Source: a virus. Taken from it: a stretch of DNA of 11,550 nt. The DNA is taken from UHGV virus genome UHGV-0196030; one strand, written 5' to 3'. The translations under genes and the position numbers were made by a program. Below are positions 1 through 11,550 of the stretch, piece by piece. Each line of letters opens with the position of its first letter. Positions within the stretch are counted from its first letter, which is position 1. The notes under the pieces are model-generated. The model made no database searches, had not been told where the DNA came from, and worked only from the letters and a program-made list of their open reading frames with translations.

Positions 1-673
1 GTACGCAGCCCTGAGTTGGGATGTTGAATTTGTCGATCACGCCATAAATGGTATCCAGCACGCGGCTTAAGTTTTCCACGTCGTCAGTTACCGGGTTAAC
101 GCCGATCACCGCATCGCCCACCCCAAAGGAAAGCCCTTCATAGATTTGCGCAGCGATACTTTGCACGTCGTCACGGGTATCGTTCGGCTGCAAACGGGCG
201 CTAAAGGTGCCCGGAATACCGATGGTGGTATTGGCCTTTTTGATTACCGGCATTTTCTTCGCGCCGTAGATCAGGTCCGCGTTGGAGCAAATCTTCGCTA
301 CCGCCGCGACCACTTCCGAGGTCAGCCCTTTGCGGGTAAAGGCAATGTCGTCCACGCTGGTTTCATCGCTCAGCACATACTCACGCAGTTCGCTGATGCT
401 CCAGTTTTTAATCTGGTTGTAGGCCGTTTCGTTAACGTCGTCCTGAATCAGCCGCGTCACGCAGTCATCTTCATAGGCAATCACCGGATTATTGCGGATG
501 TCCGCTACGGTCATTTCCGACAACACCTGCTTTGCCGCCACGCGCTCCTGTGAGCTTGCCGCTGCAACGCCCGCCAGCACATCCCCCGAACGCAGTTCGT
601 TGGCTTTAGCCAGCACCTCTTTTACATCCTTAAACTGATATACATTGCCGAACAATGTGGTCTTTAGTTTCAT
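1..673 (-). CDS. eutB: Ethanolamine ammonia-lyase large subunit EutB, N-terminal ~224 codons (gene continues past the window start)
   Basis: Reverse-complement translation from the ATG at 673..671 reads MKLKTTLFGNVYQFKDVKEVLAKANELRSGDVLAGVAAASSQERVAAKQVL..., which I recognise as the EutB N-terminus. The frame stays open to position 1. A GAGGGAA Shine-Dalgarno lies 5-11 nt upstream on the minus strand. Confidence 0.9.
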   Translation of the reverse strand, partial: MKLKTTLFGNVYQFKDVKEVLAKANELRSGDVLAGVAAASSQERVAAKQVLSEMTVADIRNNPVIAYEDDCVTRLIQDDVNETAYNQIKNWSISELREYVLSDETSVDDIAFTRKGLTSEVVAAVAKICSNADLIYGAKKMPVIKKANTTIGIPGTFSARLQPNDTRDDVQSIAAQIYEGLSFGVGDAVIGVNPVTDDVENLSRVLDTIYGVIDKFNIPTQGCV

Positions 674-684
674 AAGTCGTTCCC

Positions 685-717
685 TCAGGAAGAAGTGATG
701 AGTAACATTTTTCACAG
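685..717. repeat. Left junction: imperfect copy of the eutA 3' end (attL-like) just upstream of the eutB start
   Basis: TCAGGAAGAAGTGATGAGTAACATTTTTCACAG resembles the genuine eutA 3' end at 10688..10720 (TCAGGAAGGAAATGCGAGTGATTTCACCGTCAC): the first 8 nt are identical, then shared TG, GAGT and TTTCAC blocks with indels. Aligned by eye. Confidence 0.45.
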
Positions 718-957
718 CCTGCAAACAATTCTATTTCATCGTTAGCCCTTGTCCTGTAAGGTAATTGGCTTAACACGCCCGCTATTCATCCTGCCGAACG
801 CAACCGAACGCGCCGGATACATGAGCGGGGTTATCGAGTCGTTAGATCGAGGTATCCGGTTTTAAGCAAGACACCACTGACAGCAAAGGGCATAGAGGCC
901 GCCCAGCCGAAGGACAAGCCCTACAAACTCACCGATTCACTAACACCTGGCCTGTTC

Positions 958-2067
958 TTGCTGGTCCATCCCAATGGCAGCAAATACTGGCGATTCCGGT
1001 ACTGGATAGACAAGAAAGAGCGATTACAGGCCATCGGGGTATATCCGCTGATTAGCCTCAAGGAAGCCCGCAAACGCGCCACAGAGAGCCGTTTACTGAT
1101 AGCCCAGGGAATTGACCCAATGGAAGAAGCACGCAAGGAGAAAGCCATTGATGCGCTCAACATGGCGGCAAGTTTTAAGACCGTGGCGGAGGACTGGCTG
1201 ACTACTAGGGTGAGCGGTTGGTCAGAGTCCTACACGAAACAGGTCAGGACGGCGCTGAAAAATGACGTTTACCCCGTGCTGGGTAAGCGTTCAATCGTCG
1301 ATATAACCGCCCGTGATGTTCTGGCATTGCTTCAGAAGAAAGAGCGCACCGCGCCGGAGGCGGCCCATAAGTTACGCCAGCGTATCGGGGAGATCTTCAA
1401 ATTTGCCGTTATCACCGAACTGGTTAACCGGAATCCGGTTGCAGATCTGGATACGGCATTGAAAGCCAGACGCCCAGGCCATAACGCATGGATACAAATT
1501 AGTGAAATTCCGGCCTTCTACAAAGCCCTTGAGAGAGCCGGGAGCGTACAGATTCAGACGGCAATACGCTTGCTTATATTGACGGCATTAAGAACGGCAG
1601 AATTGCGAAAAATGCGGTGGGAATGGGTAGATCTGAGCACGGCAACAATCACCCTACCCGCTGAAGTCATGAAGGCCCGCCGACCGCACGTAGTCCCGTT
1701 ATCCCGGCAAGCGGTCGAGCTATTACAGGACCAGTTTACCCGCAGCGGGTACAGTGCTTTCGTCTTTCCGGGCCGATTCATGGATAAGCCATTGTCAGCA
1801 AGTGCCATCCTTAAAGCCCTGGAGCGTATCGGGTACAAGTCGATCGCCACTGGTCATGGTTGGCGGACCACCTTTTCAACGGCGCTTAATGAGTCTGGCA
1901 GATACTCACCAGACTGGATCGAAATCCAATTGGCCCACGTTCCGAAAGGTGTGCGCGGTGTATATAACCAGGCCGCCTACCTGAAGCAACGGCGGGTAAT
2001 GATGCAGGACTACGCGGACGCTATTGTTCTGATATTGGCTGGTGACGGTAATCCGCTGGAACCGTGA
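958..2067 (+). CDS. intZ: P4-family tyrosine integrase (site-specific recombinase); ORF shown from the first in-frame TTG, but N-terminal homology continues upstream to about 868
   Basis: N-terminal arm-binding-type sequence ...KDKPYKLTDSLTPGLFLLVHPNGSKYWRFRYWIDKKERLQAIGVYPLISLKEARKRATESRLL... and C-terminal catalytic region ...HGWRTTFSTALNESGRYSPDWIEIQLAHVPKGVRGVYNQAAYLKQRRVMMQDYADAI (H-x-x-R and catalytic Tyr as in P4 Int). Symbol given by locus analogy to K-12 CPZ-55, not by sequence identity check. Confidence 0.88.
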   Translation: MLVHPNGSKYWRFRYWIDKKERLQAIGVYPLISLKEARKRATESRLLIAQGIDPMEEARKEKAIDALNMAASFKTVAEDWLTTRVSGWSESYTKQVRTALKNDVYPVLGKRSIVDITARDVLALLQKKERTAPEAAHKLRQRIGEIFKFAVITELVNRNPVADLDTALKARRPGHNAWIQISEIPAFYKALERAGSVQIQTAIRLLILTALRTAELRKMRWEWVDLSTATITLPAEVMKARRPHVVPLSRQAVELLQDQFTRSGYSAFVFPGRFMDKPLSASAILKALERIGYKSIATGHGWRTTFSTALNESGRYSPDWIEIQLAHVPKGVRGVYNQAAYLKQRRVMMQDYADAIVLILAGDGNPLEP

Positions 2068-2074
2068 ACTATAA

Positions 2075-2100
2075 GGCCGGATTCGTCCGGCTTTTCTTTC
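2075..2100 (+). terminator. Rho-independent terminator after the integrase gene
   Basis: Stem GCCGGA (2076..2081) / TCCGGC (2086..2091), loop TTCG, followed by TTTTCTTTC, 8 nt after the TGA stop at 2065..2067. Confidence 0.6.
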
Positions 2101-2104
2101 GCTA

Positions 2105-2135
2105 ATTATTCCATTATTCCAATTAAGTGGAATAA
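2105..2135. promoter_or_regulatory. Operator-like site: tandem ATTATTCC x2 followed by a perfect 8-bp inverted repeat TTATTCCA-n6-TGGAATAA
   Basis: ATTATTCC at 2105..2112 and 2113..2120. Inverted-repeat arms at 2114..2121 and 2128..2135 with a 6-bp spacer, in an AT-rich intergenic region upstream of the 2277 CDS. Confidence 0.35.
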
Positions 2136-2214
2136 ATTATTCAATATCAAGAACTTAAATCCATGTTTGCAACGAAAGATCCAGAGTTCGAAAATAGGAT
2201 CAACACAAATAAAA

Positions 2215-2244
2215 GCCCCCGGCATGTTGCAGCATTCCGGGGGC
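2215..2244 (+). promoter_or_regulatory. Stable stem-loop in the putative 5' leader of the 2277 CDS
   Basis: 8-bp GC stem GCCCCCGG (2215..2222) / CCGGGGGC (2237..2244) with a 14-nt loop, about 30 nt upstream of the AAGGAG Shine-Dalgarno. Confidence 0.3.
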
Positions 2245-2276
2245 GGTATGAGAAACAAGCTAAAGGAGAATTTCTC

Positions 2277-2786
2277 ATGTCTGATATGCTAGCAGTAGAA
2301 CAAGAAACAAACAATGATGTTCGTCAATTTTTAAATAAAATTAACGAGTTACGGAATAAAGCACCCAAAAACGAAGAGACTAAACACGAAGAACACACGC
2401 CAGATCATTACGAGGCAAAACAGCAGGAGCAAGCCTGGCGTGGCAACCTGCGCTACCTGGATACATTAAACCGACTTGATGAGGTATTGCCTCGCAAACT
2501 GTACGAAAGGTGGGAGAAAGAACATACAGTCAACGACGAGGCCGTGCTACGCGCCCTTTGCTACTTTGCTGGTACTGGCAAAAACTCACAGTTGGGATGG
2601 TGCAGGGTTGGCAGGGGAACAATCGACAAGCGAGCCAGGCTATCAAAAAACACGGTTAAAAAATGCCTCGATCGTCTGGTCCACCACTTCAAACTGGTTG
2701 AGCGTACTGAAGGCTATATACCCGGATCGGCAGAAAGGGAATGCAACGAGTACCAGCTATTATTCAAGCCGTACAACATGAAATAA
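2277..2786 (+). CDS. Hypothetical protein, 169 aa, with a C-terminal winged-helix-like DNA-binding region (possible replication initiator or regulator)
   Basis: Strong SD AAGGAG (2263..2268) 8 nt before the ATG at 2277; the ORF-track start at 2163 has no SD. C-terminal segment GWCRVGRGTIDKRARLSKNTVKKCLDRLVHHFKLVERTEG looks like a winged helix. Followed by a terminator and an iteron cluster. Confidence 0.55.
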   Translation: MSDMLAVEQETNNDVRQFLNKINELRNKAPKNEETKHEEHTPDHYEAKQQEQAWRGNLRYLDTLNRLDEVLPRKLYERWEKEHTVNDEAVLRALCYFAGTGKNSQLGWCRVGRGTIDKRARLSKNTVKKCLDRLVHHFKLVERTEGYIPGSAERECNEYQLLFKPYNMK

Positions 2787-2794
2787 CGGAATCA

Positions 2795-2817
2795 GGCGGG
2801 CAATGTTCCCGCCTTTT
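2795..2817 (+). terminator. Rho-independent terminator after the 2277..2786 CDS
   Basis: Stem GGCGGG (2795..2800) / CCCGCC (2808..2813), loop CAATGTT, then TTTTCTTT. Confidence 0.65.
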
Positions 2818-2840
2818 CTTTGCCTTAATTCCATGAATTC

Positions 2841-2964
2841 AGGTGGGTCAAAAGTTGCCGTTAAGGTGGGTCAAAAGTTGCCGAGTAAGAATTCTACTAT
2901 TAAGAATTCTAGGCGACGGGAGTTTTTTAGCCTCCCGGTCGGTCATAGAGAGTCGCCTAGAGTT
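2841..2964. repeat. Iteron-like repeat cluster: two identical 20-bp direct repeats, two TAAGAATTCT repeats and a nested palindrome
   Basis: AGGTGGGTCAAAAGTTGCCG at 2841..2860 and 2864..2883, identical, 23 bp centre to centre. TAAGAATTCT at 2886..2895 and 2901..2910. Inverted repeat CTAGGCGAC (2909..2917) / GTCGCCTAG (2952..2960) enclosing hairpin CGGGAG-n9-CTCCCG. Confidence 0.6.
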
Positions 2965-3793
2965 AAAACAGAAGAATTGTTTCGCCGCCTGATAGGTCGG
3001 CTGGTTGCGAGCATTAACCATGCTGATTAGCGCAATCATTTCCAGCAAGCTGGAAACGCCCATTCACTCACGCACAACCTGAACAGCAGACCAACAGAAC
3101 ATCATGGCGATTCGTTCATGGGTAGCGCGGTATATCTCAAATGTGACGCCTCTTGTTGCTGGACCTTCGGAAAACACCATGGAGACGAAAGTATTCAATC
3201 TGGTCTGGCAGCAGGGAGAGCTTCGCTTCGCTCGTCTCCTGGGGCCAATGCTCAATGAAACGACGTAAGGCACGGAGCGCTCACCATAGGCAGACACATA
3301 AACATCTGAGAGCGCACCTTCTATCGCGCTACGCGCTCAATAAAAACCAACGACACCGCCATCCTGCCTGACCGATGTTTTTAACCAGCGTATACAGAGA
3401 AACAGACAATAGCATGAAATCAGCGTATATCCAGGTGCAGACGGCACTATCACACAACGCACAGCAGGCTTAAGTGACCACTCAGGAAACTTTATCCCCG
3501 CCACCGACTAACGCAAACCGTCCTGACCGCGCCAAATTCGAAAGGAATGCTACCTTAAACGCGATTAACACACATAAGCGCCACACTTACTTACCTGAAA
3601 ACTTCACAGCGTCACAGCGCGTTTTAGACACGTTAAAATCGATGCGATTTCATTAAATTTTTTTCACTCGCCTGAATGGTGGCAATCAGGACTGATTGCA
3701 ACATTGCCCCGCCTCGATACTGAGCGCATAATAAATACATACATTAAGCGGAAACGTCATTAACAGATTTGGAAAAACAATGGGTTACACATC

Positions 3794-4414
3794 ATGCGCA
3801 TATCAAAGCAGCAACGCCAAATCCTCGACTATCTGGCAGAAAACGAATCAATCACAGCACGCCAGGCGGCAGATCTCGTTTATGGCGGCAACGTTACCCG
3901 CGTACAGGTCGATGCAGCCCGCCGTTCACTGATGGCGCTGGTCAGCAATGGGCTAATCATGAAACAAGGCCGCGCTTTCGTAGCTGAAAGACATATCAAT
4001 CACGCTTATAGCCAGGACGTTGAAGAGTTGCGCCGTCAGATCCTTTGGGTATTCAGCAAAGAGGGGCAGGACTATCTCATTTCTGAGCGTCCAAATTACG
4101 CCGCCAAAGAGTTAACAGTAAGCGGATTGTCGTGCGCACTGGATTATCTTGTCGGTGAAGGTTGCGTTACTTACAAGCAGCTATGGCACGCCCTGAACAC
4201 GCTTGTAGAAGATGGTTTACTCATTGCCACGCGTGAGAATATCGAATACTGGATAATGCCGCGTTCAGGTCGCCGCAATCATGCGCGGTATATTTCAGGC
4301 AACAAATACAGAACGCCTGACTTTAATCCGACACAGGAAGATCGGGACCGTGCCGAAATGATGTGCAGGGAACGGGAGAAAAGATTCATGGACAAGTTGT
4401 TTTCGATGCGGTGA
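3794..4414 (+). CDS. Hypothetical protein, 206 aa, with an N-terminal winged-helix/HTH-like region (putative DNA-binding protein)
   Basis: Long ORF with protein-like composition. N-terminal ISKQQRQILDYLAENESITARQAADLVYGG...RSLMALVSNGLIMKQGR resembles MarR/winged-helix recognition helices. Weak SD. A strong terminator follows directly. Confidence 0.5.
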   Translation: MRISKQQRQILDYLAENESITARQAADLVYGGNVTRVQVDAARRSLMALVSNGLIMKQGRAFVAERHINHAYSQDVEELRRQILWVFSKEGQDYLISERPNYAAKELTVSGLSCALDYLVGEGCVTYKQLWHALNTLVEDGLLIATRENIEYWIMPRSGRRNHARYISGNKYRTPDFNPTQEDRDRAEMMCREREKRFMDKLFSMR

Positions 4415-4420
4415 ACACAA

Positions 4421-4443
4421 GCGGGCGCAATGCCCGTTTTTTA
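4421..4443 (+). terminator. Rho-independent terminator after the 3794..4414 CDS
   Basis: Stem CGGGC (4422..4426) / GCCCG (4432..4436), loop GCAAT, followed by T6 (4437..4442), 7 nt after the TGA stop. Confidence 0.7.
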
Positions 4444-4583
4444 TTGCCTTATTCCACGTCAGACGAATCAATCTAATCACACCTGAGCAAATGCATTGCC
4501 AAAAATTTAGGCTGTCAGAATGCGTTTTAGCGCGTTTTAAGGGCATCGAATTTTAATTAATTTTGATGCGGTGATTTGCGGGC

Positions 4584-4671
4584 AAAAAAAATCCAGCCGG
4601 AGAGGGCTGGAAATAGAGACATATCGTTGTAGTTATTAACAGATCACATTTTGAGGCTGAGTATTTACCTC
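4584..4671 (-). ncRNA. Putative small antisense RNA (~88 nt) with its own promoter and intrinsic terminator; contains a 14-nt complement of the HNH gene ribosome-binding region
   Basis: Minus-strand promoter-like hexamers: -35 TTGCAC (complement of 4701..4706), 17-bp spacer, -10 GATAAT (complement of 4678..4683). Minus-strand terminator: stem 4592..4598 / 4605..4611 followed by U8 (complement of A8 at 4584..4591). No ORF longer than about 19 codons inside. Contains the complement of 4643..4656, which is identical to 5090..5103 at the HNH Shine-Dalgarno. Confidence 0.3.
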
Positions 4672-4755
4672 ACTAATATTATCGCGCCGTTATGGTGATT
4701 GTGCAAATCATCTCTTCCAATCACAAAAACGTCATATTCGACAATGAAGCCGTGT

Positions 4756-4784
4756 TTGAACACGTAGGACAATGGGAATAAAAT
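4756..4784 (+). promoter_or_regulatory. Candidate sigma70 promoter for the alpA-HNH operon
   Basis: -35 TTGAAC (4756..4761), 17-bp spacer, -10 TAAAAT (4779..4784). Predicted start near 4791, about 90 nt upstream of alpA. Confidence 0.4.
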
Positions 4785-4823
4785 AATTACATAGGGTTTT
4801 TCTCTTGGCCTATTTTTTCATTC

Positions 4824-4868
4824 AGCGGCGGTTGTTTTTCTCCATATTTCCAGCCGCCGCTCCTTTTC
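4824..4868 (+). promoter_or_regulatory. Leader hairpin with a short U-tract upstream of alpA (possible attenuator)
   Basis: Stem AGCGGCGG (4824..4831) / CCGCCGCT (4854..4861), 22-nt loop, followed by CCTTTTCG, then the alpA SD GAGG at 4872..4875. Confidence 0.3.
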
Positions 4869-4883
4869 GAAGAGGTGATGAAA

Positions 4884-5075
4884 ATGAACGACTTTCCCGA
4901 ATTGATAAGCTGCGAACAAGTCGCTCGACTTTTTTGTGTAAGCAAGCGCACGATTCTCAGGTGGGTAGATAAAATCCCCGGCTTTCCAATCCCTGTAAGT
5001 CCTGAAGGAACCCCGCTCCGCTTTATTCGCAGCGAAATTCTCGAGTATTTCTACAGAGGGCACAACCATAAATAA
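4884..5075 (+). CDS. alpA: AlpA-family phage transcriptional regulator / excisionase-like HTH protein (about 63 aa)
   Basis: Small protein with the AlpA-like pattern ...LISCEQVARLFCVSKRTILRWVDKIPGFPIPVSPEGTPLRFIRSEILEYF. SD GAGG at 4872..4875, 8 nt before the ATG at 4884; in-frame GTG 4875 and ATG 4878 sit too close to the SD. Symbol is family-level. Confidence 0.7.
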   Translation: MNDFPELISCEQVARLFCVSKRTILRWVDKIPGFPIPVSPEGTPLRFIRSEILEYFYRGHNHK

Positions 5076-5111
5076 CGAAATAAAATCCCATCACATTTTG
5101 AGGTAAACATC

Positions 5112-5507
5112 ATGACCAATATCGAAAGATTAGAACGCTGTGCCGATATTATGCGGCGCAGATGGATTTATGACCCTGAAGCGGGTTTATTGTTTAGCCG
5201 TGAAACAAAAGACGTTATCAAAGGCAGCATGACCAATAAAGGGCATTTGGTTGTAACGGTACATGAAGGTAAATTCAAAGTGACACTCACCTATCAGAAA
5301 GCCTGCTATGTATACACATACGGCGCTTATGACGAGACATTATATGAAGTGCACCACGTTAATTTGAACAAACAGGATAACCGCATCAAGAATATTCGCC
5401 TGATGCCGAAAGAAAAGCACCGCCGGATACATAAAAACGTCCGCAAACTTATTCGGCTGGGCCACACACAATGGCTTCAACCGCAATTAATTGAACAATC
5501 ACTATAA
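5112..5507 (+). CDS. HNH endonuclease (HNH_3-type), 131 aa
   Basis: Motif YEVHHVNLNKQDNRIKNIRLMPKEKHRRIH matches the H-H-x-N...N-R...N-(I/L)-R signature of phage HNH_3 nucleases. SD GAGG at 5100..5103, 8 nt before the ATG. Confidence 0.6.
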   Translation: MTNIERLERCADIMRRRWIYDPEAGLLFSRETKDVIKGSMTNKGHLVVTVHEGKFKVTLTYQKACYVYTYGAYDETLYEVHHVNLNKQDNRIKNIRLMPKEKHRRIHKNVRKLIRLGHTQWLQPQLIEQSL

Positions 5508-5524
5508 ACACAGGAGTAAATACC

Positions 5525-5788
5525 ATGCATTCATTAGACAGTTATTTTCAGCGCACGACAGCCCCTAAATCAGCTGCCCAGGAACGCCGTGAGGAATTCC
5601 ATGAGAAAGTGATGCGTTCTGCTGATTATATTGCGGACAAGTTCGTGGAAACGGTTCGTCCACTTGTTGATGAAGTAGCTGATAAACTTCAGTCTGAAAT
5701 GCCGGAAGATATGGAAGGCACTGCAAAGCGGCGACTCATTTGCGAATTAAGTCGTCGTTTTGGCGTGTCAATAAGCGCTTTTAAATAA
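5525..5788 (+). CDS. Hypothetical protein, 87 aa
   Basis: Strong SD AGGAG (5512..5516) 8 nt before the ATG. Tightly packed between the HNH gene and the next ORF. Charged, protein-like composition. Confidence 0.5.
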   Translation: MHSLDSYFQRTTAPKSAAQERREEFHEKVMRSADYIADKFVETVRPLVDEVADKLQSEMPEDMEGTAKRRLICELSRRFGVSISAFK

Positions 5789-5810
5789 TCGAAAAAAGGG
5801 GGGAAAGATA

Positions 5811-6353
5811 ATGGACGCATTTGAGGTACTGGCAAATAAAGGCGCGGAACTGGTAGCACAGCGTGATAAAACCGCCAACGAAGGGGAACGCGCACTGCTA
5901 AATAGACAGATTAAAGCGATCCGTATGGCCCAGTTTAAATTAATCAGCAATGAAGTTATCGAAACAATTAAACCGCAGATCCCACAAATCGTTGCTGACG
6001 CTATTAAAGCCGCCGGACTGGAGAAACGCATTGCCGGGCTAAAAACGAACGCAGAGAAAATGGAGATGCACAAACAGAGCGGTGCTCCGAATCCCGATGA
6101 GTACTTCTCACCGGATGTTGAGTTTATGGCGCAGGTTGAGGAACGTCTGGGTAGCTGTCTCACCGAGGAACAGCGTCGCTATTTTGATGGAGTGGATAGT
6201 TCGGCAGGTATTGACCTGAACTCGTATTTCGGTCGTGAAATTGAGCATTTTGATGCCGCCCCGTCTATGCCGGAGCCAGAAACAGAAATGGCCGCCGATC
6301 CTGAAGCTGAGCAACGGAAACGCGTATTCAATGCGATAGGGATTCGGTACTGA
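5811..6353 (+). CDS. Hypothetical protein, 180 aa, acidic C-terminus
   Basis: G-rich SD (AAGGGGGG, 5796..5803) before the ATG at 5811, which lies 22 nt after the previous stop. Codon usage looks coding. No motif recognised. Confidence 0.5.
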   Translation: MDAFEVLANKGAELVAQRDKTANEGERALLNRQIKAIRMAQFKLISNEVIETIKPQIPQIVADAIKAAGLEKRIAGLKTNAEKMEMHKQSGAPNPDEYFSPDVEFMAQVEERLGSCLTEEQRRYFDGVDSSAGIDLNSYFGREIEHFDAAPSMPEPETEMAADPEAEQRKRVFNAIGIRY

Positions 6354-6404
6354 TCGGATAAAAGAAAGCCGGGAATTACCCCGGCTGACTTAACAATGTG
6401 ACCA

Positions 6405-6779
6405 ATGAACAAATCGGACAAGACAAACAGGATAAGCAGTCTCGAAACAATGTTCGGGAACTATATTAGCACAAGTCCGGAGAAAATCATCATGTTGGCA
6501 CTACGCATCATGCAGGGCATCGCTAAGACCCTCGCAGAACATGTCTTAGACCTGAAACATTCGCCACTGAGCAAACAGGCCATGAAGCGCCAAACGCTTC
6601 GTCTGTGGGCTGAATATTCGCTTGGAACTATCAATAAGCTCATCAATATGAAGTCGAAAGATAATGGCAGTGTCCATGAGTGTAACAGCGAAGAAAAGGA
6701 ATTTGTGAAACGCCTGAAGTTAATCCGCGCCGATATTCACTCACAACTGGCCTCTTGTGGTTGCGATATTGATGACTAA
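6405..6779 (+). CDS. Hypothetical protein (124 aa from ATG 6405; a better-supported start at ATG 6492 would give 95 aa)
   Basis: ATG 6405 has no SD. The in-frame ATG at 6492 is preceded by GGAGA (6479..6483) at 8-nt spacing. The C-terminal region is the same either way. Confidence 0.45.
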   Translation: MNKSDKTNRISSLETMFGNYISTSPEKIIMLALRIMQGIAKTLAEHVLDLKHSPLSKQAMKRQTLRLWAEYSLGTINKLINMKSKDNGSVHECNSEEKEFVKRLKLIRADIHSQLASCGCDIDD

Positions 6780-6808
6780 CAGCGTGCTAACGGGGGGTTA
6801 ATCGCCCC

Positions 6809-6858
6809 TTAGCGATAGCTTAGCTAACTGTTAGTGAGCCTTAGCGACATCTTAGCGA
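6809..6858. repeat. Five helically phased iterons TTAG(C/T)(G/T)A immediately upstream of the terS-like gene (candidate packaging or protein-binding array)
   Basis: TTAGCGA 6809, TTAGCTA 6820, TTAGTGA 6831, TTAGCGA 6841, TTAGCGA 6852: spacing 11, 11, 10, 11 bp. Preceded by a G-rich hairpin-like GGGGGG-TTAAT-CGCCCC at 6792..6808. Confidence 0.55.
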
Positions 6859-6878
6859 CAGTTTAACCGGGGGTAAAT

Positions 6879-7283
6879 GTGGAGACTGAAGATAAAGAAA
6901 TCAATAACTTGCCTGTAAATGGCAACAGGTTAGCGAGAAAAAGGGCCAAATATACCATCGCGCTGGCGGAAGAAATTTGTTTGTTGGTAGCGGAAGGCCA
7001 TAGCCTACGTGAGATCGCGAAGATGCCAGACATGCCATCGTTACGCACTTTAATGCGGTGGCAATATGAACATCCAGATTTCAGAGAGCACATCGGTATT
7101 TTTAAGTGGATTCACGCCCAGGACGCAGCAGAGCAAGCTGTTGAAGCTATCAGAGATGTAGATCTGGAAGCGGAAGACGCGCCACTGAAATTAAAACAGG
7201 CTGAGGCATTAGCCCGCACTTTGTTAGGTCGTGCCAAATTGCTTGAGAGCAAAAACAATCCATTCAACGGGGGTGACAAATGA
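6879..7283 (+). CDS. Phage terminase small subunit (TerS)-like protein, 134 aa, GTG start
   Basis: N-terminal HTH region KYTIALAEEICLLVAEGHSLREIAKMPDMPSLRTLMRWQYEHPDFREHI matches the pattern I recall for TerS-family proteins (Y-T-x-E-L-A-x-x-I-C...G-x-S-L-R-x-I...M-P-S-x-x-T-x-x-R-W). G-rich SD at 6868..6872. Confidence 0.55.
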   Translation: METEDKEINNLPVNGNRLARKRAKYTIALAEEICLLVAEGHSLREIAKMPDMPSLRTLMRWQYEHPDFREHIGIFKWIHAQDAAEQAVEAIRDVDLEAEDAPLKLKQAEALARTLLGRAKLLESKNNPFNGGDK

Positions 7284-7789
7284 GCTTTATGGGTAAACAC
7301 AAGACTGGTGGTAAAGACGACGCACAGGGCTTGTTTAAGGCCGGGAAAAAGGCATCTTTAACGCCGGAAGAAAAAGATAGACAACTACAGCTTAAGCCAT
7401 TCAGCCAGTGGACAAAGCAGGATATCGCGATGTGGCGAGCCGTTAATATTGAACGCTGCCAGGAAGACGTAGACGACGGACTGATGGAAGATTTCGAACT
7501 GGACGATCTGATTAATTGTTGGGCCTTCGAGATCGTCGATGATGCGCTTATCCGTACCCGTACCGCGCCGCCGTGTGAGGAAATGATGCTGGGACTGATG
7601 AAGCCGACTACGGATCTGGTTGTTGGTTACTGTCAGATTGATGGCCTTGATAGCCTTGCCGCCGCCGATACAACCGACTCAATGGAACAAGCCGCACGCC
7701 AGCAACGGAAGATTGAACTGCAACGACGCCTACACCATGAGCGCAACGTACCAGGGCAAGAACTGGAAACCATCCCGCGCCGCCAGTAA
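7280..7789 (+). CDS. Hypothetical protein, 169 aa, translationally coupled to the terS-like gene
   Basis: ATG at 7280 overlaps the terS-like TGA stop (ATGA overlap at 7280..7283). GGGGG (7269..7273) serves as SD. Acidic, Cys-containing protein with no recognised motif. Confidence 0.5.
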   Translation: MSFMGKHKTGGKDDAQGLFKAGKKASLTPEEKDRQLQLKPFSQWTKQDIAMWRAVNIERCQEDVDDGLMEDFELDDLINCWAFEIVDDALIRTRTAPPCEEMMLGLMKPTTDLVVGYCQIDGLDSLAAADTTDSMEQAARQQRKIELQRRLHHERNVPGQELETIPRRQ

Positions 7790-7815
7790 TTTTCGGACAA
7801 GCGGGCGCGCAGCCA

Positions 7816-7841
7816 ACGCCAGGGGCATCCAGACTGGCGGA
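7816..7841 (+). repeat. Hairpin element ACGCCAGGGG-CAGACTGGCGGA, copy 1 (copy 2 at 9976..9999)
   Basis: Stem CGCCAG / CTGGCG conserved in both copies; the loops differ by a 2-nt indel. Each copy lies 10-27 nt after a stop codon (7789 and 9966). Confidence 0.45.
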
Positions 7842-8120
7842 ATATATCAATAGTGCGCATTAGATACATTATGTGAAAAACGACATGAGTATATATCAGT
7901 ACTGATTTTACTGGAAAAACTTGATTTTCAGTATCAATCCCAAAGAAGTATGGCTAATGCAGCTTTATAAGCAATTGATTCTATTAAGCGATGTTTTTTG
8001 TGATTGGTTGAAGCAAACCGGAATACGAAGACAGTGAAGCGGCAATAAACTGTTTCAATGTGAAATTATCAGAGTAAACAACAATTTTGGAGGTGTCCGC
8101 ACAACGCGGATAGCAATATC

Positions 8121-9966
8121 ATGAGTGGAAATCTTGGGACCATTTACTATGAGGTGGACGCCCGCACGGGTAAGCTACTGATGGCACAAGAAGAAGCGAA
8201 TCAGGCTTTTGATGCCATTGAGCGTGGCGCAAAACGTGCTGATAACGGCGTCAAAAAACTGAATACGCAGATGACCAAAACGTCTGCCGCAGTAAAATCA
8301 AATTTCTCATTTGCAATCAAAAACGCATCCTACCAGATAGCAGACCTTGCTACACAACTTCAGATGGGCGGTAATGCCATCCAGGTCTTTGCCGTTCAAG
8401 GGGCGCAGCTTGTCGCTGCATTTGGTACTGGCGGTGCGGTCATGGGTGCGGTCATGGCTATTGGCGGGGCAATTGCCAACAGCCTTACGGATAACATGGA
8501 TGACGCCACGGATAGAAAAATACATTGATGCGCTACTCCGCTACAGCAACGAGGTGCTAACAGCAGAAGAGCGTCAAACGGCGTTAAACGAGGCACTGAA
8601 TGCTGGGGCGTCTGCGGCAGCAATTGCCACTGGCGAAATGCTGATTAAACAGGAGCAGATCAAGCAAGAGAAGCTAAAAGGCAATGAGAACGCTGCGCTT
8701 GATATGGCGCTGGCTGAGGGCAAGTTAACGAAGGCGGATCACGATAGGCTTGTCCAGATGCGAGAAGAAACAAAGGAATTGGAGGAGAACAAACGCAAGG
8801 AAGAAGAGAACGCCAGGGAGAAAGAACGAGCAGCCAAACAGGCAGAAAGCGCGGCGAAACAGGCGGCGAAACAGGCGCAACGCGAACTTGAACAGCTTCA
8901 GAAACGCGGGCAAGGTGTAGCTGACAAGTACAACGTAGAGGGCGCAGCACAGCGTAAACTAAAAGAAGACCAGGAAGCGCTAAATGCAGCAATGGAAGCT
9001 GGCAAAATCAGCACAGAACAATATAACGCAGCGTGGGCCGGACTCCTGAGAACGGAGGCGCAACGCAAACAGCAAGCCGGATGGGATAATCTTGTCAGCC
9101 GGGAAGATAAGCTAAAAGGCCGTGTTGACCCAATCCAGCAGGTGATGAACGAATGGAATGTTCGCAAGCAAATGATGCTCGATTTAGGCGTCACTGAGGC
9201 AACCATGCGGCAAGCAGAGATCGACCACAAAGAACGAATTCTTAACCTTCAGTGGCAGCAATGGCAGGCGCAAAGCGATACTAACGCGCTTGTAGGTAAC
9301 ATGATTGATGGCCTCGCTTCCGGTGCTGGTAGCGCATTTACCGGACTGCTTAACGGATCTCAATCGTTCCAGGAATCACTTGCTAACATCGGAACGACCA
9401 TTATCAACCAGGTTGTTGGAAGCCTTGCGCAGATGGGGGCGGAATACGTTAAACAGCTTGTTATGGGTGAGGTTGCGCAGAAATCAGCCTCCGCATCAGC
9501 TACTGCAACGGCAGCGGCAACAGGCGCATCAATCGCATCATCAATGGCCCCAGCAGCAGCGGCGACAGCAACCGCGACAATGGGTACGGCCCCGATGGTG
9601 GCGATGTCTGCGATGTCGGCATTAATGACTGGCATTACAAGCCTATTTGGCGGACGTCGCTACAACGGCGGCGCGGTTAATGGCGGCAATATGTATCGAG
9701 TCGGTGAAAACAAAGTACCTGAACTATTCCAGACCAATAACGGACGGCAGTACATGATTCCGGGTGAGAATGGTCGCATCATTCCTGGTCGTGATATTGG
9801 TGGCGGTAACGTTAGCATAAACGCGCCTATAACCGTTTACCCACAAAACGGTTGGACCGAACAGGATAGCAAGGCATTGCAGCAGACGATTGAGAATACA
9901 GCGATGCGGTTGATGCAGAGAGAATCAACCAGGCCGGGCGGAATGCTCCAGGGTCGCCGCCGTTAA
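8121..9966 (+). pseudogene. Lambda gpH-like tail tape-measure gene, split by a frameshift near 8516..8528 into 8121..8528 and a second frame running to 9966
   Basis: N-terminal part (...YQIADLATQLQMGGNAIQVFAVQGAQLVAAFGTGGAVMGAVMAIGGAIANSL) resembles the lambda H region FTDVATQLAGGQSPWLILLQQGGQV. Downstream frame has coiled-coil KEEENAREKERAAKQAESAAKQAAKQAQRELEQLQKRG and a Gly/Ala/Thr-rich C-terminus ending GGMLQGRRR (lambda H ends GGLFSGGGR). The two frames are offset by +1, with an A5 run at 8516..8520 just before the frame-0 stop. No other tail genes are present. Confidence 0.6.
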
Positions 9967-10136
9967 CCAAATCCCACGCCAGGGGAACAGACTGGCGGAC
10001 CTTCAAAGACGGTCGCACACCGTGTTTAACATAATTTATTGTTTTTTGCTTGCTCTTATTATTGCAGCCGTTAGAGTTGGCGTGGCAGTTTTTCACCTGT
10101 TTCGCGTGTTGCTGTGTTTTTGGGGAAGAAAAACAA

Positions 10137-10232
10137 ATGAGAAGGCTTATATACCTGGTATTTATGCTATTTGCTATCGGGCAAGCCATAATTTTTATCA
10201 CAATGCTGATCTGTCTGATGCTCTTTGGTTAA
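10137..10232 (+). CDS. Small hydrophobic peptide, 31 aa (MRRLIYLVFMLFAIGQAIIFITMLICLMLFG): candidate small membrane protein or type I toxin-like peptide
   Basis: SD GGGGAAG (10122..10128) 8 nt before the ATG at 10137. Single predicted transmembrane helix after an N-terminal RR. The stop is followed within 10 nt by an intrinsic terminator. Confidence 0.4.
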   Translation: MRRLIYLVFMLFAIGQAIIFITMLICLMLFG

Positions 10233-10240
10233 CTCCACCA

Positions 10241-10260
10241 GGACCCGCGACGGGTTTTTA
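10241..10260 (+). terminator. Rho-independent terminator after the small hydrophobic ORF
   Basis: Stem ACCCG (10243..10247) / CGGGT (10251..10255), loop CGA, followed by TTTTT. Confidence 0.55.
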
Positions 10261-10431
10261 TACCATCATTATTAAATCTATTAATAATCATCAAACCATA
10301 ATTAGCACAACTTATAATCGAGCAAAAATCACACAACCTTGATAAGTTGAGCTAATGGCTATATGTTTTTCTGATGAAATCCTAATGGCGAAAACTTGCG
10401 ACGATACCGAAAAAACCGCGAAAATTGAAGT

Positions 10432-10541
10432 GTTCTTTCTTTTTTTGTTTTTTATTTTTTTATTTTCTCTTTTTCTTCTCTTTCCGGTTCTCTTCTTTTT
10501 CTGGTTTTGGTTTTTTCCTTTTTTATTTTTATTCTTTCTTC
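10432..10541. repeat. Polypyrimidine (T/C-rich) low-complexity tract of about 110 bp; polypurine on the minus strand
   Basis: GTTCTTTCTTTTTTTGTTTTTTATTTTTTTATTTTCTCTTTTTCTTCTCTTTCCGGTTCTCTTCTTTTTCTGGTTTTGGTTTTTTCCTTTTTTATTTTTATTCTTTCTTC; strongly pyrimidine-biased, with only scattered purines. Confidence 0.7.
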
Positions 10542-10687
10542 AGGGTTGTGCTAAAACACACCAAAACATTTTCGCCACAAAAGCGTTAATTTCATCCTGC
10601 CAGACCATTCACTTTCACCGGATACACAGCCGGATATATTCCCACTAACACCCCACCACCCAGCGCCACGCCTGATAACTACCGTAT

Positions 10688-10720
10688 TCAGGAAGGAAAT
10701 GCGAGTGATTTCACCGTCAC
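10688..10720. repeat. Right junction: the genuine eutA 3' end, partner of the imperfect repeat at 685..717 (attR-like)
   Basis: TCAGGAAGGAAATGCGAGTGATTTCACCGTCAC includes the eutA stop codon (TCA on +, TGA on minus). See the left-junction repeat. Confidence 0.45.
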
Positions 10721-11550
10721 CGGCACAACCGATCCGCCAAAAAGAGGCGTACCAATGTCGATATAGTCCCCCGCGCGGACAATCACTTCGTCAATGACTG
10801 CCAACGGGAGTTGTTGTAGCTGTGGGCGCAACAACATGCCCAGAGCTTTACCAAAGTCCTGCCCGGCCACCACCAGCAGGGGATGCGGATTCGGAAAACG
10901 CGCGACGAAATCGACCAGCGCGTTGATGACCGTCAGTACCGCGGCGTAACGCACAGGCAGCGAGGCGGGAAGCGCCAGCACGTACGCGTCAGTTTTGGGA
11001 TCAAGATCCAGCTGAAGCAGCGCCTGTTGCCAGGCACTCACCAGATCCGTTTCATCAATCGGGATCGCCACCGGCAAATTGCGCAGCGGCAGTTGTACGC
11101 CCTCCAGCCAGATTGTGCTGCCAGAGAGCGAAAGGGTATGTGCACCCGCGCCAATCACCGTGGCGCGTACGGTTTGCGCCGGAAACTGCACATTCATCTC
11201 ACGCAGGCGCGGATGGTCATGCAGCGCCGTTGCCAGAAGTGGGCCAATATCGGCAAAACAGAACGGGTCGGCGGGCTGGTGGCGATAACATTCGCCCACG
11301 CCTCCAGAAAGCGTAATGATTTCGGGCGTAACACCTGCGGGCAGCAAACCGGTTTGCATCAATGCCTGCGCGAGCGGCGAAAGCGTTCCGTCAATCACTT
11401 CGACAATCAGCGCCGCCATCCGCCGGGTAACCTGCACCAGCTGCGCGCCGGTCAGCGAACGGGCGTCAGTGCCTGCACCGAAGCACTCATCCACAATCAT
11501 CTGCCCCGGTTTATGAGCGTAAACCACGCGCCCGTGGCTGTCGGTTTCCA
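10688..11550 (-). CDS. eutA: Ethanolamine utilisation protein EutA (ethanolamine ammonia-lyase reactivase), C-terminal ~287 codons; gene continues past the window end
   Basis: Minus-strand frame open from the window end to the stop at 10688..10690, ending ...GTPLFGGSVVPVTVKSLAFPS. Lies directly upstream of eutB in operon orientation, as in the eut operon order eutA then eutB. Confidence 0.85.
   Translation of the reverse strand, partial: ETDSHGRVVYAHKPGQMIVDECFGAGTDARSLTGAQLVQVTRRMAALIVEVIDGTLSPLAQALMQTGLLPAGVTPEIITLSGGVGECYRHQPADPFCFADIGPLLATALHDHPRLREMNVQFPAQTVRATVIGAGAHTLSLSGSTIWLEGVQLPLRNLPVAIPIDETDLVSAWQQALLQLDLDPKTDAYVLALPASLPVRYAAVLTVINALVDFVARFPNPHPLLVVAGQDFGKALGMLLRPQLQQLPLAVIDEVIVRAGDYIDIGTPLFGGSVVPVTVKSLAFPS

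Follow-up and report, generated by a model that had tools for sequence, protein, structure and literature searches.

A 10,003-bp island of the CPZ-55 family in the Escherichia coli eut operon, most likely a phage satellite and apparently disabled in this copy

Organization of the eutA-eutB locus

The DNA stretch analysed here, referred to as the window, comprises 11,550 nucleotides and carries the 5' part of eutB (1..673) at its left end and the 3' part of eutA (10688..11550), native in sequence up to its stop codon, at its right end, both encoded on the minus strand. The CAT at 671-673 represents the eutB start, the reverse complement of which is the ATG start codon, and the TCA at 10688-10690 represents the eutA stop codon. 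The RefSeq annotation of strain MB19, which is 99.9% identical to the window, was used and agrees with these eutA and eutB coordinates, and the original prediction of a eutB start at 673 and a eutA stop at 10688 with approximately 10 kb of plus-strand genes between them holds. A synthetic empty site of 600 nt, composed of window positions 385-684 and 10688-10987, is 100% identical over its full length to many E. coli genomes, and because the uninterrupted junction matches this synthetic site, the insert is exactly 685-10687 (10,003 bp). All annotated genes within these borders are encoded on the plus strand. The eutA-eutB junction is uninterrupted in 4965 of 5426 complete genomes, in which the native 11-nt eutA-eutB spacer AAGTCGTTCCC (plus-strand letters; 674..684, minus strand) adjoins the eutA stop codon, and the comparison with uninterrupted genomes revealed no eutA-eutB junction other than 674-684 joined to 10688 onward. 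Integration into the very 3' end of eutA had been postulated, and the empty-site alignment places the integrase-bearing element there, with the uninterrupted junction mapping to the ends of the element as proposed.

Both ends of the island carry the 8-bp core TCAGGAAG as a direct repeat. The left copy is the attL core (685..692), which represents the crossover region and is identical in all nine family loci, and the right copy is the attR core (10688..10695), which has the eutA stop codon inside. This core consists of the eutA stop codon and five further nucleotides, it occurs only twice in the window, and it is the sole true duplication at the ends. The likeness of the ends described earlier (685-717 versus 10688-10720) stands as far as this core is concerned, while the remainder is marginal, since the global alignment score beyond the core is matched by 3-4% of shuffles or random 30-mers of the window (p ~0.03-0.04), and the two stretches are not diverged eutA copies. 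The core-proximal flank at 693..717 is derived from the element, resembles the eutA 3' end weakly, is missing from empty sites and is conserved among family members. The interpretation of this left look-alike as a copy of the eutA 3' end was rejected, and the stretch is assigned to the element as its own attP flank. The idea that the element brought or left a variant eutA 3' end had to be dropped: the EutA protein is unchanged, because the right TCAGGAAG copy is native eutA.

The eutB-side junction is adjoined by a gene for an IntZ-type tyrosine integrase (817..2067, plus strand), which shows 90% amino acid identity to IntZ of K-12 and contains the domains Arm-DNA-bind_3 (PF13356, arm-binding N-domain), Phage_int_M (PF22022, core-binding) and Phage_integrase (PF00589, catalytic), all above the Pfam threshold. 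The TTG start codon of other family members is TTA in the window (862-864), and PGAP calls an ATA start at 817. The motif CCGGATA occurs five times in the window compared to 0.98 expected copies, and four of these are located within 175 bp of the ends, i.e., two candidate left-arm integrase sites at 813-819 (plus strand) and 853-859 (minus strand) and two direct candidate right-arm sites at 10618-10624 and 10630-10636 (plus strand). The right-arm motifs are 70 and 58 bp away from the end in nine of nine loci, and the distances to the ends are equal in eight of nine, the exception being K-12, in which the left-arm pair is 10 bp closer to the end. From this conservation we infer that the four motifs act as arm-type integrase sites. 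Mechanistically, the IntZ-type integrase recombined attP of the element with attB, the 8-bp crossover TCAGGAAG covering the eutA stop codon, and eutA and eutB therefore remain intact although separated by 10 kb of opposite-strand genes. An excised or circular attP junction was not found in viral, metagenome or genome collections.

Relationship to CPZ-55 of K-12

The locus had been recognized as that of K-12 CPZ-55 (intZ, yffL-yffS), and this is confirmed by the identical insertion point, the same 8-bp core TCAGGAAG, the same integrase family, and homologous ends with the same CCGGATA motifs. The end sequences align across nine loci including K-12, and the elements seen at the eutA site range from 6.8 to 14.8 kb with one compact shared architecture. 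As in CPZ-55, every gene runs opposite to eut, and the protein encoded next to the integrase is 94% identical to YffL; yffM, yffO (small terminase), and yffP have distant counterparts in the island. The impression of a cargo larger than in K-12 was correct (10,003 versus 6,790 bp), and the gene set differs as well: missing from K-12 CPZ-55 are the AlpA-like gene, the candidate small RNA, the HNH gene, orf87, orf180, and the tape-measure gene, whereas yffN, yffQ, yffR, and yffS of K-12 are absent from the island in the window. The island is thus a family member but a different variant. Since the synonymous divergence (dS) of the integrase gene from K-12 is approximately 0.9, both islands are regarded as separate acquisitions.

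The 8-bp duplication of CPZ-55 and a prevalence of approximately 8% were already published (PMC6379469), and the eutA/eutB hotspot is described, with a 'novel prophage' inserted there, in PMC6652756. Insertion, duplication, hotspot, and the polar effect on eutB expression were known before, and the insertion itself is ordinary; what was found at this level adds little to the published work on CPZ-55 insertion and its effects. New here are the site-specificity of the insertion with its four conserved candidate arm sites and the difference in gene content from K-12 (10.0 versus 6.8 kb; AlpA-like, HNH, small terminase, and tape-measure genes).

Left and middle part of the island

Downstream of the integrase gene, the YffL homolog (2163..2786, plus strand; 207 aa) has a possible C-terminal winged helix and a weak DnaD-like PHROG match, and its AlphaFold model is poor. 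It is followed by two 20-nt direct repeats, AGGTGGGTCAAAAGTTGCCG, at 2841-2860 and 2864-2883, which are a candidate iteron or operator. The gene at 3794..4414 (plus strand) encodes 206 aa, the N-terminal part of which shows a weak winged-HTH signal; this gene is a pseudogene of a longer form according to the MB19 annotation and is intact at 206 aa in L011. At 4875..5075 (plus strand), unannotated in MB19, a 66-aa AlpA/excisionase-like HTH protein is encoded, for which the Pfam match HTH_17 (3e-05, 24.6 bits) lies below the gathering score of 27 and PHROG excisionase/regulator matches reach 1e-6 to 2e-7. The next gene encodes an HNH endonuclease of 131 aa (5112..5507, plus strand; Pfam HNH_3 3.8e-08, with PHROGs matches). 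The family-specific genes orf87 (5525-5788), orf180 (5811-6353), homologs of which were detected almost exclusively in Escherichia and Shigella, and orf95 (6492-6779) follow on the plus strand.

The minus-strand terminator predicted at 4584..4611 is present; its stem measures 7 bp and its loop 6 nt, and eight T follow. Within the element it is part of a small, conserved candidate transcription unit. It would form the 3' end of a candidate small RNA of approximately 90 nt (4584..4672, minus strand; hairpin 4592-4611, U8 at 4584-4591), which is preceded by a candidate promoter on the same strand (-10 GATAAT at 4678-4683, -35 at 4702-4707). Taken together, the predicted promoters and terminators do not exceed the number expected by chance. 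The promoter, the 5' hairpin, the invariant CUCAAAAUGUGAU and the terminator are kept in six diverged loci, including a compensatory stem change. That the terminator ends a conserved candidate small RNA is new here. The motif ATCACATTTTGAGG at 5090..5103 (plus strand), which covers the Shine-Dalgarno region of the HNH gene, is complementary to the candidate small RNA, and a second copy of the motif is found at 4643-4656; alternatively, a protein might use this repeated 14-mer as its operator. The candidate RNA can be compared with the antisense/immunity RNAs of satellite P4 (CI RNA) and phage P1 (c4): like these, it would be transcribed from its own promoter up to its own terminator and would contain a conserved unpaired stretch that is complementary to the ribosome-binding region of a gene downstream; a sequence or Rfam relationship to them does not exist.

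Terminase and tape-measure genes

At 6879..7283 (plus strand) the island encodes a homolog of the Sf6-type small terminase subunit (134 aa; Pfam PF20901 2e-13; PHROG 1482; PDB Sf6 gp1 with E ~3e-8), which is 53% identical to YffO of K-12 and the HTH part of which is 50% identical to TerS of mEp021. The following orf169 (7280..7789, plus strand; poor AlphaFold model) is a distant YffP homolog that accompanies the terminase gene also in islands at a second site and that occurs in islands without a tape-measure gene as well. The gene for a homolog of the tail tape-measure protein (8121..9966, plus strand) is intact at 790 aa in MB19 and a pseudogene in the window, in which residues 132-307 are lost and the reading frame is shifted by a deletion of 527 nt (junction 8513-8515, with TAG microhomology); in ET881 this region is affected by another deletion. 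Residues 1-783 of the 790-aa MB19 allele are covered by the match to PHROG 1538 (E=3.6e-102), and the allele also matches PDB 9OCC_M (E=4.6e-39). Its closest phage relatives are found in the mEp021 group, to which it is approximately 50% identical at its N-terminus and in its C-terminal 360 aa (790 versus 781 aa). The phage relatives of the 727-aa allele found in sister islands are all distant. A tail-assembly chaperone was not recognised in the island. The right end contains a gene for a small hydrophobic protein of 106 aa, regarded as cargo (10022..10342, plus strand), and a T-rich low-complexity tract (10429..10548), which is present in only some family members.

Among diverged islands (dS 0.3-0.9), dN/dS is 0.08-0.11 for the integrase, 0.13 for the HNH and 0.09-0.13 for the tape-measure gene. 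The proximity of the tape-measure and terminase genes to the mEp021 group and their purifying selection across diverged islands are new here.

Interpretation of the island

The window is very probably best explained as a whole by an E. coli eut operon split by a 10,003-bp CPZ-55-family island that is most likely a satellite by nature and appears disabled in this copy. As to how it was inserted, a transposon-like event with the 8-bp repeat as target-site duplication was proposed for CPZ-55 (PMC6379469), and the flanking by an 8-bp direct repeat without long att identity would fit such an event. The recombinase of the island, however, is a tyrosine recombinase of the lambda-Int type that includes an arm-binding domain, and a transposase is absent. 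An overlap of 7-8 bp is moreover the usual length for tyrosine integrases, as known from lambda Int, and diverged members (integrase dS 0.5-0.9) reside at the same nucleotide position with the same 8-bp core. Their ends have no terminal inverted repeats but conserved CCGGATA motifs at fixed offsets, and excision of K-12 CPZ-55 is detectable at low frequency (PMC3105296), so that a transposon-like insertion appears very improbable.

For the nature of the island, the literature describes CPZ-55 as a 'grounded' cryptic prophage; in this view, a full-size temperate siphophage, mEp021-like or similar, would have integrated at eutA and lost most of its genome, leaving functionless remnants. The decay of the copy in the window with its frameshifting 527-nt deletion and the lost TTG start of the integrase, the other deletion in the same tape-measure region of ET881, the modules missing in K-12, and the phage-type nature of the terminase and tape-measure genes are in line with such a history. 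Against it, eight diverged islands share a compact 7-15 kb layout, with capsid, portal, TerL, tail-tube, and lysis genes in none of them, and convergence on one layout is not expected from independent decay, just as strong purifying selection on the tape-measure, HNH, and integrase genes at high dS is unexpected for dead genes. Furthermore, the island genes are only approximately 50% identical to the nearest phage, and this in parts only, a high-identity DNA match (megablast) was not obtained among 50,697 phage records, and a second site is occupied by a related mini-island. Decay of a complete prophage is therefore judged rather unlikely. Phage satellites and similar islands often carry anti-phage defence cargo, and the island could also be a defence or cargo island that is moved otherwise, by conjugative mobilisation or transduction, and that uses its phage-like genes for anti-phage interference. 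That a sister island carries an AIPR abortive-infection gene at its variable right end and that the HNH gene is weakly similar to defence-associated HNH models points in this direction. Known defence systems were, however, not detected in the window, mobilisation or relaxase genes are absent, and a full-length tape-measure protein with phage-compatible ends together with a TerS is more simply explained by the use of a helper virion; interference and satellite transfer can also coexist. We consider such an island clearly improbable.

The island has genes for an integrase, a candidate AlpA-like regulator, an HNH nuclease, a small terminase of the pac type, and an own tape-measure protein, whereas genes for capsid, portal, large terminase, tail tube, or lysis were not revealed when every ORF was searched against Pfam, PHROGs, and NCBIfam. 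This suggests that the members of the CPZ-55 family are most likely phage satellites and not worn-down full prophages. A siphophage of the mEp021 (mEpimmI) kind might serve as helper for mobilisation, the own small terminase would direct packaging of the island, and the own tape-measure protein would build chimeric tails, for which Vibrio cholerae PLEs provide the precedent, since they build such tails with a satellite-encoded tape-measure protein (PMC12987554). In its full form, which we put forward tentatively and as falling somewhat short of an even chance, this reading states that intact members are satellites of temperate siphophages, e.g., mEp021/mEpimmI, that the Sf6-type TerS of the satellite redirects packaging, and that its tape-measure protein, with helper-compatible termini and a different middle, serves chimeric tails; that the antisense RNA of approximately 90 nt silences the late module at the HNH ribosome-binding site; and that the eutA stop is a dedicated satellite att site, the occupation of which stops ethanolamine use in approximately 7-8% of E. 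coli. The copy in the window appears to be disabled and decaying, given the frameshifted tape-measure gene and the exchange of TTG by TTA in the integrase gene. Persistence as a plain cryptic remnant is possible for the family as well, because the tape-measure, HNH, and AlpA-like genes are all missing from its K-12 member. A replication module, i.e., a primase/helicase or a clear initiator, was not identified in the island, which has only the weak DnaD-like match of the YffL homolog and the 20-nt repeat pair, and a relative was not found in IMG/VR.

With PICIs/SaPIs and PICMIs the island shares its size class, the terminal position of the integrase gene, an own small terminase, the absence of capsid and lysis genes, a variable accessory end and, if the candidate HTH protein is one, an AlpA-like regulator, whereas a primase/replicase and a recognised master repressor were not found in the island and HNH and tape-measure genes are carried. 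Similar to the V. cholerae PLEs (PMC12987554), it is a small integrative element with few virion genes and a full tape-measure homolog. Sequences, host, and helper type are unrelated (candidate temperate siphophage versus the lytic myophage ICP1), and an Rta-like gene was, like the chaperone, not identified in the island. The temperate coliphages mEp021/mEpimmI (PMC11893012) are the closest phage relatives for the tape-measure protein and the terminase HTH domain, but they are complete phages of 54 kb that integrate at ydaM, abgT, or mppA and not at eutA. A high-identity DNA match (megablast) to mEp021 was not obtained, and the HNH gene and most of the small genes have no close homolog in its genome.

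Consequences for ethanolamine use and significance

In K-12 BW25113 eutB is not induced (bioRxiv 10.1101/2024.05.13.593892), and a eut+ derivative of this strain was made by scarless removal of the prophage, which reconstituted the intact operon (PMC11334477). Carried over from these K-12 experiments, transcription from the eut PI promoter would not reach eutBCLK, and because of this a strain with the island is predicted to be Eut-negative and unable to use ethanolamine. The minus-strand terminators of the element, including the one at 4584-4611, are plausible blocks to eut transcription. As the start codon of the integrase is lost, the island looks unable to leave and the eut defect is probably fixed. 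Ethanolamine is a gut-relevant nutrient, and the practical consequence of the island is the predicted loss of its use.

Beyond this, what textbooks list as a "cryptic prophage" of K-12 may be one member of a hitherto unrecognised coliphage satellite family with an own tape-measure gene, a feature that was only recently shown for satellites in the Vibrio PLEs. If true, this would provide an E. coli model for the manipulation of tail assembly by satellites, for which candidate helpers, the mEp phages, are already in culture.

Insertion Site and Consequences for the eut Operon

Both eut genes that flank the island lie on the minus strand, with eutB starting at 673 (CAT on the plus strand, 671–673), eutA ending at 10688 (TCA at 10688–10690), and an 11-nt native spacer, AAGTCGTTCCC, at 674–684. 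A hypothetical empty site, made by joining window positions 385–684 to 10688–10987, matched many Escherichia coli genomes with 100% identity over 600 nt and was present in one piece in 4965 of the 5426 complete genomes compared, so that the insert spans exactly 685–10687 (10,003 bp). This bears out the original prediction that an element had integrated between eutA and eutB at the 3′ end of eutA and that the uninterrupted junction maps to the island ends. At 99.9% identity to the window, E. coli MB19 and 20AR0354 show the same order in RefSeq: eutB, a tyrosine integrase gene, a run of genes on the plus strand, and eutA. We regard the integration and the identity of the sequence as near certain. 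The contiguous empty site was missing from 459 of the 5426 genomes and an IntZ-type junction was found in 394, in agreement with the published prevalence of the K-12 cryptic prophage CPZ-55 in about 8% of strains (PMC6379469). A tRNA scan revealed no tRNA gene at the attachment site.

The observation is thus confirmed and its interpretation supported, with corrections concerning the island ends and prior publication, since the finding on the eut operon is already known. CPZ-55 was described to lie directly after the eutA stop codon, with an 8-bp duplication of TCAGGAAG that leaves eutA and eutB unaltered (PMC6379469), and the eutA/eutB site was termed a prophage insertion hotspot, with a “novel prophage” reported there in a urinary isolate (PMC6652756). 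Excision of CPZ-55 occurs in fewer than 1 in 100,000 cells (PMC3105296). The concern that the insert exerts polarity on eutB is equally correct for K-12 and equally not new: ethanolamine and B12 fail to induce eutB in K-12 BW25113 (bioRxiv 10.1101/2024.05.13.593892), this strain is listed as eut-negative through the prophage insertion, and a eut+ derivative was made by scarless removal of the prophage, which reconstituted the intact operon (PMC11334477). In the left arm of the island, a promoter-like site (AGGACA, 16-nt spacer, TAGAAT; 728–755, minus strand) faces eutB and could drive it constitutively at a low level; overall, such promoter-like matches are no more frequent in the window than chance, and we make no claim for this one. 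The K-12 sequence at this site is weaker than that of the window.

Attachment Core and Mode of Recombination

The 8-bp core TCAGGAAG occurs in only two copies in the window, at 685–692 and 10688–10695. Native spacer and eutB sequence runs up to 692, and native eutA sequence from 10688 onward, which places the crossover inside these 8 bp; the core contains the eutA stop codon, and the EutA protein is unaltered. The island ends had been taken for diverged copies of the eutA 3′ end, a view that needs correction because only the core is duplicated. The sequence at 693–717 is element DNA, and its likeness to the end of eutA beyond the core is weak, its score being equalled by 3–4% of shuffles or random 30-mers from the window. 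This likeness is consistent with core-flanking integrase binding sites of attP vs. attB, and, being so weak, it may also have arisen by chance.

The ends were compared among nine loci (window, MB19, ET881, K-12, and five others), and in every one the core and left flank were conserved, as were four CCGGATA motifs. In the window, these motifs are located in the left arm at 813–819 and 853–859, 129 and 169 bp (the latter inverted) from the left end (119 and 159 bp in K-12), and in the right arm at 10618–10624 and 10630–10636, 70 and 58 bp from the right end. CCGGATA occurs five times in the window, where 0.98 copies would be expected, and the four motifs at near-fixed distances from the ends are likely candidates for arm-type integrase sites. 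Together with the arm-binding, core-binding and catalytic domains of the integrase, the conserved core, flank and motifs indicate a lambda-type site-specific recombination. A “transposon-like” insertion (PMC6379469) is hard to reconcile with the spacing of the CCGGATA motifs, the shared core and the integrase domains. The attP junction expected on excision, CGTAT-TCAGGAAG-AAGTGATG, was not found in viral, metagenome or genome contigs with either a 30-nt or a looser 22-nt pattern; the only matches lacked homology to the window and were taken as chance.

Gene Content and Comparison With CPZ-55

The element sits at the same position as K-12 CPZ-55 and encodes an IntZ-type integrase with 90% amino-acid identity to that of K-12, so the assignment to the CPZ-55 locus holds; the impression of a larger cargo also proved right, the island comprising 10,003 bp compared to 6,790 bp in K-12. 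Gene content is not identical. Besides the integrase, four further pairs are shared, namely orf207 with yffL (94% amino-acid identity), orf124 with yffM (47%), the small terminase gene with yffO (53%) and orf169 with yffP (27%), and outside these five pairs the two elements differ. Within the CPZ-55 family, the island is thus a new member, larger than the K-12 element and partly decayed.

It encodes the integrase with its lambda-type domain architecture, the YffL homolog orf207, a protein of 206 aa that gives a weak winged-helix signal, a 66-aa AlpA/excisionase-like HTH protein (4875–5075) whose gene is missing from the MB19 annotation, an HNH endonuclease, three small proteins confined almost entirely to Escherichia and Shigella, an Sf6-type small terminase (Pfam PF20901, 2e-13; Sf6 gp1 in the PDB, E about 3e-8), orf169, a tape-measure homolog and a small hydrophobic protein. 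The intact 790-aa tape-measure allele of MB19 matches PHROG 1538 along its full length (E = 3.6e-102) and the solved tape-measure protein 9OCC chain M (E = 4.6e-39), which makes a strong case for this assignment by homology. The island was found to contain neither a replication module nor genes for capsid, portal, large terminase, tail tube, baseplate or lysis, and PADLOC detected no known defence system in the window. A PDB sequence search with the YffL homolog returned no match, and the AlphaFold models of this protein and of orf169 (mean pLDDT 48 and 57, shallow alignments) were unusable. A role of orf169 as tail-assembly chaperone was considered and dropped, because its homologs adjoin the terminase gene in islands that lack a tape-measure gene.

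Several repeats were observed. A perfect 20-nt direct repeat, AGGTGGGTCAAAAGTTGCCG, at 2841–2860 and 2864–2883, just 3′ of the YffL-like gene and its terminator, may serve as an iteron or operator; it falls inside a 75-aa ORF that is probably spurious. Three 18-nt copies of a CCTTAGCGAYAKCTTAGC-like repeat (6807–6867), in a 100-nt gap directly upstream of the small terminase gene, could represent a pac site or operator. The window shares with MB19, ET881 and EFF60 a 120-nt T-rich low-complexity tract (10429–10548), at a place where other islands have a normal terminator; the F/L-rich 97-aa ORF spanning it (10355–10648) is probably no gene.

The copy in the window shows signs of decay. Compared to MB19, 527 nt of the tape-measure gene are missing (window 8513–8515, corresponding to 10016–10542 in locus L001) at a TAG microhomology, leaving 131 native residues followed by a frameshift. 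The gene is intact in 20AR0354 as in MB19, and ET881 and SW071610 carry another deletion in the same region (window 7297–8512). Moreover, intZ starts with TTG in K-12 and in five further islands, and the window lineage has TTA at this codon (862–864); RefSeq/PGAP places the start at an ATA at 817–819, 45 nt upstream. In this lineage the integrase may be poorly expressed or unexpressed, and with the deletion in the tape-measure gene this island copy looks immobilised.

A Candidate Small RNA on the Minus Strand

The strong minus-strand terminator predicted at 4584–4611 is real: it consists of a hairpin (4592–4611) followed by eight T and is conserved in six diverged islands, which likewise retain, on the minus strand, a −10 box (GATAAT) together with a −35-like box. 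The terminator stem shows a compensatory A-U to C-G change among these islands, the 5′ hairpin varies in sequence while its structure is kept, and CUCAAAAUGUGAU is invariant. Promoter, 5′ hairpin, CUCAAAAUGUGAU and terminator (together 4584–4707, minus strand) define a candidate RNA of approximately 90 nt, from 4672 to 4584, divergent from the predicted promoter of the AlpA-like gene. Rfam gave no relevant match across the whole window, a single NsiR1 hit at E = 0.87 being taken as chance. Whatever its role, the terminator would oppose read-through from eutA to eutB.

CUCAAAAUGUGAU is complementary to ATCACATTTTGAGG at 5090–5103, which spans the Shine-Dalgarno sequence of the HNH gene, 8 nt before its start codon; ATCACATTTTGAGG also lies at 4643–4656. 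The complementarity is exact in three islands, three others having one or two fewer T, and the island without the HNH gene has no copy at the HNH position either. Since a single recurrence of a 14-mer within 10 kb is by itself nothing unusual, the case is built on position and conservation; from this conserved 14-nt complementarity, the HNH ribosome-binding region is a candidate target of the RNA. Alternatively, the ATCACATTTTGAGG repeat may be a protein operator. A duplex energy scan was not informative on the target, since its method permits long unrealistic duplexes and other sites scored better.

Sister Islands and the Nature of the Family

Six further islands of 9.6–14.8 kb occupy the eutA site. 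They share the order integrase, YffL-like or HTH protein, HTH protein, HNH (in some), small genes, terminase with an orf169-like gene (in some), a tape-measure homolog of 726–731 aa, and a variable right end, which in 13P460A carries an AIPR abortive-infection gene (positions 8266–9972 of its locus, L004). In locus L011, a cyclophilin-type peptidyl-prolyl isomerase gene (11098–11592) lies between orf95 and the terminase gene. The integrase dS of 0.5–0.9 between islands is far above that of vertical descent within E. coli and points to repeated independent acquisition. The dN/dS ratios are 0.08–0.11 for the integrase, 0.11–0.15 for HNH (dS 0.24–1.25) and 0.09–0.13 for the tape-measure gene among the 727-aa alleles (dS 0.28–0.43). 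A related mini-island of about 5 kb is present at a second site, ansP/yncG, in E. coli contigs (L012–L014, about 5721–10800). It codes for an integrase, proteins of 212 and 61 aa (the latter at the HTH position and without recorded domain match), HNH, a further protein of 75 aa, an Sf6-type terminase and a homolog of orf169, and has no tape-measure gene.

These data can be read in two ways. The islands might simply be decayed prophages, which we consider the less likely reading: full prophages would have had to decay convergently to one layout, which is improbable, and the tape-measure gene is under purifying selection in a 10-kb element without other tail genes, which argues for a function in that context. 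The other reading, tentative and a little short of an even chance in our judgment from comparative sequence data, is that the family represents satellites of coliphages that bring along a terminase and a tape-measure protein. Against it weigh the lack of a replication module in the island and of an excised junction or virome copy in the collections searched. Satellite-encoded tape-measure proteins have recent precedents: Vibrio PLEs encode their own and assemble chimeric tails, PLE-like elements and cf-PICIs were found to contain predicted tmp genes (PMC12987554), and a mycobacterial satellite preprint likewise describes a satellite-encoded tape-measure protein.

A megablast search with the island found no match among 50,697 phage records. 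The closest phage tape-measure proteins belong to the mEp021/mEpimmI group of 54-kb temperate coliphages (PMC11893012). The MB19 allele and that of mEp021 (790 and 781 aa) are 51% identical over the first ~80 and 49% over the last 360 residues, whereas the middle is unrelated; the island terminase shares 50% identity with mEp021 TerS in the HTH domain only, and the other island genes have no mEp021 counterpart. The 727-aa allele of the sister islands has only distant phage relatives. A helper assignment is therefore tentative and may vary by allele. Queries with orf180 and the terminase found no virome relatives in IMG/VR, and our literature search found no link between CPZ-55 and satellites. 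The worthwhile lead for the biology of this family is that CPZ-55-type elements look like coliphage satellites that carry a terminase and a tape-measure protein of their own.

Follow-up and report, generated by a model that had tools for sequence, protein, structure and literature searches.

Sequence comparison places the native start of the integrase gene intZ in a CPZ-55-type island of Escherichia coli at position 862, where a single transition (G864A) has destroyed it. This substitution is likely to silence intZ, completely or nearly so, and to leave the island locked between eutA and eutB.

The stretch of DNA analysed, hereafter the window (11,550 nucleotides; UHGV virus genome UHGV-0196030), comprises E. 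coli eutB (a minus-strand gene whose coding run ends at 673), a 10-kb CPZ-55-type island and eutA (a minus-strand open reading frame from 10688 onward), with intZ as the first gene of the island, adjoining eutB. The 8-bp direct repeat TCAGGAAG is read directly on the plus strand at 685..692, 12 nt from the eutB start codon (left copy; attL core or target-site duplication), and again on the plus strand at 10688..10695, where it overlaps the eutA stop codon (right copy; attR core). When the empty site was rebuilt by joining both flanks through a single copy of the repeat, the product had matches of 100% identity, 338 nt long, in many E. coli genomes, and the eutA-eutB junction is uninterrupted in 4965 of 5426 complete E. 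coli genomes; the island is thus bounded by perfect 8-bp direct repeats. An identical 8-bp duplication has been reported for CPZ-55 of K-12 (PMC6379469), and the same report describes the disruption of the eut operon by the CPZ-55 insertion and a carriage of 8%, in agreement with the approximately 394 complete genomes (7%) counted here with intZ at the eutA/eutB site. Genes for tRNA or tmRNA are absent from the window, which rules out tRNA-linked integration, and no direct repeats of 14 nt or more that could serve as long att sites flank the island, the core being the 8-bp repeat. Insertion directly after the eutA stop, the TCAGGAAG duplication and an orthologous intZ beside eutB assign the island to the CPZ-55 family. 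The K-12 cargo genes yffL-yffS are mostly unmatched, with alignment confined to 2076-3172 (the yffL side) and the right end, and the island is therefore a variant of this family and not the K-12 element.

The intZ coding sequence (862..2067, plus strand) comprises 401 codons and a stop, and apart from its first codon it is intact. Its product matches three Pfam families above their gathering scores, Arm-DNA-bind_3 (PF13356, 86.3 bits, residues 6-93), Phage_int_M (PF22022, 100.7 bits, residues 105-198) and Phage_integrase (PF00589, 80.3 bits, residues 211-372). In an alignment of 32 sequences extending down to 43% identity, R244, K271, H332, R335, H359 and Y368 are invariant, and their spacing relative to that of lambda Int suggests that these columns hold the catalytic residues. 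The three-domain architecture, the R-K-H-R-H-Y set and the flanking core repeats identify IntZ as a P4-type (DUF4102-bearing) tyrosine integrase, and by alignment as the orthologue of K-12 IntZ.

The integrase frame was inspected codon by codon with a script, and the description given in the original prediction held throughout. The frame is open from 760, directly behind a TAA stop at 757-759, and contains no ATG, GTG or TTG between 760 and the TTG at 958. The codon at approximately 862, where a start had been expected, is indeed TTA (862..864, plus strand), so that the homologous start has no canonical initiation codon where orthologues have TTG or ATG. The conserved N-terminal sequence, which had been placed near 868, is found in the translation as YPV followed by LSKTPLTAKGIEAAQPKDKPYKLTDS, which puts its beginning at 862-871. 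The ATG at 821 lies in another frame, as had been noted, and encodes only the 14-residue peptide MSGVIESLDRGIRF, with its stop at 863-865, while the loss attributed to a start at 958, estimated as roughly 30 residues, amounts to exactly 32. The remaining table-11 alternatives in frame are ATT 784, ATA 817, CTG 877, ATA 892 and CTG 952. A run of 66 random sense codons would lack all three canonical starts with a probability of approximately 3.6% ((58/61)^66), and the case therefore rests on comparative evidence and not on chance alone.

Alignment with K-12 IntZ, which had been proposed as a check, locates the homologous start: the annotated start of intZ in K-12 MG1655 (b2442) is a TTG, and it falls exactly opposite window positions 862-864 (the two sequences compared are TTTTGAGCAAG and TTTTAAGCAAG). 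The equivalent codon is TTG in 9 of 9 E. coli alleles with approximately 88-99.9% identity (ZH177, K-12, C41, OW1E2, ampC_0069, GPT24-02, C7, EFF60 and ATCC 8739), and PGAP places the start there in each. Three more distant homologues retrieved by exact-protein look-ups (L041, L042 and L043; 65-67% protein identity) carry ATG, TTG and ATG, respectively, at this position, which together with the E. coli alleles bears out the suggestion that the TTA is a mutated TTG start. The gene eutB adjoins one of these three homologues and was not seen on the contigs of the other two. In-frame stops lie 9 codons upstream of the start in L043 and 14 codons upstream in L042, leaving no room for a longer N-terminus. 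A scan of contigs for relatives in other species returned mostly 32-48% homologues that have ATG starts and are unalignable as nucleotides. Homologues beginning at the equivalent of 958 would have argued against a lost start; instead, the full-length family representatives in the protein database listing all start with MSKTPLTAK or a close variant (MSKPALTAK, MSETRQTAK, MGKQPLTAK, MAKQPLTTK). Relatives with 44% identity start four residues further in (MKLTARQV), and two N-domain chains from the PDB, 3JU0 and 3JTZ, can be aligned with IntZ from its residue 6 on.

Two further properties of the region agree with this position. Among the E. coli alleles, the variable sites at first, second and third codon positions number 2/2/14 in 862-957 and 62/36/246 in 862-2064, as against 2/4/5 in 817-861 and 7/12/14 in 760-861; the third-position bias thus begins at 862, a clear sign that selection acts on the protein in the first 32 codons but not in the stretch upstream. 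A Shine-Dalgarno sequence, GAGG (849..852, plus strand), lies 9 nt upstream of codon 862, and its anti-SD duplex of -7.2 kcal/mol is beyond the 5th percentile of the window background (-6.6) and is the best of any candidate start upstream of 1147.

To establish the distribution of the substitution, complete genomes were typed at codon 862 with 30-mers, which found TTA in 4 and TTG in 345 (333 + 12); the typing covered the 394 intZ-bearing complete genomes apart from some 45 that have other flanking variants. The TTA genomes are MB19 (Cuba, poultry), ET881 (China, frog), SW071610 (Galapagos, wastewater) and 20AR0354 (New Zealand, human urine), and among complete genomes this island variant is carried by the same four. 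Their identity to the window is 99.7-99.9% and in no case complete, so that the window represents a fifth source. Strain ZH177 encodes the identical 401-aa protein from a TTG start; the integrase regions of the TTA allele and this twin differ at few nucleotides, and the island cargo differs. Exact-protein look-ups in a collection of 15 billion proteins placed a 416-aa ATA-start model on 211 contigs, a 369-aa TTG-958 model on 80 contigs and the identical-protein TTG form on 83 contigs. The first two models count as proxies for TTA, as gene callers yield them only when 862 is unusable, and they imply the start-less allele on approximately 290 public contigs. TTA is also the codon at each of 14 loci sampled from isolate assemblies and from gut metagenomes, and eutB adjoins these loci wherever the upstream flank is included. 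A non-canonical codon at the equivalent of 862 occurs in none of 12 other sequences examined, and a search for an independent TTA origin on an ATCC 8739-type background gave no match. The TTA copies compared differ by approximately 0.1% or less, which makes the mutation a recent one. These comparisons indicate that TTA is a derived state inherited in a widespread E. coli lineage.

Two elements immediately upstream of the start were considered for a part in initiation. The 14-codon reading frame in the other register (821..865, plus strand) ends in a stop codon that shares bases with the integrase start (TTGA in TTG alleles and TTAA in the window), and it is probably fortuitous. Translational coupling to it was rejected, its ATG being ACG in ATCC 8739 and missing in L041-L043. 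A frameshift from it into the integrase at the T4 run 860-863 was likewise rejected, on sequence grounds alone: a +1 slip reaches the third frame, and a -1 slip would require tRNA-Phe to re-pair on GUU, with no X XXY YYZ heptamer present. The second element is an inverted repeat (813..859, plus strand) with arms CCGGATAC (813-820) and GTATCCGG (852-859), its right end 2 nt short of the start codon. Ten E. coli alleles share it unchanged, and it is almost unchanged in the 65-67% homologues. It is predicted to fold as a hairpin in every homologue, with an RNA fold z-score of only -0.78. A hairpin sequestering the Shine-Dalgarno sequence was discarded as a specific proposal, since this energy is not unusual and the arms never vary, which leaves no covariation to assess. 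The repeat may be an operator, an arm site, a weak SD-occluding hairpin or another protein-binding site.

The sequence of events that we propose is a short one. A single transition turned the native TTG of intZ into TTA; the ribosome binding site is retained, but initiation at UUA would be expected to fall one to three orders of magnitude below that at UUG, and, with no other usable start for the full-length protein, the integrase would be silenced or nearly so. The reading frame, the catalytic residues and the att cores are nevertheless intact, and the island would be expected to stay locked in the chromosome, with the eut operon left split. The available text of a study of all 64 codons in E. 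coli (bioRxiv 10.1101/063800) gives initiation at 10-100% of AUG for AUG, GUG and UUG, 1-2% for AUA, AUC, AUU and CUG, and 0.1-1% or less for the other 57 codons in a strong T7 system; UUA should belong to this lowest class, which that text describes without naming UUA individually. CPZ-55 of K-12, with its TTG start, excises in fewer than 1 per 100,000 cells (PMC3105296), and with 10- to 1000-fold less integrase its excision would be expected to become practically undetectable. Both effects ascribed to G864A, weaker translation and lost excision, are inferred from these values. The intZ reading frame is intact in every copy seen, as would be expected if the mutation is recent, but equally if the protein is still made.

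The alternative that survives best, though we consider it improbable, is that leaky initiation at UUA 862 yields rare full-length IntZ and that the element is attenuated rather than dead. The GAGG motif 9 nt upstream has been preserved and ranks as a strong Shine-Dalgarno sequence within the window, and with both this motif and its spacing untouched some leaky initiation is plausible; integrases, moreover, do their work at very low copy number. The intact frame in all copies is compatible with such a product, and a UUA start is conceivable given that, in the 64-codon study (bioRxiv 10.1101/063800), at least 46 of the 64 codons gave detectable protein synthesis in E. coli, at 0.01-2% of AUG. 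Against this, UUA agrees with AUG at one base only (the middle). The initiation factor IF3 discriminates against codons such as UUA. The low baseline of the TTG-initiated K-12 element, already below 1e-5 excisions per cell (PMC3105296), means that a further 10- to 1000-fold drop would be effectively immobilisation. Furthermore, no orthologue keeps a non-canonical codon at 862, and UUA is thus not an evolved feature comparable to the AUU of infC. Among the possibilities raised in the original prediction, the start-codon mutant therefore stands, whereas a non-canonical start or a truncated protein could contribute only as minor leak pathways.

Somewhat less probable still is the proposal that the start-less intZ is a selected, reversible lock that stabilises the island in a successful lineage and is not simple decay. 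If correct, it would explain the approximately 290 TTA contigs as against 83 for the TTG twin; residual UUA initiation or an A-to-G reversion would keep mobilisation possible, and the conserved inverted repeat abutting the start might join in control. The excess of contigs with the start-less allele does indicate that it is at least not counter-selected, and this allele could be favoured.

A truncated integrase without a working arm-binding domain, made from TTG 958 (369 aa) or ATG 1120 (315 aa), is a markedly poorer candidate. The TTG at 958..960 (plus strand) is the first canonical start in the frame and is the choice of gene callers restricted to ATG, GTG and TTG, truncated family entries beginning MEEARKEK are present in the protein database, and ATG 1120 has a moderate Shine-Dalgarno sequence (-5.1). 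However, TTG 958 itself has none (-1.5), and a start there would delete the helix at 8-13, the strand at 21-24 and the first two residues of the strand at 31-35 in the AlphaFold model, together with the invariant residues P16, K19, K22, D25 and G30. The N-domain of that model has a pLDDT of 75-91, and strand 31-35 is part of a four-stranded sheet; with residues 1-32 lost, the arm-binding domain would not be expected to fold. Arm binding is required for directional integrase recombination in lambda-type systems, and a 369-aa product would therefore not support normal excision. The product of ATG 1120 could comprise only the core-binding and catalytic domains.

We find it very hard to credit the RefSeq model, in which the protein starts at ATA 817 (817..819, plus strand) and has 416 aa with a 15-residue N-terminal extension. 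PGAP annotates this start in all four complete TTA genomes, the codon is invariant among the E. coli alleles, and AUA as a reporter start reaches 1-2% of the AUG level (bioRxiv 10.1101/063800). The invariance is accounted for by the location of the codon inside the conserved inverted repeat, and the codon has no Shine-Dalgarno sequence (+0.1 kcal/mol). The extension encoded by 817-861 bears no coding signature (2/4/5 variable sites), the upstream frame is closed 14 codons before the start in L042 and 9 codons before it in L043, and in L041 the conserved nucleotides upstream of the start fall in another frame. PGAP itself starts the gene at 862 in TTG genomes, and the ATA start is an annotation work-around that hides a lost start codon, not biology. 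A sequencing or assembly error at position 864 is excluded, as all 14 sampled contigs and four complete genomes (China, the Galapagos, New Zealand and Cuba) carry the same TTA, which is implied for approximately 290 contigs.

The silencing of intZ by G864A is retained as the preferred reading, and signs of decay in other genes of the island speak for it. The island annotation of three TTA genomes was read, and in each PGAP marks a pseudogene with an internal stop at approximately 3638-4414. The tape-measure gene is 2373 nt long in MB19, 20AR0354 and ZH177; the window copy has lost 527 nt out of frame at approximately 8513, and a different deletion of approximately 1.2 kb is present in ET881 and SW071610. 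Further cargo genes encode an HNH endonuclease and a small-terminase-like protein of the Sf6 type, alongside several unknowns. A small reading frame at 4875..5075 (plus strand) has a weak HTH_17 match (PF12728, E 3e-5, 24.6 bits, below the gathering score of 27) and is a candidate excisionase or AlpA-like factor.

The case is a routine one of fixation of a cryptic prophage-like island, in which one base change probably silences the integrase and the rest of the element looks functional. It has practical consequences for annotation, as the products listed in RefSeq as WP_072004892.1 and WP_257182219.1 (416 aa, ATA start), along with the 369-aa models, are very unlikely to exist, and in a few hundred E. 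coli assemblies the element will be misjudged by mobility software that scores intact integrase reading frames. The natural pair of TTA and TTG alleles encoding the same protein offers a simple test of how much translation of the integrase CPZ-55 excision needs, and could also test whether continuity of the eut operon is restorable.

The closest known system is CPZ-55 of K-12, which occupies the same eutB/eutA site with the same TCAGGAAG duplication. Its IntZ (b2442) is orthologous to that of the window, with approximately 88% nucleotide identity over 1-2068 and the same three domains, and the region upstream of the gene is also the same, including the Shine-Dalgarno sequence and the inverted repeat. 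The two elements differ in the start codon (TTG in K-12, TTA in the window), in length (6.8 kb in K-12, 10.0 kb in the window) and largely in cargo: the window contains the HNH endonuclease, the small-terminase-like protein and a tape-measure remnant, and what the two share is limited to 2076-3172 and the final ~70 nt of the island. More broadly, P4 Int, IntA of CP4-57 and IntS of CPS-53 share with IntZ the order Arm-DNA-bind_3, Phage_int_M, Phage_integrase and the conserved R-K-H-R-H-Y residues, and the structures 3JU0 and 3JTZ (N-domain) and 2KJ8 (central domain) match the window protein. Most P4-type integrases insert in tRNA or tmRNA genes, whereas the site of IntZ is intergenic in a protein-coding operon, and this copy differs further in lacking a start codon.

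Two other comparisons concern the lesion itself. The genes infC and pcnB, with their AUU starts, resemble this intZ in having a codon other than ATG, GTG or TTG at the initiation position behind a normal Shine-Dalgarno sequence. The AUU of infC is conserved and regulatory, however, whereas the TTA of the window is confined to one recent lineage, and by this comparison it is not an evolved non-canonical start. A better parallel is provided by 'grounded' prophages such as Qin, with its intQ pseudogene, in which the recombinase is lost or silenced and the element is fixed and decays piecemeal (PMC6379469, PMC3105296). The lesion in the window differs from these in being a single start-codon substitution in an otherwise perfect reading frame, revertible by one transition and unseen by automated annotation, but it belongs to this well-known class and is ordinary biology.

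The TTA allele of the island integrase gene intZ, which has lost its start codon, is represented in public annotations by two models that differ in where translation begins. The RefSeq pipeline PGAP assigns an ATA start and a product of 416 amino acids (817-2067 in the window; WP_072004892.1 and WP_257182219.1), and other gene callers begin at the TTG at 958 to give 369 amino acids. These models are found on 211 and 80 public contigs, respectively, and both are probably wrong.

Immediately before the integrase gene lies a perfect 8-bp inverted repeat, with arms at 813-820 (CCGGATAC) and 852-859 (GTATCCGG) separated by a 31-nt spacer and with its right end 2 nt upstream of the integrase start. 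The arms are unchanged in nine of ten E. coli intZ alleles, the allele of ATCC 8739 having one change, and are nearly invariant in homologues of 65-67% identity, whereas the spacer is variable. As the predicted RNA fold of the repeat is not unusually stable (z -0.78), it may represent a DNA operator or an arm-type site. Further into the island, a 23-nt tandem repeat (unit TTmAGGTGGGTCAAAAGTTGCCG) occupies 2838-2883, with two copies in the window and in the TTA genome MB19, three in 20AR0354, which also carries TTA, and four in K-12; it looks like a set of iterons or a protein-binding array. A 66-amino-acid ORF with a GTG start (4875-5075) may encode an excisionase or an AlpA-like recombination directionality factor, judging from an HTH_17 match (E 3e-5) whose 24.6 bits fall below the gathering score of 27.

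Other island genes are decaying. The tape-measure gene (8121-9966) has an out-of-frame deletion of 527 nt, with its junction at about 8513-8515, relative to the intact 2373-nt gene of MB19, 20AR0354 and ZH177 (a strain with a TTG intZ start). In the TTA genomes ET881 and SW071610 another stretch is missing, about 1.2 kb long and equivalent to 7296-8513. In all three TTA genomes for which the island annotation was examined (MB19, ET881 and 20AR0354), PGAP reports an internal stop in the homologue of approximately 3638-4414 and marks this gene as a pseudogene; the window ORF at 3794-4414, which has a weak winged-helix match, is the downstream part of the gene. A low-complexity pyrimidine-rich tract (10425-10550) of T and C runs and overlapping degenerate repeats is located immediately interior to the island's right boundary, within a dubious 97-amino-acid ORF.

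The cargo at 5112-7789 resembles a packaging-hijack module, in which an HNH endonuclease gene (5112-5507) and a gene for a small-terminase-like protein of the Sf6 type (6879-7283) are followed by a tape-measure remnant. The ORFs scanned included no identifiable gene for a capsid protein or large terminase, which suggests a satellite-like origin. In another assembly (GCA_025155425.1, JAJRON010000026.1), an IntZ homologue of 66% identity with an ATG start likewise directly adjoins eutB, but the cargo differs and includes a resolvase/HTH-like gene. Thus, a wider family of islands makes use of the eutA/eutB site.

Follow-up and report, generated by a model that had tools for sequence, protein, structure and literature searches.

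The 11,550-nucleotide stretch of DNA analyzed here (the window) carries a small gene, yffL, that is followed by an array of tandem 23-bp repeats, and comparison with related islands of Escherichia coli strongly implies that the encoded winged-helix protein recognizes these repeats. We put the probability that the two form a minimal replication initiator together with the iteron origin of a satellite-like island at roughly one half. The features listed in a preliminary description of this region, which had proposed an iteron-type Rep with its origin or a repressor with its operators, were present where it had placed them when checked on the sequence.

The yffL module in its island

The window holds an island of the CPZ-55 family, located between eutB and eutA of E. 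coli. This element of about 10 kb, a cryptic prophage or phage-satellite-like element, is bounded by an attL-side copy of the 8-bp target duplication TCAGGAAG at 685 to 692 and by a right copy 10 kb away at 10688 to 10695; the duplication has already been reported for CPZ-55 (PMC6379469). An intZ-type tyrosine integrase gene occupies positions 817 to 2067 of the plus strand (Pfam Arm-DNA-bind_3, Phage_int_M and Phage_integrase; RefSeq annotation of strain MB19, whose locus is identical to that of the window) and is followed on the same strand by a terminator hairpin, read from the sequence, at 2076 to 2091 and then TTTTCTTT. Besides the integrase, the Pfam content of the island includes an Sf6-type TerS-like gene, an HNH gene and tape-measure genes, together with an AlpA/Xis-type HTH_17 open reading frame at 4875 to 5075 that falls under the Pfam cut-off (E = 3e-5); Pri-Rep is absent. 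The island in the window has one pseudogene and a deleted tape-measure gene, and three 18-nt repeats lie at 6807 to 6867, directly 5′ of the TerS-like gene. The family is present in 408 of 5,426 complete E. coli genomes (~7%). Its K-12 member is truncated and nearly inert, a K-12 mobilome study recorded no extrachromosomal activity of CPZ-55, its excision is described as a rare event, and our literature search found no paper tying CPZ-55 to satellites. Related islands at the ychJ site, in which int is reduced down to a 68-bp remnant, keep the structure of the protein/repeat module. Since no primase, helicase or other Rep is encoded in any island variant examined, which extends the earlier remark that the window has neither primase nor helicase, the yffL module is the sole candidate replication function.

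The yffL gene (2277 to 2786, plus strand; 169 amino acids), which bears the same name in K-12 and in 2025 was still annotated as a hypothetical protein, is preceded by the ribosome-binding site AGGAGA, 6 nt 5′ of the ATG. The start at 2277, chosen already in the preliminary description, is to be preferred to the one annotated by RefSeq at 2163: the protein alignment shows no conservation upstream of M39 of the RefSeq form, and the remaining alleles all have their leader in common with yffL and begin at the ATG that corresponds to 2277. The reading frame is intact across divergent variants. YffL is laid out as an N-terminal helix (residues ~10 to 27), a disordered acidic linker (28 to 52) and a C-terminal winged helix (55 to 169). 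With a five-sequence alignment, AlphaFold reached a pLDDT of 37, and the addition of distant alleles gave a good domain model (73.8 overall, >90 for residues 55 to 169) with a three-helix bundle, a helix-turn-helix and a β-hairpin wing. What had been a guess, that the protein is a winged helix, is therefore borne out by the model and by fold searches. In the latter, transcription regulators (MarR, ArsR, CRP and CodY) match YffL at least as well as initiators do, and RepA_N was matched by fold only; no match to Rep_3 was returned. At the sequence level, YffL missed every Pfam threshold and found no match among PDB sequences; residues 71 to 167 gave weak matches to PHROG replication initiators (5e-4 to 7e-4), and none of the known helicase-loading domains is present in the protein. 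Searches with YffL alone returned almost nothing beyond E. coli: a word-indexed search gave 10 matches, an exhaustive HMM search against 1.84 billion representatives also gave 10, among them a single distant relative (P0014), a phage collection gave zero, and the sole match in a plasmid collection was an entire CPZ-55 copy.

Behind the gene stands an intrinsic terminator on the plus strand (2794 to 2822; hairpin AGGCGGGCAATGTTCCCGCCT at 2794 to 2814, then the T-run TTTTCTTTG), and ~59 nt 3′ of the yffL stop begin the proposed YffL binding sites, two 23-bp tandem repeats with the core GGTGGGTCAAAAGTTGCCG (2838 to 2883, plus strand). They contain identical 20-mers at 2841 to 2860 and 2864 to 2883 and match at 22 of 23 positions in the register 2838 to 2860/2861 to 2883, and as direct repeats in the range of 17 to 23 bp, at least two in number and set some two turns of the helix apart, they have the form of origin iterons. 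The preliminary description had judged so close a pair of 20-mers unlikely to arise by chance, and this holds: none of 200 shuffles contained two matches, and the array is kept in E. coli with a copy number that varies from 2 in the window through 3 in PCP06102 and 4 in K-12 to 5 or 6 in SW070919 and C3. Because copy number shifts in steps of 23 to 24 bp and indels of 1 to 2 nt occur nearby, the repeats are non-coding; the concern that they might map inside a conserved coding gene did not materialize. The core is retained beside YffL variants of 73 to 82% identity. Gene and repeats are found together: a query of gene plus repeats was covered to at least 80% in 233 genomes, and the repeat region alone in 236.

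The array is adjoined by an A+T-rich stretch (2884 to 2910), a candidate DNA-unwinding element, with two TAAGAATTCT repeats at 2886 to 2895 and 2901 to 2910 (15-nt period). In the window this stretch is 27 nt long and has a modest A+T content of 62 to 65%; every allele measured has the same succession of array and A+T-rich stretch (62 to 85%), often with two or three short tandem repeats. Next come a nested palindrome at 2909 to 2960 (z = −3.9), whose 9-bp outer arms (CTAGGCGAC, 2909 to 2917; GTCGCCTAG, 2952 to 2960) enclose 5-bp inner arms (GGGAG, 2918 to 2922; CTCCC, 2932 to 2936) around T6, and a strongly conserved non-coding block at 2961 to 3140, in which indels are not multiples of 3. 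Read by eye, some other alleles seem to have inverted repeats of different sequence near this position; minimum-energy folds pair their arms inconsistently. No covariation was seen in positions 3030 to 3175, a test that is uninformative because the block is nearly invariant. The non-coding segment is conserved more strongly than the coding sequence.

Scans for further sites around the repeats were largely negative. A sigma-70 scan revealed no promoter-like site within the repeats or ~700 nt downstream on either strand, the next ones lying ~750 nt from the repeats; since the scan is crude, this counts as weak negative evidence. Positions 2787 to 3800 of the window contain no DnaA box (at most one mismatch) and no IHF consensus, and neither do the corresponding regions in five of the seven other loci scanned; in the other two, L022 and L025, the scan gave nothing but DnaA-box matches with one mismatch. 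No GATC cluster was found near the repeats. DnaA and IHF sites are not universal at origins, and ori-λ is not known to have DnaA boxes either. A pattern of two iteron cores occurred zero times in viral contigs, and a scan of one genome per species returned a true match in E. coli only; five further pattern matches turned out to be unrelated coding or tandem repeats with a chance 13-mer in common. Compared with phages, the iteron arrays had no significant match (one array a chance match at E = 0.08, a second array none). We also considered P4-type RNA immunity (seqA/seqB/seqC) and rejected it, there being no repeat-complementary sequence elsewhere in the window.

An allelic series of proteins and repeat units

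The slot after the integrase gene, in eut-site as well as ychJ-site islands, is occupied by at least seven protein types that have the N-terminal helix in common and differ in the C-terminal winged helix. The order behind each of them is terminator, tandem repeats and A+T-rich stretch, apparently followed by a hairpin, with 2 to 6 repeats that start 55 to 94 nt past the stop at a spacing of 22 to 24 bp (sometimes 30 to 41). Six distinct repeat units were found: GGTCAAAAGTTGCCG, ATCCCGAAAATCGGTA, CCCCCACCAAATTTGGGCTAC, CCCTACCCCAAAATGACCT, ACGTGTGACATTTGGGATAC and AACTCGTTATCATTCTGAGCAC. The most direct comparison is that between the window and the L017 allele, where an identical terminator separates gene and repeats and part of the conserved block (3039 to 3140) is also common, and where the proteins are nonetheless only 28% identical and the repeats are different as well. 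At closer range, L020 and L028 have identical winged helices and a common unit, while L020 and L022, 86% identical, differ around the predicted recognition helix, and the unit is modified. The mapping of protein to unit is not strictly one to one, as the seventh type, L025, has nearly the unit of L020 at 53% winged-helix identity. We read this correspondence as a categorical table, since a numerical correlation of winged-helix identity with unit identity is invalid: alignment of such short units with free end gaps gives spurious identities of 100%. At least seven protein types with six distinct repeat units at the same position and spacing strongly imply that the protein binds the repeats, and the 20-mers, proposed at the outset as iterons or operators, do behave as the protein's cognate sites across the series.

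The allelic relatives also carry a family signal that is faint in YffL itself. PHROG families for replication initiation, including O-like and DnaD-like ones, matched six of the eight alleles (best 1.4e-9), the family "replication initiation O-like" alone matched four, and Pfam HTH_36 (PF13730) likewise four of eight (best 4.6e-10); the signal spans the DNA-binding domain only. One allele class matches HTH_Crp_2, one allele weakly resembles the RepL proteins that 2.6-kb plasmids encode, and a phage protein annotated as "replication initiation protein" is also weakly similar; the L020 allele gave two weak matches only in the phage collection. At four loci (L004, L005, L015 and L016), the promoter region of yffL contains one extra iteron around −117, the usual layout for autoregulation of an initiator.

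Upstream element and leader

The sequences 5′ of yffL follow a different logic. The "type A" element at 2105 to 2143 consists of a tandem pair of ATTATTCC (2105 to 2112 and 2113 to 2120), a perfect 8-bp inverted repeat (TTATTCCA, 2114 to 2121; TGGAATAA, 2128 to 2135) and a third ATTATTC; by itself the pair is weak evidence, because at least two copies of ATTATTCC arose in 15 of 200 shuffles. The same element stands 5′ of four different protein alleles and is replaced elsewhere by types B and C, the three types swapping freely and assorting independently of the protein allele, and in the window it has no iteron-like sequence. Since it does not covary with the protein, it is not the site of YffL, and the initial idea of a gene flanked by its own operators finds no support on this side; the element is probably the site of another regulator. 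The nucleoid protein Dan binds the intZ-yffL spacer in vitro (PMC2887951).

Between this element and the gene lies a weak sigma-70-like promoter candidate of yffL (2167 to 2195, plus strand; TTGCAA, 17 nt, GAAAAT; 8 of 12 matches), in a block that is conserved in other alleles and scores under the scan threshold. Two hairpins follow. HP1 (2215 to 2244), described at first as a strong leader stem-loop, has an 8-bp G+C stem (GCCCCCGG, 2215 to 2222; CCGGGGGC, 2237 to 2244) and a 14-nt loop whose orientation in K-12 is the exact reverse of that in the window; it is kept in all alleles with compensatory stem changes. HP2 (2248 to 2278, plus strand; ATGAGAAA/TTTCTCAT) presents the Shine-Dalgarno AGGAG in its loop, has the start codon at the foot of its stem and likewise shows compensatory changes in other alleles (TGGGA/TCCCA). 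Folded together, the two give z = −4.6. The stem-loop is thus real, but we prefer to see in it one half of a two-hairpin region for the control of translation, which probably holds yffL expression low. Read on the minus strand, moreover, HP1 looks like an intrinsic terminator with UUUUAUUU behind it, because on the plus strand an A-run lies on its 5′ side. This shape also accounts for the single hit in Rfam, a sub-threshold NsiR1-like match on HP1 that we dismissed as an artefact. Together with a promoter-like site on the same strand, it would possibly yield a small antisense RNA of ~75 nt (2205 to 2281, minus strand), made up of an anti-SD loop hairpin and the HP1 terminator. In all seven "MNILP" alleles examined, the minus strand has a TTGCCG-like hexamer, 18 nt and then TGGTAAAAT (TGGTAGAAT in one); the putative counterpart in the window, an extended −10-like TGCTAGCAT within yffL codons 3 to 5, is weaker. 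No yffL entry was present among the rows listed in a p19 double-stranded RNA data set.

Origin, operators or another site

Taken together, the layout suggests the following mechanism. The C-terminal winged helix of YffL would recognize the 23-bp tandem repeats, which with the adjoining A+T-rich repeats and the palindrome would make up an iteron-type origin; bound to the phased iterons, the protein would distort or open the adjacent A+T-rich DNA, and its conserved N-terminal part would bring in replication proteins for which the island has no genes and which a host or helper phage would supply. The two-hairpin leader, possibly aided by the antisense RNA, would limit the amount of initiator.

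However, a repressor and its operators would be expected to show the correspondence between protein and site just as much, and of the two roles that the preliminary description had offered, origin or operators, the initiator signal of the allelic relatives points to the first. In the main rival explanation, possible if on the whole rather unlikely, YffL is a transcription regulator that activates the island or represses it in the manner of an immunity protein, the tandem repeats are its operators, and its alleles represent immunity or regulatory specificity types like those of lambdoid repressors and operators or of SaPI Stl. Such a role would suit the closest folds (MarR, ArsR, CRP and CodY), the HTH_Crp_2 match, the lone extra site in some promoters, which fits autoregulation, and the position of the gene next to int, a frequent seat of satellite master regulators. 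MarR, ArsR and CRP regulators, which are also small DNA-binding proteins and give the best overall fold matches, nevertheless bind promoter-overlapping dyads as dimers held by dimerization helices, and operators are usually fixed in number, whereas the sites of the island are direct, head-to-tail and strictly phased repeats in 2 to 6 copies. Directly 3′ of an intrinsic terminator and ahead of the next promoter region, the array is a poor place for operators; the crude scan places no promoter-like site between 2787 and ~3600, again a weak negative. The top sequence-family matches are replication initiators, and a gene with its own upstream elements and a translational-control leader suits a limited, induced product over a constitutive maintenance repressor.

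Two further explanations appear less probable still. The repeats could be a cis site for some other DNA transaction, such as pac/cos packaging, partition-like clustering or recombination directionality, with YffL in an architectural role. Head-to-tail direct repeats are indeed bound by small proteins with a winged helix, among them Xis and centromere-binding proteins, the module adjoins int, and the TerS-like and HNH genes imply a packaging step; we nonetheless find this doubtful, because the 18-nt repeats beside the TerS-like gene are the better pac/cos candidate, no ParA-type partner is encoded, and the AlpA/Xis-type reading frame sits elsewhere. Arm-type or Xis sites in particular can be rejected, as the distance of the repeats to the attL core (~2.1 kb) and to attR (~7.8 kb) is too great for such sites, and the ychJ-site islands keep the module where int is a remnant. 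Finally, a slippage duplication without function beside an inactive relic of a gene would match the variation in copy number, the truncated K-12 element and the pseudogene and deletion in the window. This explanation is strongly disfavored and, in our estimate, highly improbable, given that the layout recurs with unrelated repeats behind at least seven protein types, that non-coding sequence is better conserved than coding sequence, and that yffL stays intact in divergent variants.

With regard to the reading as initiator and origin, the module resembles several known systems in part. The island units, with their G+C-rich arms and a central A4-5 tract, resemble the iterons of the λ and Stx phage origins, ATCCCTCAAAACGAGGGA and TTCCCCTAAAATGAGGGA (PMC7466680), and the order of ori-λ, iterons and then an A+T-rich region (PMC3349717), is mirrored in the island. 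Much as proposed for the island, λ O places a winged-helix-type domain on iterons of 18 to 20 bp, iteron number varies among lambdoid phages (4 in λ, 6 in Stx phages), and the DNA-binding domain covaries with the iterons, the remainder of the protein being open to exchange. In contrast, ori-λ lies inside the O gene and the island iterons lie 3′ of theirs, beyond the terminator; O binds DNA with its N-terminal and P with its C-terminal part, an order that is reversed in YffL, where the part outside the DNA-binding domain comprises ~50 residues and the island has no P-like loader. Phage_rep_O (PF04492) was matched by one allele at E = 0.088 only and not by YffL, so that YffL, with no origin in its gene and no P-binding C terminus, falls outside the λ O family. 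With SaPIs and PICIs, the island has in common the integrase, the satellite size, the packaging-redirection genes, the placement of the iterons directly 3′ of the putative initiator gene, as for Pri-Rep, and the apparent allele-dependent specificity of satellite Rep/ori pairs. YffL lacks both the helicase and the primase domain of the SaPI/PICI Rep, and CPZ-55-type islands are putative satellites. PLE of Vibrio cholerae is known to encode only an origin-binding initiator (RepA) and borrows the helper replisome. Iteron plasmids (RepA/Rep_3, π and TrfA; RepL), too, combine winged-helix initiators with phased repeats of ~22 to 23 bp and an A+T-rich neighbor; their autoregulatory promoter iteron has a counterpart at the four loci with an extra site, and their common control of rep by antisense RNA or translation would have one in the proposed leader. 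Yet Rep_3 proteins have tandem WH1-WH2 domains and YffL a single winged helix, and the island is chromosomal and integrated, without partition or copy-control loci and with no DnaA boxes found.

It is tempting to speculate further, as a tentative proposal that we hold to be possible but not probable, that the CPZ-55 family represents unrecognized phage satellites of E. coli whose sole replication function is a minimal "origin tag", a protein of ~170 to 260 residues with a conserved N-terminal helix that would recruit the replisome of helper or host. Its winged helix would be swappable and inherited with the iteron cassette, in at least seven types of which six have distinct units; an antisense RNA pairing with the Shine-Dalgarno loop would throttle it, and the existence of so many types would keep eut and ychJ islands in one cell from interfering with each other.

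yffL is one of the remaining E. coli K-12 genes without a function, and the hypothesis reached here is that its product binds a defined 19-bp unit in a sequence-specific manner, probably as the initiator at an origin. If the initiator reading is true, CPZ-55, which has so far passed for inert and "grounded", would turn out to be a decayed prophage of a satellite-resembling family, the family would join PLE as another case in which a satellite supplies nothing but the recognition of its origin and takes the rest from elsewhere, and its alleles would provide a natural set of six or seven small orthogonal protein/DNA-site pairs, useful as parts. If YffL is a regulator instead, the allelic series would constitute a new set of immunity types.

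The CPZ-55 island

Nucleotides 2050-3100 are identical to E. coli MB19 and share 91.6% identity with K-12 MG1655, whose annotation names the gene yffL. The annotated gene order is eutB, a tyrosine integrase gene (intZ), yffL, a run of small genes and eutA, and the locus is that of the CPZ-55 cryptic prophage. The 8-bp target duplication of CPZ-55, TCAGGAAG (PMC6379469), occurs at 685-692 and 10688-10695, which gives an island of about 10 kb. Its recognisable genes encode an integrase, an HNH endonuclease, an Sf6-type small-terminase-like protein (6879-7283), a tape-measure protein and, in an unannotated 66-aa ORF (4875-5075, plus strand), an HTH_17 protein of the AlpA/Xis, excisionase type (E = 3e-5); this ORF lies directly upstream of the HNH gene and has annotated homologues in related islands. 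Neither here nor in any related island examined did we find a primase, a helicase or another replication protein, in agreement with the preliminary description, which had seen neither primase nor helicase.

Relative to MB19, the tape-measure gene lacks 525 bp at 8513-8515 (15466-15991 of the MB19 locus, L001) and is thereby split into ORFs 8121-8528 and 8347-9966. An 18-nt repeat (CCTTAGCGATAGCTTAGC) occurs three times at 6807-6867, directly upstream of the small-terminase-like gene, and may be recognised in packaging as a pac or cos site. A long low-complexity T/C-rich tract (10425-10549; local G+C 36-38%) lies near the island's right end. The non-coding region 3372-3661, found in many more E. 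coli genomes than yffL (about 80-91% identity), has direct repeats at 3383-3407 and 3418-3442 and promoter-like sites at 3611-3639 and 3704-3732, and probably controls the downstream operon. A complete K-12-version CPZ-55, spanning intZ to yffS with protein accessions identical to the K-12 version, is present on the conjugative IncFIA/IncR Klebsiella pneumoniae plasmid pHK02-026 (L030; NZ_KY751926.1, 5488-11962) with ISEc23 on one side and the mph(A) cluster on the other; the capture may be genuine or an artefact of assembly or of a transconjugant.

Proteins and repeats in the slot after intZ

All features listed in the preliminary description were recovered at their positions. Its two identical 20-mers turn out to be part of a 23-nt tandem repeat downstream of yffL (2838-2860 and 2861-2883; 22 of 23 positions identical), and the view that such a pair is unlikely by chance holds, two matches of the repeat appearing in 0 of 200 shuffles. 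Singly, the ATTATTCC and TAAGAATTCT pairs are weak (15 and 8 of 200 shuffles, respectively); both are kept in relatives. The repeat is present in two copies in the window, three in PCP06102, four in K-12 and DEC9B, and 5-6 in SW070919 and C3, degenerate copies included. Because array length changes in 23-24-bp steps and the conserved flanks carry 1-2-nt indels, the overlapping ORFs 2803-3030 (plus strand) and 2848-3063 (minus strand) were excluded; the repeats, proposed as sites in the preliminary description, thus do not lie inside a coding gene. The non-coding DNA at 2787-3140 is about 95% conserved, more than the yffL coding sequence, among loci whose YffL is 73-82% identical. Within it, a block of about 100 nt (3039-3140; CCAGCAAGCTGGAAA...GGTATATCTCAAA), which starts with the palindrome TTTCCAGCAAGCTGGAAA and recurs in the NT1N34 allele (L017), is nearly invariant where neighbouring genes are 73-82% identical, and showed no covariation. 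A 13-mer, TCAAAAGTTGCCG, also matches five MAGs (L008-L012; Ferruginibacter, Clostridiales, Waddliaceae, Oribacterium and Selenomonadaceae); these are unrelated tandem repeats otherwise dissimilar to the window, and the match was dismissed as coincidence.

The slot after intZ, also present in related islands at ychJ/purU, is occupied by several quite different proteins. In NT1N34 it holds a 255-aa protein with 28% identity to YffL (BLASTP 2e-11), followed by the same terminator as in the window and by two copies of ATCCCGAAAATCGGTA, with the 23-bp spacing and distance from the stop codon seen in the window; beyond these, some 170 nt of A+T-rich DNA, unrelated and with a palindrome of its own, intervene before homology returns near window position 3040. 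Elsewhere, the 169/193-aa allele is accompanied by four copies of ACCCCCACCAAATTTGGGCTAC, the 190-aa allele by five of ACCCTACCCCAAAATGACCT, the 257/259-aa allele by four of ACGTGTGACATTTGGGATACAGGT, the 253-aa allele by 5-6 of AACTCGTTATCATTCTGAGCAC and the 263-aa allele by two of GACCCCCACCAAAAATTGGCTAC. Alleles L020 and L028 have identical winged helices and a common repeat unit, while L020 and L022 (86% identity) differ around the predicted recognition helix and the unit is modified. L020 and L025 are only 53% identical, yet have nearly the same unit, so that the mapping of protein to unit is not strictly one to one. In the genome collection, a gene-plus-repeat query was covered to at least 80% in 233 genomes and the repeat region alone in 236, thus giving no sign of uncoupled pairs. 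Taken together, that protein and repeats go together across alleles is strong indirect evidence that a YffL-type protein recognises the repeats, and YffL very probably binds those in the window.

In L005 and L022 (ychJ/purU site), the slot gene and its repeats sit at the island's right-hand end behind a 68-bp remnant of the int 3' end, and the module therefore moved or was rearranged as a unit. Beyond the E. coli alleles, a single distant relative was found, the 246-aa P0014, at 4224-5043 of a Logan contig (ERR4405827, L003). An integrase gene and an HTH_17 gene lie ahead of it on the same strand; a terminator follows it and then, shortly before the end of the contig, an apparent first iteron (CCTACCCTTCAAATTTTGG).

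Start codon, leader and upstream element

RefSeq starts yffL at ATG 2163 (207 aa; 213 aa in K-12), but the alternative ATG at 2277 (169 aa), adopted in the preliminary description, is better supported: translation upstream of M39 is unconserved in a 73%-identical variant, AGGAGA precedes ATG 2277, and the equivalent ATG behind a homologous leader is the start in all other alleles. The RefSeq extension (2163-2276) would span the conserved leader hairpins. HP1 (2215-2244), already singled out as a leader stem-loop, and HP2 (2248-2278), whose loop contains the Shine-Dalgarno and whose base includes the start codon, are kept in all alleles, with compensatory changes in six predicted pairs. The A-run of HP1 is always on the 5' side, giving a canonical terminator shape on the minus strand. 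On that strand, inside codons 2-5, seven of seven 'MNILP' alleles examined have a promoter of the extended -10 type: a TTGCCG-like -35 followed after 18 nt by TGGTAAAAT (in L025 by TGGTAGAAT; the window equivalent is TGCTAGCAT). Promoter and terminator lead us to hypothesise a small antisense RNA (about 75 nt) whose loop would be complementary to the SD; no transcript of it came to light in the sources searched. The 14-nt loop of HP1 is exactly inverted between the window (2223-2236, CATGTTGCAGCATT) and K-12 (L002, 8150-8163, AATGCTGCAACATG) with the stem unchanged, the signature of a hairpin-mediated template-switch or loop-inversion event.

The ATTATTCC/palindrome element at 2105-2143 had been read as an operator-like site flanking YffL. 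It is one (type A) of three alternative upstream elements, type B carrying a 25-nt and type C a 21-nt inverted repeat, and these occur in free combination with the protein alleles. It is thus no operator of YffL itself and probably belongs to another regulator. The intZ-yffL spacer of K-12 is bound in vitro by the nucleoid protein Dan (PMC2887951), and an FNR ChIP peak in the 5' end of yffL has been published.

Origin or operator

In an alignment of 34 allele sequences, the N-terminal segment is common to the alleles (consensus ..SEKKSA.DIVNELRSK.., which in YffL reads ..VRQFLNKINELRNK..) and the C-terminal domain varies; the linker between them is acidic, rich in Pro and Gln, and optionally extended by an insert of about 80 aa. 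L025 matches L021 and L027 at 81-90% identity in the N-terminus and at 32% in the winged helix; the two ends recombine independently. The fold is as regulator-like as initiator-like, which counts against an origin and in favour of YffL being a regulator with the repeats as its operators. Sequence profiles are the more telling evidence on the protein. YffL has no Pfam match, but PHROG matches of YffL and six of eight alleles are all to 'replication initiation protein', 'replication initiation O-like' or 'DnaD-like helicase loader' (best 1.4e-9), four of eight alleles match Pfam HTH_36 (4.6e-10), and one is weakly similar to RepL of 2.6-kb Salmonella plasmids and to a phage 'replication initiation protein'. 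The initiator-family matches are confined to the DNA-binding domain, and YffL has no recognisable helicase-loading domain, a further point against an origin.

The DNA speaks for an origin in that the sites are direct repeats, head to tail, phased by about two helical turns and variable in number, and in that an A+T-rich stretch (62-85% A+T) follows them in every allele measured, one that often consists of 2-3 short repeats in tandem (the window has two copies of TAAGAATTCT, L024 three of AATTAATATACA and L025 two of TACGGTTTTA). In some alleles an inverted repeat comes next by eye, its arms inconsistently paired in minimum-energy folds. In the units, an A4-5 tract is flanked by G+C-rich arms, as it is in the lambda and Stx iterons (ATCCCTCAAAACGAGGGA and TTCCCCTAAAATGAGGGA; PMC7466680), and the module likewise combines iterons with an A+T-rich stretch, the two being joined in ori-lambda (PMC3349717). 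A terminator immediately precedes the repeats, and within some 700 nt of them neither strand has a promoter-like site. One extra iteron (AGTCAAAAGTTGCCG), at about -117 to -120 from the yffL start in four loci (L004, L005, L015 and L016), also speaks for an origin; the window and K-12 lack it. This iteron replaces the promoter -35 region, in YffL variants with the type B upstream element. No other island component could initiate replication. Other points against an origin are that DnaA boxes, IHF sites and GATC clusters are lacking, that the A+T-rich stretch of the window is short and modest, and that K-12 CPZ-55 is nearly inert. Weighing these points, we put the probability that YffL and its repeats form an origin at about 0.5; the regulator with its operators is the rather unlikely alternative.

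The closest analogues of the proposed origin module are lambdoid O/ori specificity modules, phage-satellite Rep/ori modules and iteron plasmid initiators. It differs from all three in that the DNA-binding domain is C-terminal, the remainder of YffL spans some 50 residues, the gene does not contain the origin-like DNA, and no enzyme or loader is encoded. In the literature searched, we found no paper tying CPZ-55 to satellites or replication, and YffL was still hypothetical in a 2025 listing. The proposal assigns an orphan gene of K-12 a precise role that can be tested, and the comparison brings out a series of alleles in which protein and DNA site are matched.

Follow-up and report, generated by a model that had tools for sequence, protein, structure and literature searches.

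A predicted small RNA gene in the control region of Escherichia coli chromosomal islands, with the ribosome-binding region of an HNH endonuclease gene as a possible facultative target

The window, by which we mean the whole 11,550-nucleotide stretch of DNA analysed here (UHGV virus genome UHGV-0196030), is a chromosomal island of E. coli that lies between eutB and eutA, where K-12 has the cryptic prophage CPZ-55. Strain MB19 matches it with 99.9% identity over its full length. Domain matches identify a tyrosine integrase gene (958-2067, + strand) and an Sf6-type small-terminase-like gene (6879-7283, + strand), and eutA (10688-11527, - strand) flanks the island. Between the integrase and terminase genes lies an alpA-like helix-turn-helix gene (4884-5075, + strand), the first gene of a divergent operon, followed by a gene for an HNH endonuclease of 131 amino acids (5112-5507, + strand; PF13392 HNH_3, E 3.8e-08) that sits within this multi-gene operon beside packaging-type genes. 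The alpA-like assignment comes from an HTH_17 match of 24.6 bits, which lies below the 27-bit cut-off; the PHROG matches of the product are excisionase/transcriptional regulator families, and its homologues carry helix-turn-helix or AlpA family annotations. Several further + strand genes of the island have no assigned function, and one + strand gene is tape-measure-like, which is unexpected for a PICI. Neither a primase nor a replication-initiator domain emerged from a domain scan of the window, which gave no more than a weak DnaD-like hint. In terms of the features that characterize PICIs, then, the integrase and the small-terminase-like gene are present, the alpA-like match is sub-threshold, and a primase was not found. 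The islands of this type, most of which are at the eutB/eutA site, nevertheless look like phage satellites on the strength of their integrase, alpA-like regulator and small-terminase-like gene. A promoter scan placed a candidate promoter for the alpA operon at 4756..4784 on the + strand (TTGAAC, 17 nt, TAAAAT).

Back to back with this promoter, on the minus strand, is the feature that concerns us here. A -35 box (TTGCAC, 4701..4706, read from the sequence) is followed after 17 nt by a -10 box (GATAAT, 4678..4683, promoter scan), so that the hexamers lie exactly where the original prediction had put them (complement of 4706..4678). In the promoter scan this -10 box was combined with -35 readings that are shifted, at 9 of 12 matches, i.e. 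a moderate promoter. The minus-strand intrinsic terminator that had been described as a 7-bp stem plus U8 was likewise located by a terminator scan at 4584..4611; its stem (UCCAGCC/GGCUGGA, 4611..4592) has 7 pairs, 5 of them G-C, closes a loop of 6, and is followed by T8 at 4591..4584. A transcript that starts 7 nt past the -10 box and ends in the U8 run would be about 88 nt long (4671..4584, - strand). It is predicted to fold at -19.4 kcal/mol (z = -2.67) into a 5' hairpin, an open middle and the terminator. In particular, the 5' stem-loop (4653..4671) is weak in the window variant, where it consists of UGAG/CUCA, and the conserved core CAAAAUGUGAUCUGUUAAUAACUACAACG (4625..4653) is unpaired in the centroid fold. 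The part of the seed that is complementary to the HNH leader, 5'-CCUCAAAAUGUGAU-3', occupies 4643..4656. As modelled, this build (a 5' stem-loop, about 40 nt of open conserved sequence, a Rho-independent terminator and U8) is that of an Hfq-type base-pairing RNA, and of the properties expected of such RNAs, an own promoter, a Rho-independent terminator with a U tail and a conserved unstructured seed are present.

We determined the distribution of the sRNA module by BLAST of positions 4540-5115 against complete E. coli genomes. The module is found in 185-186 of 5426 genomes (approximately 3%), in one copy each and always on the chromosome. Conservation is concentrated in the module, with positions 4576-4655 being kept in 186 of the 5426 genomes and the remainder of the region in 24 only. 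No annotated feature lies under the module in the best 60 records of the approximately 186 positive genomes. Among the module-bearing strains is ATCC 8739 (L007), which carries both the module and the HNH gene; there the module occupies 1,354,977-1,355,081 of NC_010468.1, with the sRNA on the + strand of that record. HNH-positive genomes number 58. The CPZ-55 element of K-12 does not have the module. A covariance model (R1) recognizes window positions 4584-4673 at 104 bits and finds exactly one copy, at 92-107 bits, in each full-length module-bearing locus. One locus (L015), in which the module is truncated by an IS5 insertion, scores 73 bits. The CPZ-55 element of K-12, the rssA-site island, a variant with a deletion and a lambdoid prophage all went unmatched by the model. 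When the core pattern (CGTTGTAGTTAT, 0-4 nt, AGATCAC) was searched for in 100,044 species-representative genomes and in IMG/VR, only chance matches in coding regions were obtained; judging from these searches, the sRNA family appears to be confined to E. coli, as does the HNH protein family. An Rfam search of the whole window (cmscan, both strands, E up to 1) returned only an unrelated weak NsiR1 match at 2208-2262, and a full-text literature search with the core sequence found no relevant paper.

To compare versions of the module we assembled 31 module-bearing loci from further islands and metagenome contigs, which together with the window comprise 19 distinct variants. All 19 have on the minus strand the same order of -10 box, 5' hairpin, core, U-rich stretch and terminator. 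The -10 block GATAATATT(A/G) is present in 19 of 19, and in the 14 loci that were aligned the -35 position reads TTGCAC, TTGCGC or TTGTAT with a 17-nt spacer. (The alpA operon, too, has TAAAAT or TATAAT at the corresponding -10 place in all variants.) The core is near-invariant, CAAAAUGUGAUCU(GUUA/AUUA/none)AUAACUACAACG, the differences being three minor seed variants and the 4-nt indel, and every variant folds with it unpaired. Between core and terminator is a short variable U-rich stretch, and the terminator combines a G+C-rich hairpin with a tail of 6-10 U. Because the A/U runs differ in length and the core has a 4-nt indel, no reading frame is kept on either strand, and no conserved ORF was found within 4584-4671 on either strand. 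Two annotated or computed frames were set aside: a 21-aa minus-strand ORF runs through the terminator and has no start in type-B variants, and the frame of a + strand 'hypothetical protein' annotated over the module in one island (L012) is not conserved.

The two helices vary in sequence in a manner that preserves their pairing. Seven different 5' stem sequences occur across the variants and all fold at the same position, the hairpin beginning a few bases past the predicted transcription start: UGAGG/CCUCA, GAGGAU/AUCCUC, CGAGGGU/GCCCUCG, AAGGAU/AUCCUU, AAGGGC/GCCCUU, AGGUU/AACCU and the weaker UGAG/CUCA of the window. Changes on both sides of the 5' stem were seen for 4 of 7 pairs in a MAFFT alignment (A2) and for 7 of 7 in a model-fitted alignment (A3). 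With the MAFFT alignment and a structure written by hand, 5 of 13 pairs were changed on both sides and 89% of cells were paired, as against 33-51% in a control in which partners were slid by 1-3 columns. (The model-fitted alignment, which by construction leans towards the structure, gave 9 pairs changed on both sides and 93% of cells paired.) The terminator stem stays paired where C-G has been replaced by A-U, and it includes G-U pairs that are possible on the minus strand only. Read from the opposite strand, the G-U pairs would turn into C-A mismatches, and the U run is likewise confined to the minus strand; both observations speak for a minus-strand RNA and against a palindrome in the DNA. 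The original prediction of a minus-strand sRNA gene of about 88 nt is thereby strengthened, as its promoter, 5' hairpin, core and terminator are kept in 19 variants with compensatory changes in both helices. On the basis of this comparative evidence, 4671..4584 is very probably a real, transcribed sRNA gene.

The proposal that this RNA targets HNH began from a repeat. The 14-mer ATCACATTTTGAGG has exactly two + strand copies in the window, 4643-4656, which is the complement of the seed segment, and 5090-5103; no third copy was found in the window even with up to 2 mismatches allowed. The second copy (5090..5103, + strand), the candidate target box, ends with the GAGG Shine-Dalgarno sequence of HNH (5100-5103), and the ATG at 5112 follows 8 nt further on, so that the reported positions of both copies and of the Shine-Dalgarno sequence are correct. 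It had also been cautioned that a single repeat of this length is expected by chance about 0.25 times in such a window, and our simulations agree, with at least one direct 14-mer repeat occurring in 25% of Markov-1 simulated windows. The earlier case was itself said to rest on the context. In a shuffle test, chosen post hoc, in which the single-stranded core (4612-4658) was compared with the start regions of 15 + strand genes, an exact match of 14 nt was reached by 0 of 2000 shuffled cores, the maximum being 13, which was reached twice. Thus, the 14-mer repeat alone means little, and it is the surrounding context that is not chance-like.

In the window, pairing between the sRNA and the HNH leader is extensive. 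The predicted duplex comprises 14 Watson-Crick pairs and one G-U pair (-22.6 kcal/mol), begins 23 nt upstream of the HNH ATG and spans the Shine-Dalgarno sequence, with CCUCAAAAUGUGAU being perfectly complementary to positions -22 to -9 of the HNH mRNA. The HNH start region is itself unstructured (z = +0.40), and the perfect complementarity to the HNH ribosome-binding region that had been claimed holds in the window. (Counting against the pairing, the CCUC of the seed is held in the weak 5' hairpin in the window fold.) Apart from the sRNA gene itself, nowhere in the window is there a better contiguous helix, and the site also ranks first among 15 translation start regions and in the alpA-to-HNH region; equally good pairing is seen in only 0.2% of random 45-nt windows. 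Note that these comparisons were made with contiguous-helix and short-window scans, as RNAduplex with long windows gave loop-filled, uninformative structures.

A search for other targets found no better candidate. The next-best sRNA helices in the window are of 10-11 nt and are not conserved, and neither is an 11-nt helix upstream of the gene at 3794, which was rejected when relatives were examined. No complementarity was found to the alpA leader or the alpA start region that would support silencing of alpA, and the conserved loop of the alpA leader hairpin offers only 6-7 bp that, by inspection of the fold and the sequences, are not conserved. The start of the gene at 5811 (ACGCAUUUGAGGU) was considered as a second target and set aside, since coding constraint can account for the match, which is weak in the other type of island. 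With a second candidate sRNA the pairing amounts to 9 bp (AAUGUGAUC/GGUCACAUU), no more than chance would give, and the diverged homologue lacks it. In islands that have no HNH gene, no substitute target was found in the alpA leader, at the starts of alpA or the second gene, or at the annotated starts of a complete 17.5-kb island. Outside the islands, no complementary stretch of some 18 nt or longer turned up when the sRNA was compared by BLAST with 50,697 phage records at E up to 10, and a lambdoid prophage, used as a negative test for complementarity, had no site better than the HNH leader.

Across relatives the relationship between sRNA and HNH is looser. All HNH cassettes keep ATCACATTT(T)GAGG before the gene, and the exact match of 14 of 14 is limited to the window lineage; in most HNH-bearing relatives the leader is one T shorter, leaving 9-10 bp, a 1-nt bulge and 4-5 bp. 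It had been suggested that both 14-mer copies be sought in related islands; they are identical in the window lineage only and differ by an indel in most relatives. Among nine further variants, defined as HNH-bearing with a locatable HNH start, the best pairing falls at the same place in the leader in seven (L003, L004, L007, L011, L026, L027 and L039). The duplex energies of relatives are nonetheless reached by 1.5-7% of random 45-nt windows, and that of one (L006) by 41%, which is no better than background. With a frequency of 1.5-7% per site and approximately 15 start regions per island, the pairing in relatives is not distinguishable from chance. Moreover, the homology between HNH cassettes starts exactly at the motif (ATCAC, 5090), so that conservation of the leader is explicable by descent alone.

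The two partners also occur apart. Six gut-metagenome loci (L033-L038) carry CCUCAAAACAUGAU in the sRNA, a change of CA to TG in the seed that is uncompensated in the HNH leader, which is unchanged; about 7 bp are left. In six other loci (L002, L009, L010 and L012-L014) an sRNA with an identical core is accompanied by another gene after alpA and by no HNH. Conversely, an island at the rssA site (L024) carries an HNH cassette that is 81% identical, with the leader ATCACATTTTTAGGTAAACATC, and is without the sRNA module, and none of the 12 listed genomes with the rssA-type cassette is among the approximately 110 sRNA-positive genomes listed. In a further locus (L029), about 95 nt are missing, starting in the terminator stem and reaching the -35 box, so that the sRNA is gone beside an HNH gene of identical protein sequence (P0022). 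The original prediction had named HNH genes that keep their Shine-Dalgarno sequence without the upstream copy as evidence against itself, and this evidence is found in part, L024 and L029 having the same HNH leader and no sRNA. As a target, the HNH ribosome-binding site is plausible in the window, where pairing is perfect and the site open, and less well supported across the family, in which the pairing is bulged in most relatives, a seed variant is uncompensated and the sRNA persists without HNH. On the evidence of these comparisons, HNH is at most one optional target and not the reason for the existence of the sRNA, and the main conserved partner of the remainder of the core (AUCU...AUAACUACAACG) must be something other than HNH.

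Taken together, the best explanation overall is that a real sRNA gene lies in the control region of the island and that HNH is a facultative target, a reading to which we assign a probability of roughly 50%. The sRNA would have a sigma-70 promoter of its own, divergent from that of the alpA operon, and would act in an Hfq-dependent manner; its open seed would pair over the HNH Shine-Dalgarno sequence and block binding of the 30S subunit. Such a block would keep the nuclease from being made off leaky transcripts of the operon. The HNH cassette would be mobile and would have landed downstream of the sRNA, the latter being a fixture of the island control region. The similarity of seed and leader is real, and in the window lineage repression is likely on physical grounds whenever both RNAs are present; that the sRNA measurably represses HNH translation in the window strain we consider an even bet.

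A distinctly less probable reading, though one to be taken seriously, is that the sRNA is real and its match to the HNH leader was not selected for any function. In that case the leader would have arrived with the HNH cassette, slippage in the T and A runs would have perfected the match in one lineage, and the sRNA would act on a helper-phage or host mRNA or on another transcript of the island. This would account for a core that is conserved with or without HNH, for the uncompensated seed variant, for HNH genes that exist without the sRNA, and for pairing that is near background across the family beside a motif whose conservation descent can explain. What it explains less well is the window itself: when the two RNAs coexist, a 15-bp duplex over an open Shine-Dalgarno sequence is expected to repress translation, the restricted shuffle test shows the match of the window lineage to be unusual, and no better target emerged in the islands, in the lambdoid prophage, or, at 18 nt or more, in the phage collection. 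Much more doubtful is the idea that the region is not an RNA gene at all and instead combines DNA operator-like palindromes, bound by island repressors at the alpA promoter, with a leftover hairpin from the 3' end of an upstream gene. The 5' hairpins are indeed palindromes of 15-17 bp just past the -10 box, the size of operators, and in some variants an upstream + strand gene ends at the hairpin, a copy of its 3' end (TTTYGATGCGGTGA) being found at 4561. Yet the type of hairpin tracks neither the type of alpA nor the upstream gene, the G-U pairs fit a minus-strand RNA only, and the U8 run, present on the minus strand alone and at the correct distance from a conserved promoter, is preserved in 19 of 19 variants.

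A type I toxin-antitoxin pair, with HNH as a DNA-cutting toxin and the sRNA as its trans-encoded antitoxin, is the least probable of the readings that we considered, and we think it very improbable. It shares the logic of RalR/RalA, and complementarity of the sRNA to the HNH mRNA is present. It fails on linkage, with the sRNA occurring without HNH in many islands and HNH without the sRNA in L024 and L029, and on the position of HNH inside a multi-gene operon next to packaging-type genes.

The preferred reading, a genuine sRNA with HNH as a facultative target, can be set beside several known systems. In P1/P7 c4 and P4 CI, the mobile element produces a small RNA that base-pairs with a short box of an operon close by, including a ribosome-binding site (that of icd in P1), and this pairing keeps lytic or transfer functions silent. 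The likeness is that of a mobile-element small RNA that occludes a ribosome-binding site, as is predicted here. The differences are greater: the window RNA has no Rfam match at E up to 1 and so none to the c4/CI family (RF01695); it lies on the strand opposite to the alpA-HNH operon and has its own conserved promoter, whereas c4/CI is cut from the operon leader; and it has one target box rather than two, before a cassette gene that is absent from many relatives. With no Rfam match, a divergent promoter and a single target box, the resemblance to P1/P7 c4 and P4 CI that was originally pointed out is reduced to an analogy, and the window sRNA is not a member of the C4/CI antisense RNA family. 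In IstR-1/tisB, OrzO/zorO and AgrB/dinQ, a divergent sRNA has limited complementarity to the 5' region of its target mRNA. Here, by contrast, the divergent first gene is an alpA-like regulator and not a small hydrophobic toxin, and the target box is about 450 nt off, before the second gene.

The closest precedent in layout is RalA of the rac prophage, an adjacent, oppositely oriented, Hfq-dependent sRNA that shares a 16-nt repeat with the mRNA of the RalR DNase (PMC4041452), the repeat being 14 nt in the window. The two differ in that RalA pairs inside the coding region and the window RNA over the Shine-Dalgarno sequence, in that there is no sequence similarity, and in that the sRNA and HNH are not genetically linked across relatives. 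SviR, an sRNA of the Vibrio cholerae PLE phage satellite, is reported to act on satellite and phage transcripts (bioRxiv 10.1101/2022.04.08.487710). It resembles the window RNA in being a regulatory sRNA encoded by a satellite and differs in belonging to an unrelated element of another host; for the window RNA no phage target was found in the phage collection (at about 18 nt or more) or in the lambdoid prophage. The E. coli prophage Hfq-type sRNAs DicF and IpeX have the same build, with an own promoter, an open seed and an intrinsic terminator with a U tail in horizontally acquired DNA, but are related to the window sRNA neither in sequence nor by Rfam; the latter belongs to an island's regulatory region, with its candidate target in that island.

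The position of the sRNA gene invites one further comparison. In Gram-positive PICIs the divergent gene encodes the Stl/Rpr repressor, and the window sRNA, divergent from alpA, occupies the position of that gene. For Gram-negative PICIs, the repressor has been reported as unknown, and alpA is an activator that is switched on by the helper phage (PMC6092414). It is conceivable, if rather unlikely, that the sRNA is the missing quiescence (immunity) factor of Gram-negative satellite-like islands, in which case it would act after transcription to silence the alpA operon, together with cassette genes such as HNH, until a helper phage removes or outcompetes it.

If it is transcribed, the RNA described here would represent an undescribed sRNA family, present also in the widely used strain ATCC 8739 and invisible to current annotation. 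Its module sits at the control point of the island. Its natural variants are ready-made mutants with which to study the rules of seed-target pairing, comprising perfect, bulged and mismatched pairs and a clean deletion. Should the facultative regulation of HNH prove true, it would mean that the nuclease of a mobile cassette has been brought under post-transcriptional control by the element that received it.

The leader of the alpA-like helix-turn-helix gene (window 4815-4884, + strand; gene 4884-5075) is predicted to fold with an energy of -29.8 kcal/mol (z = -2.98). In particular, its core hairpin (4824-4861) consists of a G+C-rich stem of 11 bp that closes a loop of 16 nt and is followed by CCUUUUC, and in the predicted fold the Shine-Dalgarno sequence and start codon of the gene are sequestered by helices adjoining this hairpin. 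All of the island variants have a hairpin and a T-run at this position. The stems differ between variants with pairing kept (GCGGTGAGG/CCTCACCGC and GCCCCCCAG/CTGCGGGGGGGC), and the loop motif TTTYCYCCATATTT is conserved, being common to types 1 and 2. The hairpin has the appearance of a terminator or attenuator within the leader. In Pseudomonas aeruginosa, AlpA acts as an antiterminator (PMC7969949).

In the DNA, 11 nt at window 4605-4615 recur without mismatch, in inverted orientation, at 4845-4855. This repeat places UAUUUCCAGCC both in the alpA leader RNA, where it lies in the loop and 3' arm, and in the first sRNA, the predicted RNA of about 88 nt encoded on the minus strand (4671..4584), where it lies in the 5' arm of the terminator. 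Because the repeat was not seen in the L012-type island sequences that we inspected, it is probably due to chance. Immediately past the terminator of the first sRNA, the final codons and stop of the gene at 3794-4414 (TTTCGATGCGGTGA, window 4401-4414) recur as TTTTGATGCGGTGA (4561-4574), which is contained in the palindrome CATCGAATTTTAATTAATTTTGATG (4544-4573). This recurrence, and the fact that other variants have the end of their upstream + strand gene at exactly this point, make the conserved block to the left of the terminator look like what is left of the 3' end of that gene. In strain AW1.7 (locus L015, 1501-1600), where the island is mostly lost, an IS5 element is inserted within the seed of the first sRNA, between …GATCACATT and GGCTTTG….

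The HNH endonuclease gene (5112-5507, + strand) behaves as a mobile cassette: the mutual similarity of the HNH cassettes begins at ATCAC (at the window 5090 edge) independently of the type of alpA gene upstream, and a copy that is 81% identical is present in a different island, adjoining rssA/rssB (L024, 3990-4420). The region's best match to a promoter (5339-5368, - strand; TTCAAA, 18 nt, TATAAT; 10/12) lies on the antisense strand within this gene. A transcript from this candidate promoter would run antisense across HNH and alpA and reach the terminator of the first sRNA.

Elsewhere in the island, tandem copies of AGGTGGGTCAAAAGTTGCCG with a period of 23 nt occupy window 2841-2886 (+ strand). 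The same repeat unit, GGTGGGTCAAAAGTTGCCGTTAA, occurs four times after yffL in the K-12 cryptic prophage CPZ-55 and is also present in L002; these iteron-like repeats may constitute an origin or a regulator-binding array. A tape-measure-like gene (8121-9966, + strand) matches TMP_2 and PHROG tape-measure families with E-values as low as 7e-67, and the island of about 10 kb that carries it contains no other tail or capsid genes. The region contains two listed ORFs, 8121-8528 and 8347-9966, whose overlap suggests a frameshifted or truncated gene. Just within the eutA-side end of the island, a long low-complexity T-rich tract (10431-10530) may represent an att or junction region.

A second candidate sRNA (about 6358-6456, - strand) is intergenic, after the gene at 5811-6353. 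Its extended -10 box, TGcTAATAT (-10 box at 6468..6463), is followed after about 70 nt by a terminator (6386..6367) composed of the hairpin AGCCGGGG/CCCGGCU and UUCUUUU. Ten further loci share this region at 98-100% identity, and L027-L032 contain a diverged copy that retains TGgTATAAT and has compensatory changes in the hairpin; the model of the first sRNA matches this diverged copy weakly (17.6 bits, E 0.34). The RNA of this second candidate would lie antisense to the mRNA of the operon.

Follow-up and report, generated by a model that had tools for sequence, protein, structure and literature searches.

The window, that is, the whole 11,550-nt stretch of virus genome UHGV-0196030 analysed here, carries a slightly decayed copy of an island belonging to the family of CPZ-55, a cryptic prophage of E. 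coli. The island is inserted between eutA and eutB and is flanked by the 8-bp repeat TCAGGAAG; its junctions were placed by aligning it with L016, where the eutB-eutA site is empty, giving an extent of 693-10687, about 10.0 kb. CPZ-55 has the identical 8-bp duplication at eut and is treated as a grounded prophage in the literature, and the eut operon is split by the island in about 8% of E. coli genomes (PMC6379469). A preliminary description of the window had been made without the CPZ-55/YffO-YffP identity, the tape-measure gene, the plasmid relatives or the decay of the studied copy. The features of the window are as follows.

685..692, no strand: attL core TCAGGAAG, left boundary beside the eutB start, from comparison with the empty site
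817..2067, + strand: P4-type tyrosine integrase IntZ (Pfam Arm-DNA-bind_3, Phage_int_M and Phage_integrase; BLASTP to IntZ)
2163..2786, + strand: YffL-like protein of the island-specific left arm, 94% identical to K-12 YffL
3794..4414, + strand: 206-aa protein of the left arm, with a weak N-terminal winged-helix signal
4875..5075, + strand: AlpA-like HTH_17 regulator/excisionase, first gene of the operon (Pfam HTH_17; PHROG 66/1553, excisionase-regulator)
5112..5507, + strand: HNH_3 endonuclease, 131 aa (Pfam HNH_3, PF13392), directly 3' of the alpA-like gene
5525..5788, + strand: 87-aa conserved operon protein, homologues at 36-40% in L013 and L021
5811..6353, + strand: 180-aa protein; N-terminal coiled coil, repeated YF(D/G) motifs in an acidic tail
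6492..6779, + strand: YffM-like protein, 95 aa (RefSeq start; homologues align from 6492)
6879..7283, + strand: small terminase (TerS) homologue of the Sf6 gp1 type (Pfam, PHROG, PDB sequence and fold)
7280..7789, + strand: YffP-family protein, 169 aa, 27% identical to YffP (E 3e-9)
7817..7839, + strand: inverted repeat CGCCAG-N11-CTGGCG, just 3' of the yffP-like stop
8121..9966, + strand: tail tape-measure (TMP) gene, disrupted (PHROG 1538/1107; alignment against MB19)
9977..9997, + strand: second inverted repeat CGCCAG-N9-CTGGCG, just 3' of the TMP stop
10688..10695, no strand: attR core TCAGGAAG, right boundary, overlapping the eutA stop codon

In the left arm, the integrase is 90% identical to K-12 IntZ (BLASTP). 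Because the TTG start of the K-12 gene is mutated to TTA in the studied copy, the first canonical start of the integrase is the TTG at 958; the RefSeq integrase start in the MB19 island is the ATA at 817. Family searches gave no significant match for the YffL-like protein. Homologues of the 206-aa protein in L003, L004 and L009 are 79-100% identical and also 206 aa long, the RefSeq version of the gene is a longer pseudogene with an internal stop, and a terminator-like hairpin lies after it at 4419-4439.

The region 5112-7789 contains six tightly packed genes on the + strand, as the preliminary description had listed them, and RefSeq annotates the same six genes alike in the near-identical MB19 island. 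The gene start listed at 6405, however, is most likely 6492, as indicated by the RefSeq call and the homologues. Led by alpA, the operon runs on a single strand; its genes lie 17-99 nt apart, except for one overlap of 4 nt. Every related island and plasmid likewise has an alpA-like homologue at the head of this operon. Among the small operon proteins, the YffM-like one is the most widely conserved, sharing 47% identity with K-12 YffM and 45-64% with plasmid and episome homologues. The 87-aa protein had no family match in Pfam, PHROG and PADLOC searches, and the 180-aa protein, whose counterpart in plasmid relatives is divided between ORFs of 80 and 139 aa, had none above threshold in Pfam and PHROG.

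Judged from its sequence and predicted fold, the TerS-like protein is a real full-length member of the TerS family, and on this point Pfam, PHROG and both the sequence and the fold of Sf6 gp1 agree with the earlier assignment. It scored 50.8 bits against PF20901 (Sf6_terminase; cut-off 27 bits, E 2e-13, profile positions 1-89) and matched PHROG 1482 (terminase small subunit) at 6e-15. Residues 22-91 matched the Sf6 gp1 structure sequences 3HEF/4DYC in phmmer (E 3e-8), while residues 6-134 aligned to the annotated TerS of Ralstonia GP4 and residues 23-134 to the TerS of BPP-1. The AF2 monomer comprises a 3-helix DNA-binding domain and long helices 66-92 and 101-126, residues 127-134 being disordered, and its sole PDB fold match was Sf6 gp1 (probability 1.00, 110 columns, TM about 0.46 for the monomer). 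A generic HTH regulator was considered and ruled out by the full-length TerS homology and the Sf6 gp1 fold. The protein is an orthologue-like relative of K-12 YffO (53% identity). Its DNA-binding domain (residues 25-68) shares 50% identity with mEp021 TerS, whereas its C-terminal half, the expected TerL-binding part, has no similarity to that protein. In mEp021, TerS is followed by TerL; here the next gene is that of the 169-aa YffP-family protein, not terL, and no Terminase_* family matched anywhere in the window.

An ATGA is shared between the stop codon of the TerS-like gene and the ATG of the 169-aa ORF, and a GGGGGTGA ribosome-binding site precedes it, in line with the translational coupling proposed earlier. 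TerS-like and YffP-family genes are adjacent in all ten loci examined having either gene. Their ORFs overlap in nine of these (the window, K-12, L007, L009, L011, L013, L017, L018 and L021); in L019 the yffP-like ORF crosses the record origin, leaving adjacency alone readable. The YffP family comprises 18 clusters among 1.84 billion representatives, with lengths of 60-197 aa, and all named members of the eight clusters looked up are from E. coli. No match to YffP was found in phage sequences, Pfam, PHROG, PADLOC, PDB or BFVD. The orphan YffP family has turned up only in Escherichia-derived sequences and is highly diversified within one species; such a tiny, E. coli-named, diversified family would suit an arms-race protein. 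An origin of YffP as a TerL fragment was rejected, given that it has no phage homologue and that 18 of 18 clusters measure 60-197 aa.

Further downstream, the ORFs 8121-8528 and 8347-9966 (539 aa) are parts of one TMP gene split by a 524-bp out-of-frame deletion, with the junction at about 8513-8515. The gene is intact in MB19 (790 aa), and the element therefore carries one virion-structural gene; in many eut islands the annotation shows a TMP-like gene as one uninterrupted CDS. The closest phage relatives of the TMP are those of the mEp021 group, with N- and C-terminal identities of about 50%, and the nearest phage relatives of TerS and TMP are both in mEp021-like siphophages. No phage genes besides these two were found in the window. 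The proteins of the whole window gave no TerL, portal or capsid match in Pfam and PHROG, which upholds the earlier statement that these are lacking, but the argument that no ORF is large enough fails, since ORF 8347-9966 encodes 539 aa. Family searches likewise gave no primase, helicase or Rep match in any protein of the window, and nine proteins besides HNH, including TerS-like, YffP and TMP, were without a match in PADLOC-DB. The inverted repeat occurs twice in the window against zero expected, and is kept 3' of yffP-like genes in islands and plasmids. The repeat at 7817..7839, whose RNA hairpin is not unusually stable and has no U-tract, is a candidate protein-binding (pac-like?) site or operon end.

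The HNH ORF is of the HNH_3 type, as described before, scoring 33.3 bits against a curated Pfam cut-off of 24.8 (E 3.8e-8), with an intact motif whose H82/N90/N94 show no variation among five homologues from islands and plasmids. It had also been regarded as a terminase partner in cos-type packaging, a role that the comparison of relatives does not bear out. The gene lies 1.4 kb upstream of the TerS-like gene rather than adjacent to it, directly follows alpA in every HNH-bearing member, and is missing from the TerS/YffP-bearing members L009, L013 and L017. Its nearest phage relatives are annotated free-standing homing endonucleases of phiCbK- and FelixO1-like phages, and its HNH domain gave weak PADLOC matches to ZorE/HEase models (E 1e-4 or weaker). 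Moreover, the nearest phage TerS/TerL type is the Sf6 TerS family with Terminase_6C, which is not known to be an HNH-dependent cos packaging type. As the HNH gene is optional, always after alpA and homing-endonuclease-like, the cos/HNH-terminase argument is unsupported. A packaging-associated HNH of the HK97 gp74/phi12 type, which cos cleavage requires, was also rejected, there being no terS, terL or portal neighbour in addition to the optional occurrence and homing-type relatives. HNH_3 would be an accessory cassette outside the packaging core, and could serve as a nuclease for homing or against the helper, or as a nicking enzyme.

The operon order alpA-(HNH)-small ORFs-YffM-like-TerS-like-YffP-like was found on three backbones: the islands at eut, an island of 4.8 kb at ansP/yncG, and E. 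coli plasmids that are circular and 9-11.4 kb in size. In the ansP/yncG island (about 4.8 kb), Int is 32%, TerS 35% and YffP-like 79% identical. The 9-kb circular plasmid relatives carry a serine resolvase, and the plasmids L017 and L018 (9-9.7 kb) keep TerS-like/YffP with no recognisable Rep. L021, a circular episome of 11,404 bp, encodes a DUF5906 helicase, and in it HNH is 73%, TerS 89%, YffP-like 74% and the TMP N-terminus 95% identical; the DUF5906/VapE-like helicase (P4-alpha/PICI-Rep, of the D5/P4 kind) is present only in the episomal L019 and L021. The eut islands L003 and L004 keep alpA-HNH-small ORFs-TMP without TerS/YffP, and a deletion in ET881/SW071610 removes p169. No IMG/VR contig searched matched the element, and the attP junction was not found in viral and metagenome contigs. 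mEp021-like prophages are present in 35 of 5,426 genomes and none of the 35 carries the studied TerS type, a comparison without statistical power.

Taken together, the best reading of these data, which we hold tentatively as one that may well be correct, is a satellite-type packaging hijack by CPZ-55-family elements. The preliminary description had preferred a satellite to a decayed phage; the recurrent operon and the real TerS speak for this, whereas the HNH/cos rationale falls away. Because two unrelated integrase backbones, as well as plasmids without other phage genes, have this operon, the gene set does not look like a remnant of random prophage decay, and this recurrence would fit a satellite or hitchhiker lifestyle. 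The CPZ-55 family would thus be one of small (about 5-11 kb), satellite- or hitchhiker-like E. coli elements that exist as integrated islands and plasmids, and the region 5112-7789 would represent their conserved late operon. In response to an active helper phage, an AlpA-type regulator may turn on the single rightward operon that extends from alpA to yffP-like; a TerS oligomer together with YffP would mark element DNA for the helper TerL and/or block the helper TerS, and element DNA would then enter helper capsids. Members of the eut type may co-express a tape-measure homologue fitting mEp021-like siphophage tails. The studied copy itself is probably no longer autonomous, because its integrase start is lost, its TMP is frameshifted and it has no recognisable replicase. 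Several points count against the hijack: the likeness of the TerS-like protein to the TerS of mEp021, the candidate helper, is confined to the DNA-binding domain; some eut islands (L003, L004) are without TerS/YffP, and other members are without HNH; the searches of IMG/VR and, for the attP junction, of viral and metagenome contigs were negative; mEp021-like prophages and the studied TerS type did not coincide in any genome, a comparison without statistical power; the studied copy is decayed; and the literature regards CPZ-55 as a grounded prophage. A bolder form, which we consider rather improbable, is that the family consists of unrecognised E. coli satellites that switch between island and plasmid, steer packaging to themselves by means of TerS and of the orphan YffP as adaptor/inhibitor, and place their own TMP in mEp021-like helper tails, where it might, for example, alter the DNA-entry route or allow escape from helper superinfection exclusion.

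The same genes could instead be anti-phage cargo, TerS (with YffP) and TMP acting as dominant-negative or decoy copies that poison mEp021-like packaging and tails, so that the host is protected and the element moves by its integrase, plasmid co-transfer or generalized transduction. Sharing the DNA-binding domain of mEp021 TerS (50%) but not its C-terminal half gives the TerS-like protein the look of a pac-site competitor, YffP is hypervariable within one species, and the right arm of the related island 13P460A holds defence-type cargo, an AIPR/Abi protein; defences directed at packaging are known, namely TerI (Listeria) and Gpi (PLE). We nevertheless regard this as unlikely, considering that TerS-like, YffP and TMP match no PADLOC model, and that the module lies in a satellite-typical alpA-controlled operon outside the variable cargo arm and is the main conserved content of the 9-kb plasmids. 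Interference and hijack are, moreover, not mutually exclusive. SaPIs both interfere with and hijack their helper.

Two further explanations dispense with phage particles or with function altogether. It is quite unlikely that the TerS-fold protein and YffP serve housekeeping, as replication initiator, partition or copy-control factors acting at the inverted repeat with no particle role. The retention of TerS-like/YffP by L017 and L018, plasmids with no recognisable Rep, the conserved repeat that closely follows yffP-like on islands as well as plasmids, and the want of virome evidence in IMG/VR and in the viral and metagenome attP junction searches would all agree with such a role; yet the protein has full-length homology to bona fide phage TerS, is repeatedly associated with a tape-measure gene of the same phage group, and is kept with YffP both in episomes that have the DUF5906 helicase and in the integrated 4.8-kb island. 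Very unlikely, in our view, is a grounded prophage in which TerS and TMP are accidental survivors of an mEp021-like structural operon that lost its other genes to internal deletions, and have no current function. Annotation and literature both call CPZ-55 a cryptic prophage (PMC6379469), and decay is ongoing (the TMP deletion, the integrase start loss, the ET881/SW071610 p169 deletion). Since TerS and TMP bracket the mEp021 head-tail operon, one large deletion could have juxtaposed them. This account is opposed by the occurrence of the gene subset on three backbones with 26-90% protein divergence, including plasmids without other phage genes, by the TerS/YffP coupling kept wherever coordinates are readable, by the absence of phage homologues of YffP, which is no TerL fragment either, and by the intact TMP of many islands.

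CPZ-55 is one of nine K-12 cryptic prophages, and its yff genes are without known function. If these elements are TerS-carrying hitchhikers, a textbook K-12 element would be reclassified and YffO/YffP would gain a testable function. E. coli would then have a satellite type of very small size (about 5-11 kb) that the current pri-rep, capsid-gene and P4-marker definitions do not cover, non-mobilizable small plasmids would be linked to phage-mediated transfer, and a satellite-encoded tape-measure protein would be new for satellites and a new manipulation of the helper virion. If the genes are a packaging or tail decoy instead, they would represent a new anti-phage mechanism.

Compared with K-12 CPZ-55 (intZ, yffL-yffS), the studied element shares the insertion site and the 8-bp TCAGGAAG duplication, with identities of 90% for IntZ, 94% for YffL, 47% for YffM, 53% for YffO and 27% for YffP. 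The K-12 element, however, is 6.8 kb rather than about 10 kb, and is without alpA, HNH, p87, p180 and TMP, having yffN and yffQ-S instead. Gram-negative PICIs and PICMIs are laid out with an end integrase and an alpA-led same-strand operon (PMC6092414, PMC10803314). Of the features of Gram-negative PICIs, the studied element shows the end integrase, alpA, one direction, an att site and a size of about 10-15 kb, a match in layout that is qualified by the mutated integrase start codon of this copy (PMC6092414). Different from those PICIs, which have a pri-rep module and ori and are without virion structural or lysis genes, the studied copy has no pri-rep and carries a disrupted TMP (PMC6092414). 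PICMIs of Vibrionaceae resemble it in being very small, with an int-alpA core and no capsid-remodelling genes; they adjoin fis, their packaging as concatemers has been proposed, and no terminase gene is mentioned in that account (PMC10803314).

The helicase of the episomal relatives L019 and L021 is of the P4-alpha/D5 type and recalls the plasmid state of P4, whereas the P4 hallmarks sid, psu, delta, alpha primase-helicase and cos had no Pfam or PHROG match in the window. Like the studied element, cf-PICIs combine HNH and TerS in a small E. coli island, but they also encode TerL, portal, protease, capsid and connectors, for none of which the window gave a Pfam or PHROG match; the studied HNH also differs in being of the homing type and beside alpA. 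PLE of Vibrio cholerae has small proteins, Gpi, GpsA and GpsB, that block and re-specify the helper packaging motor, and uses small specifier proteins with pac mimicry; without homology, these are a possible functional analogy to TerS-like/YffP. The PLE helper is a lytic myovirus. SaPI-type PICIs that encode a TerS, and TerS-encoding Gram-negative PICIs such as PmCI172, are likewise small integrase-bounded islands with no TerL, portal or capsid gene, unlike which the present element carries a TMP, has resolvase-bearing plasmid relatives and a YffP without known similarity, and is known from sequence alone. In S. aureus SaPI-type PICIs, the small partner alongside TerS is Ppi. In TerS-encoding PICIs, the TerS homologue ends the late operon beside a small partner, as does TerS-like beside YffP in the studied element (PMC6092414).

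The window was found to be a segment of the E. coli chromosome in which an insertion of ~10 kb separates eutB from eutA. Its junctions, placed by comparison with the empty eutB-eutA site, carry an 8-bp direct repeat.

Features at the ends of the island
start at 673, minus strand: eutB, at the left end
685-692 and 10688-10695: 8-bp direct repeat TCAGGAAG at the two junctions
10688-11527: eutA, at the right end (Pfam EutA, 4.6e-83)

Among 5,426 complete E. coli genomes searched by megablast, strain MB19 matches the whole window at 99.9% identity, and the RefSeq names in its island are integrase, HNH endonuclease, 'terminase small subunit-like protein', 'phage tail tape measure protein' and hypotheticals. 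The cryptic prophage CPZ-55 of K-12 shows the same 8-bp duplication and a prevalence of ~8% (PMC6379469); in our own count, the eut site was empty in 4,964 of the 5,426 genomes. Comparison with the K-12 proteins confirmed that the island is CPZ-55.

Island proteins compared with those of K-12 CPZ-55
integrase: 90% identity to IntZ
p207, the YffL-like protein: 94% identity to YffL
p124, C-terminal part: 47% identity to YffM
TerS-like protein (6879-7283, plus strand): 53% identity to YffO
p169, the 169-aa protein (7280-7789, plus strand): 27% identity to YffP (E 3e-9)

A tRNA scan of the window found none, and Rfam at gathering thresholds gave no match in the window or in three plasmids. Before attR, the right end of the island contains an AT- and pyrimidine-rich low-complexity tract (10350-10650, GC ~36%) with overlapping T/CT-rich repeats at 10425-10549; the ORFs called at 10022-10342 and 10355-10648 may not all be genes, the former being annotated in MB19 and 73-80% conserved in other islands. 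A complete K-12-type CPZ-55 segment (int, yffL-yffS) was also seen at 86570-93044 of pHK02-026, a conjugative IncFIA/IncR resistance plasmid of K. pneumoniae, where an IS66-family element and the mphA-mrx-mphR cluster flank it; this was the only occurrence seen outside Escherichia. The Klebsiella 'yffP' was rejected as an independent lineage, as it belongs to this K-12-type segment between IS elements.

The six plus-strand ORFs that the preliminary description placed at 5112-7789 were confirmed, except that the gene assigned a start at 6405 most likely begins at 6492; they are closely spaced (gaps, 17-99 nt). The proposed translational coupling was borne out as well: the stop of the TerS-like gene and the start codon of the 169-aa ORF overlap in an ATGA that a good ribosome-binding site precedes. 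No large terminase, portal or capsid family was matched anywhere in the window, in agreement with the claimed absence of such genes, but a tape-measure gene (TMP) lies downstream. Within the operon, p180 (5811-6353) joins in one ORF what relatives (L009, L017 and L018) encode in two, an 80-aa coiled coil and a 139-aa protein. The two N-terminal coiled coils are paralogous; the C-terminal portion contains several copies of an acidic '...YF(D/G)' motif, and an NA(I/L)GI motif is conserved at the C terminus.

Profile and structure searches upheld the TerS-like assignment and identified the 134-aa protein as a small terminase of the Sf6 gp1 type. It matched Pfam PF20901 (2e-13), PHROG 1482 and, directly, the sequences of gp1 crystal structures, and tblastn aligned it over nearly its full length to annotated TerS genes of Ralstonia phage GP4 (residues 6-134) and BPP-1 (residues 23-134). 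Its AF2 model comprises a three-helix DNA-binding domain and two long helices, and its only PDB fold matches were six gp1 chains (probability 1.00, 110 columns). The DNA-binding domain is 50% identical to residues 25-68 of TerS from mEp021, a temperate E. coli siphophage, while the C-terminal half has no similarity to that protein; direct recruitment of the mEp021 large terminase is therefore not implied. A scan of GTDB species representatives with the TerS-like profile returned E. coli only.

The same set of genes recurs on three backbones. Other eut-site islands are arranged as int, a variable left arm, alpA, small ORFs, the TerS-like gene, an overlapping yffP-like gene, a TMP-like gene (727-790 aa) and a variable right arm; two of them (L003 and L004) have kept the TMP and are devoid of TerS and YffP. 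In L004, from E. coli 13P460A, a gene for an AIPR-family (abortive-infection-type) protein lies, along with other unknown genes, upstream of the TMP-like gene and past the conserved operon (8766-10472), so that the island family is also a carrier of defence-type cargo. At ansP-yncG, several E. coli genomes (L005-L008, L012) contain a ~4.8-kb island of seven genes, int, p212, alpA, HNH_3, p75, TerS-like and YffP-like, which ranks with the smallest TerS-homologue-encoding elements bounded by an integrase. Three E. coli plasmids (CP057337, CP057168 and CP058022), all circular, non-mobilizable and 8.9-9.7 kb in size, carry alpA, (HNH), p180-like, YffM-like, TerS-like and YffP-like genes together with a serine resolvase and a YffS-like protein, and one of the three encodes a 538-aa DUF5906/VapE-like helicase. 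Finally, an 11,404-bp circular episome was recovered both as an NCBI contig and as a Logan contig whose ends overlap by 30 nt, the two being exact rotations; it has a DUF5906 helicase, no integrase and no eut flanks. Compared with the window, its proteins are 75% (AlpA), 73% (HNH), 64% (YffM-like), 89% (TerS) and 74% (YffP-like) identical, and its TMP is 95% identical at the N terminus and ~64% in the middle.

The TerS-like and YffP-family genes are adjacent in all 10 loci examined and overlap by annotated coordinates in nine; in CP058022 the origin of the record falls within the yffP-like ORF, and adjacency alone could be read. Between the ansP island and the window, YffP-like is 79% identical, TerS 35%, AlpA 47% and the integrase 32%, and YffP thus differs from TerS in evolutionary tempo. 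This difference and the coupling of the two genes suggest that YffP may contact both the TerS-like protein and some external partner. The family is narrow: an HMMER search of 1.84 billion representative proteins with a profile built from 29 sequences found only 18 clusters, all of 60-197 aa, and for the eight clusters whose members were looked up, every source named was E. coli, as were all proteins returned by word-seeded homologue searches. It is also strongly diversified, sharing P40, W44, D76, L90 and R94 and varying at the C terminus. p169 had no match in Pfam, PHROGs, NCBIfam or PADLOC, and its AF2 model, of moderate confidence (pLDDT 74, core ~90), had none in PDB or BFVD. A tblastn search of 50,697 phage records and of the mEp loci gave no hit. 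A truncated large terminase or other phage protein was rejected on these grounds (phage tblastn, cluster lengths and fold searches).

Compared with its MB19 counterpart, which encodes 790 aa, the TMP gene (8121-9966, plus strand) is split by an out-of-frame deletion of 524 bp; the deletion, at 8513-8515, leaves ORF pieces of 135 and 539 aa. The best phage matches of the MB19 protein are the mEp021 group (mEp010, 044, 554, 021, 515, 013 and MagusPhagus), with ~50% identity across the first 82 and the last ~350 residues and a different middle. In mEp021 itself, TerS (161 aa, matching PF20901 in full) stands ahead of TerL (Terminase_6C), portal and head genes, and the first structural block ends with the TMP (781 aa). 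Since this group holds the nearest relatives of both the TMP and the TerS-like DNA-binding domain, the two phage-derived island genes point to it as a possible donor or helper. In mEp021-like prophages, RefSeq mostly names the gene at the portal region 'anti-CBASS protein Acb1 family protein', and in one genome 'DUF1073 domain-containing protein'; the mEp021 record has it as the portal protein, and the Acb1 name may reflect a naming problem or a fused domain.

The 131-aa HNH protein passes the HNH_3 gathering threshold and retains H82, N90 and N94, invariant among five homologues, so the nuclease assignment holds. Its supposed partnership with a terminase, as in cos packaging, is unsupported: the gene lies directly behind the alpA-like gene (4875-5075) and does not adjoin TerS, in constant order in all members carrying it, and the phage proteins closest to it, from phiCbK-like and FelixO1-like lytic phages, are annotated as homing endonucleases. 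It is absent from many islands with 96% identity in adjoining genes, and in the TerS-bearing L009, L013 and L017 unrelated ORFs hold its position. HNH thus behaves as an optional cassette, which may be a homing-type selfish gene, a nickase or an anti-helper nuclease, the last in the manner of PLE NixI.

Just past the yffL-like terminator, 2838-2960 contains a perfect-register 23-bp tandem repeat (TT[CA]AGGTGGGTCAAAAGTTGCCG, twice), then repeated AAGAATTCTA and a TAGGCGAC...GTCGCCTA palindrome enclosing a GGGAG/CTCCC hairpin; conserved in other eut islands and K-12, it looks like an iteron or protein-binding region and is possibly an origin. The apparently non-coding 3282-3569 and 4451-4875 are ~80% and ~70% identical to non-coding CP057168 (2231-2515 and 3003-3418), where the neighbouring proteins are just 26-47% identical; the second stretch, upstream of alpA, is conserved also in the 11.4-kb episome. 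Both stretches are candidates for a regulatory or origin function.

Two copies of an inverted repeat, CGCCAG-N9-11-CTGGCG, are present in the window (0 expected by chance), at 7817-7839 after the yffP-like gene and at 9977-9997 after the TMP gene, so that they bracket the TMP cassette; the repeat also follows yffP-like genes in plasmids without a TMP. An intrinsic terminator is unsupported for the eut and plasmid versions (no U-tract, z-scores -0.38 and +1.25), while the ansP island has a canonical terminator at this position. A motif match inside the mEp554 TMP gene was taken as chance because its flanks are unrelated.

The copy in the window is unlikely to be mobile, whether or not the family is active. 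The TTG start of K-12 intZ is TTA in the window and MB19 (window 856-864, L002 3857-3865), so RefSeq places the integrase start at a non-canonical ATA (817) and no canonical start serves the full arm-binding domain; the first canonical one, TTG at 958, would remove part of it. No primase, helicase or Rep was detectable among the window proteins. In ET881 and SW071610, a different deletion has removed p169 and the 5' part of the TMP.

We tentatively favour, at slightly less than an even chance, a reading in which the genes form the alpA-controlled late operon of a satellite or hitchhiker family. The TerS-like protein and YffP would redirect and/or block helper packaging, and eut-type and some episomal members would also supply a TMP compatible with mEp021-like tails. 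The preference for a satellite over a decayed phage in the preliminary description is supported by the recurrent operon on several backbones, but its HNH/cos rationale is not. IMG/VR scans with p169, the TerS-like protein, the inverted-repeat motif and the predicted attP junction were all negative, as was a metagenome scan for the junction; p169 was found in metagenomes only on chromosomal or short contigs. No genome contained both the island and an mEp021-like prophage, but ~0.1 would be expected, too few to tell.

Among the alternatives, a decoy-type anti-phage module is unlikely, and a housekeeping role in plasmid or island at the conserved inverted repeat rather more so. An inert prophage remnant is improbable: the same gene subset accompanies an integrase, a resolvase or a helicase on different backbones, with its proteins diverging by 26-90%, for which random prophage decay is not an expected cause.

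The CPZ-55 identity of the element and the existence of TerS-carrying satellites are already known. Searches of the literature on CPZ-55, intZ, yffO/yffP or eutA/eutB with satellite or terminase returned no functional description; the alpA...TerS/YffP operon common to islands and small plasmids, the orphan YffP partner and the recurrent tape-measure gene were likewise not found in the searchable literature. The mechanism of the CPZ-55-family module is our proposal. SaPI TerS together with Ppi is a functional precedent for the TerS-like/YffP pair. Another is Gpi/Gps of PLE. In layout, the module matches the Gram-negative PICIs (PMC6092414) and the PICMIs (PMC10803314).

Follow-up and report, generated by a model that had tools for sequence, protein, structure and literature searches.

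In the window analyzed here (the whole stretch of DNA, 11,550 nucleotides), we found a CPZ-55-type island of ~9.7 kb located between eutB and eutA, the junction at which the cryptic prophage CPZ-55 is inserted in K-12. One deletion aside, the window matches E. coli MB19 at 99.9% identity. The features considered below are collected in Table 1; the island also holds several small unknown genes and a tail tape-measure gene, which in the window carries a frameshifting 527-bp deletion. With this frameshift and the pseudogene at 3638-4414, the island of the window looks partly decayed. Domain and profile searches of the island proteins, together with the MB19 annotation, retrieved no TerL, portal or capsid genes in the island, and no Par NTPase or adaptor was found among its proteins. 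A search for a Rep or primase near the repeats described below gave no family hit, the best being a sub-threshold DnaD-like match 4 kb off, and an NCBIfam search returned nothing useful. The island thus shows several traits of satellites of the PICI type (an integrase, an AlpA-like HTH protein, a TerS-like protein, a size of ~9.7 kb and no capsid or TerL genes) alongside traits that are atypical of satellites, namely the tape-measure gene, the HNH endonuclease gene and the lack of a clear primase or Rep. The small gene upstream of the repeats is not the K-12 yffN homologue, which is a separate gene.

Table 1. Features of the island referred to in the text, with positions in the window.
Feature	Position	Strand	Remarks
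Tyrosine integrase gene	958-2067
Pseudogene	3638-4414
AlpA-like HTH protein gene	4875-5075
HNH endonuclease gene	5112-5507
Upstream small hypothetical gene	6405..6779	+	Annotated start in MB19 at 6492; stop is part of the first degenerate unit
Degenerate 5' end of array	6777..6808	+	CTAACAG 6777, CTAACGG 6787, TTAATCG 6798; holds the weak G/C hairpin 6787-6812
Core array, five units	6809..6862	+	TTAGCGAtagc, TTAGCTAactg, TTAGTGAgcc, TTAGCGAcatc, TTAGCGAcagt; homologous in L003, L007, L009 and L011-L014
Terminal unit and ribosome-binding site	6863..6878	+	TTAACCGGGGG at 6863 with Shine-Dalgarno; GGGGG 6869-6873
terS-like gene	6879..7283	+	134 aa, GTG start; homologue of K-12 YffO and Sf6 gp1
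IHF consensus match AATCAATAACTTG	6899..6911	+	terS codons 7-11; array membership uncertain
YffP-like gene	7280..7789	+	4-nt overlap with terS stop

The gene that follows the repeats had been called terS-like in the preliminary description, and comparisons with Pfam, PHROG, PDB and Foldseek confirmed that it encodes a real Sf6-type TerS homologue. Its product matched Pfam PF20901 (Sf6_terminase) with 50.8 bits (gathering cut-off 27, E = 2e-13), PHROG 1482 (terminase small subunit) at 6e-15 and the Sf6 gp1 structures 3hef and 4dyc in the PDB at E ~1e-12. The GTG start at 6879 agrees with the RefSeq annotation of strain MB19. The protein shares 46% identity with K-12 YffO, whose homology to Sf6 gp1 has already been noted (PMC10380284). 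In the AF2 model (mean pLDDT 75), residues 1-21 are disordered and end in a basic arm, RKRAKYT, followed by an HTH domain spanning residues 27-64 (helices 27-38, 43-47 and 55-64) and a helical hairpin (66-92 and 101-123). The top six PDB hits of this model in Foldseek were all Sf6 gp1 (probability 1.0, TM ~0.46-0.5), and the predicted arrangement, an N-terminal HTH followed by a helical-hairpin oligomerisation core, is that of Sf6 gp1, the TerS of Sf6 being an octamer (PMC9611059). The KAGRPSDY segment of Sf6 gp1, described as AT-hook-like (PMC10380284), aligns with the basic arm and the N-terminal end of helix 1 of the HTH. Across the loci that carry the same type of array as the window (type A, see below), the terS genes showed dN/dS values of 0.05-0.17 at dS from 0.66 up to saturation; such low dN/dS at high dS indicates that the TerS-like product is a working protein and not debris. 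The YffP-like gene, given its overlap with terS, is probably translationally coupled to it.

The intergenic DNA upstream of terS had been described as holding five TTAGCGA-type heptamers, and direct reading of 6600-7100 reproduced them: TTAGCGA at 6809-6815, TTAGCTA at 6820-6826, TTAGTGA at 6831-6837 and TTAGCGA at both 6841-6847 and 6852-6858, all on the + strand. Their start-to-start distances of 11, 11, 10 and 11 bp bear out the proposed spacing of one repeat per helical turn. The limit of five units, in contrast, did not stand, since degenerate units occur in phase at 6777, 6787, 6798 and 6863. As in-phase units run from the stop codon of the upstream gene, which is included in the CTAACAG unit at 6777, to the ribosome-binding site (6863-6873), the repeat occupies the entire intergenic gap. 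The pattern TTAGYKA occurs 12 times in the window compared with 4.1 ± 2.1 times in shuffled sequences (0/200 reached 12), and base identity at lag 11 over 6780-6878 was 0.49 (z = 5.7 vs shuffles). None of 3000 first-order Markov simulations produced five successive hits 10-11 bp apart (longest chain 2, seen 6 times), which is a rough test only, as the pattern was defined post hoc from the sequence itself. A sixth exact TTAGCGA lies at 6930, inside the terS-like ORF; being out of phase and missing from the relatives, it was excluded from the array. Only weak inverted repeats were detected in 6700-7000, and direct repeats are what a cyclic oligomer with head-to-tail contacts, and not a dimeric repressor, would be expected to bind.

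The preliminary description had further placed the array between a G-rich hairpin and the terS start. The hairpin exists (6787-6812, -10.8 kcal/mol, z = -1.8), although it does not hold as a conserved boundary element: among the relatives tested, L011 alone has no G-run/C-run pair there and lacks a counterpart, and L007 and L012 do fold at this position but with different flanking bases. The hairpin is weak, has no T-run 3' of its stem, and the stem takes in the TTAG of the first core unit. In addition, TAACGGGGGGTTAAT at 6788 recurs in direct orientation as TAACCGGGGGTAAAT at 6864. We favour reading this stretch as the array's degenerate 5' end. On the other side of the array, within terS, lies one of four IHF consensus matches in the window (0.9 expected). 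This match at 6899-6911 is retained in L002, L007 and L009 and lost in L003; its conservation is not separable from that of the EINNL peptide.

We then compared the array among relatives of the island. The close TerS clade is rare, comprising 9 protein clusters and found in 15 of 5426 complete E. coli genomes, and is confined to E. coli; a single-protein scan of genome contigs for further TerS-like relatives yielded none that could be confirmed. Strains bearing the array include MB19, GF31 and ET881, and in one relative, OW1E2, the tape-measure gene is intact. Conservation in related elements had been proposed as a check on the array, and the outcome depended on the distance. All eight diverged type-A relatives (76-90% protein identity) keep the array at the same position and in the same register, with the same period and core motif and 5-8 units each, whereas in distant YffO-family elements, including CPZ-55 of K-12, it is absent or reduced to a weak 11-bp periodicity. 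Within the type-A arrays, 39 of 45 spacings were of 11 bp, six of 10 bp and none of any other length (mean 10.87 bp). The terminal unit can be TTAGCGGAGGA instead of TTAACCGGGGG in other relatives, and the last unit begins 16 nt 5' of the terS start codon in every relative; the array as a whole stops 16 nt short of the terS start in all loci of type A and of the sister type described below. Among 17 distinct units, positions 1-7 (TTAGCGA) carried 1.0-2.0 bits each and positions 8-11 only 0.3-0.8 bits. Intergenic DNA without constraint would be randomised by the time synonymous sites in terS are saturated, which indicates that the core of the array is under selective constraint. As read from these alignments, a conserved core with drifting spacers is the pattern of purifying selection on a binding site, unlike that of a neutral minisatellite.

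A sister lineage (type B: L002, L005, L163-L166, L189 and L190) has a different 11-bp array in the identical place. Here, two to four copies of ATTCGGGGGTA are followed by zero to three of ATTCGCTATCA and by one final ATTCGGGGGTA fused to the ATG, with a period of 11 bp throughout. The type-B motif TCGCTA is the reverse complement of the TAGCGA of type A. The G-rich unit of type B resembles two degenerate end units of the array in the window. Copy number varies among near-identical islands of both types, as between L188, whose array is one 11-bp unit shorter, and the window, and among L163-L166, L189 and L190; in L007, four copies of the unit are perfect. Such labile copy numbers as in L188 and L007 suggest that slippage supplies variation on which selection can act.

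The two array types are accompanied by different N-terminal arms of TerS. Residues 20-29 read RKR[AT]KYT[IV]AL in nine of nine type-A proteins and RKSAKYGVAI in seven of seven type-B proteins, so that array type co-varies perfectly with the arm in 16 loci, although the A/B contrast is in effect a single event and the arm codons adjoin the array, so linkage alone could yield the association. Beyond the arm, the two types are nearly the same: over residues 31-75, type-B TerS is identical to that of type-A loci such as L009 and L014 or differs by D51E only, and the full-length L002 protein differs beyond residue 31 at D51E and at one or two positions near 94-97. The YffP-like protein was rejected as a specificity partner, as it shows no A/B difference: the type-B protein of L002 is almost the same as its type-A counterparts in L009 and L014. 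Clustering of the upstream small protein does follow array type. However, we consider this protein unlikely to bind the array, from which it is decoupled in L214 and L216: there, downstream of a homologue of it (55 of the last 57 residues identical), lie other genes and a TerS gene of a different clade, with no TTAGCGA array. In L185, a deletion has removed all of the left flank up to a junction at ~6796 and the array stays with terS. Taken together, the match with the arm, the sameness of YffP, and loci L214, L216 and L185 indicate that the array travels with the TerS type and not with the upstream protein.

Among more distant members of the YffO family, Tandem Repeats Finder detected no discrete tandem repeat in the gaps of the K-12 type (L017) or the plasmid type (L015), and candidate 'AATTA' and 'AAAAC' repeats in these gaps were dismissed as merely compositional 11-bp periodicity. 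The gap upstream of terS is nevertheless the locus maximum of 10/11-bp autocorrelation in L017, L196, L015, L016 and L198, a value reached by none of 500-1200 windows of equal length. No such periodicity was detected upstream of terS in L191, L197 or the third TerS clade (L214, L216 and L217). From these comparisons, helical periodicity before terS is common in the YffO family without being universal, and the explicit array is a feature of the A/B clade. No array was visible upstream of the distant phage TerS homologues L167-L180, so it is not a general feature of Sf6-type terS genes. A search of viral and genome collections for TTAGCG-N5-TTAGCG-N5-TTAGCG retrieved >140 hits, none of which was near a TerS homologue by tblastn, indicating that these are unrelated tandem repeats. 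Nor did we find a helper phage with the same array: blastn against INPHARED was empty, and no hit in IMG/VR lay beside a terS.

That unrelated 11-bp TTAGCG repeats are scattered over public genomes is one reason to consider the array a non-functional, slippage-prone minisatellite that lies in this gap by chance. Its copy number does differ between near-identical islands, and the perfect repeats in L007 are a sign of recent slippage. Chance would, however, have to account for a core that is kept across lineages with saturated synonymous sites as the spacers drift, for a fixed register to the start codon built of 10- and 11-bp units only, for an unrelated motif that takes this place in the sister lineage with no change of period, and for the recurrence of 11-bp periodicity at the equal position in more distant family members. 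We therefore regard a minisatellite as very unlikely. These sequences give good inferential support to a phased array that is tied to the TerS-like gene and recognised by a multimeric DNA-binding protein, which is probably the TerS-like protein itself.

With its direct repeats in tandem every 11 bp, the array is reminiscent of R1 plasmid parC, and of iterons in general, and it had indeed been labelled as iterons, which raises the question of whether it is a replication origin, as in SaPIs and plasmids, or a centromere-like partition site, as in R1. Relatives of the island are also found as circular plasmid records of 8-10 kb, which must replicate somehow. These plasmid-borne relatives, however, are without a discrete array. 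Furthermore, no gene for a Rep, a primase or a Par NTPase adjoins the array, the gap has no A+T-rich stretch for unwinding (G+C 0.43-0.53 over 6750-6900), and the register of the array is tied to the start codon of terS. An origin or partition function is accordingly extremely unlikely, and with neither an initiator gene nor an A+T-rich element nearby, the term iteron is a misnomer.

An element acting at the level of RNA was considered on the grounds that the array is probably transcribed within an operon. The last unit holds the Shine-Dalgarno sequence, and the CCCC spacers and G-runs could pair, such that translation of terS would be controlled by sequestration of the Shine-Dalgarno or by a protein recognizing UUAGCGA motifs; moreover, a SELEX screen for QorA ligands recovered the yffO mRNA of K-12 (PMC10380284). 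The RNA of 6770-6900, on the other hand, folds no better than shuffled sequences (z = -1.5), and the hairpin at the 5' edge is unconserved. The core TTAGCGA has no complementary partner nearby, and the spacers, which pairing would require, are the variable part. Finally, units restricted to 10-11 nt are what phasing along a DNA duplex would call for, whereas RNA offers no evident reason for such a limit. This makes RNA-level control of terS highly unlikely.

A more serious alternative is that the array is a purely regulatory operator. In this case, an island protein would coat the array, roadblock transcription from upstream and set the levels of the TerS-like, YffP-like and tape-measure products, and the array would have no role in packaging. 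The binder could be the island's TerS-like protein, which may have been 'domesticated' in a grounded prophage, or a different small protein of the island. Direct repeats of 7 + 4 bp are the format of head-to-tail winged-helix regulators such as PhoB and ArcA. The array fills the gap between co-directional genes, its last unit overlaps the Shine-Dalgarno in every relative, the island has no TerL, and no helper phage is on record. YffO of K-12 may have taken on a new DNA-binding role in a grounded prophage (PMC10380284), and SPP1 TerS bound at pac has itself been proposed to regulate transcription (PMC4737164). Against this, no sigma-70-like promoter was predicted in or beside the array, a scan of 6780-6880 giving neither promoters nor terminators, and arrays such as that of L007 are too G+C-rich for a -10 element, so that an operator could act only as a roadblock. 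A host regulator is unlikely, as the motif differs between island lineages. Purifying selection on the TerS fold, including the oligomerisation hairpin, and the satellite-like genes (integrase, AlpA-like, HNH and tape-measure) point to a packaging-related lifestyle. We thus consider a purely regulatory operator unlikely.

We propose instead that the array is a candidate site for a TerS-like ring that would serve as a pac-like packaging signal and possibly also in autoregulation, a reading to which we give an even chance. The site would consist of 5-9 head-to-tail units, each made of a 7-bp TTAGCGA core and 3-4 bp of spacer, at a period averaging 10.9 bp, and the binder would be the island's own TerS-like protein. 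In TerS rings of the Sf6 type, such as the Sf6 gp1 octamer, the N-terminal HTH domains face outward about one DNA turn apart; successive subunits could then contact one unit each, with ~55-90 bp wrapped along the rim. As the period slightly exceeds 10.5 bp, the DNA would have to be somewhat unwound or follow a superhelical path. Unit number never exceeds 8-9 in the arrays, compared with the eight subunits of Sf6 TerS. The complex of TerS and DNA would mark the island DNA as a substrate for the TerL of a helper phage, making the array a pac-like site as for satellites of the SaPI and PICI type that supply their own TerS, and its location beside the TerS gene is one expected of a pac site. By analogy with these systems, we regard recognition of this kind as the most likely function, although that the array serves packaging at all is only about as probable as that it does not. 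Since the array extends all the way to the terS ribosome-binding site, TerS bound there would probably also hinder transcriptional read-through into terS, a form of autoregulation like that proposed for SPP1.

The closest parallel is the pac region of the Bacillus phages SPP1 and SF6, where the pacL boxes bound by G1P are likewise direct repeats just upstream of and into the start of the TerS gene, and G1P is likewise a ring-shaped HTH TerS whose DNA-binding domains lie about one helical turn apart and for which DNA wrapping has been proposed (PMC4737164). The direct repeats of SPP1 pac span promoters as well as the start of the TerS gene, and their binding has been proposed to switch between transcription and packaging (PMC4737164). 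The SPP1 boxes, however, are few and scattered, with poor conservation even when SPP1 is compared with SF6, and sequence specificity of the DNA-binding domain is low. The island, in contrast, has 5-8 contiguous units with a sharply conserved 7-bp core, a TerS of the Sf6 (Shigella) type and no TerL.

Lambda cosB (R3-I1-R2-R1, bound by gpNu1) offers another comparison, as an IHF site aids binding there and the island has an IHF consensus match 20 nt into terS. The three R elements of lambda are 16 bp long and of mixed orientation; winged-helix dimers bind them, and they lie beside the defined cosN nicking site. The units of the island differ in being 11 bp long, all direct and more numerous, and we recognised no cosN-like symmetric nicking site in 6700-7000. 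Direct repeats with an 11-bp period are also found in R1 parC, bound by ParR, and in Pho and ArcA operators (the Pho box having a 7-bp core and a 4-bp spacer), where numerous copies of a small protein bind head-to-tail and form a curved nucleoprotein array upstream of an operon. Unlike these, the island has no ParM, ParA, response regulator or promoter within the array, and its motif is island-specific.

With regard to gene content and lifestyle, the island can be compared with SaPIs encoding TerS-S, pac-type PICIs and PLE, which are likewise small integrative islands presumed to redirect the motor of a helper to an island signal. Like SaPIs with TerS-S and pac-type PICIs, the CPZ-55-type island has its own TerS and no TerL; unlike SaPIs, PICIs and PLE, it carries a tape-measure gene. 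The pac site of PLE is intergenic, lies 628 bp upstream of the packaging gene cluster and is needed for transduction (10.1101/2024.04.22.590561). Pac sites of these satellites have not been described as helically phased tandem arrays. These satellites, in contrast to the island, have known helpers and demonstrated transfer. In the literature searched, we found no description of CPZ-55-type islands as satellites, of an uninterrupted array, phased at 11 bp and sharply conserved, that runs up to a terS start, or of a joint swap of such an array and the TerS arm.

How TerS recognizes DNA has been called 'elusive and controversial' in a 2022 review, according to which pac-type proteins, including Sf6 gp1, show weak, sequence-independent binding in vitro (PMC9611059). 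Weak DNA binding with little sequence specificity is documented in vitro for the pac-type TerS of Sf6, SF6/SPP1 and P22 (PMC4737164, PMC9611059), and in HK97 the DNA is threaded through the TerS channel rather than wrapped (PMC10370121). A more elaborate version of the proposal, which we put forward tentatively and consider rather doubtful, is that the array is a sequence-specific 'spool' in which each outward HTH and basic arm of an octameric TerS ring would read one 7-bp unit, with 5-8 units, 10.9 bp apart, wrapping around it. Array and terS codons 1-30 would then make up an exchangeable specificity cassette, of types A, B and others, swapped among competing CPZ-55-type satellites and keeping their packaging orthogonal to each other and to that of helpers. 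If true, this would be the first natural case of the disputed nucleosome-like model of TerS-DNA complexes written into DNA, and the CPZ-55 type would be a so far unrecognised family of E. coli satellites.

Should the array be merely a roadblock operator, it would be of modest interest. It nevertheless offers a short, well-defined and naturally variable target beside an Sf6-type TerS gene, and the natural swap between types A and B is suited to asking whether DNA is wrapped, threaded or interdigitated, which residues read it and how many ring subunits are needed. Together, our analyses suggest that CPZ-55, the 'cryptic prophage' of K-12, is one of a family of satellite-like islands that have a packaging specificity of their own; if true, this would bear on gene transfer in E. 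coli.

The island (window 958-10500) carries a satellite-like gene set, comprising an integrase, an AlpA-like regulator, an HNH endonuclease, the TerS-like protein and a tape-measure protein, and no TerL, portal or capsid genes were found within it. Our literature search retrieved no description of CPZ-55-type islands as satellites. Parts of the island are damaged or of low complexity (see the table). Compared with E. coli MB19, the tail tape-measure gene has suffered a 527-bp internal deletion (compare positions 10114-10640 of the MB19 DNA, L001); the resulting frameshift leaves the gene divided between two ORFs. Outside this deletion, the window and MB19 differ at only 8 positions. A second gene, whose product weakly matches winged-helix HTH_24, is interrupted in MB19 by an internal stop and annotated there as a pseudogene; its intact counterpart in a relative (L013) encodes 206 aa. 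The T-rich stretch, which overlaps a Phe/Leu-rich, spurious-looking ORF, may include the right attachment-site region.

Coordinates of features in the window
Feature	Position	Character	Location
Gene with weak HTH_24 match	3638-4414		
Segment common to >200 E. coli genomes	6400-6656		
IHF-consensus match	6899-6911	AATCAATAACTTG	20 nt into terS
Tail tape-measure gene	8121-9966	split into ORFs 8121-8528 and 8347-9966	
Phe/Leu-rich ORF	10355-10648	spurious-looking	
T-rich low-complexity stretch	10431-10530	imperfect 8-, 11- and 15-bp repeats	right island end, before eutA

The HTH-HNH-...-TerS-YffP module of the window also occurs in relatives of two other forms (L015, L016, L018 and L164), namely 8-10 kb circular non-mobilizable 'plasmids', in which a serine recombinase replaces the tyrosine integrase, and a single copy on an IncFIB plasmid, flanked by IS elements. 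Separately, an entire K-12-type CPZ-55 (integrase and yffL-yffS) was observed on the conjugative IncFIA/IncR Klebsiella plasmid pHK02-026 from K. pneumoniae (86570-93044, L017), where it has IS66-family elements on one side and, on the other, the macrolide-resistance cluster mph(A)-mrx-mphR.

Within terS, a match to the IHF consensus coincides with the codons of a conserved EINNL peptide in the otherwise disordered N-terminus of the TerS-like protein; the window holds four such matches, against 0.9 expected. The match in terS is reminiscent of lambda cosB, which contains an IHF site. In a library of 1.8 billion proteins, the TerS-like protein has as its next-best relatives proteins of around 180-340 aa (P0012-P0017 and many others). 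These proteins carry two to four TerS-type HTH domains in tandem on a single chain, the same DNA-binding module in covalently linked arrays.

One metagenome contig (L185, 2380-2500) has the eutR side of the chromosome fused by deletion to the 5' edge of the TTAGCGA array (GGTTAATCGCCCC...). The deletion has taken away eutK-eutB and the island's left half, but the array is still in place, together with terS and the yffP-like gene.

In two further loci, L214 and L216 (1293-2374), a window-type gene for the upstream small protein is followed by a true yffN homologue and then by a third TerS clade (sequence MPPRKRKLTPRLAEEICLL...), and both the TTAGCGA array and a 10/11-bp periodicity are absent. 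In more than 200 E. coli genomes, a short segment upstream of the array (6400-6656) is all that is shared with the window. Given the gene combination in L214 and L216, the packaging module is a mosaic whose recombination joints fall within the small genes.

What the first reader, a model, noticed from the sequence alone, without database searches (positions are those of the whole stretch)
7816..9999. Two copies of a ~25-bp hairpin element bracket the tape-measure remnant
ACGCCAGGGGCATCCAGACTGGCGGA (7816..7841) and ACGCCAGGGGAACAGACTGGCGGA (9976..9999) share a conserved CGCCAG/CTGGCG stem and differ only in the loop. Each lies just after a stop codon (7789 and 9966) and is not followed by a U-tract. 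The 2.1 kb between them holds the AT-rich 7850..8120 spacer and the frameshifted tape-measure gene. The repeats could be recombination scars marking acquisition of the tail-gene fragment as a cassette, or a repeated RNA structural or processing element.
Basis: seen in the sequence. Interest (0 to 1): 0.45.

Follow-up and report, generated by a model that had tools for sequence, protein, structure and literature searches.

The report
Conserved stem-loop ending island gene modules
The two hairpins are real copies of a small conserved stem-loop that closes the tail and packaging gene modules of a phage-like island family in E. coli (the family of K-12's cryptic prophage CPZ-55), and some relatives, including K-12, carry one hairpin and no tape-measure gene.

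Summary
The window is a CPZ-55-family island between eutB and eutA. A 6-bp stem (CGCCAG/CTGGCG) with an 8-12 nt loop sits 26 nt after the stop of a YffP-like gene and 9 nt after the stop of a tape-measure (TMP) pseudogene.

I collected 37 instances in 25 sequence contexts. GACTGGCGG never changes. The only two kinds of stem change give G·U pairs on the + strand. Loop length varies by 1-4 nt, so the element is non-coding.

- Hairpin 2 follows every TMP gene examined.
- Hairpin 1 travels with yffP-like genes and is absent where another gene replaces them.
- Four TMP-less islands (K-12, SC423, DEC9B, one plasmid copy) have yffP-like, a single hairpin, then cargo.

TMP is a core gene of the family rather than an acquired fragment. 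Ten close relatives keep both hairpins while losing TMP through unrelated deletions.

The element matches nothing in phages, Rfam or other species. The most likely function is a + strand RNA stem-loop marking the 3' end of late transcripts, which has also served as a module junction. That function is inferred, not shown.

A dif-like Xer site (7852-7879) marks the left edge of the TMP module.

The parts
7816..7841 (+). Hairpin 1: stem 7817-7822/7834-7839, 11-nt loop GGGCATCCAGA. It is the 3'-flank element of the YffP-like gene.
   Evidence: It is conserved after yffP-like genes in L001, L003, L004, L005, L112, L130, L119, L134 and L135. It is absent where a 231-nt gene replaces yffOP. Covariance-model hit of 45.1 bits.
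9976..9999 (+). Hairpin 2: stem 9977-9982/9992-9997, 9-nt loop GGGAACAGA. It is the 3'-flank element of the tape-measure gene and the last sequence common to all islands before the variable cargo.
   Evidence: It is present 9-10 nt after the TMP stop in every TMP-bearing locus fetched. A 35-mer around it matches 114 of 5426 E. coli genomes, one place each, never under an annotated feature.
6879..7283 (+). YffO-like gene, resembling a terminase small subunit (Sf6 type).
   Evidence: Pfam PF20901 at 2e-13 and phrog_1482 at 5.9e-15.
7280..7789 (+). YffP-like gene (169 aa, function unknown). Its 3' flank carries hairpin 1.
   Evidence: No family hit. Partial DNA matches to yffP-like genes of other islands. 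The K-12 yffO-yffP pair occupies the same slot.
7852..7879 (+). dif-like XerC/XerD-type site AGTGCGCATTA-GATACA-TTATGTGAAAA. It forms the left boundary of the TMP module.
   Evidence: It matches 18 of the 20 specified dif positions, with 0.01 expected by chance. The K-12 dif sequence was verified next to hipA. The site is conserved in all spacer+TMP islands, behind four different left contexts. BLAST of the island site finds chromosomal dif in about 400 genomes.
7880..8120 (+). AT-rich spacer upstream of TMP; the 7842-8120 interval measured is 34.8% GC. It is conserved together with the TMP gene.
   Evidence: No Rfam family reaches its threshold. No phage match.
8121..9966 (+). Tape-measure pseudogene. 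A 527-bp deletion at about 8513-8515 splits it into ORFs 8121-8528 and 8347-9966.
   Evidence: phrog_1538 and phrog_1107 at 3e-26 to 7e-67. Pfam TMP_2. Deletion mapped against L001. Intact 790-aa version in L001.
10000..10262 (+). First cargo segment to the right of hairpin 2. It holds a 31-aa hydrophobic ORF (10137-10232) and a terminator-like CCCG-CGA-CGGG-TTTTT (10244-10259).
   Evidence: The same segment lies between hairpin 2 and the common right flank in L004 and L118.

Best explanation
The two hairpins are copies of one family-specific, non-coding stem-loop that terminates the late (packaging and tail) gene modules of CPZ-55-family islands, which look like phage satellites.

The consensus is A-CGCCAG-[G/C]G...GA-CTGGCG-G on the sense strand. 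Each module that can occupy the last position before the variable cargo region (yffO-yffP-like, or spacer plus TMP) carries the element just after its stop codon. This window has two copies because both modules are present in tandem.

Shown:
- The element is conserved far above its surroundings.
- It is not translated.
- It tolerates only changes that keep pairing on the + strand.
- It coincides with the points where homology between islands breaks.
- TMP-less relatives, K-12 among them, have a single copy joining the yffP left flank to the cargo right flank.

Inferred:
- It acts in the mRNA as a 3' stem-loop. It would define or protect the 3' end of the late transcripts, or pause or terminate RNA polymerase with help from a factor, since it has no U-tract.
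- As a roughly 22-bp direct repeat it has occasionally served as the crossover point for loss (or gain) of the TMP module and for exchange of cargo.
For: - **Identity and context.** The island lies between eutB and eutA with an intZ-type integrase, as K-12 CPZ-55 does.
- **Conservation.** There are 37 instances, 25 contexts and 16 distinct cores. GACTGGCGG is invariant, while the flanks fall into at least 3 upstream and at least 7 downstream types.
- **Pairing.** All cells are paired. The only two kinds of stem variant are C->U (K-12, L130) and A->G (L124). Both give G·U on the + strand and would be A·C on the - strand. The L124 variant folds at -10.2 kcal/mol on + against -6.4 on -.
- **Loops.** Loop lengths of 8-12 nt rule out coding.
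- **Position.** The element begins within about 30 nt after the stop of the last co-directional gene (9 and 26 nt in the window).
- **Single-hairpin, TMP-less islands.** L119, L126, L134 and L135.
- **Copy number.** Only one or two copies per island and none elsewhere in those loci. One place per genome.
- **Retention.** Both copies are kept in ten close relatives even where TMP is internally deleted.
Against: - No compensatory double substitutions were seen, so the structure rests on invariance plus two wobble changes.
- The stem is short, with a large loop, about -11 kcal/mol, and z-scores of only -1.3 to -1.6.
- There is no U-tract, and the terminator scan does not call it.
- The conserved unpaired bases (5' A, 3' G, loop G and GA) point to sequence-specific recognition that a plain 3' stem-loop does not need.
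- The K-12 Term-seq tables held for PMC7815308 list no 3' end at 2,563,0xx-2,563,5xx, although the + strand of CPZ-55 is barely expressed in those conditions.
- Whether TMP-less islands arose by deletion or are the older state cannot be decided from these data.
Confidence: 0.45

Rival explanations
1. The hairpin is a structure- or sequence-specific recombination site, working like an attC site or a small core site. Modules such as TMP and the cargo segments would be inserted and excised there as cassettes, possibly together with the dif-like Xer site at the other edge of the TMP module.
For: - Homology between islands breaks exactly at CTGGCGG, with at least 7 kinds of right flank. Variable inserts of 0, 12, 95 and about 350 nt lie between the hairpin and a common flank.
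- Four TMP-less islands have precisely one hairpin.
- Loop variants are shuffled relative to cargo types.
- The stem sequence is invariant rather than covarying.
- The left edge of the TMP module is a dif-like site behind four different left contexts.
- Mobile DNA lands nearby. In L120 a partial ISNCY-family transposase gene ends 8 nt before the hairpin and the first stem base differs. In GF31 a 15.8-kb element is inserted next to the dif-like site.
Against: - No dedicated recombinase co-occurs with the element. Only the P4-type IntZ is common, and its att core TTCATCCTGCC is unrelated.
- Spacing between the arms varies from 8 to 12 bp, which does not fit a double-stranded tyrosine-recombinase core site.
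- Ten places with the identical YffP-like protein all keep both hairpins, and their TMP losses are 527-bp and 2,122-bp internal deletions. A 1.7-kb deletion in L002 is likewise not hairpin-bounded.
- The junction between hairpin 1 and the TMP module has a 12-nt linker that a simple hairpin-by-hairpin exchange does not explain.
Confidence: 0.2
2. The element is a double-stranded DNA site bound by a protein of the island or its helper phage, such as a palindromic operator or a packaging (cos/pac-type) signal used with the HNH nuclease and the TerS-like protein.
For: - The site is a perfect 6-bp inverted repeat with conserved flanking and inner bases.
- The island encodes an HNH endonuclease and a TerS-like protein.
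- The element is present in every island of the family examined.
Against: - Half-site spacing varies from 8 to 12 bp.
- Both kinds of stem substitution keep pairing on one strand only.
- The 35-mer has no match in 50,697 phage genomes, so it does not copy a known helper packaging site.
- The closest phage TMP relatives (mEp010 group) lack it.
- Islands without the TerS-like gene or the HNH gene still have it.
- Two direct copies 2.1 kb apart make no sense as packaging ends.
Confidence: 0.1
3. The repeats are functionless remnants: short conserved leftovers of past recombination, or of a duplicated gene end, that persist by chance.
For: - The islands are visibly decaying: a TMP pseudogene here, other deletions, and IS insertions.
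- Predicted stability is unremarkable.
Against: GACTGGCGG is invariant and the left arm changes only by wobble-compatible transitions across 25 contexts. The adjacent TMP 3' coding sequence, the loop and the flanks all diverge freely, with island DNA at 81-86% identity.
Confidence: 0.1

Closest known systems
Intrinsic (Rho-independent) terminators and 3'-UTR protective stem-loops of phage late operons
   Same: A GC-rich stem on the sense strand, placed a few to about 30 nt after the stop codon of the last gene of a co-directional operon. It is non-coding, and pairing is kept through G·U changes.
   Different: It has no U-tract and the stem is only 6 bp. The loop is 8-12 nt, and in the two window copies (9 and 11 nt) it exceeds the 3-8 nt usual for terminators. 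The stem sequence and several unpaired bases are invariant rather than covarying.
Conserved boundary or linker sequences at module junctions of mosaic temperate phages (the Susskind-Botstein and Hendrix idea, cited from general knowledge)
   Same: A short conserved sequence exactly where homology between relatives starts and stops. Different modules are joined at it.
   Different: Here the junction sequence is a hairpin with its own constraint pattern. It occurs in a small satellite-like island family, not in lambdoid phages, and has no match in 50,697 phage genomes.
Integron attC sites and IS200/IS605 subterminal hairpins
   Same: Imperfectly conserved hairpins in direct orientation that bracket a gene-sized segment just after a stop codon. 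The segment is present or absent between relatives.
   Different: There is no integron integrase or Y1/HUH transposase, and no R''/R' core motif. The bracketed content is a tail gene. Close relatives show no sign of frequent excision.
Chromosomal dif and plasmid Xer sites (cer, psi, Acinetobacter pdif modules). This comparison is for the neighbouring 7852-7879 site, not for the hairpin.
   Same: An 11-6-11 layout, with XerC-side and XerD-side arms matching dif at 9-10 of 11 positions each. It sits at a module boundary, as pdif sites do.
   Different: There is one site per island rather than a flanking pair. The conserved adjacent sequence lies on the XerD side, unlike the cer and psi accessory sequences. 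Binding and recombination are untested.

Membership tests
Intrinsic (Rho-independent) terminator | GC-rich stem of at least 5 bp with a short loop (3-8 nt) | tested here: inconclusive
   The stem is 6 bp with 5 G-C pairs. The loops in the window are 11 and 9 nt. Some relatives have 8 nt.
Intrinsic (Rho-independent) terminator | U/T-tract immediately 3' of the stem | tested here: not met
   The sequence after the stems is GGAATATATC and GGACCTTCAA. Neither site is reported by the terminator scan.
REP/BIME-type dispersed extragenic palindromes | Many copies dispersed in intergenic regions around the chromosome | tested here: not met
   One place per genome in 114 of 5426 E. coli genomes for the hairpin 2 35-mer. 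Only 1-2 copies per island locus and none elsewhere in 310 kb of fetched loci. The scan of species-representative genomes gave only single, out-of-context matches in mostly GC-rich genomes.
Integron attC site | Integron integrase nearby, and R''/R' core sites (RYYYAAC / GTTRRRY) forming the stem ends | tested here: not met
   The annotated loci hold only a P4-type integrase. The stem arms CGCCAG/CTGGCG do not fit the core motif (direct reading).
IS200/IS605-type element ends | Y1 transposase (tnpA), with or without tnpB, between two subterminal hairpins | tested here: not met
   The interval holds only the spacer and a tape-measure gene.
Lambdoid nut/boxB antitermination hairpin | 5-bp stem with a conserved GNRA-like pentaloop next to a boxA element | tested here: not met
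   The loop is 8-12 nt and variable in sequence and length. Rfam reports no family.
CPZ-55-family island (context of the element) | Inserted between eutB and eutA with an intZ-type integrase and yffO/yffP-like genes | tested here: met
   The 99.9%-identical islands L001 and L002 lie between eutB and eutA.
Xer recombination site (for 7852-7879) | 11-bp XerC arm, 6-8 bp centre and 11-bp XerD arm resembling dif | tested here: met
   18 of the 20 specified dif positions match, with 0.01 expected by chance. dif verified in K-12. BLAST links the island site to the chromosomal dif locus next to hipA.
Xer recombination site (for 7852-7879) | Binding and strand exchange by XerC/XerD | not testable with these tools
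   Needs EMSA or in vivo recombination assays.

The most novel reading that the evidence does not exclude
The hairpin, together with the dif-like site, forms the boundaries of a cassette-exchange system in a family of E. coli phage satellites. Under this reading a folded-strand or Xer-assisted recombination reaction inserts and removes the tape-measure module and the downstream cargo (candidate defence or toxin genes) at a fixed 22-nt stem-loop. That would be a mechanism similar to integron cassettes or pdif modules, but in a phage-satellite setting and without a dedicated integron integrase.
Probability: 0.1. Interest if true: 0.7.

Novelty: new member of a known kind. Interest (0 to 1): 0.3.

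Why it matters
- It gives a concrete structural explanation for the difference between K-12's cryptic prophage CPZ-55 and its wild relatives. K-12 has the yffP module and one stem-loop. Relatives have an additional module of dif-like site, spacer, tape-measure gene and stem-loop.
- It defines precise landmarks (the stem-loop and the dif-like site) for annotating module and cargo boundaries in this island family. My literature searches found no description of the family as a satellite.
- If the stem-loop controls late-transcript ends, it is a handle on how such islands separate structural-gene expression from cargo expression.
- If it is instead a recombination site, it would be a new way of exchanging cassettes in satellites.
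- The element itself is confined to about 2% of E. coli genomes plus the K-12 lineage, so its general importance is limited.

Tried and rejected
1. **Dispersed repeat or wider family.** A pattern scan of 185,579 species-representative genomes gave about 100 single matches, all out of context and mostly in GC-rich genomes. Viral contigs gave one true island fragment (L008). They also gave a chance match inside the 3' end of a minor-head-protein gene (L006/L007, reading ...TPGAKTGG*).
2. **Borrowed phage signal.** Neither the hairpin 35-mer nor the hairpin-1-plus-spacer segment matches any of 50,697 phage genomes. The closest phage tape-measure genes (mEp010/mEp021 group, about 50% aa identity) have ordinary annotated terminators and no copy.
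3. **Known RNA family.** Rfam gives nothing above noise.
4. **Coding sequence.** Rejected because of the stop codons and the variation in loop length.
5. **Island att site.** The att core is TTCATCCTGCC at 785-795 and 10591-10601, which is unrelated.
6. **Extra diverged copies at other gene boundaries.** A covariance model finds none.
7. **Direct evidence of a 3' end in K-12.** The Term-seq tables of PMC7815308 list none near 2,563,1xx. This is uninformative because + strand expression is low.
8. **Frequent hairpin-to-hairpin excision.** Not seen among ten places with the identical YffP-like protein.
9. **Lambda cosN resemblance.** GGTCGCCGCC at the TMP 3' end is not conserved in relatives. 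I take it to be coincidental arginine codons.
10. **Literature.** Searches for CPZ-55 with 'satellite', 'PICI' or 'tape measure' returned nothing.
Full report
**Observation.** Hairpin 1 is at 7816-7841 (stem 7817-7822/7834-7839, 11-nt loop). Hairpin 2 is at 9976-9999 (stem 9977-9982/9992-9997, 9-nt loop). They begin 26 and 9 nt after the TAA stops at 7787-7789 and 9964-9966. The pattern CGCCAG-N4-14-CTGGCG occurs twice in the window against 0.00 expected from shuffles. Each folds as predicted at about -11 kcal/mol, which is not exceptional for its composition (z-scores -1.3 and -1.6). Neither has a T-run, and neither is called by the terminator scan.

**Context.** The window is an island inserted between eutB and eutA of E. 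coli. Islands 99.9% identical occur in a few genomes. This is the position of the K-12 cryptic prophage CPZ-55 (intZ, yffL-yffS). The gene order in the window is:
- a P4-type integrase;
- small HTH proteins and an HNH endonuclease;
- three proteins of unknown function;
- a YffO-like protein resembling a terminase small subunit;
- a YffP-like protein;
- hairpin 1 and an AT-rich spacer;
- a tape-measure (TMP) gene and hairpin 2;
- a short cargo region, then eutA.

The TMP gene is the 790-aa gene of L001 with a 527-bp out-of-frame deletion at about 8513-8515. The same family also occurs at a second site between rssA and ychJ (L120, L127, L129).

**Both hairpins in relatives.** I fetched about 30 related loci from E. 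coli genomes, metagenomes and assemblies.
- The element is found 37 times in 25 different sequence contexts, with 16 distinct core sequences. Two further variants turned up in L134 and L135.
- The right arm with its neighbours (GACTGGCGG) never changes.
- The left arm is CGCCAG, except CGTCAG in K-12 and L130 and CGCCGG in L124.
- The loop varies in sequence and in length (8, 9, 10, 11 and 12 nt), which excludes translation.
- On the alignment every cell is paired and no pair changes on both sides. The two one-sided changes both give G·U on the + strand and would be A·C on the - strand. The L124 variant folds at -10.2 kcal/mol on + against -6.4 on -.
- This is the pattern expected for selection on a sense-strand hairpin at modest divergence (flanking island DNA is 81-86% identical). 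It is not covariation proof. The invariant unpaired bases suggest sequence-specific recognition as well.

**Which module owns which hairpin.**
- Hairpin 2 lies 9-10 nt after the stop of every TMP gene examined. That includes islands where TMP is fused into an operon with the upstream genes (L124, L125, L127).
- The 35-mer around hairpin 2 is found once in each of 114 of 5426 complete E. coli genomes, and 113 genomes match the TMP region.
- Hairpin 1 occurs only after yffP-like genes. Its junction sequence is found in 14 genomes.
- Where a 231-nt gene replaces yffO-yffP (L118, L121, L122, L128, L129) there is no hairpin 1. Homology to the window then starts at AGTGCGCAT (window 7852), about 10 nt to the right of hairpin 1.
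- A covariance model built from the alignment finds one or two copies per island and no diverged copies elsewhere in 310 kb of loci.

- In K-12 MG1655 the yffP stop is followed by the hairpin-1 left flank, a single hairpin (ACGTCAGCGGCAAGACTGGCGG), and then the flank that follows hairpin 2 in L003 and L128 (CGCTCCTACGCGAAAAATCCCTCAC...). There is no dif-like site, spacer or TMP.
- Three more islands have the same architecture with different loops and cargo: SC423 (L126), the O26-type strain DEC9B (L135) and a copy on an IncFIB plasmid (L134).
- The nearest relatives of the K-12 left flank (L004, 86%) and right flank (L118, 85-88%) in my sample both carry TMP. This favours deletion in the K-12 lineage but does not prove it.

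**Evidence against frequent or site-specific excision.**
- Ten places that encode the identical YffP-like protein all retain both hairpins.
- TMP losses in close relatives are a 527-bp deletion (window, L136), a 2,122-bp internal deletion (L137) and a 1.7-kb deletion fusing YffP-like to TMP (L002). None is bounded by the hairpins.

**The hairpin as a junction.**
- To the right of CTGGCGG the sequence falls into several unrelated or only partly related classes.
- A common flank (...CTACGCGAAAAATCCCTCACAACTACC...) lies 0 nt away in L003, 12 nt in K-12, about 95 nt in L121 and about 350 nt in L004 and L118.
- Loop variants are shuffled relative to cargo classes.
- So recombination has repeatedly joined different DNA at or next to the element. 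Whether the element promotes this, or is simply the last conserved sequence before a variable region, cannot be told from sequence alone.

**What it is not.**
- It is not a dispersed repeat.
- It is not shared with any sequenced phage, including the mEp010/mEp021 group whose TMP is the closest phage relative at about 50% aa identity.
- It is not a known Rfam family.
- It is not the island att core.
- It is not an attC site or an IS200/IS605 end, because there is no matching recombinase or core motif.
- It is not a canonical intrinsic terminator, because it has no U-tract.
- K-12 Term-seq tables list no 3' end at the K-12 copy. Sense transcription of CPZ-55 is weak in those conditions, so this is uninformative.

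**Mechanism.**
- My best reading (0.45) is a sense-strand RNA stem-loop that marks the end of the late transcription units. It would act in 3'-end formation or protection, or in factor-dependent pausing or termination. It is inherited with each module, and as a direct repeat it occasionally mediates loss or gain of the TMP module.
- The steps that are shown are conservation, non-coding status, strand-specific tolerance, position, and the single-hairpin relatives.
- The RNA role and the direction of the indel are inferred.
- The rivals are a recombination site for cassette exchange (0.2), a double-stranded protein-binding or packaging site (0.1) and a functionless scar (0.1).

**A second boundary element.**
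- Ten nt after hairpin 1 lies AGTGCGCATTA-GATACA-TTATGTGAAAA (7852-7879). It matches E. coli dif (GGTGCGCATAA-TGTATA-TTATGTTAAAT, verified in K-12 next to hipA) at 18 of the 20 specified positions, with 0.01 expected by chance.
- It is conserved in every island that has the spacer-plus-TMP arrangement, behind four different left contexts. It is absent from TMP-less and operon-fused islands.
- BLAST of the island version picks up chromosomal dif in about 400 genomes.
- The TMP module is therefore bounded on the left by a Xer-type site and on the right by hairpin 2.
- In strain GF31 a 15.8-kb element carrying two integrases and a type I restriction system is inserted at the A-run at the outer end of this site.

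**Verdict.** The element is a new, narrowly distributed member of the broad class of conserved intergenic stem-loops and module-boundary sequences in mobile elements. Interest is modest (0.3). The cassette-exchange reading, if shown experimentally, would deserve more.

Noticed in passing
window 7852-7879: A dif-like XerC/XerD-type site (AGTGCGCATTA-GATACA-TTATGTGAAAA) lies 10 nt after hairpin 1. It is conserved in all spacer+TMP islands behind four different left contexts, so it marks the left boundary of the TMP module. BLAST of the island version retrieves chromosomal dif.
   Followed up: yes
L009 (E. coli GF31), equivalent to window 7876-7880: A 15.8-kb element carrying two site-specific integrases, a large unknown protein and a type I restriction-modification system is inserted at the A-run at the outer edge of the dif-like site. 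Its right end carries an imperfect copy of the XerD-side arm (ACATAAGTTAAAAA).
   Followed up: partly
window 8121-9966; L002; L137: The tape-measure gene decays by independent deletions in near-identical islands: 527 bp here (junction about 8513-8515, 3-4 bp microhomology), 1.7 kb fusing the YffP-like gene to the TMP C-terminus in L002, and 2,122 bp in L137. Left-hand parts of the island are also deleted in L137, L143 and L145.
   Followed up: yes
whole window and loci L001-L005, L117-L131: CPZ-55-family islands look like a phage-satellite family. They combine a P4-type integrase, small HTH proteins, an HNH endonuclease, a TerS-like protein and, unusually, their own tape-measure gene; one (L125) also has an HK97 gp10-like protein. 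The closest phage TMP is in the mEp010/mEp021 group at about 50% aa identity. Literature searches for CPZ-55 with 'satellite', 'PICI' or 'tape measure' found nothing.
   Followed up: partly
window 10137-10232 and 10244-10259: A 31-aa very hydrophobic ORF (MRRLIYLVFMLFAIGQAIIFITMLICLMLFG) is followed by a terminator-like CCCG-CGA-CGGG-TTTTT. This is a candidate small membrane peptide or toxin-like gene. RefSeq instead annotates an overlapping 106-aa ORF (10022-10342).
   Followed up: no
window 10425-10549: A 125-nt tract that is 83% pyrimidine on the + strand and 25.6% GC, with many short T-rich repeats, lies just inside the right end of the island. Its function is unknown.
   Followed up: no
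window 785-795, 10591-10601 and 3360-3368: The probable att core TTCATCCTGCC is repeated at both island ends. A third partial copy (CATCCTGCC) lies inside the island at 3360.
   Followed up: no
L120, L127, L129: The same island family, with TMP and hairpin, also occurs at a second chromosomal site between rssA and ychJ. In L120 a partial ISNCY-family transposase gene ends 8 nt before the hairpin, and the first base of the left stem arm differs from the consensus (TGCCAG).
   Followed up: partly
window 8088-8123: A GGAGG sequence lies 27 nt upstream of the TMP start codon, with a 5-bp hairpin (TCCGC-ACAAC-GCGGA) between them. This may bring the ribosome-binding site closer to the AUG or regulate translation.
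   Followed up: no
K-12 CPZ-55 (NC_000913.3 2,560,302 and 2,561,657, - strand): Term-seq tables of PMC7815308 list strong antisense 3' ends opposite yffL and yffM/yffN, but none at the K-12 hairpin.
   Followed up: no
L133 (Klebsiella pneumoniae plasmid pHK02-026): A complete K-12-type CPZ-55 (int, yffL-yffS) sits on an IncFIA/IncR resistance plasmid between ISEc23 and the mph(A) region. The island has therefore been carried to another species on a plasmid.
   Followed up: no

Follow-up and report, generated by a model that had tools for sequence, protein, structure and literature searches.

A dif-like core with a palindrome at fixed distance in two families of satellite-like islands of E. coli: a candidate regulated Xer site

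The dif site has an 11+6+11 architecture in which XerC occupies the left arm and XerD the right (PMC2731167, PMC5357621), and Xer core sites in general have a central region of 6-8 bp between the arms (PMC5357621). The cer site of ColE1 and the psi site of pSC101 are Xer cores on mobile replicons with extra DNA for accessory proteins, consisting of about 180 bp of accessory sequence bound by ArgR/PepA or ArcA/PepA (PMC5357621). IMEX elements (CTXphi, VGJphi, and the satellite TLCphi, whose activator is XafT) make use of host XerCD through a dif-like site that they carry (PMC6744903, PMC9226527, PMC5357621), and the pdif modules of Acinetobacter are Xer-type sites that border exchangeable gene cassettes (PMC7399989). 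Chromosomes, plasmids, and integrase-less IMEX elements are the settings in which Xer sites are known. Phage and prophage repressor operators form a separate class, that of short palindromes to which HTH dimers bind, with outer half-sites in noncoding DNA upstream of genes. Here, we describe a module of approximately 55 bp that combines a dif-like core with a 12-bp palindrome and that is common to two unrelated families of satellite-like islands in E. coli. A literature search, whose incomplete coverage leaves novelty unproven, returned no description of the spacer or of an Xer-type site in these islands.

The DNA analyzed (the window) is a stretch of 11,550 nucleotides from the virus genome UHGV-0196030. 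It ends in eutA, as identified with Pfam, and is 99.9% identical to E. coli MB19, in which the element is flanked by eutB and eutA, a locus known to harbor the cryptic prophage CPZ-55 (PMC6379469). The gene order of the island is integrase, HNH endonuclease (5112-5507), TerS-like gene (6879-7283), hypothetical gene, spacer, and tape-measure-like gene. The island spans 958-10650, has no capsid, portal, or TerL gene, and looks like a phage satellite that brings its own tape measure. The original prediction had called the gene after the spacer a tape-measure remnant. The intact 790-aa allele of MB19 matches PHROG 1538 (tail length tape measure), and the window gene has a single 524-bp internal deletion relative to MB19 (L001 9727-10250; window approximately 8513-8515) that shifts the frame, which explains the two overlapping tape-measure ORFs. 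Among phages, the temperate mEp021 group has the closest tape-measure proteins.

A previously unnoticed dif-like core, AGTGCGCATTA-GATACA-TTATGTGAAAA (7852-7879), was found 15 bp upstream of the palindrome. Compared with E. coli dif, 18 of the 22 arm positions match and the centre has the canonical 6 bp. By chance, such a match with a 6-bp centre is expected with a probability of 0.0013 in a random sequence the size of the window and of 0.00025 in one the size of the spacer. All 30 related copies that retain the core scored 17-19 of 22, with one site per island and a centre of 6 bp in every case, and almost no other site scoring at least 16 of 22 was present in the 470 kb of sequence scanned. 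The centres of the copies read GATACA, CGTACA, GATTCA, GATCTA, GAGTCA, or CAGCTA. Variable positions amounted to 6 of 22 in the arms versus 5 of 6 in the centre (Fisher p = 0.022), and those in the arms were divided into two in the XerD arm and four in the XerC arm, so that the XerD arm is the better conserved. The same pattern of constrained arms, free centre, and better conserved XerD arm has been described for dif sites (PMC2731167). At positions 1, 24, and 28, the latter two in the XerD arm, where the island sites depart from dif, variation has also been reported among real dif sites (PMC2731167). The majority XerC arm of the island family in the window (family 1), AGTGCGCATAA, is identical to the XerC arm of Hahella dif, and chromosomal dif of Vibrio has the same AGTGCG-type arm (both sequences from PMC2731167). 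In a BLAST search of plasmids with the module, only the first 29 nt, which are the dif-like part, matched, at unannotated sites on large Vibrio replicons. The coordinates of the features are listed in Table 1.

Table 1. Features of the window in and around the module
Feature	Position	Strand	Remarks
XerC-type arm AGTGCGCATTA	7852..7862	+	9/11 match to dif left arm GGTGCGCATAA; only positions 7-10 vary among copies
Central (crossover) region GATACA, 6 bp	7863..7868	+	5/6 positions variable among copies
XerD-type arm TTATGTGAAAA	7869..7879	+	9/11 match to dif right arm TTATGTTAAAT; 10/11 in family 2
Spacer of fixed 15-bp length, variable sequence	7880..7894	+	15 bp in 30/30 copies having the core; 10/15 positions vary
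12-bp palindrome ATCAGTACTGAT	7895..7906	.	Direct sequence check; 2/12 positions variable
Predicted RNA hairpin TACTGGAAA / TTTTCAGTA, 7-nt loop	7909..7933	+	Helix 5 of the consensus fold (7909-7917 with 7925-7933)
Remaining conserved noncoding leader	7934..8088	+	More conserved than the following tape-measure codons
Shine-Dalgarno GGAGG 8089-8093, hairpin TCCGC-ACAAC-GCGGA 8096-8110, ATG 8121-8123	8089..8123	+
Tape-measure-like gene, disrupted	8121..9966	+	First ORF is Pfam TMP_2
One-mismatch palindrome copy in 8+2+8 inverted repeat GCAATCAG-GA-CTGATTGC	3679-3696		Before ORF 3794-4414; in two island types only

The palindrome itself had been noted before, and both its position and its identity with its own reverse complement were exact. 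Considered alone, it is statistically ordinary. Approximately 2.7-3.4 perfect 12-bp palindromes are expected in a window-sized sequence of the same composition, two were seen, and the chance of one inside the 331-bp spacer is about 0.1. A longer, perfect 14-bp palindrome, GCAAACCGGTTTGC, is located within the eutA coding sequence (11344-11357), indicating that such palindromes arise by chance. It is the comparison with relatives that lifts the palindrome at 7895-7906 above this level. It is kept at the same place in 32 related copies (26 from family 1 and 6 from family 2, many of them closely related, so that the effective sample is smaller than 32), being perfect in 13, altered by a single C-to-T change in 16, by two changes in 1, and by a 1-bp deletion in 2. 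The 26 family-1 copies are mostly imperfect, with 7 reading ATCAGTACTGAT, 16 reading ATCAGTATTGAT with the C-to-T change at 7902, 1 reading ATCGGTATTGAT, and 2 from one lineage carrying the deletion. In family 2, all six sampled copies are perfect and the flanks are variable. Five of the six pairs of the dyad hold in the 16 copies with one change, and the outer ATCA/TGAT half-sites are unchanged except in two lineages. Variable positions number 2 of 12 in the palindrome versus 10 of 15 in the adjoining spacer (Fisher p = 0.019). The caution that a lone 12-bp palindrome can occur by chance applies to its count in the window, but its conservation argues against pure chance.

The fixed spacing of 15 bp, together with a palindrome that is better conserved than the sequence between, indicates that the conserved unit consists of the core, 15 bp, and the palindrome (7852-7906). 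In the CPZ-55-type island at eutA/eutB, this module opens a 270-bp conserved noncoding block before the tape-measure gene. The gene content upstream differs among islands right up to the module, and the left edge of the block is sharp, at about 7852. In two islands, GF31 and L022, homology to the other islands starts at the border between the centre and the XerD arm (the 3' border of the centre), so that the XerC arm and the centre are missing and the palindrome and leader are kept. These two share the same upstream sequence and were counted as one event. The break fits a junction at the crossover region. Since GF31 and L022 keep the palindrome and leader in this state, the palindrome may also act independently of the core.

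A sensitive search revealed that the opening 57 nt of the block, with the palindrome as their last part, recur at approximately 81% identity in an unrelated island family (family 2). Of 5426 E. coli genomes, 434 have the noncoding region of this family and 83 the family-1 block. Family-2 islands are integrated at a DUF72 gene near yecN, at ymdF-wrbA, and near yciI, and encode a serine recombinase, a Dam-like methylase, HTH proteins, HNH nucleases (including AP2-HNH), a tape measure, and a Dit-like tail protein. Proteins common to both families are essentially lacking, except for a weak 75-aa HTH match (E = 7e-7) that is absent from the island in the window. In family 2, 0.5-1.1 kb separate the module from the next gene on the + strand, and the tape-measure gene is about 6 kb away. 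A perfect palindrome in family 2, the near absence of common proteins, and the lack of an RNA signal there point to a DNA-level element and a factor acting in trans. Beyond these two families, the core pattern was absent from 185,579 species-representative genomes, a protein-based scan for wider relatives also returned none, and an N-terminal protein search for them returned only fragments. The family-2 islands (L029-L031 and L033-L035, e.g. L030 8551-17100) are themselves uncharacterised, and the 1-1.9 kb at their left end are unannotated and repeat-rich.

Like chromosomal dif (GGTGCGCATAA-TGTATA-TTATGTTAAAT), the module core has two 11-bp arms around a 6-bp centre, and 17-19 of the 22 arm positions match. 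However, dif is a single site at the replication terminus beside hipA, whereas the module core is inside islands at eutA/eutB or elsewhere and differs in the sequence of its centre. Genuine E. coli dif adjoins hipA in 5220 of 5426 genomes and lacks an adjacent palindrome, and on this ground we rejected the palindrome as part of a native dif locus. The accessory sequence of cer and psi is on the XerC side. In the islands, the role of accessory element might fall to a single 12-bp palindrome located 15 bp past the XerD arm, the sequences 5' of the XerC arm are unrelated among family-1 islands, and the conserved DNA is on the XerD side, an arrangement that differs from that of cer and psi. IMEX, one of which is a phage satellite, resemble the islands in being mobile and in having a dif-like site, but they are integrase-less and located at dif, whereas the islands have their own IntZ-type or serine recombinase and are situated away from dif. 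The pdif modules are flanked by two sites; no partner Xer site that would define a cassette was found in the islands, each of which has its single site.

We tentatively favor the reading that the module is an XerC/XerD site whose fixed palindrome binds a dimeric accessory factor, a proposal built on the sequences, their spacing, their conservation, and their distribution. The proximal half of the module would serve as a dif-like core for the host tyrosine recombinases XerC and XerD. The palindrome, as the distal half held exactly 15 bp beyond the XerD arm, would most likely be bound by a dimeric accessory protein that sets when, or in which direction, the Xer reaction runs. Since no proteins are common to the two families that carry the module, the host or a helper phage would probably provide this protein in trans. 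Inspection by eye did not identify the palindrome as a binding site of ArgR or ArcA, and Pfam scans of the islands detected no XafT-like (DUF3653) protein. Because the islands possess their own integrases (IntZ-type tyrosine or serine recombinases), their need for Xer is not obvious. One plausible use would be multimer resolution of the excised, replicating island, and another would be exchange of the segment left of the module, where gene content and defence cargo differ between islands. A bolder version, which we regard as doubtful, is that the module represents a new kind of regulated Xer site in tail-gene-carrying satellites, in which a host or helper dimeric factor licenses XerCD away from the terminus to resolve multimers or swap cargo. 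If true, an Xer-type site with a palindrome at fixed distance in integrase-bearing islands would be a new use of the host dimer-resolution machinery. The 55-bp module would then also offer a concrete handle on two widespread and uncharacterised island families with phage tail-tip genes and defence cargo.

The palindrome had originally been proposed as the operator of a dimeric regulator or as a restriction/recognition site, and had been regarded as minor. The restriction site does not agree with the relatives, as the central AGTACT (ScaI) reads AGTATT in 16 of 26 family-1 copies. The operator proposal has partial support, insofar as the palindrome is better kept than its flanks and recurs in a second family, as would be expected of a conserved recognition element; a classical operator was not supported. 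As a transcriptional operator, the palindrome would be bound by a host- or helper-encoded dimeric repressor or activator that controls transcription to the right, which in family 1 would concern the tape-measure gene and in family 2 the entire gene array, and the dif-like neighbor would be unrelated or linked only historically. We consider this rather unlikely. The dyad with its outer half-sites ATCA...TGAT resembles phage and prophage repressor operators, and in both families it is upstream of, and in the same orientation as, the downstream genes. L022 and GF31 keep it without the Xer core, and since their upstream genes are on the opposite strand, the tape-measure promoter must be within or just upstream of the retained block. 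However, no sigma-70-like promoter overlaps the palindrome on the + strand, where the only promoter-like site between 7600 and 8300 is inside the gene, and the distance from the palindrome to the downstream gene is 215 bp in family 1 versus 0.5-1.1 kb in family 2. Apart from the weak 75-aa HTH match, no regulator is common to the families, and no cognate regulator was found, although one may be supplied in trans. A similar motif was also missing from the regulatory regions of the closest phages, and a k-mer comparison with four regions of phages mEp021 and mEp010 gave only background sharing. Finally, an operator leaves the fixed 15-bp link to the dif-like core unexplained.

Operators are often repeated, and the search for the palindrome elsewhere in the islands, suggested with the original prediction, revealed no recurrence at other conserved places. 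We rejected a repeated operator motif, as the near-copy at 3685 is limited to two island types (Table 1) and the near-copy at 6343 is coding sequence, namely the 3' end of a conserved ORF.

It is also conceivable, although we judge it unlikely, that the palindrome has no function of its own and was conserved as part of a recently spread, recombining block, its symmetry being accidental. The expectation of 12-bp palindromes at this window size, the imperfect state of most family-1 copies, and the relatedness of the copies to one another, with a whole-block identity floor of about 84%, would be in line with this. Nevertheless, the palindrome is conserved significantly better than the adjacent 15 bp, and it is perfect in family 2, where the module around it is only about 81% identical and homology soon fades past it.

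The spacer had been described as an AT-rich intergenic region at 7850..8120. Its GC content is indeed lower (0.40 in 7801-8100 versus 0.47-0.55 around it), but the full intergenic gap measures 331 bp (7790-8120), from the stop of the ORF at 7280-7789 to the ATG at 8121. Homologous spacers are present in 73-83 of 5426 complete E. coli genomes, where they are never annotated, and in one viral contig and 15 metagenome contigs. Across nine loci, invariant columns made up 69% of the spacer (7852-8120) and 82% of its core (7955-8084), compared with 47-72% at codon positions 1-2 and 16-20% at codon position 3 of the tape-measure gene. The seemingly empty gap of CPZ-55-type islands is thus the most constrained sequence of the region, a feature that the earlier reading had missed along with the dif-like core.

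The + strand of 7852-8135 folds at -69.6 kcal/mol, compared with -57.1 kcal/mol for shuffled sequences (z = -2.8), and the - strand gives z = +0.9. For 22 distinct copies (7852-8123), the consensus fold energy gave z = -3.6 on the + strand against column-shuffled alignments (0/200) and z = -1.7 on the - strand. The hairpin at 7909-7933 is closed by C-G in 14 sequences and by U-A in 6, which represents a compensatory change, and G-C/G-U alternation was seen at several other pairs. The inverted repeat TTGAT-n7-ATCAA reported near the palindrome at 7920-7936 exists, but one base further on, at 7921-7937, and it is not conserved in relatives; the loop of this hairpin contains its first arm. Further downstream, GGAGG is 27 nt from the ATG with a 5-bp hairpin between, and in L015 the stem reads CCCGA...TCGGG in place of TCCGC/GCGGA, so that the structure is kept and the sequence changed. 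This arrangement looks like a split ribosome-binding site joined by a hairpin. Given the + strand fold signal and the compensatory helices, the approximately 210 bp downstream of the palindrome are best interpreted as a structured leader at the 5' end of the tape-measure mRNA, separate from the module. On these sequence-based grounds, the gap would combine two or more functional layers, including the DNA module and the structured mRNA leader. Rfam returned only far sub-threshold eukaryotic matches in the spacer of the window and none in the family-2 region. A hidden small gene was rejected, as several relatives have a TGA within the 38-aa ORF at 7921-8037 and conserved ORFs are lacking.

The significantly structured + strand raises the possibility that the palindrome acts at the RNA level within the leader, either as a hairpin AUCA-GUAY-UGAU or through base pairing between its right half (GUAYUG) and CAGUGC at the 5' edge of the block. 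The C/T change at 7902 would be neutral in both structures, being in a loop or in a G-C/G-U pair (GC in 6 and GU in 15 sequences), and the A-to-G change in L018 gives a G-U pair. Neither helix shows a compensatory double change, however, and such changes are confined to the helices at 7909-7933 and 8096-8110. The family-2 region with the same module lacks the + strand structure signal (z = -1.0), the 4-bp hairpin is weak, and the partner CAGUGC is the XerC arm itself. An RNA-level role is accordingly quite improbable in our view.

A packaging (cos or pac) site for a helper-phage terminase, with the palindrome as the nicking site, is very improbable: cos nicking sites such as lambda cosN are partly symmetric, and HNH endonuclease genes occur in both families and a TerS-like gene in family 1, but neither the module nor the palindrome in context is present in any of 50,697 phage records, the module does not adjoin the HNH or TerS genes, the TerS-like gene is missing from some islands in which the module is kept, and the match to dif would be unexplained. 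More generally, mimicry of phage DNA (cos, pac, or late promoter/qut) was dropped, as the 286-bp block has no match in the same records. A lambda-type nut site (boxA + boxB) for the N-like antiterminator Gp17 of mEp021-group phages was considered because these phages have the closest tape-measure proteins. Its boxA-like part, which is GCGTGTAA in L004 and L008, is not conserved, the supposed 'GAAAA loop' corresponds to the XerD arm, and inspection of the mEp021 genome showed nut sites that differ in appearance from the island sequence, so that this reading was rejected. A LexA box was rejected as well, since CTG-N9-CAG in family 2 has the wrong spacing and family 1 lacks it.

Searches of the phage records with module queries of 63 and 76 nt gave chance-level matches only, apart from dif-like sites. 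One such site, AGTACGTATAA-CGTCTA-TTATGTTAAAT, is carried by the lytic E. coli siphophage Seurat (KM236243.1 49297-49324; L032 2503-2530) and its relatives. It scores 19 of 22 with a perfect XerD arm and is located in a divergent intergenic region without a palindrome.

In mEp021-group phages, the tape-measure gene is likewise preceded by a noncoding gap, of approximately 250 bp, with an 11-bp inverted repeat TATACAAAATG...CATTTTGTATA (L025 6918-6960 in phage mEp021; L026). Homology between this gap and the island spacer was not detectable. The downstream tape-measure gene has a different N-terminus in L009, L012, and L022, and the L009 copy is Pfam TMP_3. In L009, a viral contig, the module and this TMP_3-type gene (86-1535) follow a secretin gene and a terminator-like hairpin instead of island genes. 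Defence systems on the opposite strand were observed directly upstream of the leader, namely ABC-3C in L022 (5919-10222) and, in GF31 (L036 1090-8544), type I restriction-modification together with an M48 peptidase. These observations suggest a cargo hotspot just upstream of the leader in these islands.

Follow-up and report, generated by a model that had tools for sequence, protein, structure and literature searches.

Eut-locus island and its AT-rich insert

The window, that is, the whole stretch of 11,550 nucleotides that was analysed, matches the E. coli chromosome at the eut operon. At the left end, eutB leaves the window on the minus strand (up to about position 673), and eutA occupies positions 10688-11550, likewise on the minus strand. 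A 10-kb island (693-10687) is located between the two genes and is flanked by an 8-bp duplication, TCAGGAAG, with its left copy at 685-692 and its right copy at 10688-10695, where it overlaps the stop codon of eutA. The identical 8-bp duplication was reported for CPZ-55, a cryptic prophage of E. coli K-12 (PMC6379469), and, judged by its sequence, the island can be assigned to the CPZ-55 family. Its genes encode an integrase, an HNH endonuclease, an Sf6-type small-terminase-like protein, and a tape-measure-like protein. As capsid and portal genes are absent from this set, the island resembles a phage satellite or what is left of a phage. CPZ-55-family islands as a group look like phage satellites; a literature search found no paper linking CPZ-55 with satellites.

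The nearest complete genome is that of strain MB19, with 99.9% identity. Compared with MB19, the window carries a 527-bp deletion, which frameshifts the tape-measure-like gene (8121-9966, plus strand) and splits it into 8121-8528 and 8347-9966. This is the last large gene before the insert described below, and the C-terminus of its product shares 50-55% identity with tape-measure proteins of IMG/VR phages of about 54 kb. Just past its stop codon lies a hairpin, CGCCAG-N9-CTGGCG (9977-9997, plus strand), which is not followed by a T-run. The island in the window is decayed: the tape-measure-like gene is frameshifted, and cargo genes have been deleted.

Directly past GACTGGCGG, at about position 9999, begins an AT-rich accessory module (9999-10250, plus strand) that contains a 31-codon open reading frame, here called ORF-B. 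The GC content is 37.5-39.5% at 10000-10299, compared with 48-58% at 9400-9999. Full-length islands carry the module with about 353 nt, and its 3' end is cut in the window. The island of strain 13TMH22 has these ~353 nt, ORF-B included, between GACTGGCGG and ATACGCGAAAAATCC. They are missing in strain 2012C-4431, the island of which is collinear with that of 13TMH22; here, the tape-measure stop codon and the CGCCAG...CTGGCG hairpin run straight into TCCTACGCGAAAAATCC. The module was also found in a related island that is integrated in ychJ, where it adjoins IS fragments. The ychJ-integrated islands are a sister lineage. A miniature transposable element was considered and rejected, as inspection of the insert ends revealed neither terminal inverted repeats nor a target duplication.

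With CPZ-55 of K-12 (intZ, yffL to yffS), the island shares the integration between eutA and eutB with the duplication mentioned above, and an intZ-type integrase and yffS-type cargo are found in related copies of the present island. The present copy differs from CPZ-55 in having the HNH, TerS-like, and tape-measure-like genes, and it has lost the yffS end. A further difference is the ORF-B module itself, which occurs in only 49-53 of 5,426 complete genomes, or about 1% of E. coli genomes, with a single copy in each. As the collection includes many derivatives of K-12, these carriers would be too few to cover them.

ORF-B, its predicted peptide and the neighbouring signals

ORF-B extends on the plus strand from the ATG at 10137 to 10232 (31 codons followed by TAA at 10230-10232) and encodes MRRLIYLVFMLFAIGQAIIFITMLICLMLFG, exactly the translation given in an earlier note on this DNA. 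The peptide of 31 amino acids has a mean Kyte-Doolittle hydropathy of 2.05 and, in size and hydrophobicity, resembles type I toxins (hydrophobic transmembrane peptides of fewer than 60 amino acids). It is predicted to form a single transmembrane helix whose N-terminal Arg-Arg faces the cytoplasm, an orientation based on the positive-inside rule. Accordingly oriented, Met-Arg-Arg would stay in the cytoplasm, and the following 27-residue hydrophobic helix would span the inner membrane, where the peptide would insert and act. One property of the frame argues against coding: the start codon is followed by AGA and AGG as codons 2 and 3, and the frame also contains ATA and CTA, all of which are rare codons in E. 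coli.

The earlier note had described a good Shine-Dalgarno (SD) sequence with 8-nt spacing. The motif GGGGAAG (10122-10128, plus strand; AGGGAAG in the ychJ lineage) and its distance of 8 nt to the ATG are present, but the strength of the site is only average. Its pairing with the anti-SD sequence yields -5.5 kcal/mol, a value that 11% of the window's 378 ATGs also attain, compared with -6.6 to -11.2 kcal/mol for most island genes. The SD region is unstructured (z = +1.08).

Upstream of the frame, two overlapping weak sigma-70-like candidates are found at 10035-10077 on the plus strand, namely TTTATT (10035) and TATTAT (10057) as well as TTGCTC (10050) and TAGAGT (10072), each pair with a 16-nt spacer. 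Both matches were ordinary in a weight-matrix promoter scan, as about 35 sites are expected at that score within the window, and in the ychJ lineage, the second one lacks its initial T. A consensus scan identified no sigma-70 promoter upstream of ORF-B. Transcription may start from a weak internal promoter or may reach ORF-B by read-through of the tape-measure operon.

Downstream, a weak hairpin with a run of five T is located at 10240-10259 (plus strand), with the core stem ACCCG (10243-10247), the loop CGA, and CGGGT (10251-10255). It has five core base pairs and begins 7-10 nt past the stop codon. Of the intrinsic terminator that had been placed 10 nt after the stop, the hairpin and the T-run are indeed there, but the structure is weak. 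It reaches -8.3 kcal/mol only by pairing the T-run, 29 of 200 shuffles equal this value, and a consensus terminator scan gave no call after ORF-B. The hairpin of the native module has -11 kcal/mol, which is also no better than shuffles, and the hairpin varies among copies and gathers substitutions.

The hairpin also contains a deletion joint (10244-10250), which lies within the shared motif CCCGCG(A/C)CGGGTTTT. Left of the joint, the sequence belongs to the module; right of it, to the eutA-proximal end that is common to about 250 genomes. The full-length island of 13TMH22 illustrates the undeleted arrangement: ORF-B is followed by CCAGGACCCGCGCCGGGTTTTGCTATACAGACCAATCACT, a spacer of about 500 nt, two hypothetical genes, and a yffS-like gene, and a second copy of the 40-nt CCAGGACCCGCGCCGGGTTTTGCTATACAGACCAATCACT is found just before eutA. 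Similarity of the window to this arrangement ends inside the hairpin, and from 10244 on, the sequence is that of the eutA-proximal end. The hairpin in the window is chimeric: the native module contributed the left half and the eutA-proximal hairpin the right half. The cargo genes (those for two hypothetical proteins and the yffS-like gene) are absent, having been removed by recombination between the two similar hairpins. As a consequence of the cargo deletion, ORF-B is the last reading frame before eutA, and the proposed terminator is the deletion joint. The hairpin was also considered as an att site of the island, which was rejected as the true ends are the TCAGGAAG duplication.

In AR_0061 and CV839-06, the cargo was lost through recombination between the two 40-nt repeats. 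Together with the joint in the window, these deletions show that ORF-B has stayed intact in three different right-end configurations. Overall, the compact promoter-SD-peptide-terminator layout read into this region was an overstatement, since there is no evident promoter, the SD sequence is average, and the terminator is weak and variable.

Coding statistics, conservation and competing frames

The ordinary nature of the SD sequence, promoter, and terminator favours a reading in which ORF-B is a chance frame in a T-rich non-coding spacer. The spacer would belong to the island's end region or form the untranslated 3' tail of the tape-measure operon, and the conservation of the frame would reflect recent common ancestry. 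Chance also accounts readily for part of what is seen: 26% of the shuffles of the intergenic region (9967-10687) give an ORF of the same length with an equal SD sequence. The adjacent upstream frames are hydrophobic too, because the region has 37% T, and a nearby T-rich tract yields nonsense frames that are still more hydrophobic.

The hydrophobicity of ORF-B, however, is specific for its frame and goes beyond base composition. T makes up 68% of the second codon positions, compared with 19% of the first and 29% of the third. When the bases of the ORF itself were shuffled as mononucleotides, the hydropathy of 2.05 was reached in only 10 of 20,000 cases (p = 5e-4), and when the 721-nt intergenic region was subjected to 400 dinucleotide shuffles, no ATG-ORF of at least 31 amino acids arose that was equally hydrophobic. 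The same result was obtained with real sequences: in 390 kb of E. coli and phage DNA, 1 of 2,282 ATG-ORFs of 25-60 amino acids equalled ORF-B in hydrophobicity, with copies of ORF-B itself left out of the count. At this rate of about 4e-4 per small ORF, approximately 0.03 such ORFs are expected per window.

Codon usage points in the same direction. With log-odds of in-frame versus off-frame codons trained on the island genes, ORF-B scored 0.371 per codon, similar to the real island genes with about 0.40 (12.29 per 31-codon piece). The 122 spurious small ORFs gave 0.012 ± 0.19, and ORF-B falls within their top 1.6%. The codon-aligned antisense frame of ORF-B is closed, its longest ORF having only 23 amino acids; hence, the signal is no shadow of a gene on the opposite strand. 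Both the codon position and the codon usage statistics of ORF-B are thus like those of a coding frame, and together with the rarity of ORFs of this kind, they lend support to the proposal of a small single-pass membrane peptide on a mobile element.

Conservation adds to this picture. In all 49 complete genomes with the locus, 116 of 116 bases were aligned without gaps, and across these genomes and nine viral or metagenome contigs, ORF-B contains neither an indel nor a stop codon. Only two allelic changes were found, L4F and G31S. Both are non-synonymous and conservative and affect the ends of the peptide; no synonymous change was seen. The 96 nt of ORF-B thus show two variable events, compared with 14 in 148 nt of the flanks (Fisher p = 0.03). 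The flanking events include three indels (+2, -9, and +1), all within the 127 nt just upstream, so the frame stays open in all copies while its surroundings take indels. ORF-B is the sole constrained part of the ~350-nt insert 3' of the tape-measure-like gene, and the intact frame and the moron-like, AT-rich nature of the insert further back a membrane peptide carried by a mobile element.

At the same time, all copies of ORF-B are 98-100% identical, which renders conservation weak evidence of low power and also suits the chance reading. As both substitutions are non-synonymous, purifying selection on the protein is not demonstrated; this, too, is what a chance frame could show, as is the restriction of the sequence to E. 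coli. Database searches revealed no homologue in other species among phage, plasmid, genome, viral, metagenome, and protein sequences. With phmmer, a search of 1.84 billion representative proteins returned only a 51-amino-acid protein of E. coli MS 78-1, which is encoded at the same locus, and a word-based search of 5.8 billion proteins with the 60-amino-acid extension as query again found this same-locus protein alone. No match was obtained with tblastn in 50,697 records of phages and 72,556 of plasmids. When collections of genomes, viruses, and metagenomes were scanned for exact and degenerate DNA patterns, the outcome was either nothing or near-identical E. coli copies only, and a degenerate peptide pattern in metagenomes likewise retrieved near-identical E. 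coli copies only. For 42 IMG/VR phage contigs and one Brenneria locus with a related tape-measure C-terminus, we found neither a related small ORF nor any DNA similarity past the tape-measure stop codon. A literature search retrieved no paper containing the peptide sequence.

The annotation of the region offers another candidate for the real gene. The earlier note had stated that ORF-B falls below the usual annotation length cut-offs, which is not simply so, because PGAP calls an overlapping frame of 106 amino acids in some genomes (WP_072004891.1, a hypothetical protein; 10022-10342, plus strand). In most genomes, the locus has no annotation, and none of the genome annotations examined contains a PGAP call of ORF-B itself. 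The real gene could then be this 106-amino-acid ORF or, in the same frame, a hydrophobic ORF of 39 amino acids termed ORF-A. Three of six substitutions are synonymous in the ORF-A frame, and the 9-nt deletion is in frame. In the ychJ lineage, the frame is present as the 39-amino-acid ORF, the TGA of which overlaps the ATG of ORF-B; an ATGA overlap in 873.10 and 14EC001 resembles translational coupling. This overlap in the ychJ lineage is suggestive but not significant.

Several observations, nevertheless, speak against this other frame. The 106-amino-acid ORF begins with GTG and has no SD sequence (-3.3 kcal/mol), and indels of +2 (AR_0061) and +1 (ychJ lineage) shift the frame. Its C-terminal two thirds differ between islands, as they cross the deletion joint. 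The hydrophobicity remains within what composition predicts (p = 0.07), the codon log-odds are ambiguous (2.2, compared with an in-frame mean of 12.3), no family match was obtained in Pfam or NCBIfam, and most genomes leave the locus unannotated. We therefore consider it highly improbable that the real gene lies in this frame, and the PGAP ORF WP_072004891.1 is probably a wrong call and not a gene. Two extensions of ORF-B, one of 60 amino acids (from TTG at 10050) and one of 51 amino acids (GenBank, E. coli MS 78-1), were rejected as well, since a stop codon interrupts them in four of nine variants; the stops occur in ES5 and in the ychJ lineage.

Weighing these results, we regard the chance frame as a doubtful explanation, as it is at odds with the frame-specific hydrophobicity, with codon log-odds equal to those of real island genes, and with fewer variable events than in the flanks. 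ORF-B is probably an orphan small membrane protein, and we lean slightly towards a genuine small gene that is restricted to E. coli. If the toxin variant discussed below is counted in, a real translated gene is favoured to a modest degree.

Type I toxins, small membrane proteins and phage morons

The earlier note had likened the peptide to type I toxins such as Hok, Ldr, Ibs, and TisB. ORF-B would then be the toxin of a new type I pair, with an antisense or overlapping small RNA repressing its translation and the peptide, once expressed, depolarising the inner membrane. The resemblance to known pairs (Ibs/Sib, Ldr/Rdl, Hok/Sok, TisB/IstR-1, ShoB/OhsC, ZorO/OrzO, and DinQ/AgrB) lies in a very short, almost wholly hydrophobic peptide with an SD sequence and a basic N-terminus in the style of Ibs, encoded in an intergenic position on horizontally acquired, mobile DNA. 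Weak antisense sigma-70-like matches are also found downstream (TTGATG ... AATAAT at 10294-10268), although these are no better than background.

Unlike the known toxins, however, ORF-B matches no toxin profile. In Pfam-A, it had no match at E ≤ 10, and in NCBIfam at the same threshold, only TatA was hit by chance (E = 2.6); hence, neither Hok, Ldr, Ibs, and TisB nor any other family was recovered. Rfam 15, which would include the curated antitoxin RNAs of type I systems, was searched with both strands of 9800-10800 (E ≤ 5) and yielded two chance matches to eukaryotic families only, and PADLOC reported nothing. A structured RNA was rejected with z-scores near zero on both strands (+0.30 for the fold of 10010-10262 and -0.18 on the other strand); thus, neither a structured mRNA leader nor a translation-limiting fold-back, as judged from these values and that of the SD region, was found. 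The island contains no complementary repeat elsewhere and no detectable antisense unit, and ORF-B is single-copy in each genome. Furthermore, the DNA 3' of ORF-B has been replaced in three ways with ORF-B retained, which fits poorly with the idea that an essential antitoxin is encoded downstream. The toxin reading is hence unsupported, with only the nature of the peptide fitting it, and we consider it quite improbable.

As an orphan small membrane protein, ORF-B can be compared with KdpF, MgtS, AcrZ, and YohP, which are small inner-membrane proteins of E. coli confirmed by tagging and ribosome profiling. Like these, it has fewer than 50 amino acids, a single predicted transmembrane helix, and positive residues at one end, and it was missed by standard annotation. 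The four known proteins are chromosomal and experimentally expressed, whereas ORF-B is a predicted orphan in 1% of E. coli genomes. Small hydrophobic ORFs are common on prophage remnants, and most of them have no known role. If the peptide is made, it would be one more unannotated small membrane protein of the E. coli accessory genome and would exemplify an orphan gene on a satellite-like island at the eut locus. It opens no new class of system and settles no open question; for annotation, the practical outcome is a correction, as WP_072004891.1 should probably be dropped.

The layout of the insert suggests a comparison with morons. These are characterised by extra DNA relative to a collinear element, a differing GC content, a promoter and a terminator of their own, and expression while the prophage is repressed (Juhala et al. 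2000, summarised in PMC3594210). The ORF-B insert is extra DNA in 13TMH22 compared with 2012C-4431, and its GC content differs from that of the surrounding genes. An own promoter and terminator were not identified by the consensus scans, the weight-matrix promoters being at background level and the hairpin at shuffle level. Because related islands differ in the presence of the insert and composition breaks at its border, the layout can be described, from the sequence, as moron-like.

A specific counterpart is gene 15 of phage HK97, a moron that adjoins the tape-measure gene and encodes gp15, a YebO-like superinfection-exclusion protein of the inner membrane (PMC3594210). As with gp15, the insert is extra DNA in one of two collinear elements, its GC content is below that of its neighbours, and it encodes a small predicted inner-membrane protein directly adjoining a tape-measure gene. 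ORF-B differs in sharing no sequence similarity with gp15 or YebO (Pfam, NCBIfam, and phmmer), and YebO-family proteins are longer than 31 amino acids. It is located 3' of the tape-measure gene, whereas the gp15 gene precedes it, its insert has no convincing promoter and terminator of its own, and its carrier is a satellite-like cryptic island rather than a full phage.

Candidate roles of the ORF-B peptide would be modulation of the membrane, exclusion of the kind exerted by HK97 gp15, or toxicity. That ORF-B is a recently born, E. coli-specific membrane-protein gene that stops the DNA of competing or helper phages from entering in a gp15-like way, or encodes a toxic peptide under unrecognised control, is a proposal we consider improbable in this specific form. 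The likeness to gp15, an exclusion protein, is one of position and type alone, with no exclusion phenotype known for ORF-B. On these two grounds, the HK97 gp15 moron appears to be the nearest analogue of ORF-B.

ORF-B kept in a sister island and lost in strain GF31

In strain 873.10, a sister island (L010 5461-13084) is integrated in ychJ instead of between eutB and eutA. Its gene order is the same (integrase, HTH, HNH, 180-aa protein, and so on). The tape-measure gene is replaced by IS256 and ISNCY fragments, and the module carrying ORF-B, the 31-codon hydrophobic-peptide ORF, is retained despite this replacement. In strain GF31, an IS1 insertion lies exactly within the SD of ORF-B (L065 ~1635, equivalent to window 10124). 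The accompanying deletion extends to maeB; ORF-B is therefore missing from GF31, as is a portion of its eut operon.

RefSeq places a 106-aa "hypothetical protein", WP_072004891.1, at window 10022-10342. Its frame overlaps ORF-B in a different frame and spans the deletion joint; it is probably a mis-call.

Cargo loss at a direct repeat

The cargo genes of full-length islands are flanked by a 40-nt direct repeat (hairpin + GCTATACAGNCCANTCACT), located at 12249-12288 and 14554-14593 in the island of strain 13TMH22 (L009); the corresponding stretch of the window is 10244-10258. This repeat has acted at least two times as a recombination site, deleting the cargo genes. A second small hydrophobic ORF is deleted from the window and is found in related islands (L009 12698-12760; L064 1176-1235, strain 2012C-4431). 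It has a strong SD, GGGAGGT, and the first cargo gene is directly downstream. As the differences between the two copies (peptides MKRWELILLVAVMIICCIEL vs MKRWEVILLMVMMFVMCID) are synonymous and conservative, this ORF appears to be a small conserved gene or leader peptide.

Low-complexity and repeated sequences

A tract of ~125 nt at 10425-10549, within the insert 10256-10598, consists almost exclusively of T and C and is thus purine-rich on the strand from which the eut operon is read. Long "hydrophobic" nonsense frames, e.g., 10355-10648, arise from it. The tract lies at the eutA-proximal end of the island, in a ~350-nt segment common to ~250 E. coli genomes. Elsewhere, two 23-nt repeats, TT(C/A)AGGTGGGTCAAAAGTTGCCG, lie in tandem at 2838-2883, in a stretch without annotation in strain MB19; they may be a regulator-binding site or an iteron.

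Tape-measure-like gene and nature of the island

Relative to MB19, the tape-measure-like gene (window 8121-9966) is split by a 527-bp deletion. The C-terminal 299 aa of its product share 50-55% identity with tape-measure proteins encoded by IMG/VR phages of ~54 kb; these phages are possible helpers. The island, which contains integrase, HNH, TerS-like, and tape-measure genes and lacks capsid genes, looks like an unusual satellite.

What the first reader, a model, noticed from the sequence alone, without database searches (positions are those of the whole stretch)
10432..10541. About 110-bp polypyrimidine/polypurine tract next to the right junction
The + strand from 10432 to 10541 is almost entirely T and C. 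This is very unusual for enterobacterial DNA. Such tracts can form triplex (H-DNA) structures, stall replication or transcription, and behave as slippage-prone sequence. It lies 150 bp from the eutA stop, within the element's right arm, where the eut transcript reading out of eutA would traverse it as a purine-rich RNA. The ORF at 10355..10648 that runs through it (Phe/Leu low-complexity) is probably an artefact.
Basis: seen in the sequence. Interest (0 to 1): 0.45.

Follow-up and report, generated by a model that had tools for sequence, protein, structure and literature searches.

The report
Conserved T-rich tract at prophage edge
A 110-base stretch made almost only of T and C is a real, conserved, non-coding piece of a CPZ-55-type mobile element inserted in the E. 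coli ethanolamine (eut) operon; it has the symmetry needed to form triple-stranded DNA, but what it does is still an inference.

Summary
Window 10432-10541 is 89% pyrimidine and 73% T on the + strand, far beyond chance.

It lies inside a roughly 10-kb CPZ-55-family integrative element, between attL 685-692 and attR 10688-10695 (core TCAGGAAG). The tract ends 147 bp from the eutA stop codon.

The tract is not an accident of one strain. The same sequence sits at the same place in about 150 of 5,426 complete E. coli genomes. It is also in a Shigella flexneri genome, in gut and food metagenomes, and as a remnant on EAF/IncF plasmids.

It is non-coding: indels of 2, 4, 5, 7 and 10 nt break every reading frame. 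It has about 3% substitutions against 8-30% in its flanks, so it is under constraint. Length varies only modestly (94-109 nt, 12 alleles), and 114 genomes of one class aligned over the same 131-nt span, so it is not hypervariable.

Its centre is a perfect 15+15-nt pyrimidine mirror repeat with a 5-nt spacer, which is an H-DNA motif. The arms changed in concert in three allele classes, which is suggestive (p about 0.04).

My best reading (confidence about 0.35) is a strand-asymmetric transcription insulator between the eut operon and the element. Protein-binding, RNA-level and neutral explanations remain open. Interest is moderate.

The parts
10432..10541 (+). Polypyrimidine (+ strand) / polypurine (- strand) tract, 110 nt, 89% pyrimidine, 73% T.
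10440..10467 (+). Left outer part of the tract. This is where most length polymorphism lies: T-run changes, a 7-bp GTTTTTT indel and a 15-nt deletion in one metagenome allele.
10468..10482 (+). Left arm of the perfect mirror repeat, TCTTTTTCTTCTCTT.
10483..10487 (+). Spacer TCCGG between the mirror arms. It contains the CCGG at the centre of the whole tract.
10488..10502 (+). Right arm of the mirror repeat, TTCTCTTCTTTTTCT.
10503..10541 (+). Right outer part of the tract, GGTTTTGGTTTTTTCCTTTTTTATTTTTATTCTTTCTTC. It has no substitutions between allele classes. Only single T/C changes were seen, in two strains.
10392..10431 (+). Left flank of the conserved module. It carries conserved promoter-like hexamers, TTGCGA (10396-10401), an 18-nt spacer and GAAAAT (10420-10425). 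These would start + strand RNA at about the tract start. This is a weak consensus match only.
10542..10600 (+). Right flank of the module. It is conserved among tract-bearing elements (7-23% substitutions) and absent from tract-less CPZ-55 relatives.
10601..10687 (+). 87-bp att arm shared with tract-less CPZ-55-type elements. It holds two direct CCGGATAY repeats (10618-10625, 10630-10637), probably integrase arm-type sites.
10688..10695 (+). attR core TCAGGAAG. TCA is the reverse complement of the eutA stop codon.
   Evidence: published for CPZ-55 in PMC6379469.
685..692 (+). attL core TCAGGAAG.
817..2067 (+). P4-type tyrosine integrase with Arm-DNA-bind_3, Phage_int_M and Phage_integrase domains. 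It is 94% identical to IntZ of a tract-less element.
10243..10261 (+). Hairpin ACCCG-cga-CGGGT followed by TTTTT. It is a likely intrinsic terminator of the last cargo gene, about 170 bp upstream of the tract. The stem sequence differs between alleles while pairing is kept.
   Evidence: The consensus scan did not flag it.
10313..10318 (+). TATAAT hexamer in a conserved AT-rich non-coding block upstream of the tract. Seven of eight aligned alleles have it; one has TACAAT. It is a candidate -10 box for a + strand transcript through the tract.
10688..11550 (-). 3' part of eutA (ethanolamine ammonia-lyase reactivase), running off the window.

Best explanation
What is shown: the tract is a conserved, non-coding cis-element of a subset (about one third) of CPZ-55-family integrative elements. 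These elements insert at the eutA stop codon. The tract always sits in the same place, between the last cargo terminator and the 87-bp integrase arm of the att site.

What is inferred: it most likely works as a strand-asymmetric transcription insulator at the host-element boundary.

(i) RNA polymerase reading out of eutA uses the pyrimidine strand as template, so the purine-rich strand is the non-template strand. This is the orientation in which homopurine/homopyrimidine H-motifs impede elongation, through triplex or R-loop formation in the negatively supercoiled wake. The central 15+15-nt mirror repeat supplies the triplex-forming core.

(ii) Any + strand transcript leaving the element is U/C-rich, G-poor, unstructured and untranslated across the tract. 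That is a good entry and pause region for Rho, before the transcript becomes antisense to eutA.
For: - The tract is non-random.
- Position: it is found in 150 of 5,426 E. coli genomes, 144 on chromosomes. Every chromosomal copy I fetched lies beside eutA, or beside an IS next to eutA. 441 genomes carry the CPZ-55-type arm.
- Constraint: window allele versus class B shows 3/105 substitutions in the tract against 34/184 in the flanks, Fisher p = 7e-5.
- Non-coding: no conserved frame on either strand; no Pfam or NCBIfam hit; no Rfam family.
- H-motif: perfect 15-nt all-pyrimidine mirror arms with a 5-nt spacer. Against composition-preserving and run-preserving shuffles, p = 0.007-0.035.
- Concerted arm changes: outer T-runs are 5/5 in class A, 4/4 in class B and 3/3 in class C, with inner runs +1 in both arms of class C. 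Simulated chance of keeping the mirror is about 0.2 per transition, about 0.04 combined.
- Orientation: eutA is on the - strand, so eut read-through has the purine strand as non-template. The H-DNA review states that this is the blocking orientation (PMC11667243).
- Both RNAs are unstructured across the tract (z = -0.26 and -1.35). C/G is 2.25, with 18 YC dinucleotides.
- The integrase arm is shared with tract-less elements, and the integrases do not split by tract presence (94%, 94% and 92% identity). So the tract is not a required part of the recombination site.
Against: - There are no experimental data on structure or transcription.
- Fifteen-nt arms with 4 C per arm are marginal for H-DNA at neutral pH and physiological supercoiling (general knowledge of H-DNA energetics).
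- The covariation support is only suggestive. The mirror is broken in the Shigella flexneri / ECMA0423 allele and in one metagenome allele.
- An insulator that depends on composition does not explain why the right outer 39 nt are sequence-invariant.
- C content is only 16%, which is low for a classical rut site.
- Tract-bearing elements already have an intrinsic terminator about 170-260 bp upstream, so outward cargo transcripts may never reach the tract.
- Two thirds of CPZ-55-type elements lack the tract, so the function is dispensable.
Confidence: 0.35

Rival explanations
1. RNA-level element. The tract is the body or leader of a + strand transcript started at the conserved TATAAT (10313-10318) or at TTGCGA-18-GAAAAT (10396-10425). 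The long U/C-rich unstructured RNA would recruit Rho, Hfq or S1. It would control read-through across the att site, into int when the element is circular or antisense to eutA when it is integrated.
For: - Promoter-like hexamers upstream are conserved while the sequence between them varies.
- The RNA is unstructured.
- It is G-poor and rich in YC dinucleotides.
- No ORF is conserved.
- No intrinsic terminator was predicted downstream.
Against: - The promoters are weak consensus matches, and counts in the region do not exceed shuffles.
- There is no Rfam hit.
- There is no specific complementary partner in the element: shuffled tracts pair equally well with the purine-rich region at about 8771.
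- Mirror symmetry has no role in this model.
- C content of 16% is low for a rut site.
Confidence: 0.2
2. Architectural protein-binding DNA. The tract would be an accessory arm of the att site, or a nucleation site for a shape-reading minor-groove protein such as an H-NS- or HU/IHF-like host factor or an element-encoded recombination directionality factor. A two-fold symmetric minor-groove reader sees a mirror repeat as a palindrome, which would explain both the symmetry and the exact sequence conservation.
For: - Sequence-level invariance of 10503-10541.
- Constant distance of 60 bp from the integrase arm.
- Positional symmetry of the interruptions around the central CCGG (read directly from the sequence).
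- Narrow-groove T-runs.
Against: - No IHF consensus lies in 10392-10700.
- There are no CCGGATAY arm sites in the tract.
- Tract-less elements with equally similar integrases exist.
- Tract-bearing elements have different backbones and cargo, so no co-varying element protein is evident.
- Strict strand asymmetry over 110 bp is not required by a duplex-binding protein.
Confidence: 0.2
3. Neutral low-complexity DNA. The tract would be a slippage-generated T-rich filler that hitch-hikes with the att arm and looks conserved only because it spread recently.
For: - It is dispensable: about two thirds of CPZ-55-type elements lack it.
- IS1 inserts in it without obvious consequence.
- The mirror is broken in some alleles.
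- The left third varies by T-run slippage.
Against: - Substitutions are 5-10 times rarer than in the immediately adjacent flanks of the same module (Fisher p = 7e-5).
- A recombination patch would have to coincide exactly with the tract in three allele classes.
- No length drift is seen across the 114 class-B genomes that align over most of the 131-nt query.
Confidence: 0.17
4. It encodes a small protein: a Phe/Leu-rich membrane peptide on the + strand, or a Lys/Glu/Arg-rich peptide on the - strand. RefSeq annotates the latter (47-76 aa) in some genomes.
For: ORFs exist because T/C-only DNA has no stop codons. PGAP calls a - strand ORF in LH13-b, TOK-001, TBE6, TST3 and LR-28.
Against: - Indels of 2, 4, 5, 7 and 10 nt between alleles shift the frames.
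- The window has an in-frame stop in the - strand ORF.
- The two annotated peptides that were translated (LH13-b, TOK-001) are in different frames.
- There is no conserved start codon or Shine-Dalgarno sequence.
- There is no family hit.
Confidence: 0.03
5. Contingency (phase-variation) locus, or a replication origin / DNA unwinding element.
For: Many T-runs; AT-rich and easily melted; a DnaA-box-like 8/9 match at 10547-10555 next to the tract.
Against: - T-runs are at most 7 nt, and class-B hits show one constant 131-nt span.
- No gene or strong promoter is placed to be switched.
- The DnaA-box match is within chance (19 found, 22.5 expected) and is not conserved in other alleles.
- No replication initiator or iterons were found in the element.
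Confidence: 0.05

Closest known systems
H-DNA motifs (homopurine/homopyrimidine mirror repeats), for example the (GA)n and (GAA)n tracts studied on E. coli plasmids, and the 'transcriptional diode' effect.
   Same: Strand-pure pyrimidine arms, perfect mirror symmetry and a short spacer. The orientation is one in which eut transcription has the purine strand as non-template, which is the blocking orientation described in PMC11667243.
   Different: This is a natural, conserved bacterial sequence rather than an engineered or eukaryotic repeat. The arms are only 15 nt. The sequence is T-rich rather than GA/GAA. The rest of the 110-nt tract is interrupted by 12 purines. No structural evidence exists.
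Rho utilisation (rut) regions of Rho-dependent terminators.
   Same: The + strand RNA is about 80-110 nt, unstructured, untranslated and G-poor, with many YC dinucleotides. It sits at the edge of horizontally acquired DNA.
   Different: It is U-rich (73%) rather than C-rich (16% C). Rho dependence is untested. An intrinsic terminator already lies upstream.
G/C-rich intrastrand triplex motifs abundant in enterobacterial genomes (ITxF database, Holder et al. 2015, PMC4666352).
   Same: Conserved triplex-capable non-coding motifs in E. coli, associated with rearrangement-prone loci.
   Different: Those are short, G/C-rich, multi-copy intrastrand motifs. This one is single-copy, 110 nt, T-rich and tied to one mobile-element family.
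CPZ-55 cryptic prophage of E. coli K-12 (intZ-yffS, inserted between eutA and eutB).
   Same: Same insertion site and the same 8-bp duplication TCAGGAAG. The integrase is 94% identical and the 87-bp att arm is shared.
   Different: The tract-less CPZ-55-type element examined (ATCC 8739) has no tract and carries a cargo gene terminator 10 nt from the arm instead. A K-12 genome matched only from the eutA stop in the megablast.

Membership tests
H-DNA motif (non-B DNA definition) | Mirror repeat with arms of at least 10 nt and a spacer under 8 nt. | tested here: met
   15-nt arms at 10468-10482 and 10488-10502, spacer TCCGG.
H-DNA motif (non-B DNA definition) | Arms at least 90% purine or pyrimidine on one strand. 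| tested here: met
   Both arms are 100% T/C.
H-DNA motif (non-B DNA definition) | Mirror symmetry maintained in relatives. | tested here: inconclusive
   Perfect in allele classes A (15 nt), B and C (14 nt), with concerted changes. Broken in the Shigella/ECMA0423 allele and in L138. Simulated chance of retention is about 0.04 combined.
H-DNA motif (non-B DNA definition) | Supercoil-dependent triplex shown by nuclease or chemical probing. | not testable with these tools
   Needs S1/P1, KMnO4/DEPC probing or 2D gels.
Rho-dependent terminator (rut region) | C-rich, G-poor RNA of about 70-80 nt. | tested here: inconclusive
   C/G = 2.25 and 18 YC dinucleotides, but only 16% C and 73% U.
Rho-dependent terminator (rut region) | Unstructured and untranslated RNA. 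| tested here: met
   Fold z-score -0.26; no conserved ORF.
Rho-dependent terminator (rut region) | Termination abolished by bicyclomycin or rho mutants. | not testable with these tools
   Experimental test.
Intrinsic (Rho-independent) terminator | G+C-rich hairpin immediately followed by a U-run. | tested here: not met
   No terminator-like site in 9900-10800 or in the homologous O157 locus. No stable hairpin abuts the tract.
Protein-coding gene | Reading frame and start codon conserved among relatives; family match. | tested here: not met
   Frame-shifting indels, a stop in the window's - strand frame and different start codons. No Pfam or NCBIfam hit.
Known structured RNA family (Rfam 15) | Match at or above the gathering score. 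| tested here: not met
   0 matches at gathering score. Only E > 1 noise in 10200-10750.
Integrase arm of attP (P4-type integrase) | Contains the repeated arm-type motif and is present in all elements that use this integrase. | tested here: not met
   CCGGATAY sites lie at 10618, 10630, 813 and 852-859, not in the tract. The tract-less element shares the arm, and its integrase is 94% identical.
Simple-sequence contingency locus | Frequent length change among close relatives. | tested here: not met
   114 of 115 class-B genomes align over at least 80% of the 131-nt query and every listed full-length hit spans 131 nt. Variation in the fetched variants is 1-2 T/C substitutions.
DnaA-box plus unwinding element (origin) | Conserved DnaA box adjacent to the AT-rich tract. 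| tested here: not met
   The 8/9 match at 10547-10555 is within chance and is mutated in other alleles.

The most novel reading that the evidence does not exclude
The tract is a naturally selected triplex / 'H-loop' transcriptional diode. A mobile element living inside an operon would carry a mirror-symmetric polypurine/polypyrimidine tract that forms H-DNA or an R-loop when host eut transcription runs into it. This would shield the element and its att site from operon read-through. It would be the first case in bacteria of a functional H-DNA element supported by arm covariation.
Probability: 0.15. Interest if true: 0.75.

Novelty: new member of a known kind. Interest (0 to 1): 0.45.

Why it matters
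Long polypurine/polypyrimidine mirror tracts are rare in E. coli. Their biology has been studied almost entirely with engineered or eukaryotic repeats.

Here a natural tract is conserved far better than its flanks, in about 3% of E. coli genomes. It lies at a defined position between a host operon and an integrated element, and there are hints that its mirror symmetry is maintained.

If it does block or terminate transcription in an orientation-dependent way, it would be a simple, testable example of non-B DNA used as a genetic insulator by a mobile element. It would also bear on how strongly CPZ-55-type insertions silence eutBCLKR.

If it does nothing, it is still a useful marker of one sub-lineage of the CPZ-55 family and of the fragment that moved onto EAF plasmids.

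Tried and rejected
- Coding on either strand: rejected. Indels shift the frames, the window has a stop in the - strand frame, start codons are inconsistent, and there is no family hit.
- Known RNA family: none.
- Intrinsic terminator at the tract: none.
- Positional equivalence to the terminator of tract-less elements: I considered this first, then weakened it. Tract-bearing elements have their own terminator 170-260 bp upstream.
- IHF site: none within 10392-10700.
- DnaA box / DnaA-trio origin idea: the match is at chance level and not conserved.
- Specific antisense target of the tract RNA within the element: shuffled tracts pair as well.
- Link to a distinct integrase lineage: none.
- Retrovirus-like polypurine primer tract: there is no reverse transcriptase. 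The 'Retrotrans_gag' hit is below the cut-off.
- Phage collection and IMG/VR: no copies.
- First genome contigs pattern: nothing. The second, an 18-mer, gave mostly chance hits in unrelated phyla plus two true copies, Shigella flexneri SFBU1023 and E. coli ECMA0423.
- The small plasmid CP088517 matched only because it is several kb of pure T/C, which is probably an assembly artefact.
- My first back-of-envelope estimate for the arm covariation (p about 0.002) did not hold. Simulation gave about 0.2 per transition.

Full report
**1. The observation**

Window 10432-10541 reads GTTCTTTCTTTTTTTGTTTTTTATTTTTTTATTTTCTCTTTTTCTTCTCTTTCCGGTTCTCTTCTTTTTCTGGTTTTGGTTTTTTCCTTTTTTATTTTTATTCTTTCTTC. That is 80 T, 18 C, 8 G and 4 A, so 89% pyrimidine.

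With a score of +1 for a pyrimidine and -3 for a purine, the best segment in the whole window is 10433-10541, with score 65. In 200 shuffles the mean maximum was 16 and the largest 36. The binomial tail is about 3e-18. About 115 kb of other E. coli loci contain nothing comparable.

**2. Context**

The window is nearly identical to E. coli MB19 (NZ_CP073981). The exception is a 527-bp deletion in a tape-measure-like gene.

The layout is as follows:
- eutB on the - strand, with its start codon at 671-673.
- attL core TCAGGAAG at 685-692.
- A P4-type integrase at 817-2067, with an arm-binding domain.
- An HNH endonuclease, a small-terminase-like protein and a tape-measure-like protein.
- A short cargo region.
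- The tract.
- An 87-bp arm at 10601-10687.
- attR core at 10688-10695, which overlaps the eutA stop codon.
- eutA on the - strand.

The empty site in an ST131 genome confirms the 8-bp duplication. It matches the published description of CPZ-55 (PMC6379469).

CCGGATAY occurs five times in the window against 0.43 expected. Four copies flank the att core, at 813, 852-859, 10618 and 10630. These are probably integrase arm sites. None lies in the tract.

**3. Distribution**

The module 10392-10600 is found in 150 of 5,426 complete E. coli genomes, 144 on chromosomes and 6 on plasmids. 441 genomes carry the CPZ-55-type arm next to eutA, so about one third of the family has the tract.

Every chromosomal copy I fetched lies at the same place beside eutA. 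The cargo upstream differs from copy to copy.

The commonest class, B, with about 115 genomes, carries a decarboxylase pseudogene, gadC, murI and IS1 just upstream. The same block, ending exactly at the att core, sits on EAF/IncF plasmids such as pMAR2, next to a truncated umuC.

Copies also occur in Shigella flexneri SFBU1023, in E. coli ECMA0423 and in 16 metagenome contigs. None was found in the phage collection or in IMG/VR.

A tract-less relative, ATCC 8739, shares only 10601-10687. It has a cargo-gene terminator 10 nt before that arm.

The integrases of two tract-bearing classes and the tract-less element are 92-94% identical to each other, with no grouping by tract presence.

**4. Variation**

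Thirty-two copies gave 12 alleles, 94 to 109 nt long. The differences are T-run indels, a 7-bp indel and a few substitutions. Most lie in the left outer part, 10440-10467.

The right outer part, 10503-10541, has no substitutions between allele classes. Within class B, 114 of 115 genomes align over at least 80% of the 131-nt query, and every listed full-length hit spans exactly 131 nt. The fetched variants differ by one or two T/C transitions.

Window allele versus class B shows 3/105 substitutions in the tract. The flanks show 12/40 (left), 11/57 (right) and 11/87 (arm), giving Fisher p = 7e-5. The tract is therefore constrained in sequence, not only in composition, and it is not hypervariable.

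IS1 has inserted at one point in the tract in EC931 and in a metagenome contig.

**5. Not coding, not a known RNA**

The + strand ORF 10355..10648 and the - strand ORFs that RefSeq calls in a few genomes are by-products of stop-free T/C sequence. Allele length differences of 2, 4, 5, 7 and 10 nt change the frame. The window has a stop in the - strand frame. The two annotated peptides that I translated (LH13-b, TOK-001) are in different frames. Start codons differ between alleles. No Pfam or NCBIfam family matches.

Rfam gives nothing. Both RNA strands fold no better than shuffles.

**6. Internal anatomy**

The tract is centred on CCGG (10484-10487). It holds a perfect mirror repeat: TCTTTTTCTTCTCTT (10468-10482), spacer TCCGG, then TTCTCTTCTTTTTCT (10488-10502). 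This satisfies the usual H-DNA motif definition.

Given the low-complexity composition, such a repeat is only moderately unlikely. Mononucleotide shuffles give p = 0.026 by arm length and 0.007 by information. Run-preserving shuffles give 0.035 and 0.015.

The outer parts are also roughly mirror-symmetric in where the T-runs are interrupted. Interruptions lie at about 24, 32, 39/40 and 46/47 nt on either side of the centre, read directly from the sequence. However, the left side varies while the right does not, so only the core looks maintained.

Across alleles the arms change together. The outer T-runs are 5/5 in class A, 4/4 in class B and 3/3 in class C. In class C the inner runs also grow by one in both arms, so the repeat stays perfect with the same spacer.

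Mirror repeats cannot be homogenised by recombination, so this hints at selection. Simulation of the observed numbers of T-run indels shows that a mirror of at least 14 nt survives by chance in about 20% of cases per transition, or about 0.04 combined.

Two rare alleles have lost the symmetry: Shigella/ECMA0423 and metagenome contig L138. A low-coverage contig, L140, has arms of 13 nt. I regard the covariation as suggestive only.

**7. Surroundings of the tract**

In most alleles a conserved AT-rich non-coding block of about 220 bp precedes the tract. It begins right after a terminator hairpin whose stem sequence differs between alleles while pairing is kept. It contains a TATAAT at window 10313-10318, present in seven of eight aligned alleles with TACAAT in the eighth.

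Immediately before the tract, TTGCGA-18 nt-GAAAAT is conserved while the spacer varies. Both are candidate + strand promoters, but only by weak consensus. The scanning tool found no more promoter-like sites than in shuffles.

**8. Mechanism (inference)**

The features to explain are:
- strict strand asymmetry over 110 bp;
- a maintained mirror core;
- sequence constraint;
- a fixed position between the cargo terminator and the att arm;
- dispensability;
- an element that lies inside an operon and opposes it.

The explanation I favour, at about 0.35, is a strand-asymmetric transcription insulator.

For RNA polymerase leaving eutA, the purine-rich strand is the non-template strand. This is the orientation in which H-motifs hinder elongation, through triplex or R-loop formation in the negatively supercoiled wake (PMC11667243).

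In the other direction, the RNA is U/C-rich, G-poor, unstructured and untranslated, which suits Rho.

Several points count against this:
- The arms are short for H-DNA at neutral pH.
- C content is low for a rut site.
- An upstream intrinsic terminator already exists.
- The invariant right outer part is not explained.

Rival explanations are:
- an RNA-level leader or sRNA (0.2);
- a binding platform for a shape-reading symmetric protein, for which a mirror repeat is effectively a palindrome in the minor groove (0.2);
- neutral hitch-hiking (0.17);
- coding, contingency locus or origin (0.08 or less together).

**9. Comparison with known things, and novelty**

By sequence definition the tract is an H-DNA motif. 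Whether it forms H-DNA cannot be tested here. It is not an intrinsic terminator, not a gene, not an Rfam family, not the integrase arm and not a contingency locus.

I found no paper that describes it. The searches returned CPZ-55 papers that deal only with the insertion site and prevalence, and H-DNA papers that deal with other sequences.

It is a new member of a known kind of sequence feature, in an unusual and experimentally convenient place. Interest is moderate, at 0.45. It would be considerably higher if an orientation-dependent barrier, or selection for mirror symmetry, were demonstrated.

Noticed in passing
window 10137-10232 (+), hairpin 10243-10261: A 31-aa, very hydrophobic small ORF (MRRLIYLVFMLFAIGQAIIFITMLICLMLFG) is followed directly by a hairpin plus T-run. 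RefSeq instead annotates the overlapping 106-aa ORF 10022..10342. Neither has a Pfam or NCBIfam match. It could be a small membrane or toxin-like peptide.
   Followed up: partly
window 813-820 (+), 852-859 (-), 10618-10625 (+), 10630-10637 (+), 5423-5430 (+): CCGGATAY occurs 5 times against 0.43 expected. Four copies flank the att core and overlap the integrase start region. They are probably arm-type binding sites of the P4-type integrase.
   Followed up: partly
window about 8513-8516, compared with L001 9757-10283: The tape-measure-like gene carries a 527-bp deletion relative to strain MB19. This breaks the frame (ORFs 8121..8528 and 8347..9966), so the element in this window is decaying.
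   Followed up: partly
L009 1913-5766; L003, L004 and L007 (plasmids): The commonest tract-bearing class of the element carries a decarboxylase pseudogene, a gadC-like antiporter, a murI-like racemase and IS1. The same block, with the tract, arm and att core, is on EAF/IncF plasmids (pMAR2, pPEC1003 and others), abutting a truncated umuC. That suggests integrase-mediated insertion into a plasmid secondary site, followed by IS-mediated loss of the rest.
   Followed up: partly
L158 about 1030-1800; L143: IS1 is inserted at the same position inside the tract in strain EC931 and in a metagenome contig, with a 9-bp duplication TCTCTTTTC.
   Followed up: partly
window 2838-2883: Two tandem copies of a 23-bp unit (TTCAGGTGGGTCAAAAGTTGCCG / TTAAGGTGGGTCAAAAGTTGCCG) lie downstream of the 207-aa ORF. 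They may be an operator or iteron-like site.
   Followed up: no
window 8700-9000 (best purine segment 8762-8826): A strongly purine- and A-rich stretch (AT skew up to 0.68) lies inside the tape-measure-like gene. It is coding low complexity and the only other strand-biased segment in the window.
   Followed up: no
L006 (CP088517.1, 6.5-kb plasmid pE16EC0790-1): More than 4 kb of this small plasmid record is pure T/C low-complexity sequence. This is most likely an assembly artefact, and it matched the tract only by composition.
   Followed up: partly
window 10246-10345 and the homologous blocks in L005, L010, L011, L012, L009 and L007: A conserved AT-rich non-coding block lies upstream of the tract, with a TATAAT at 10313-10318 in seven of eight alleles (TACAAT in the eighth). 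It is preceded by a terminator whose stem changes by compensatory substitutions between alleles. The segment between this block and the tract has been swapped in the window/O178 lineage.
   Followed up: partly
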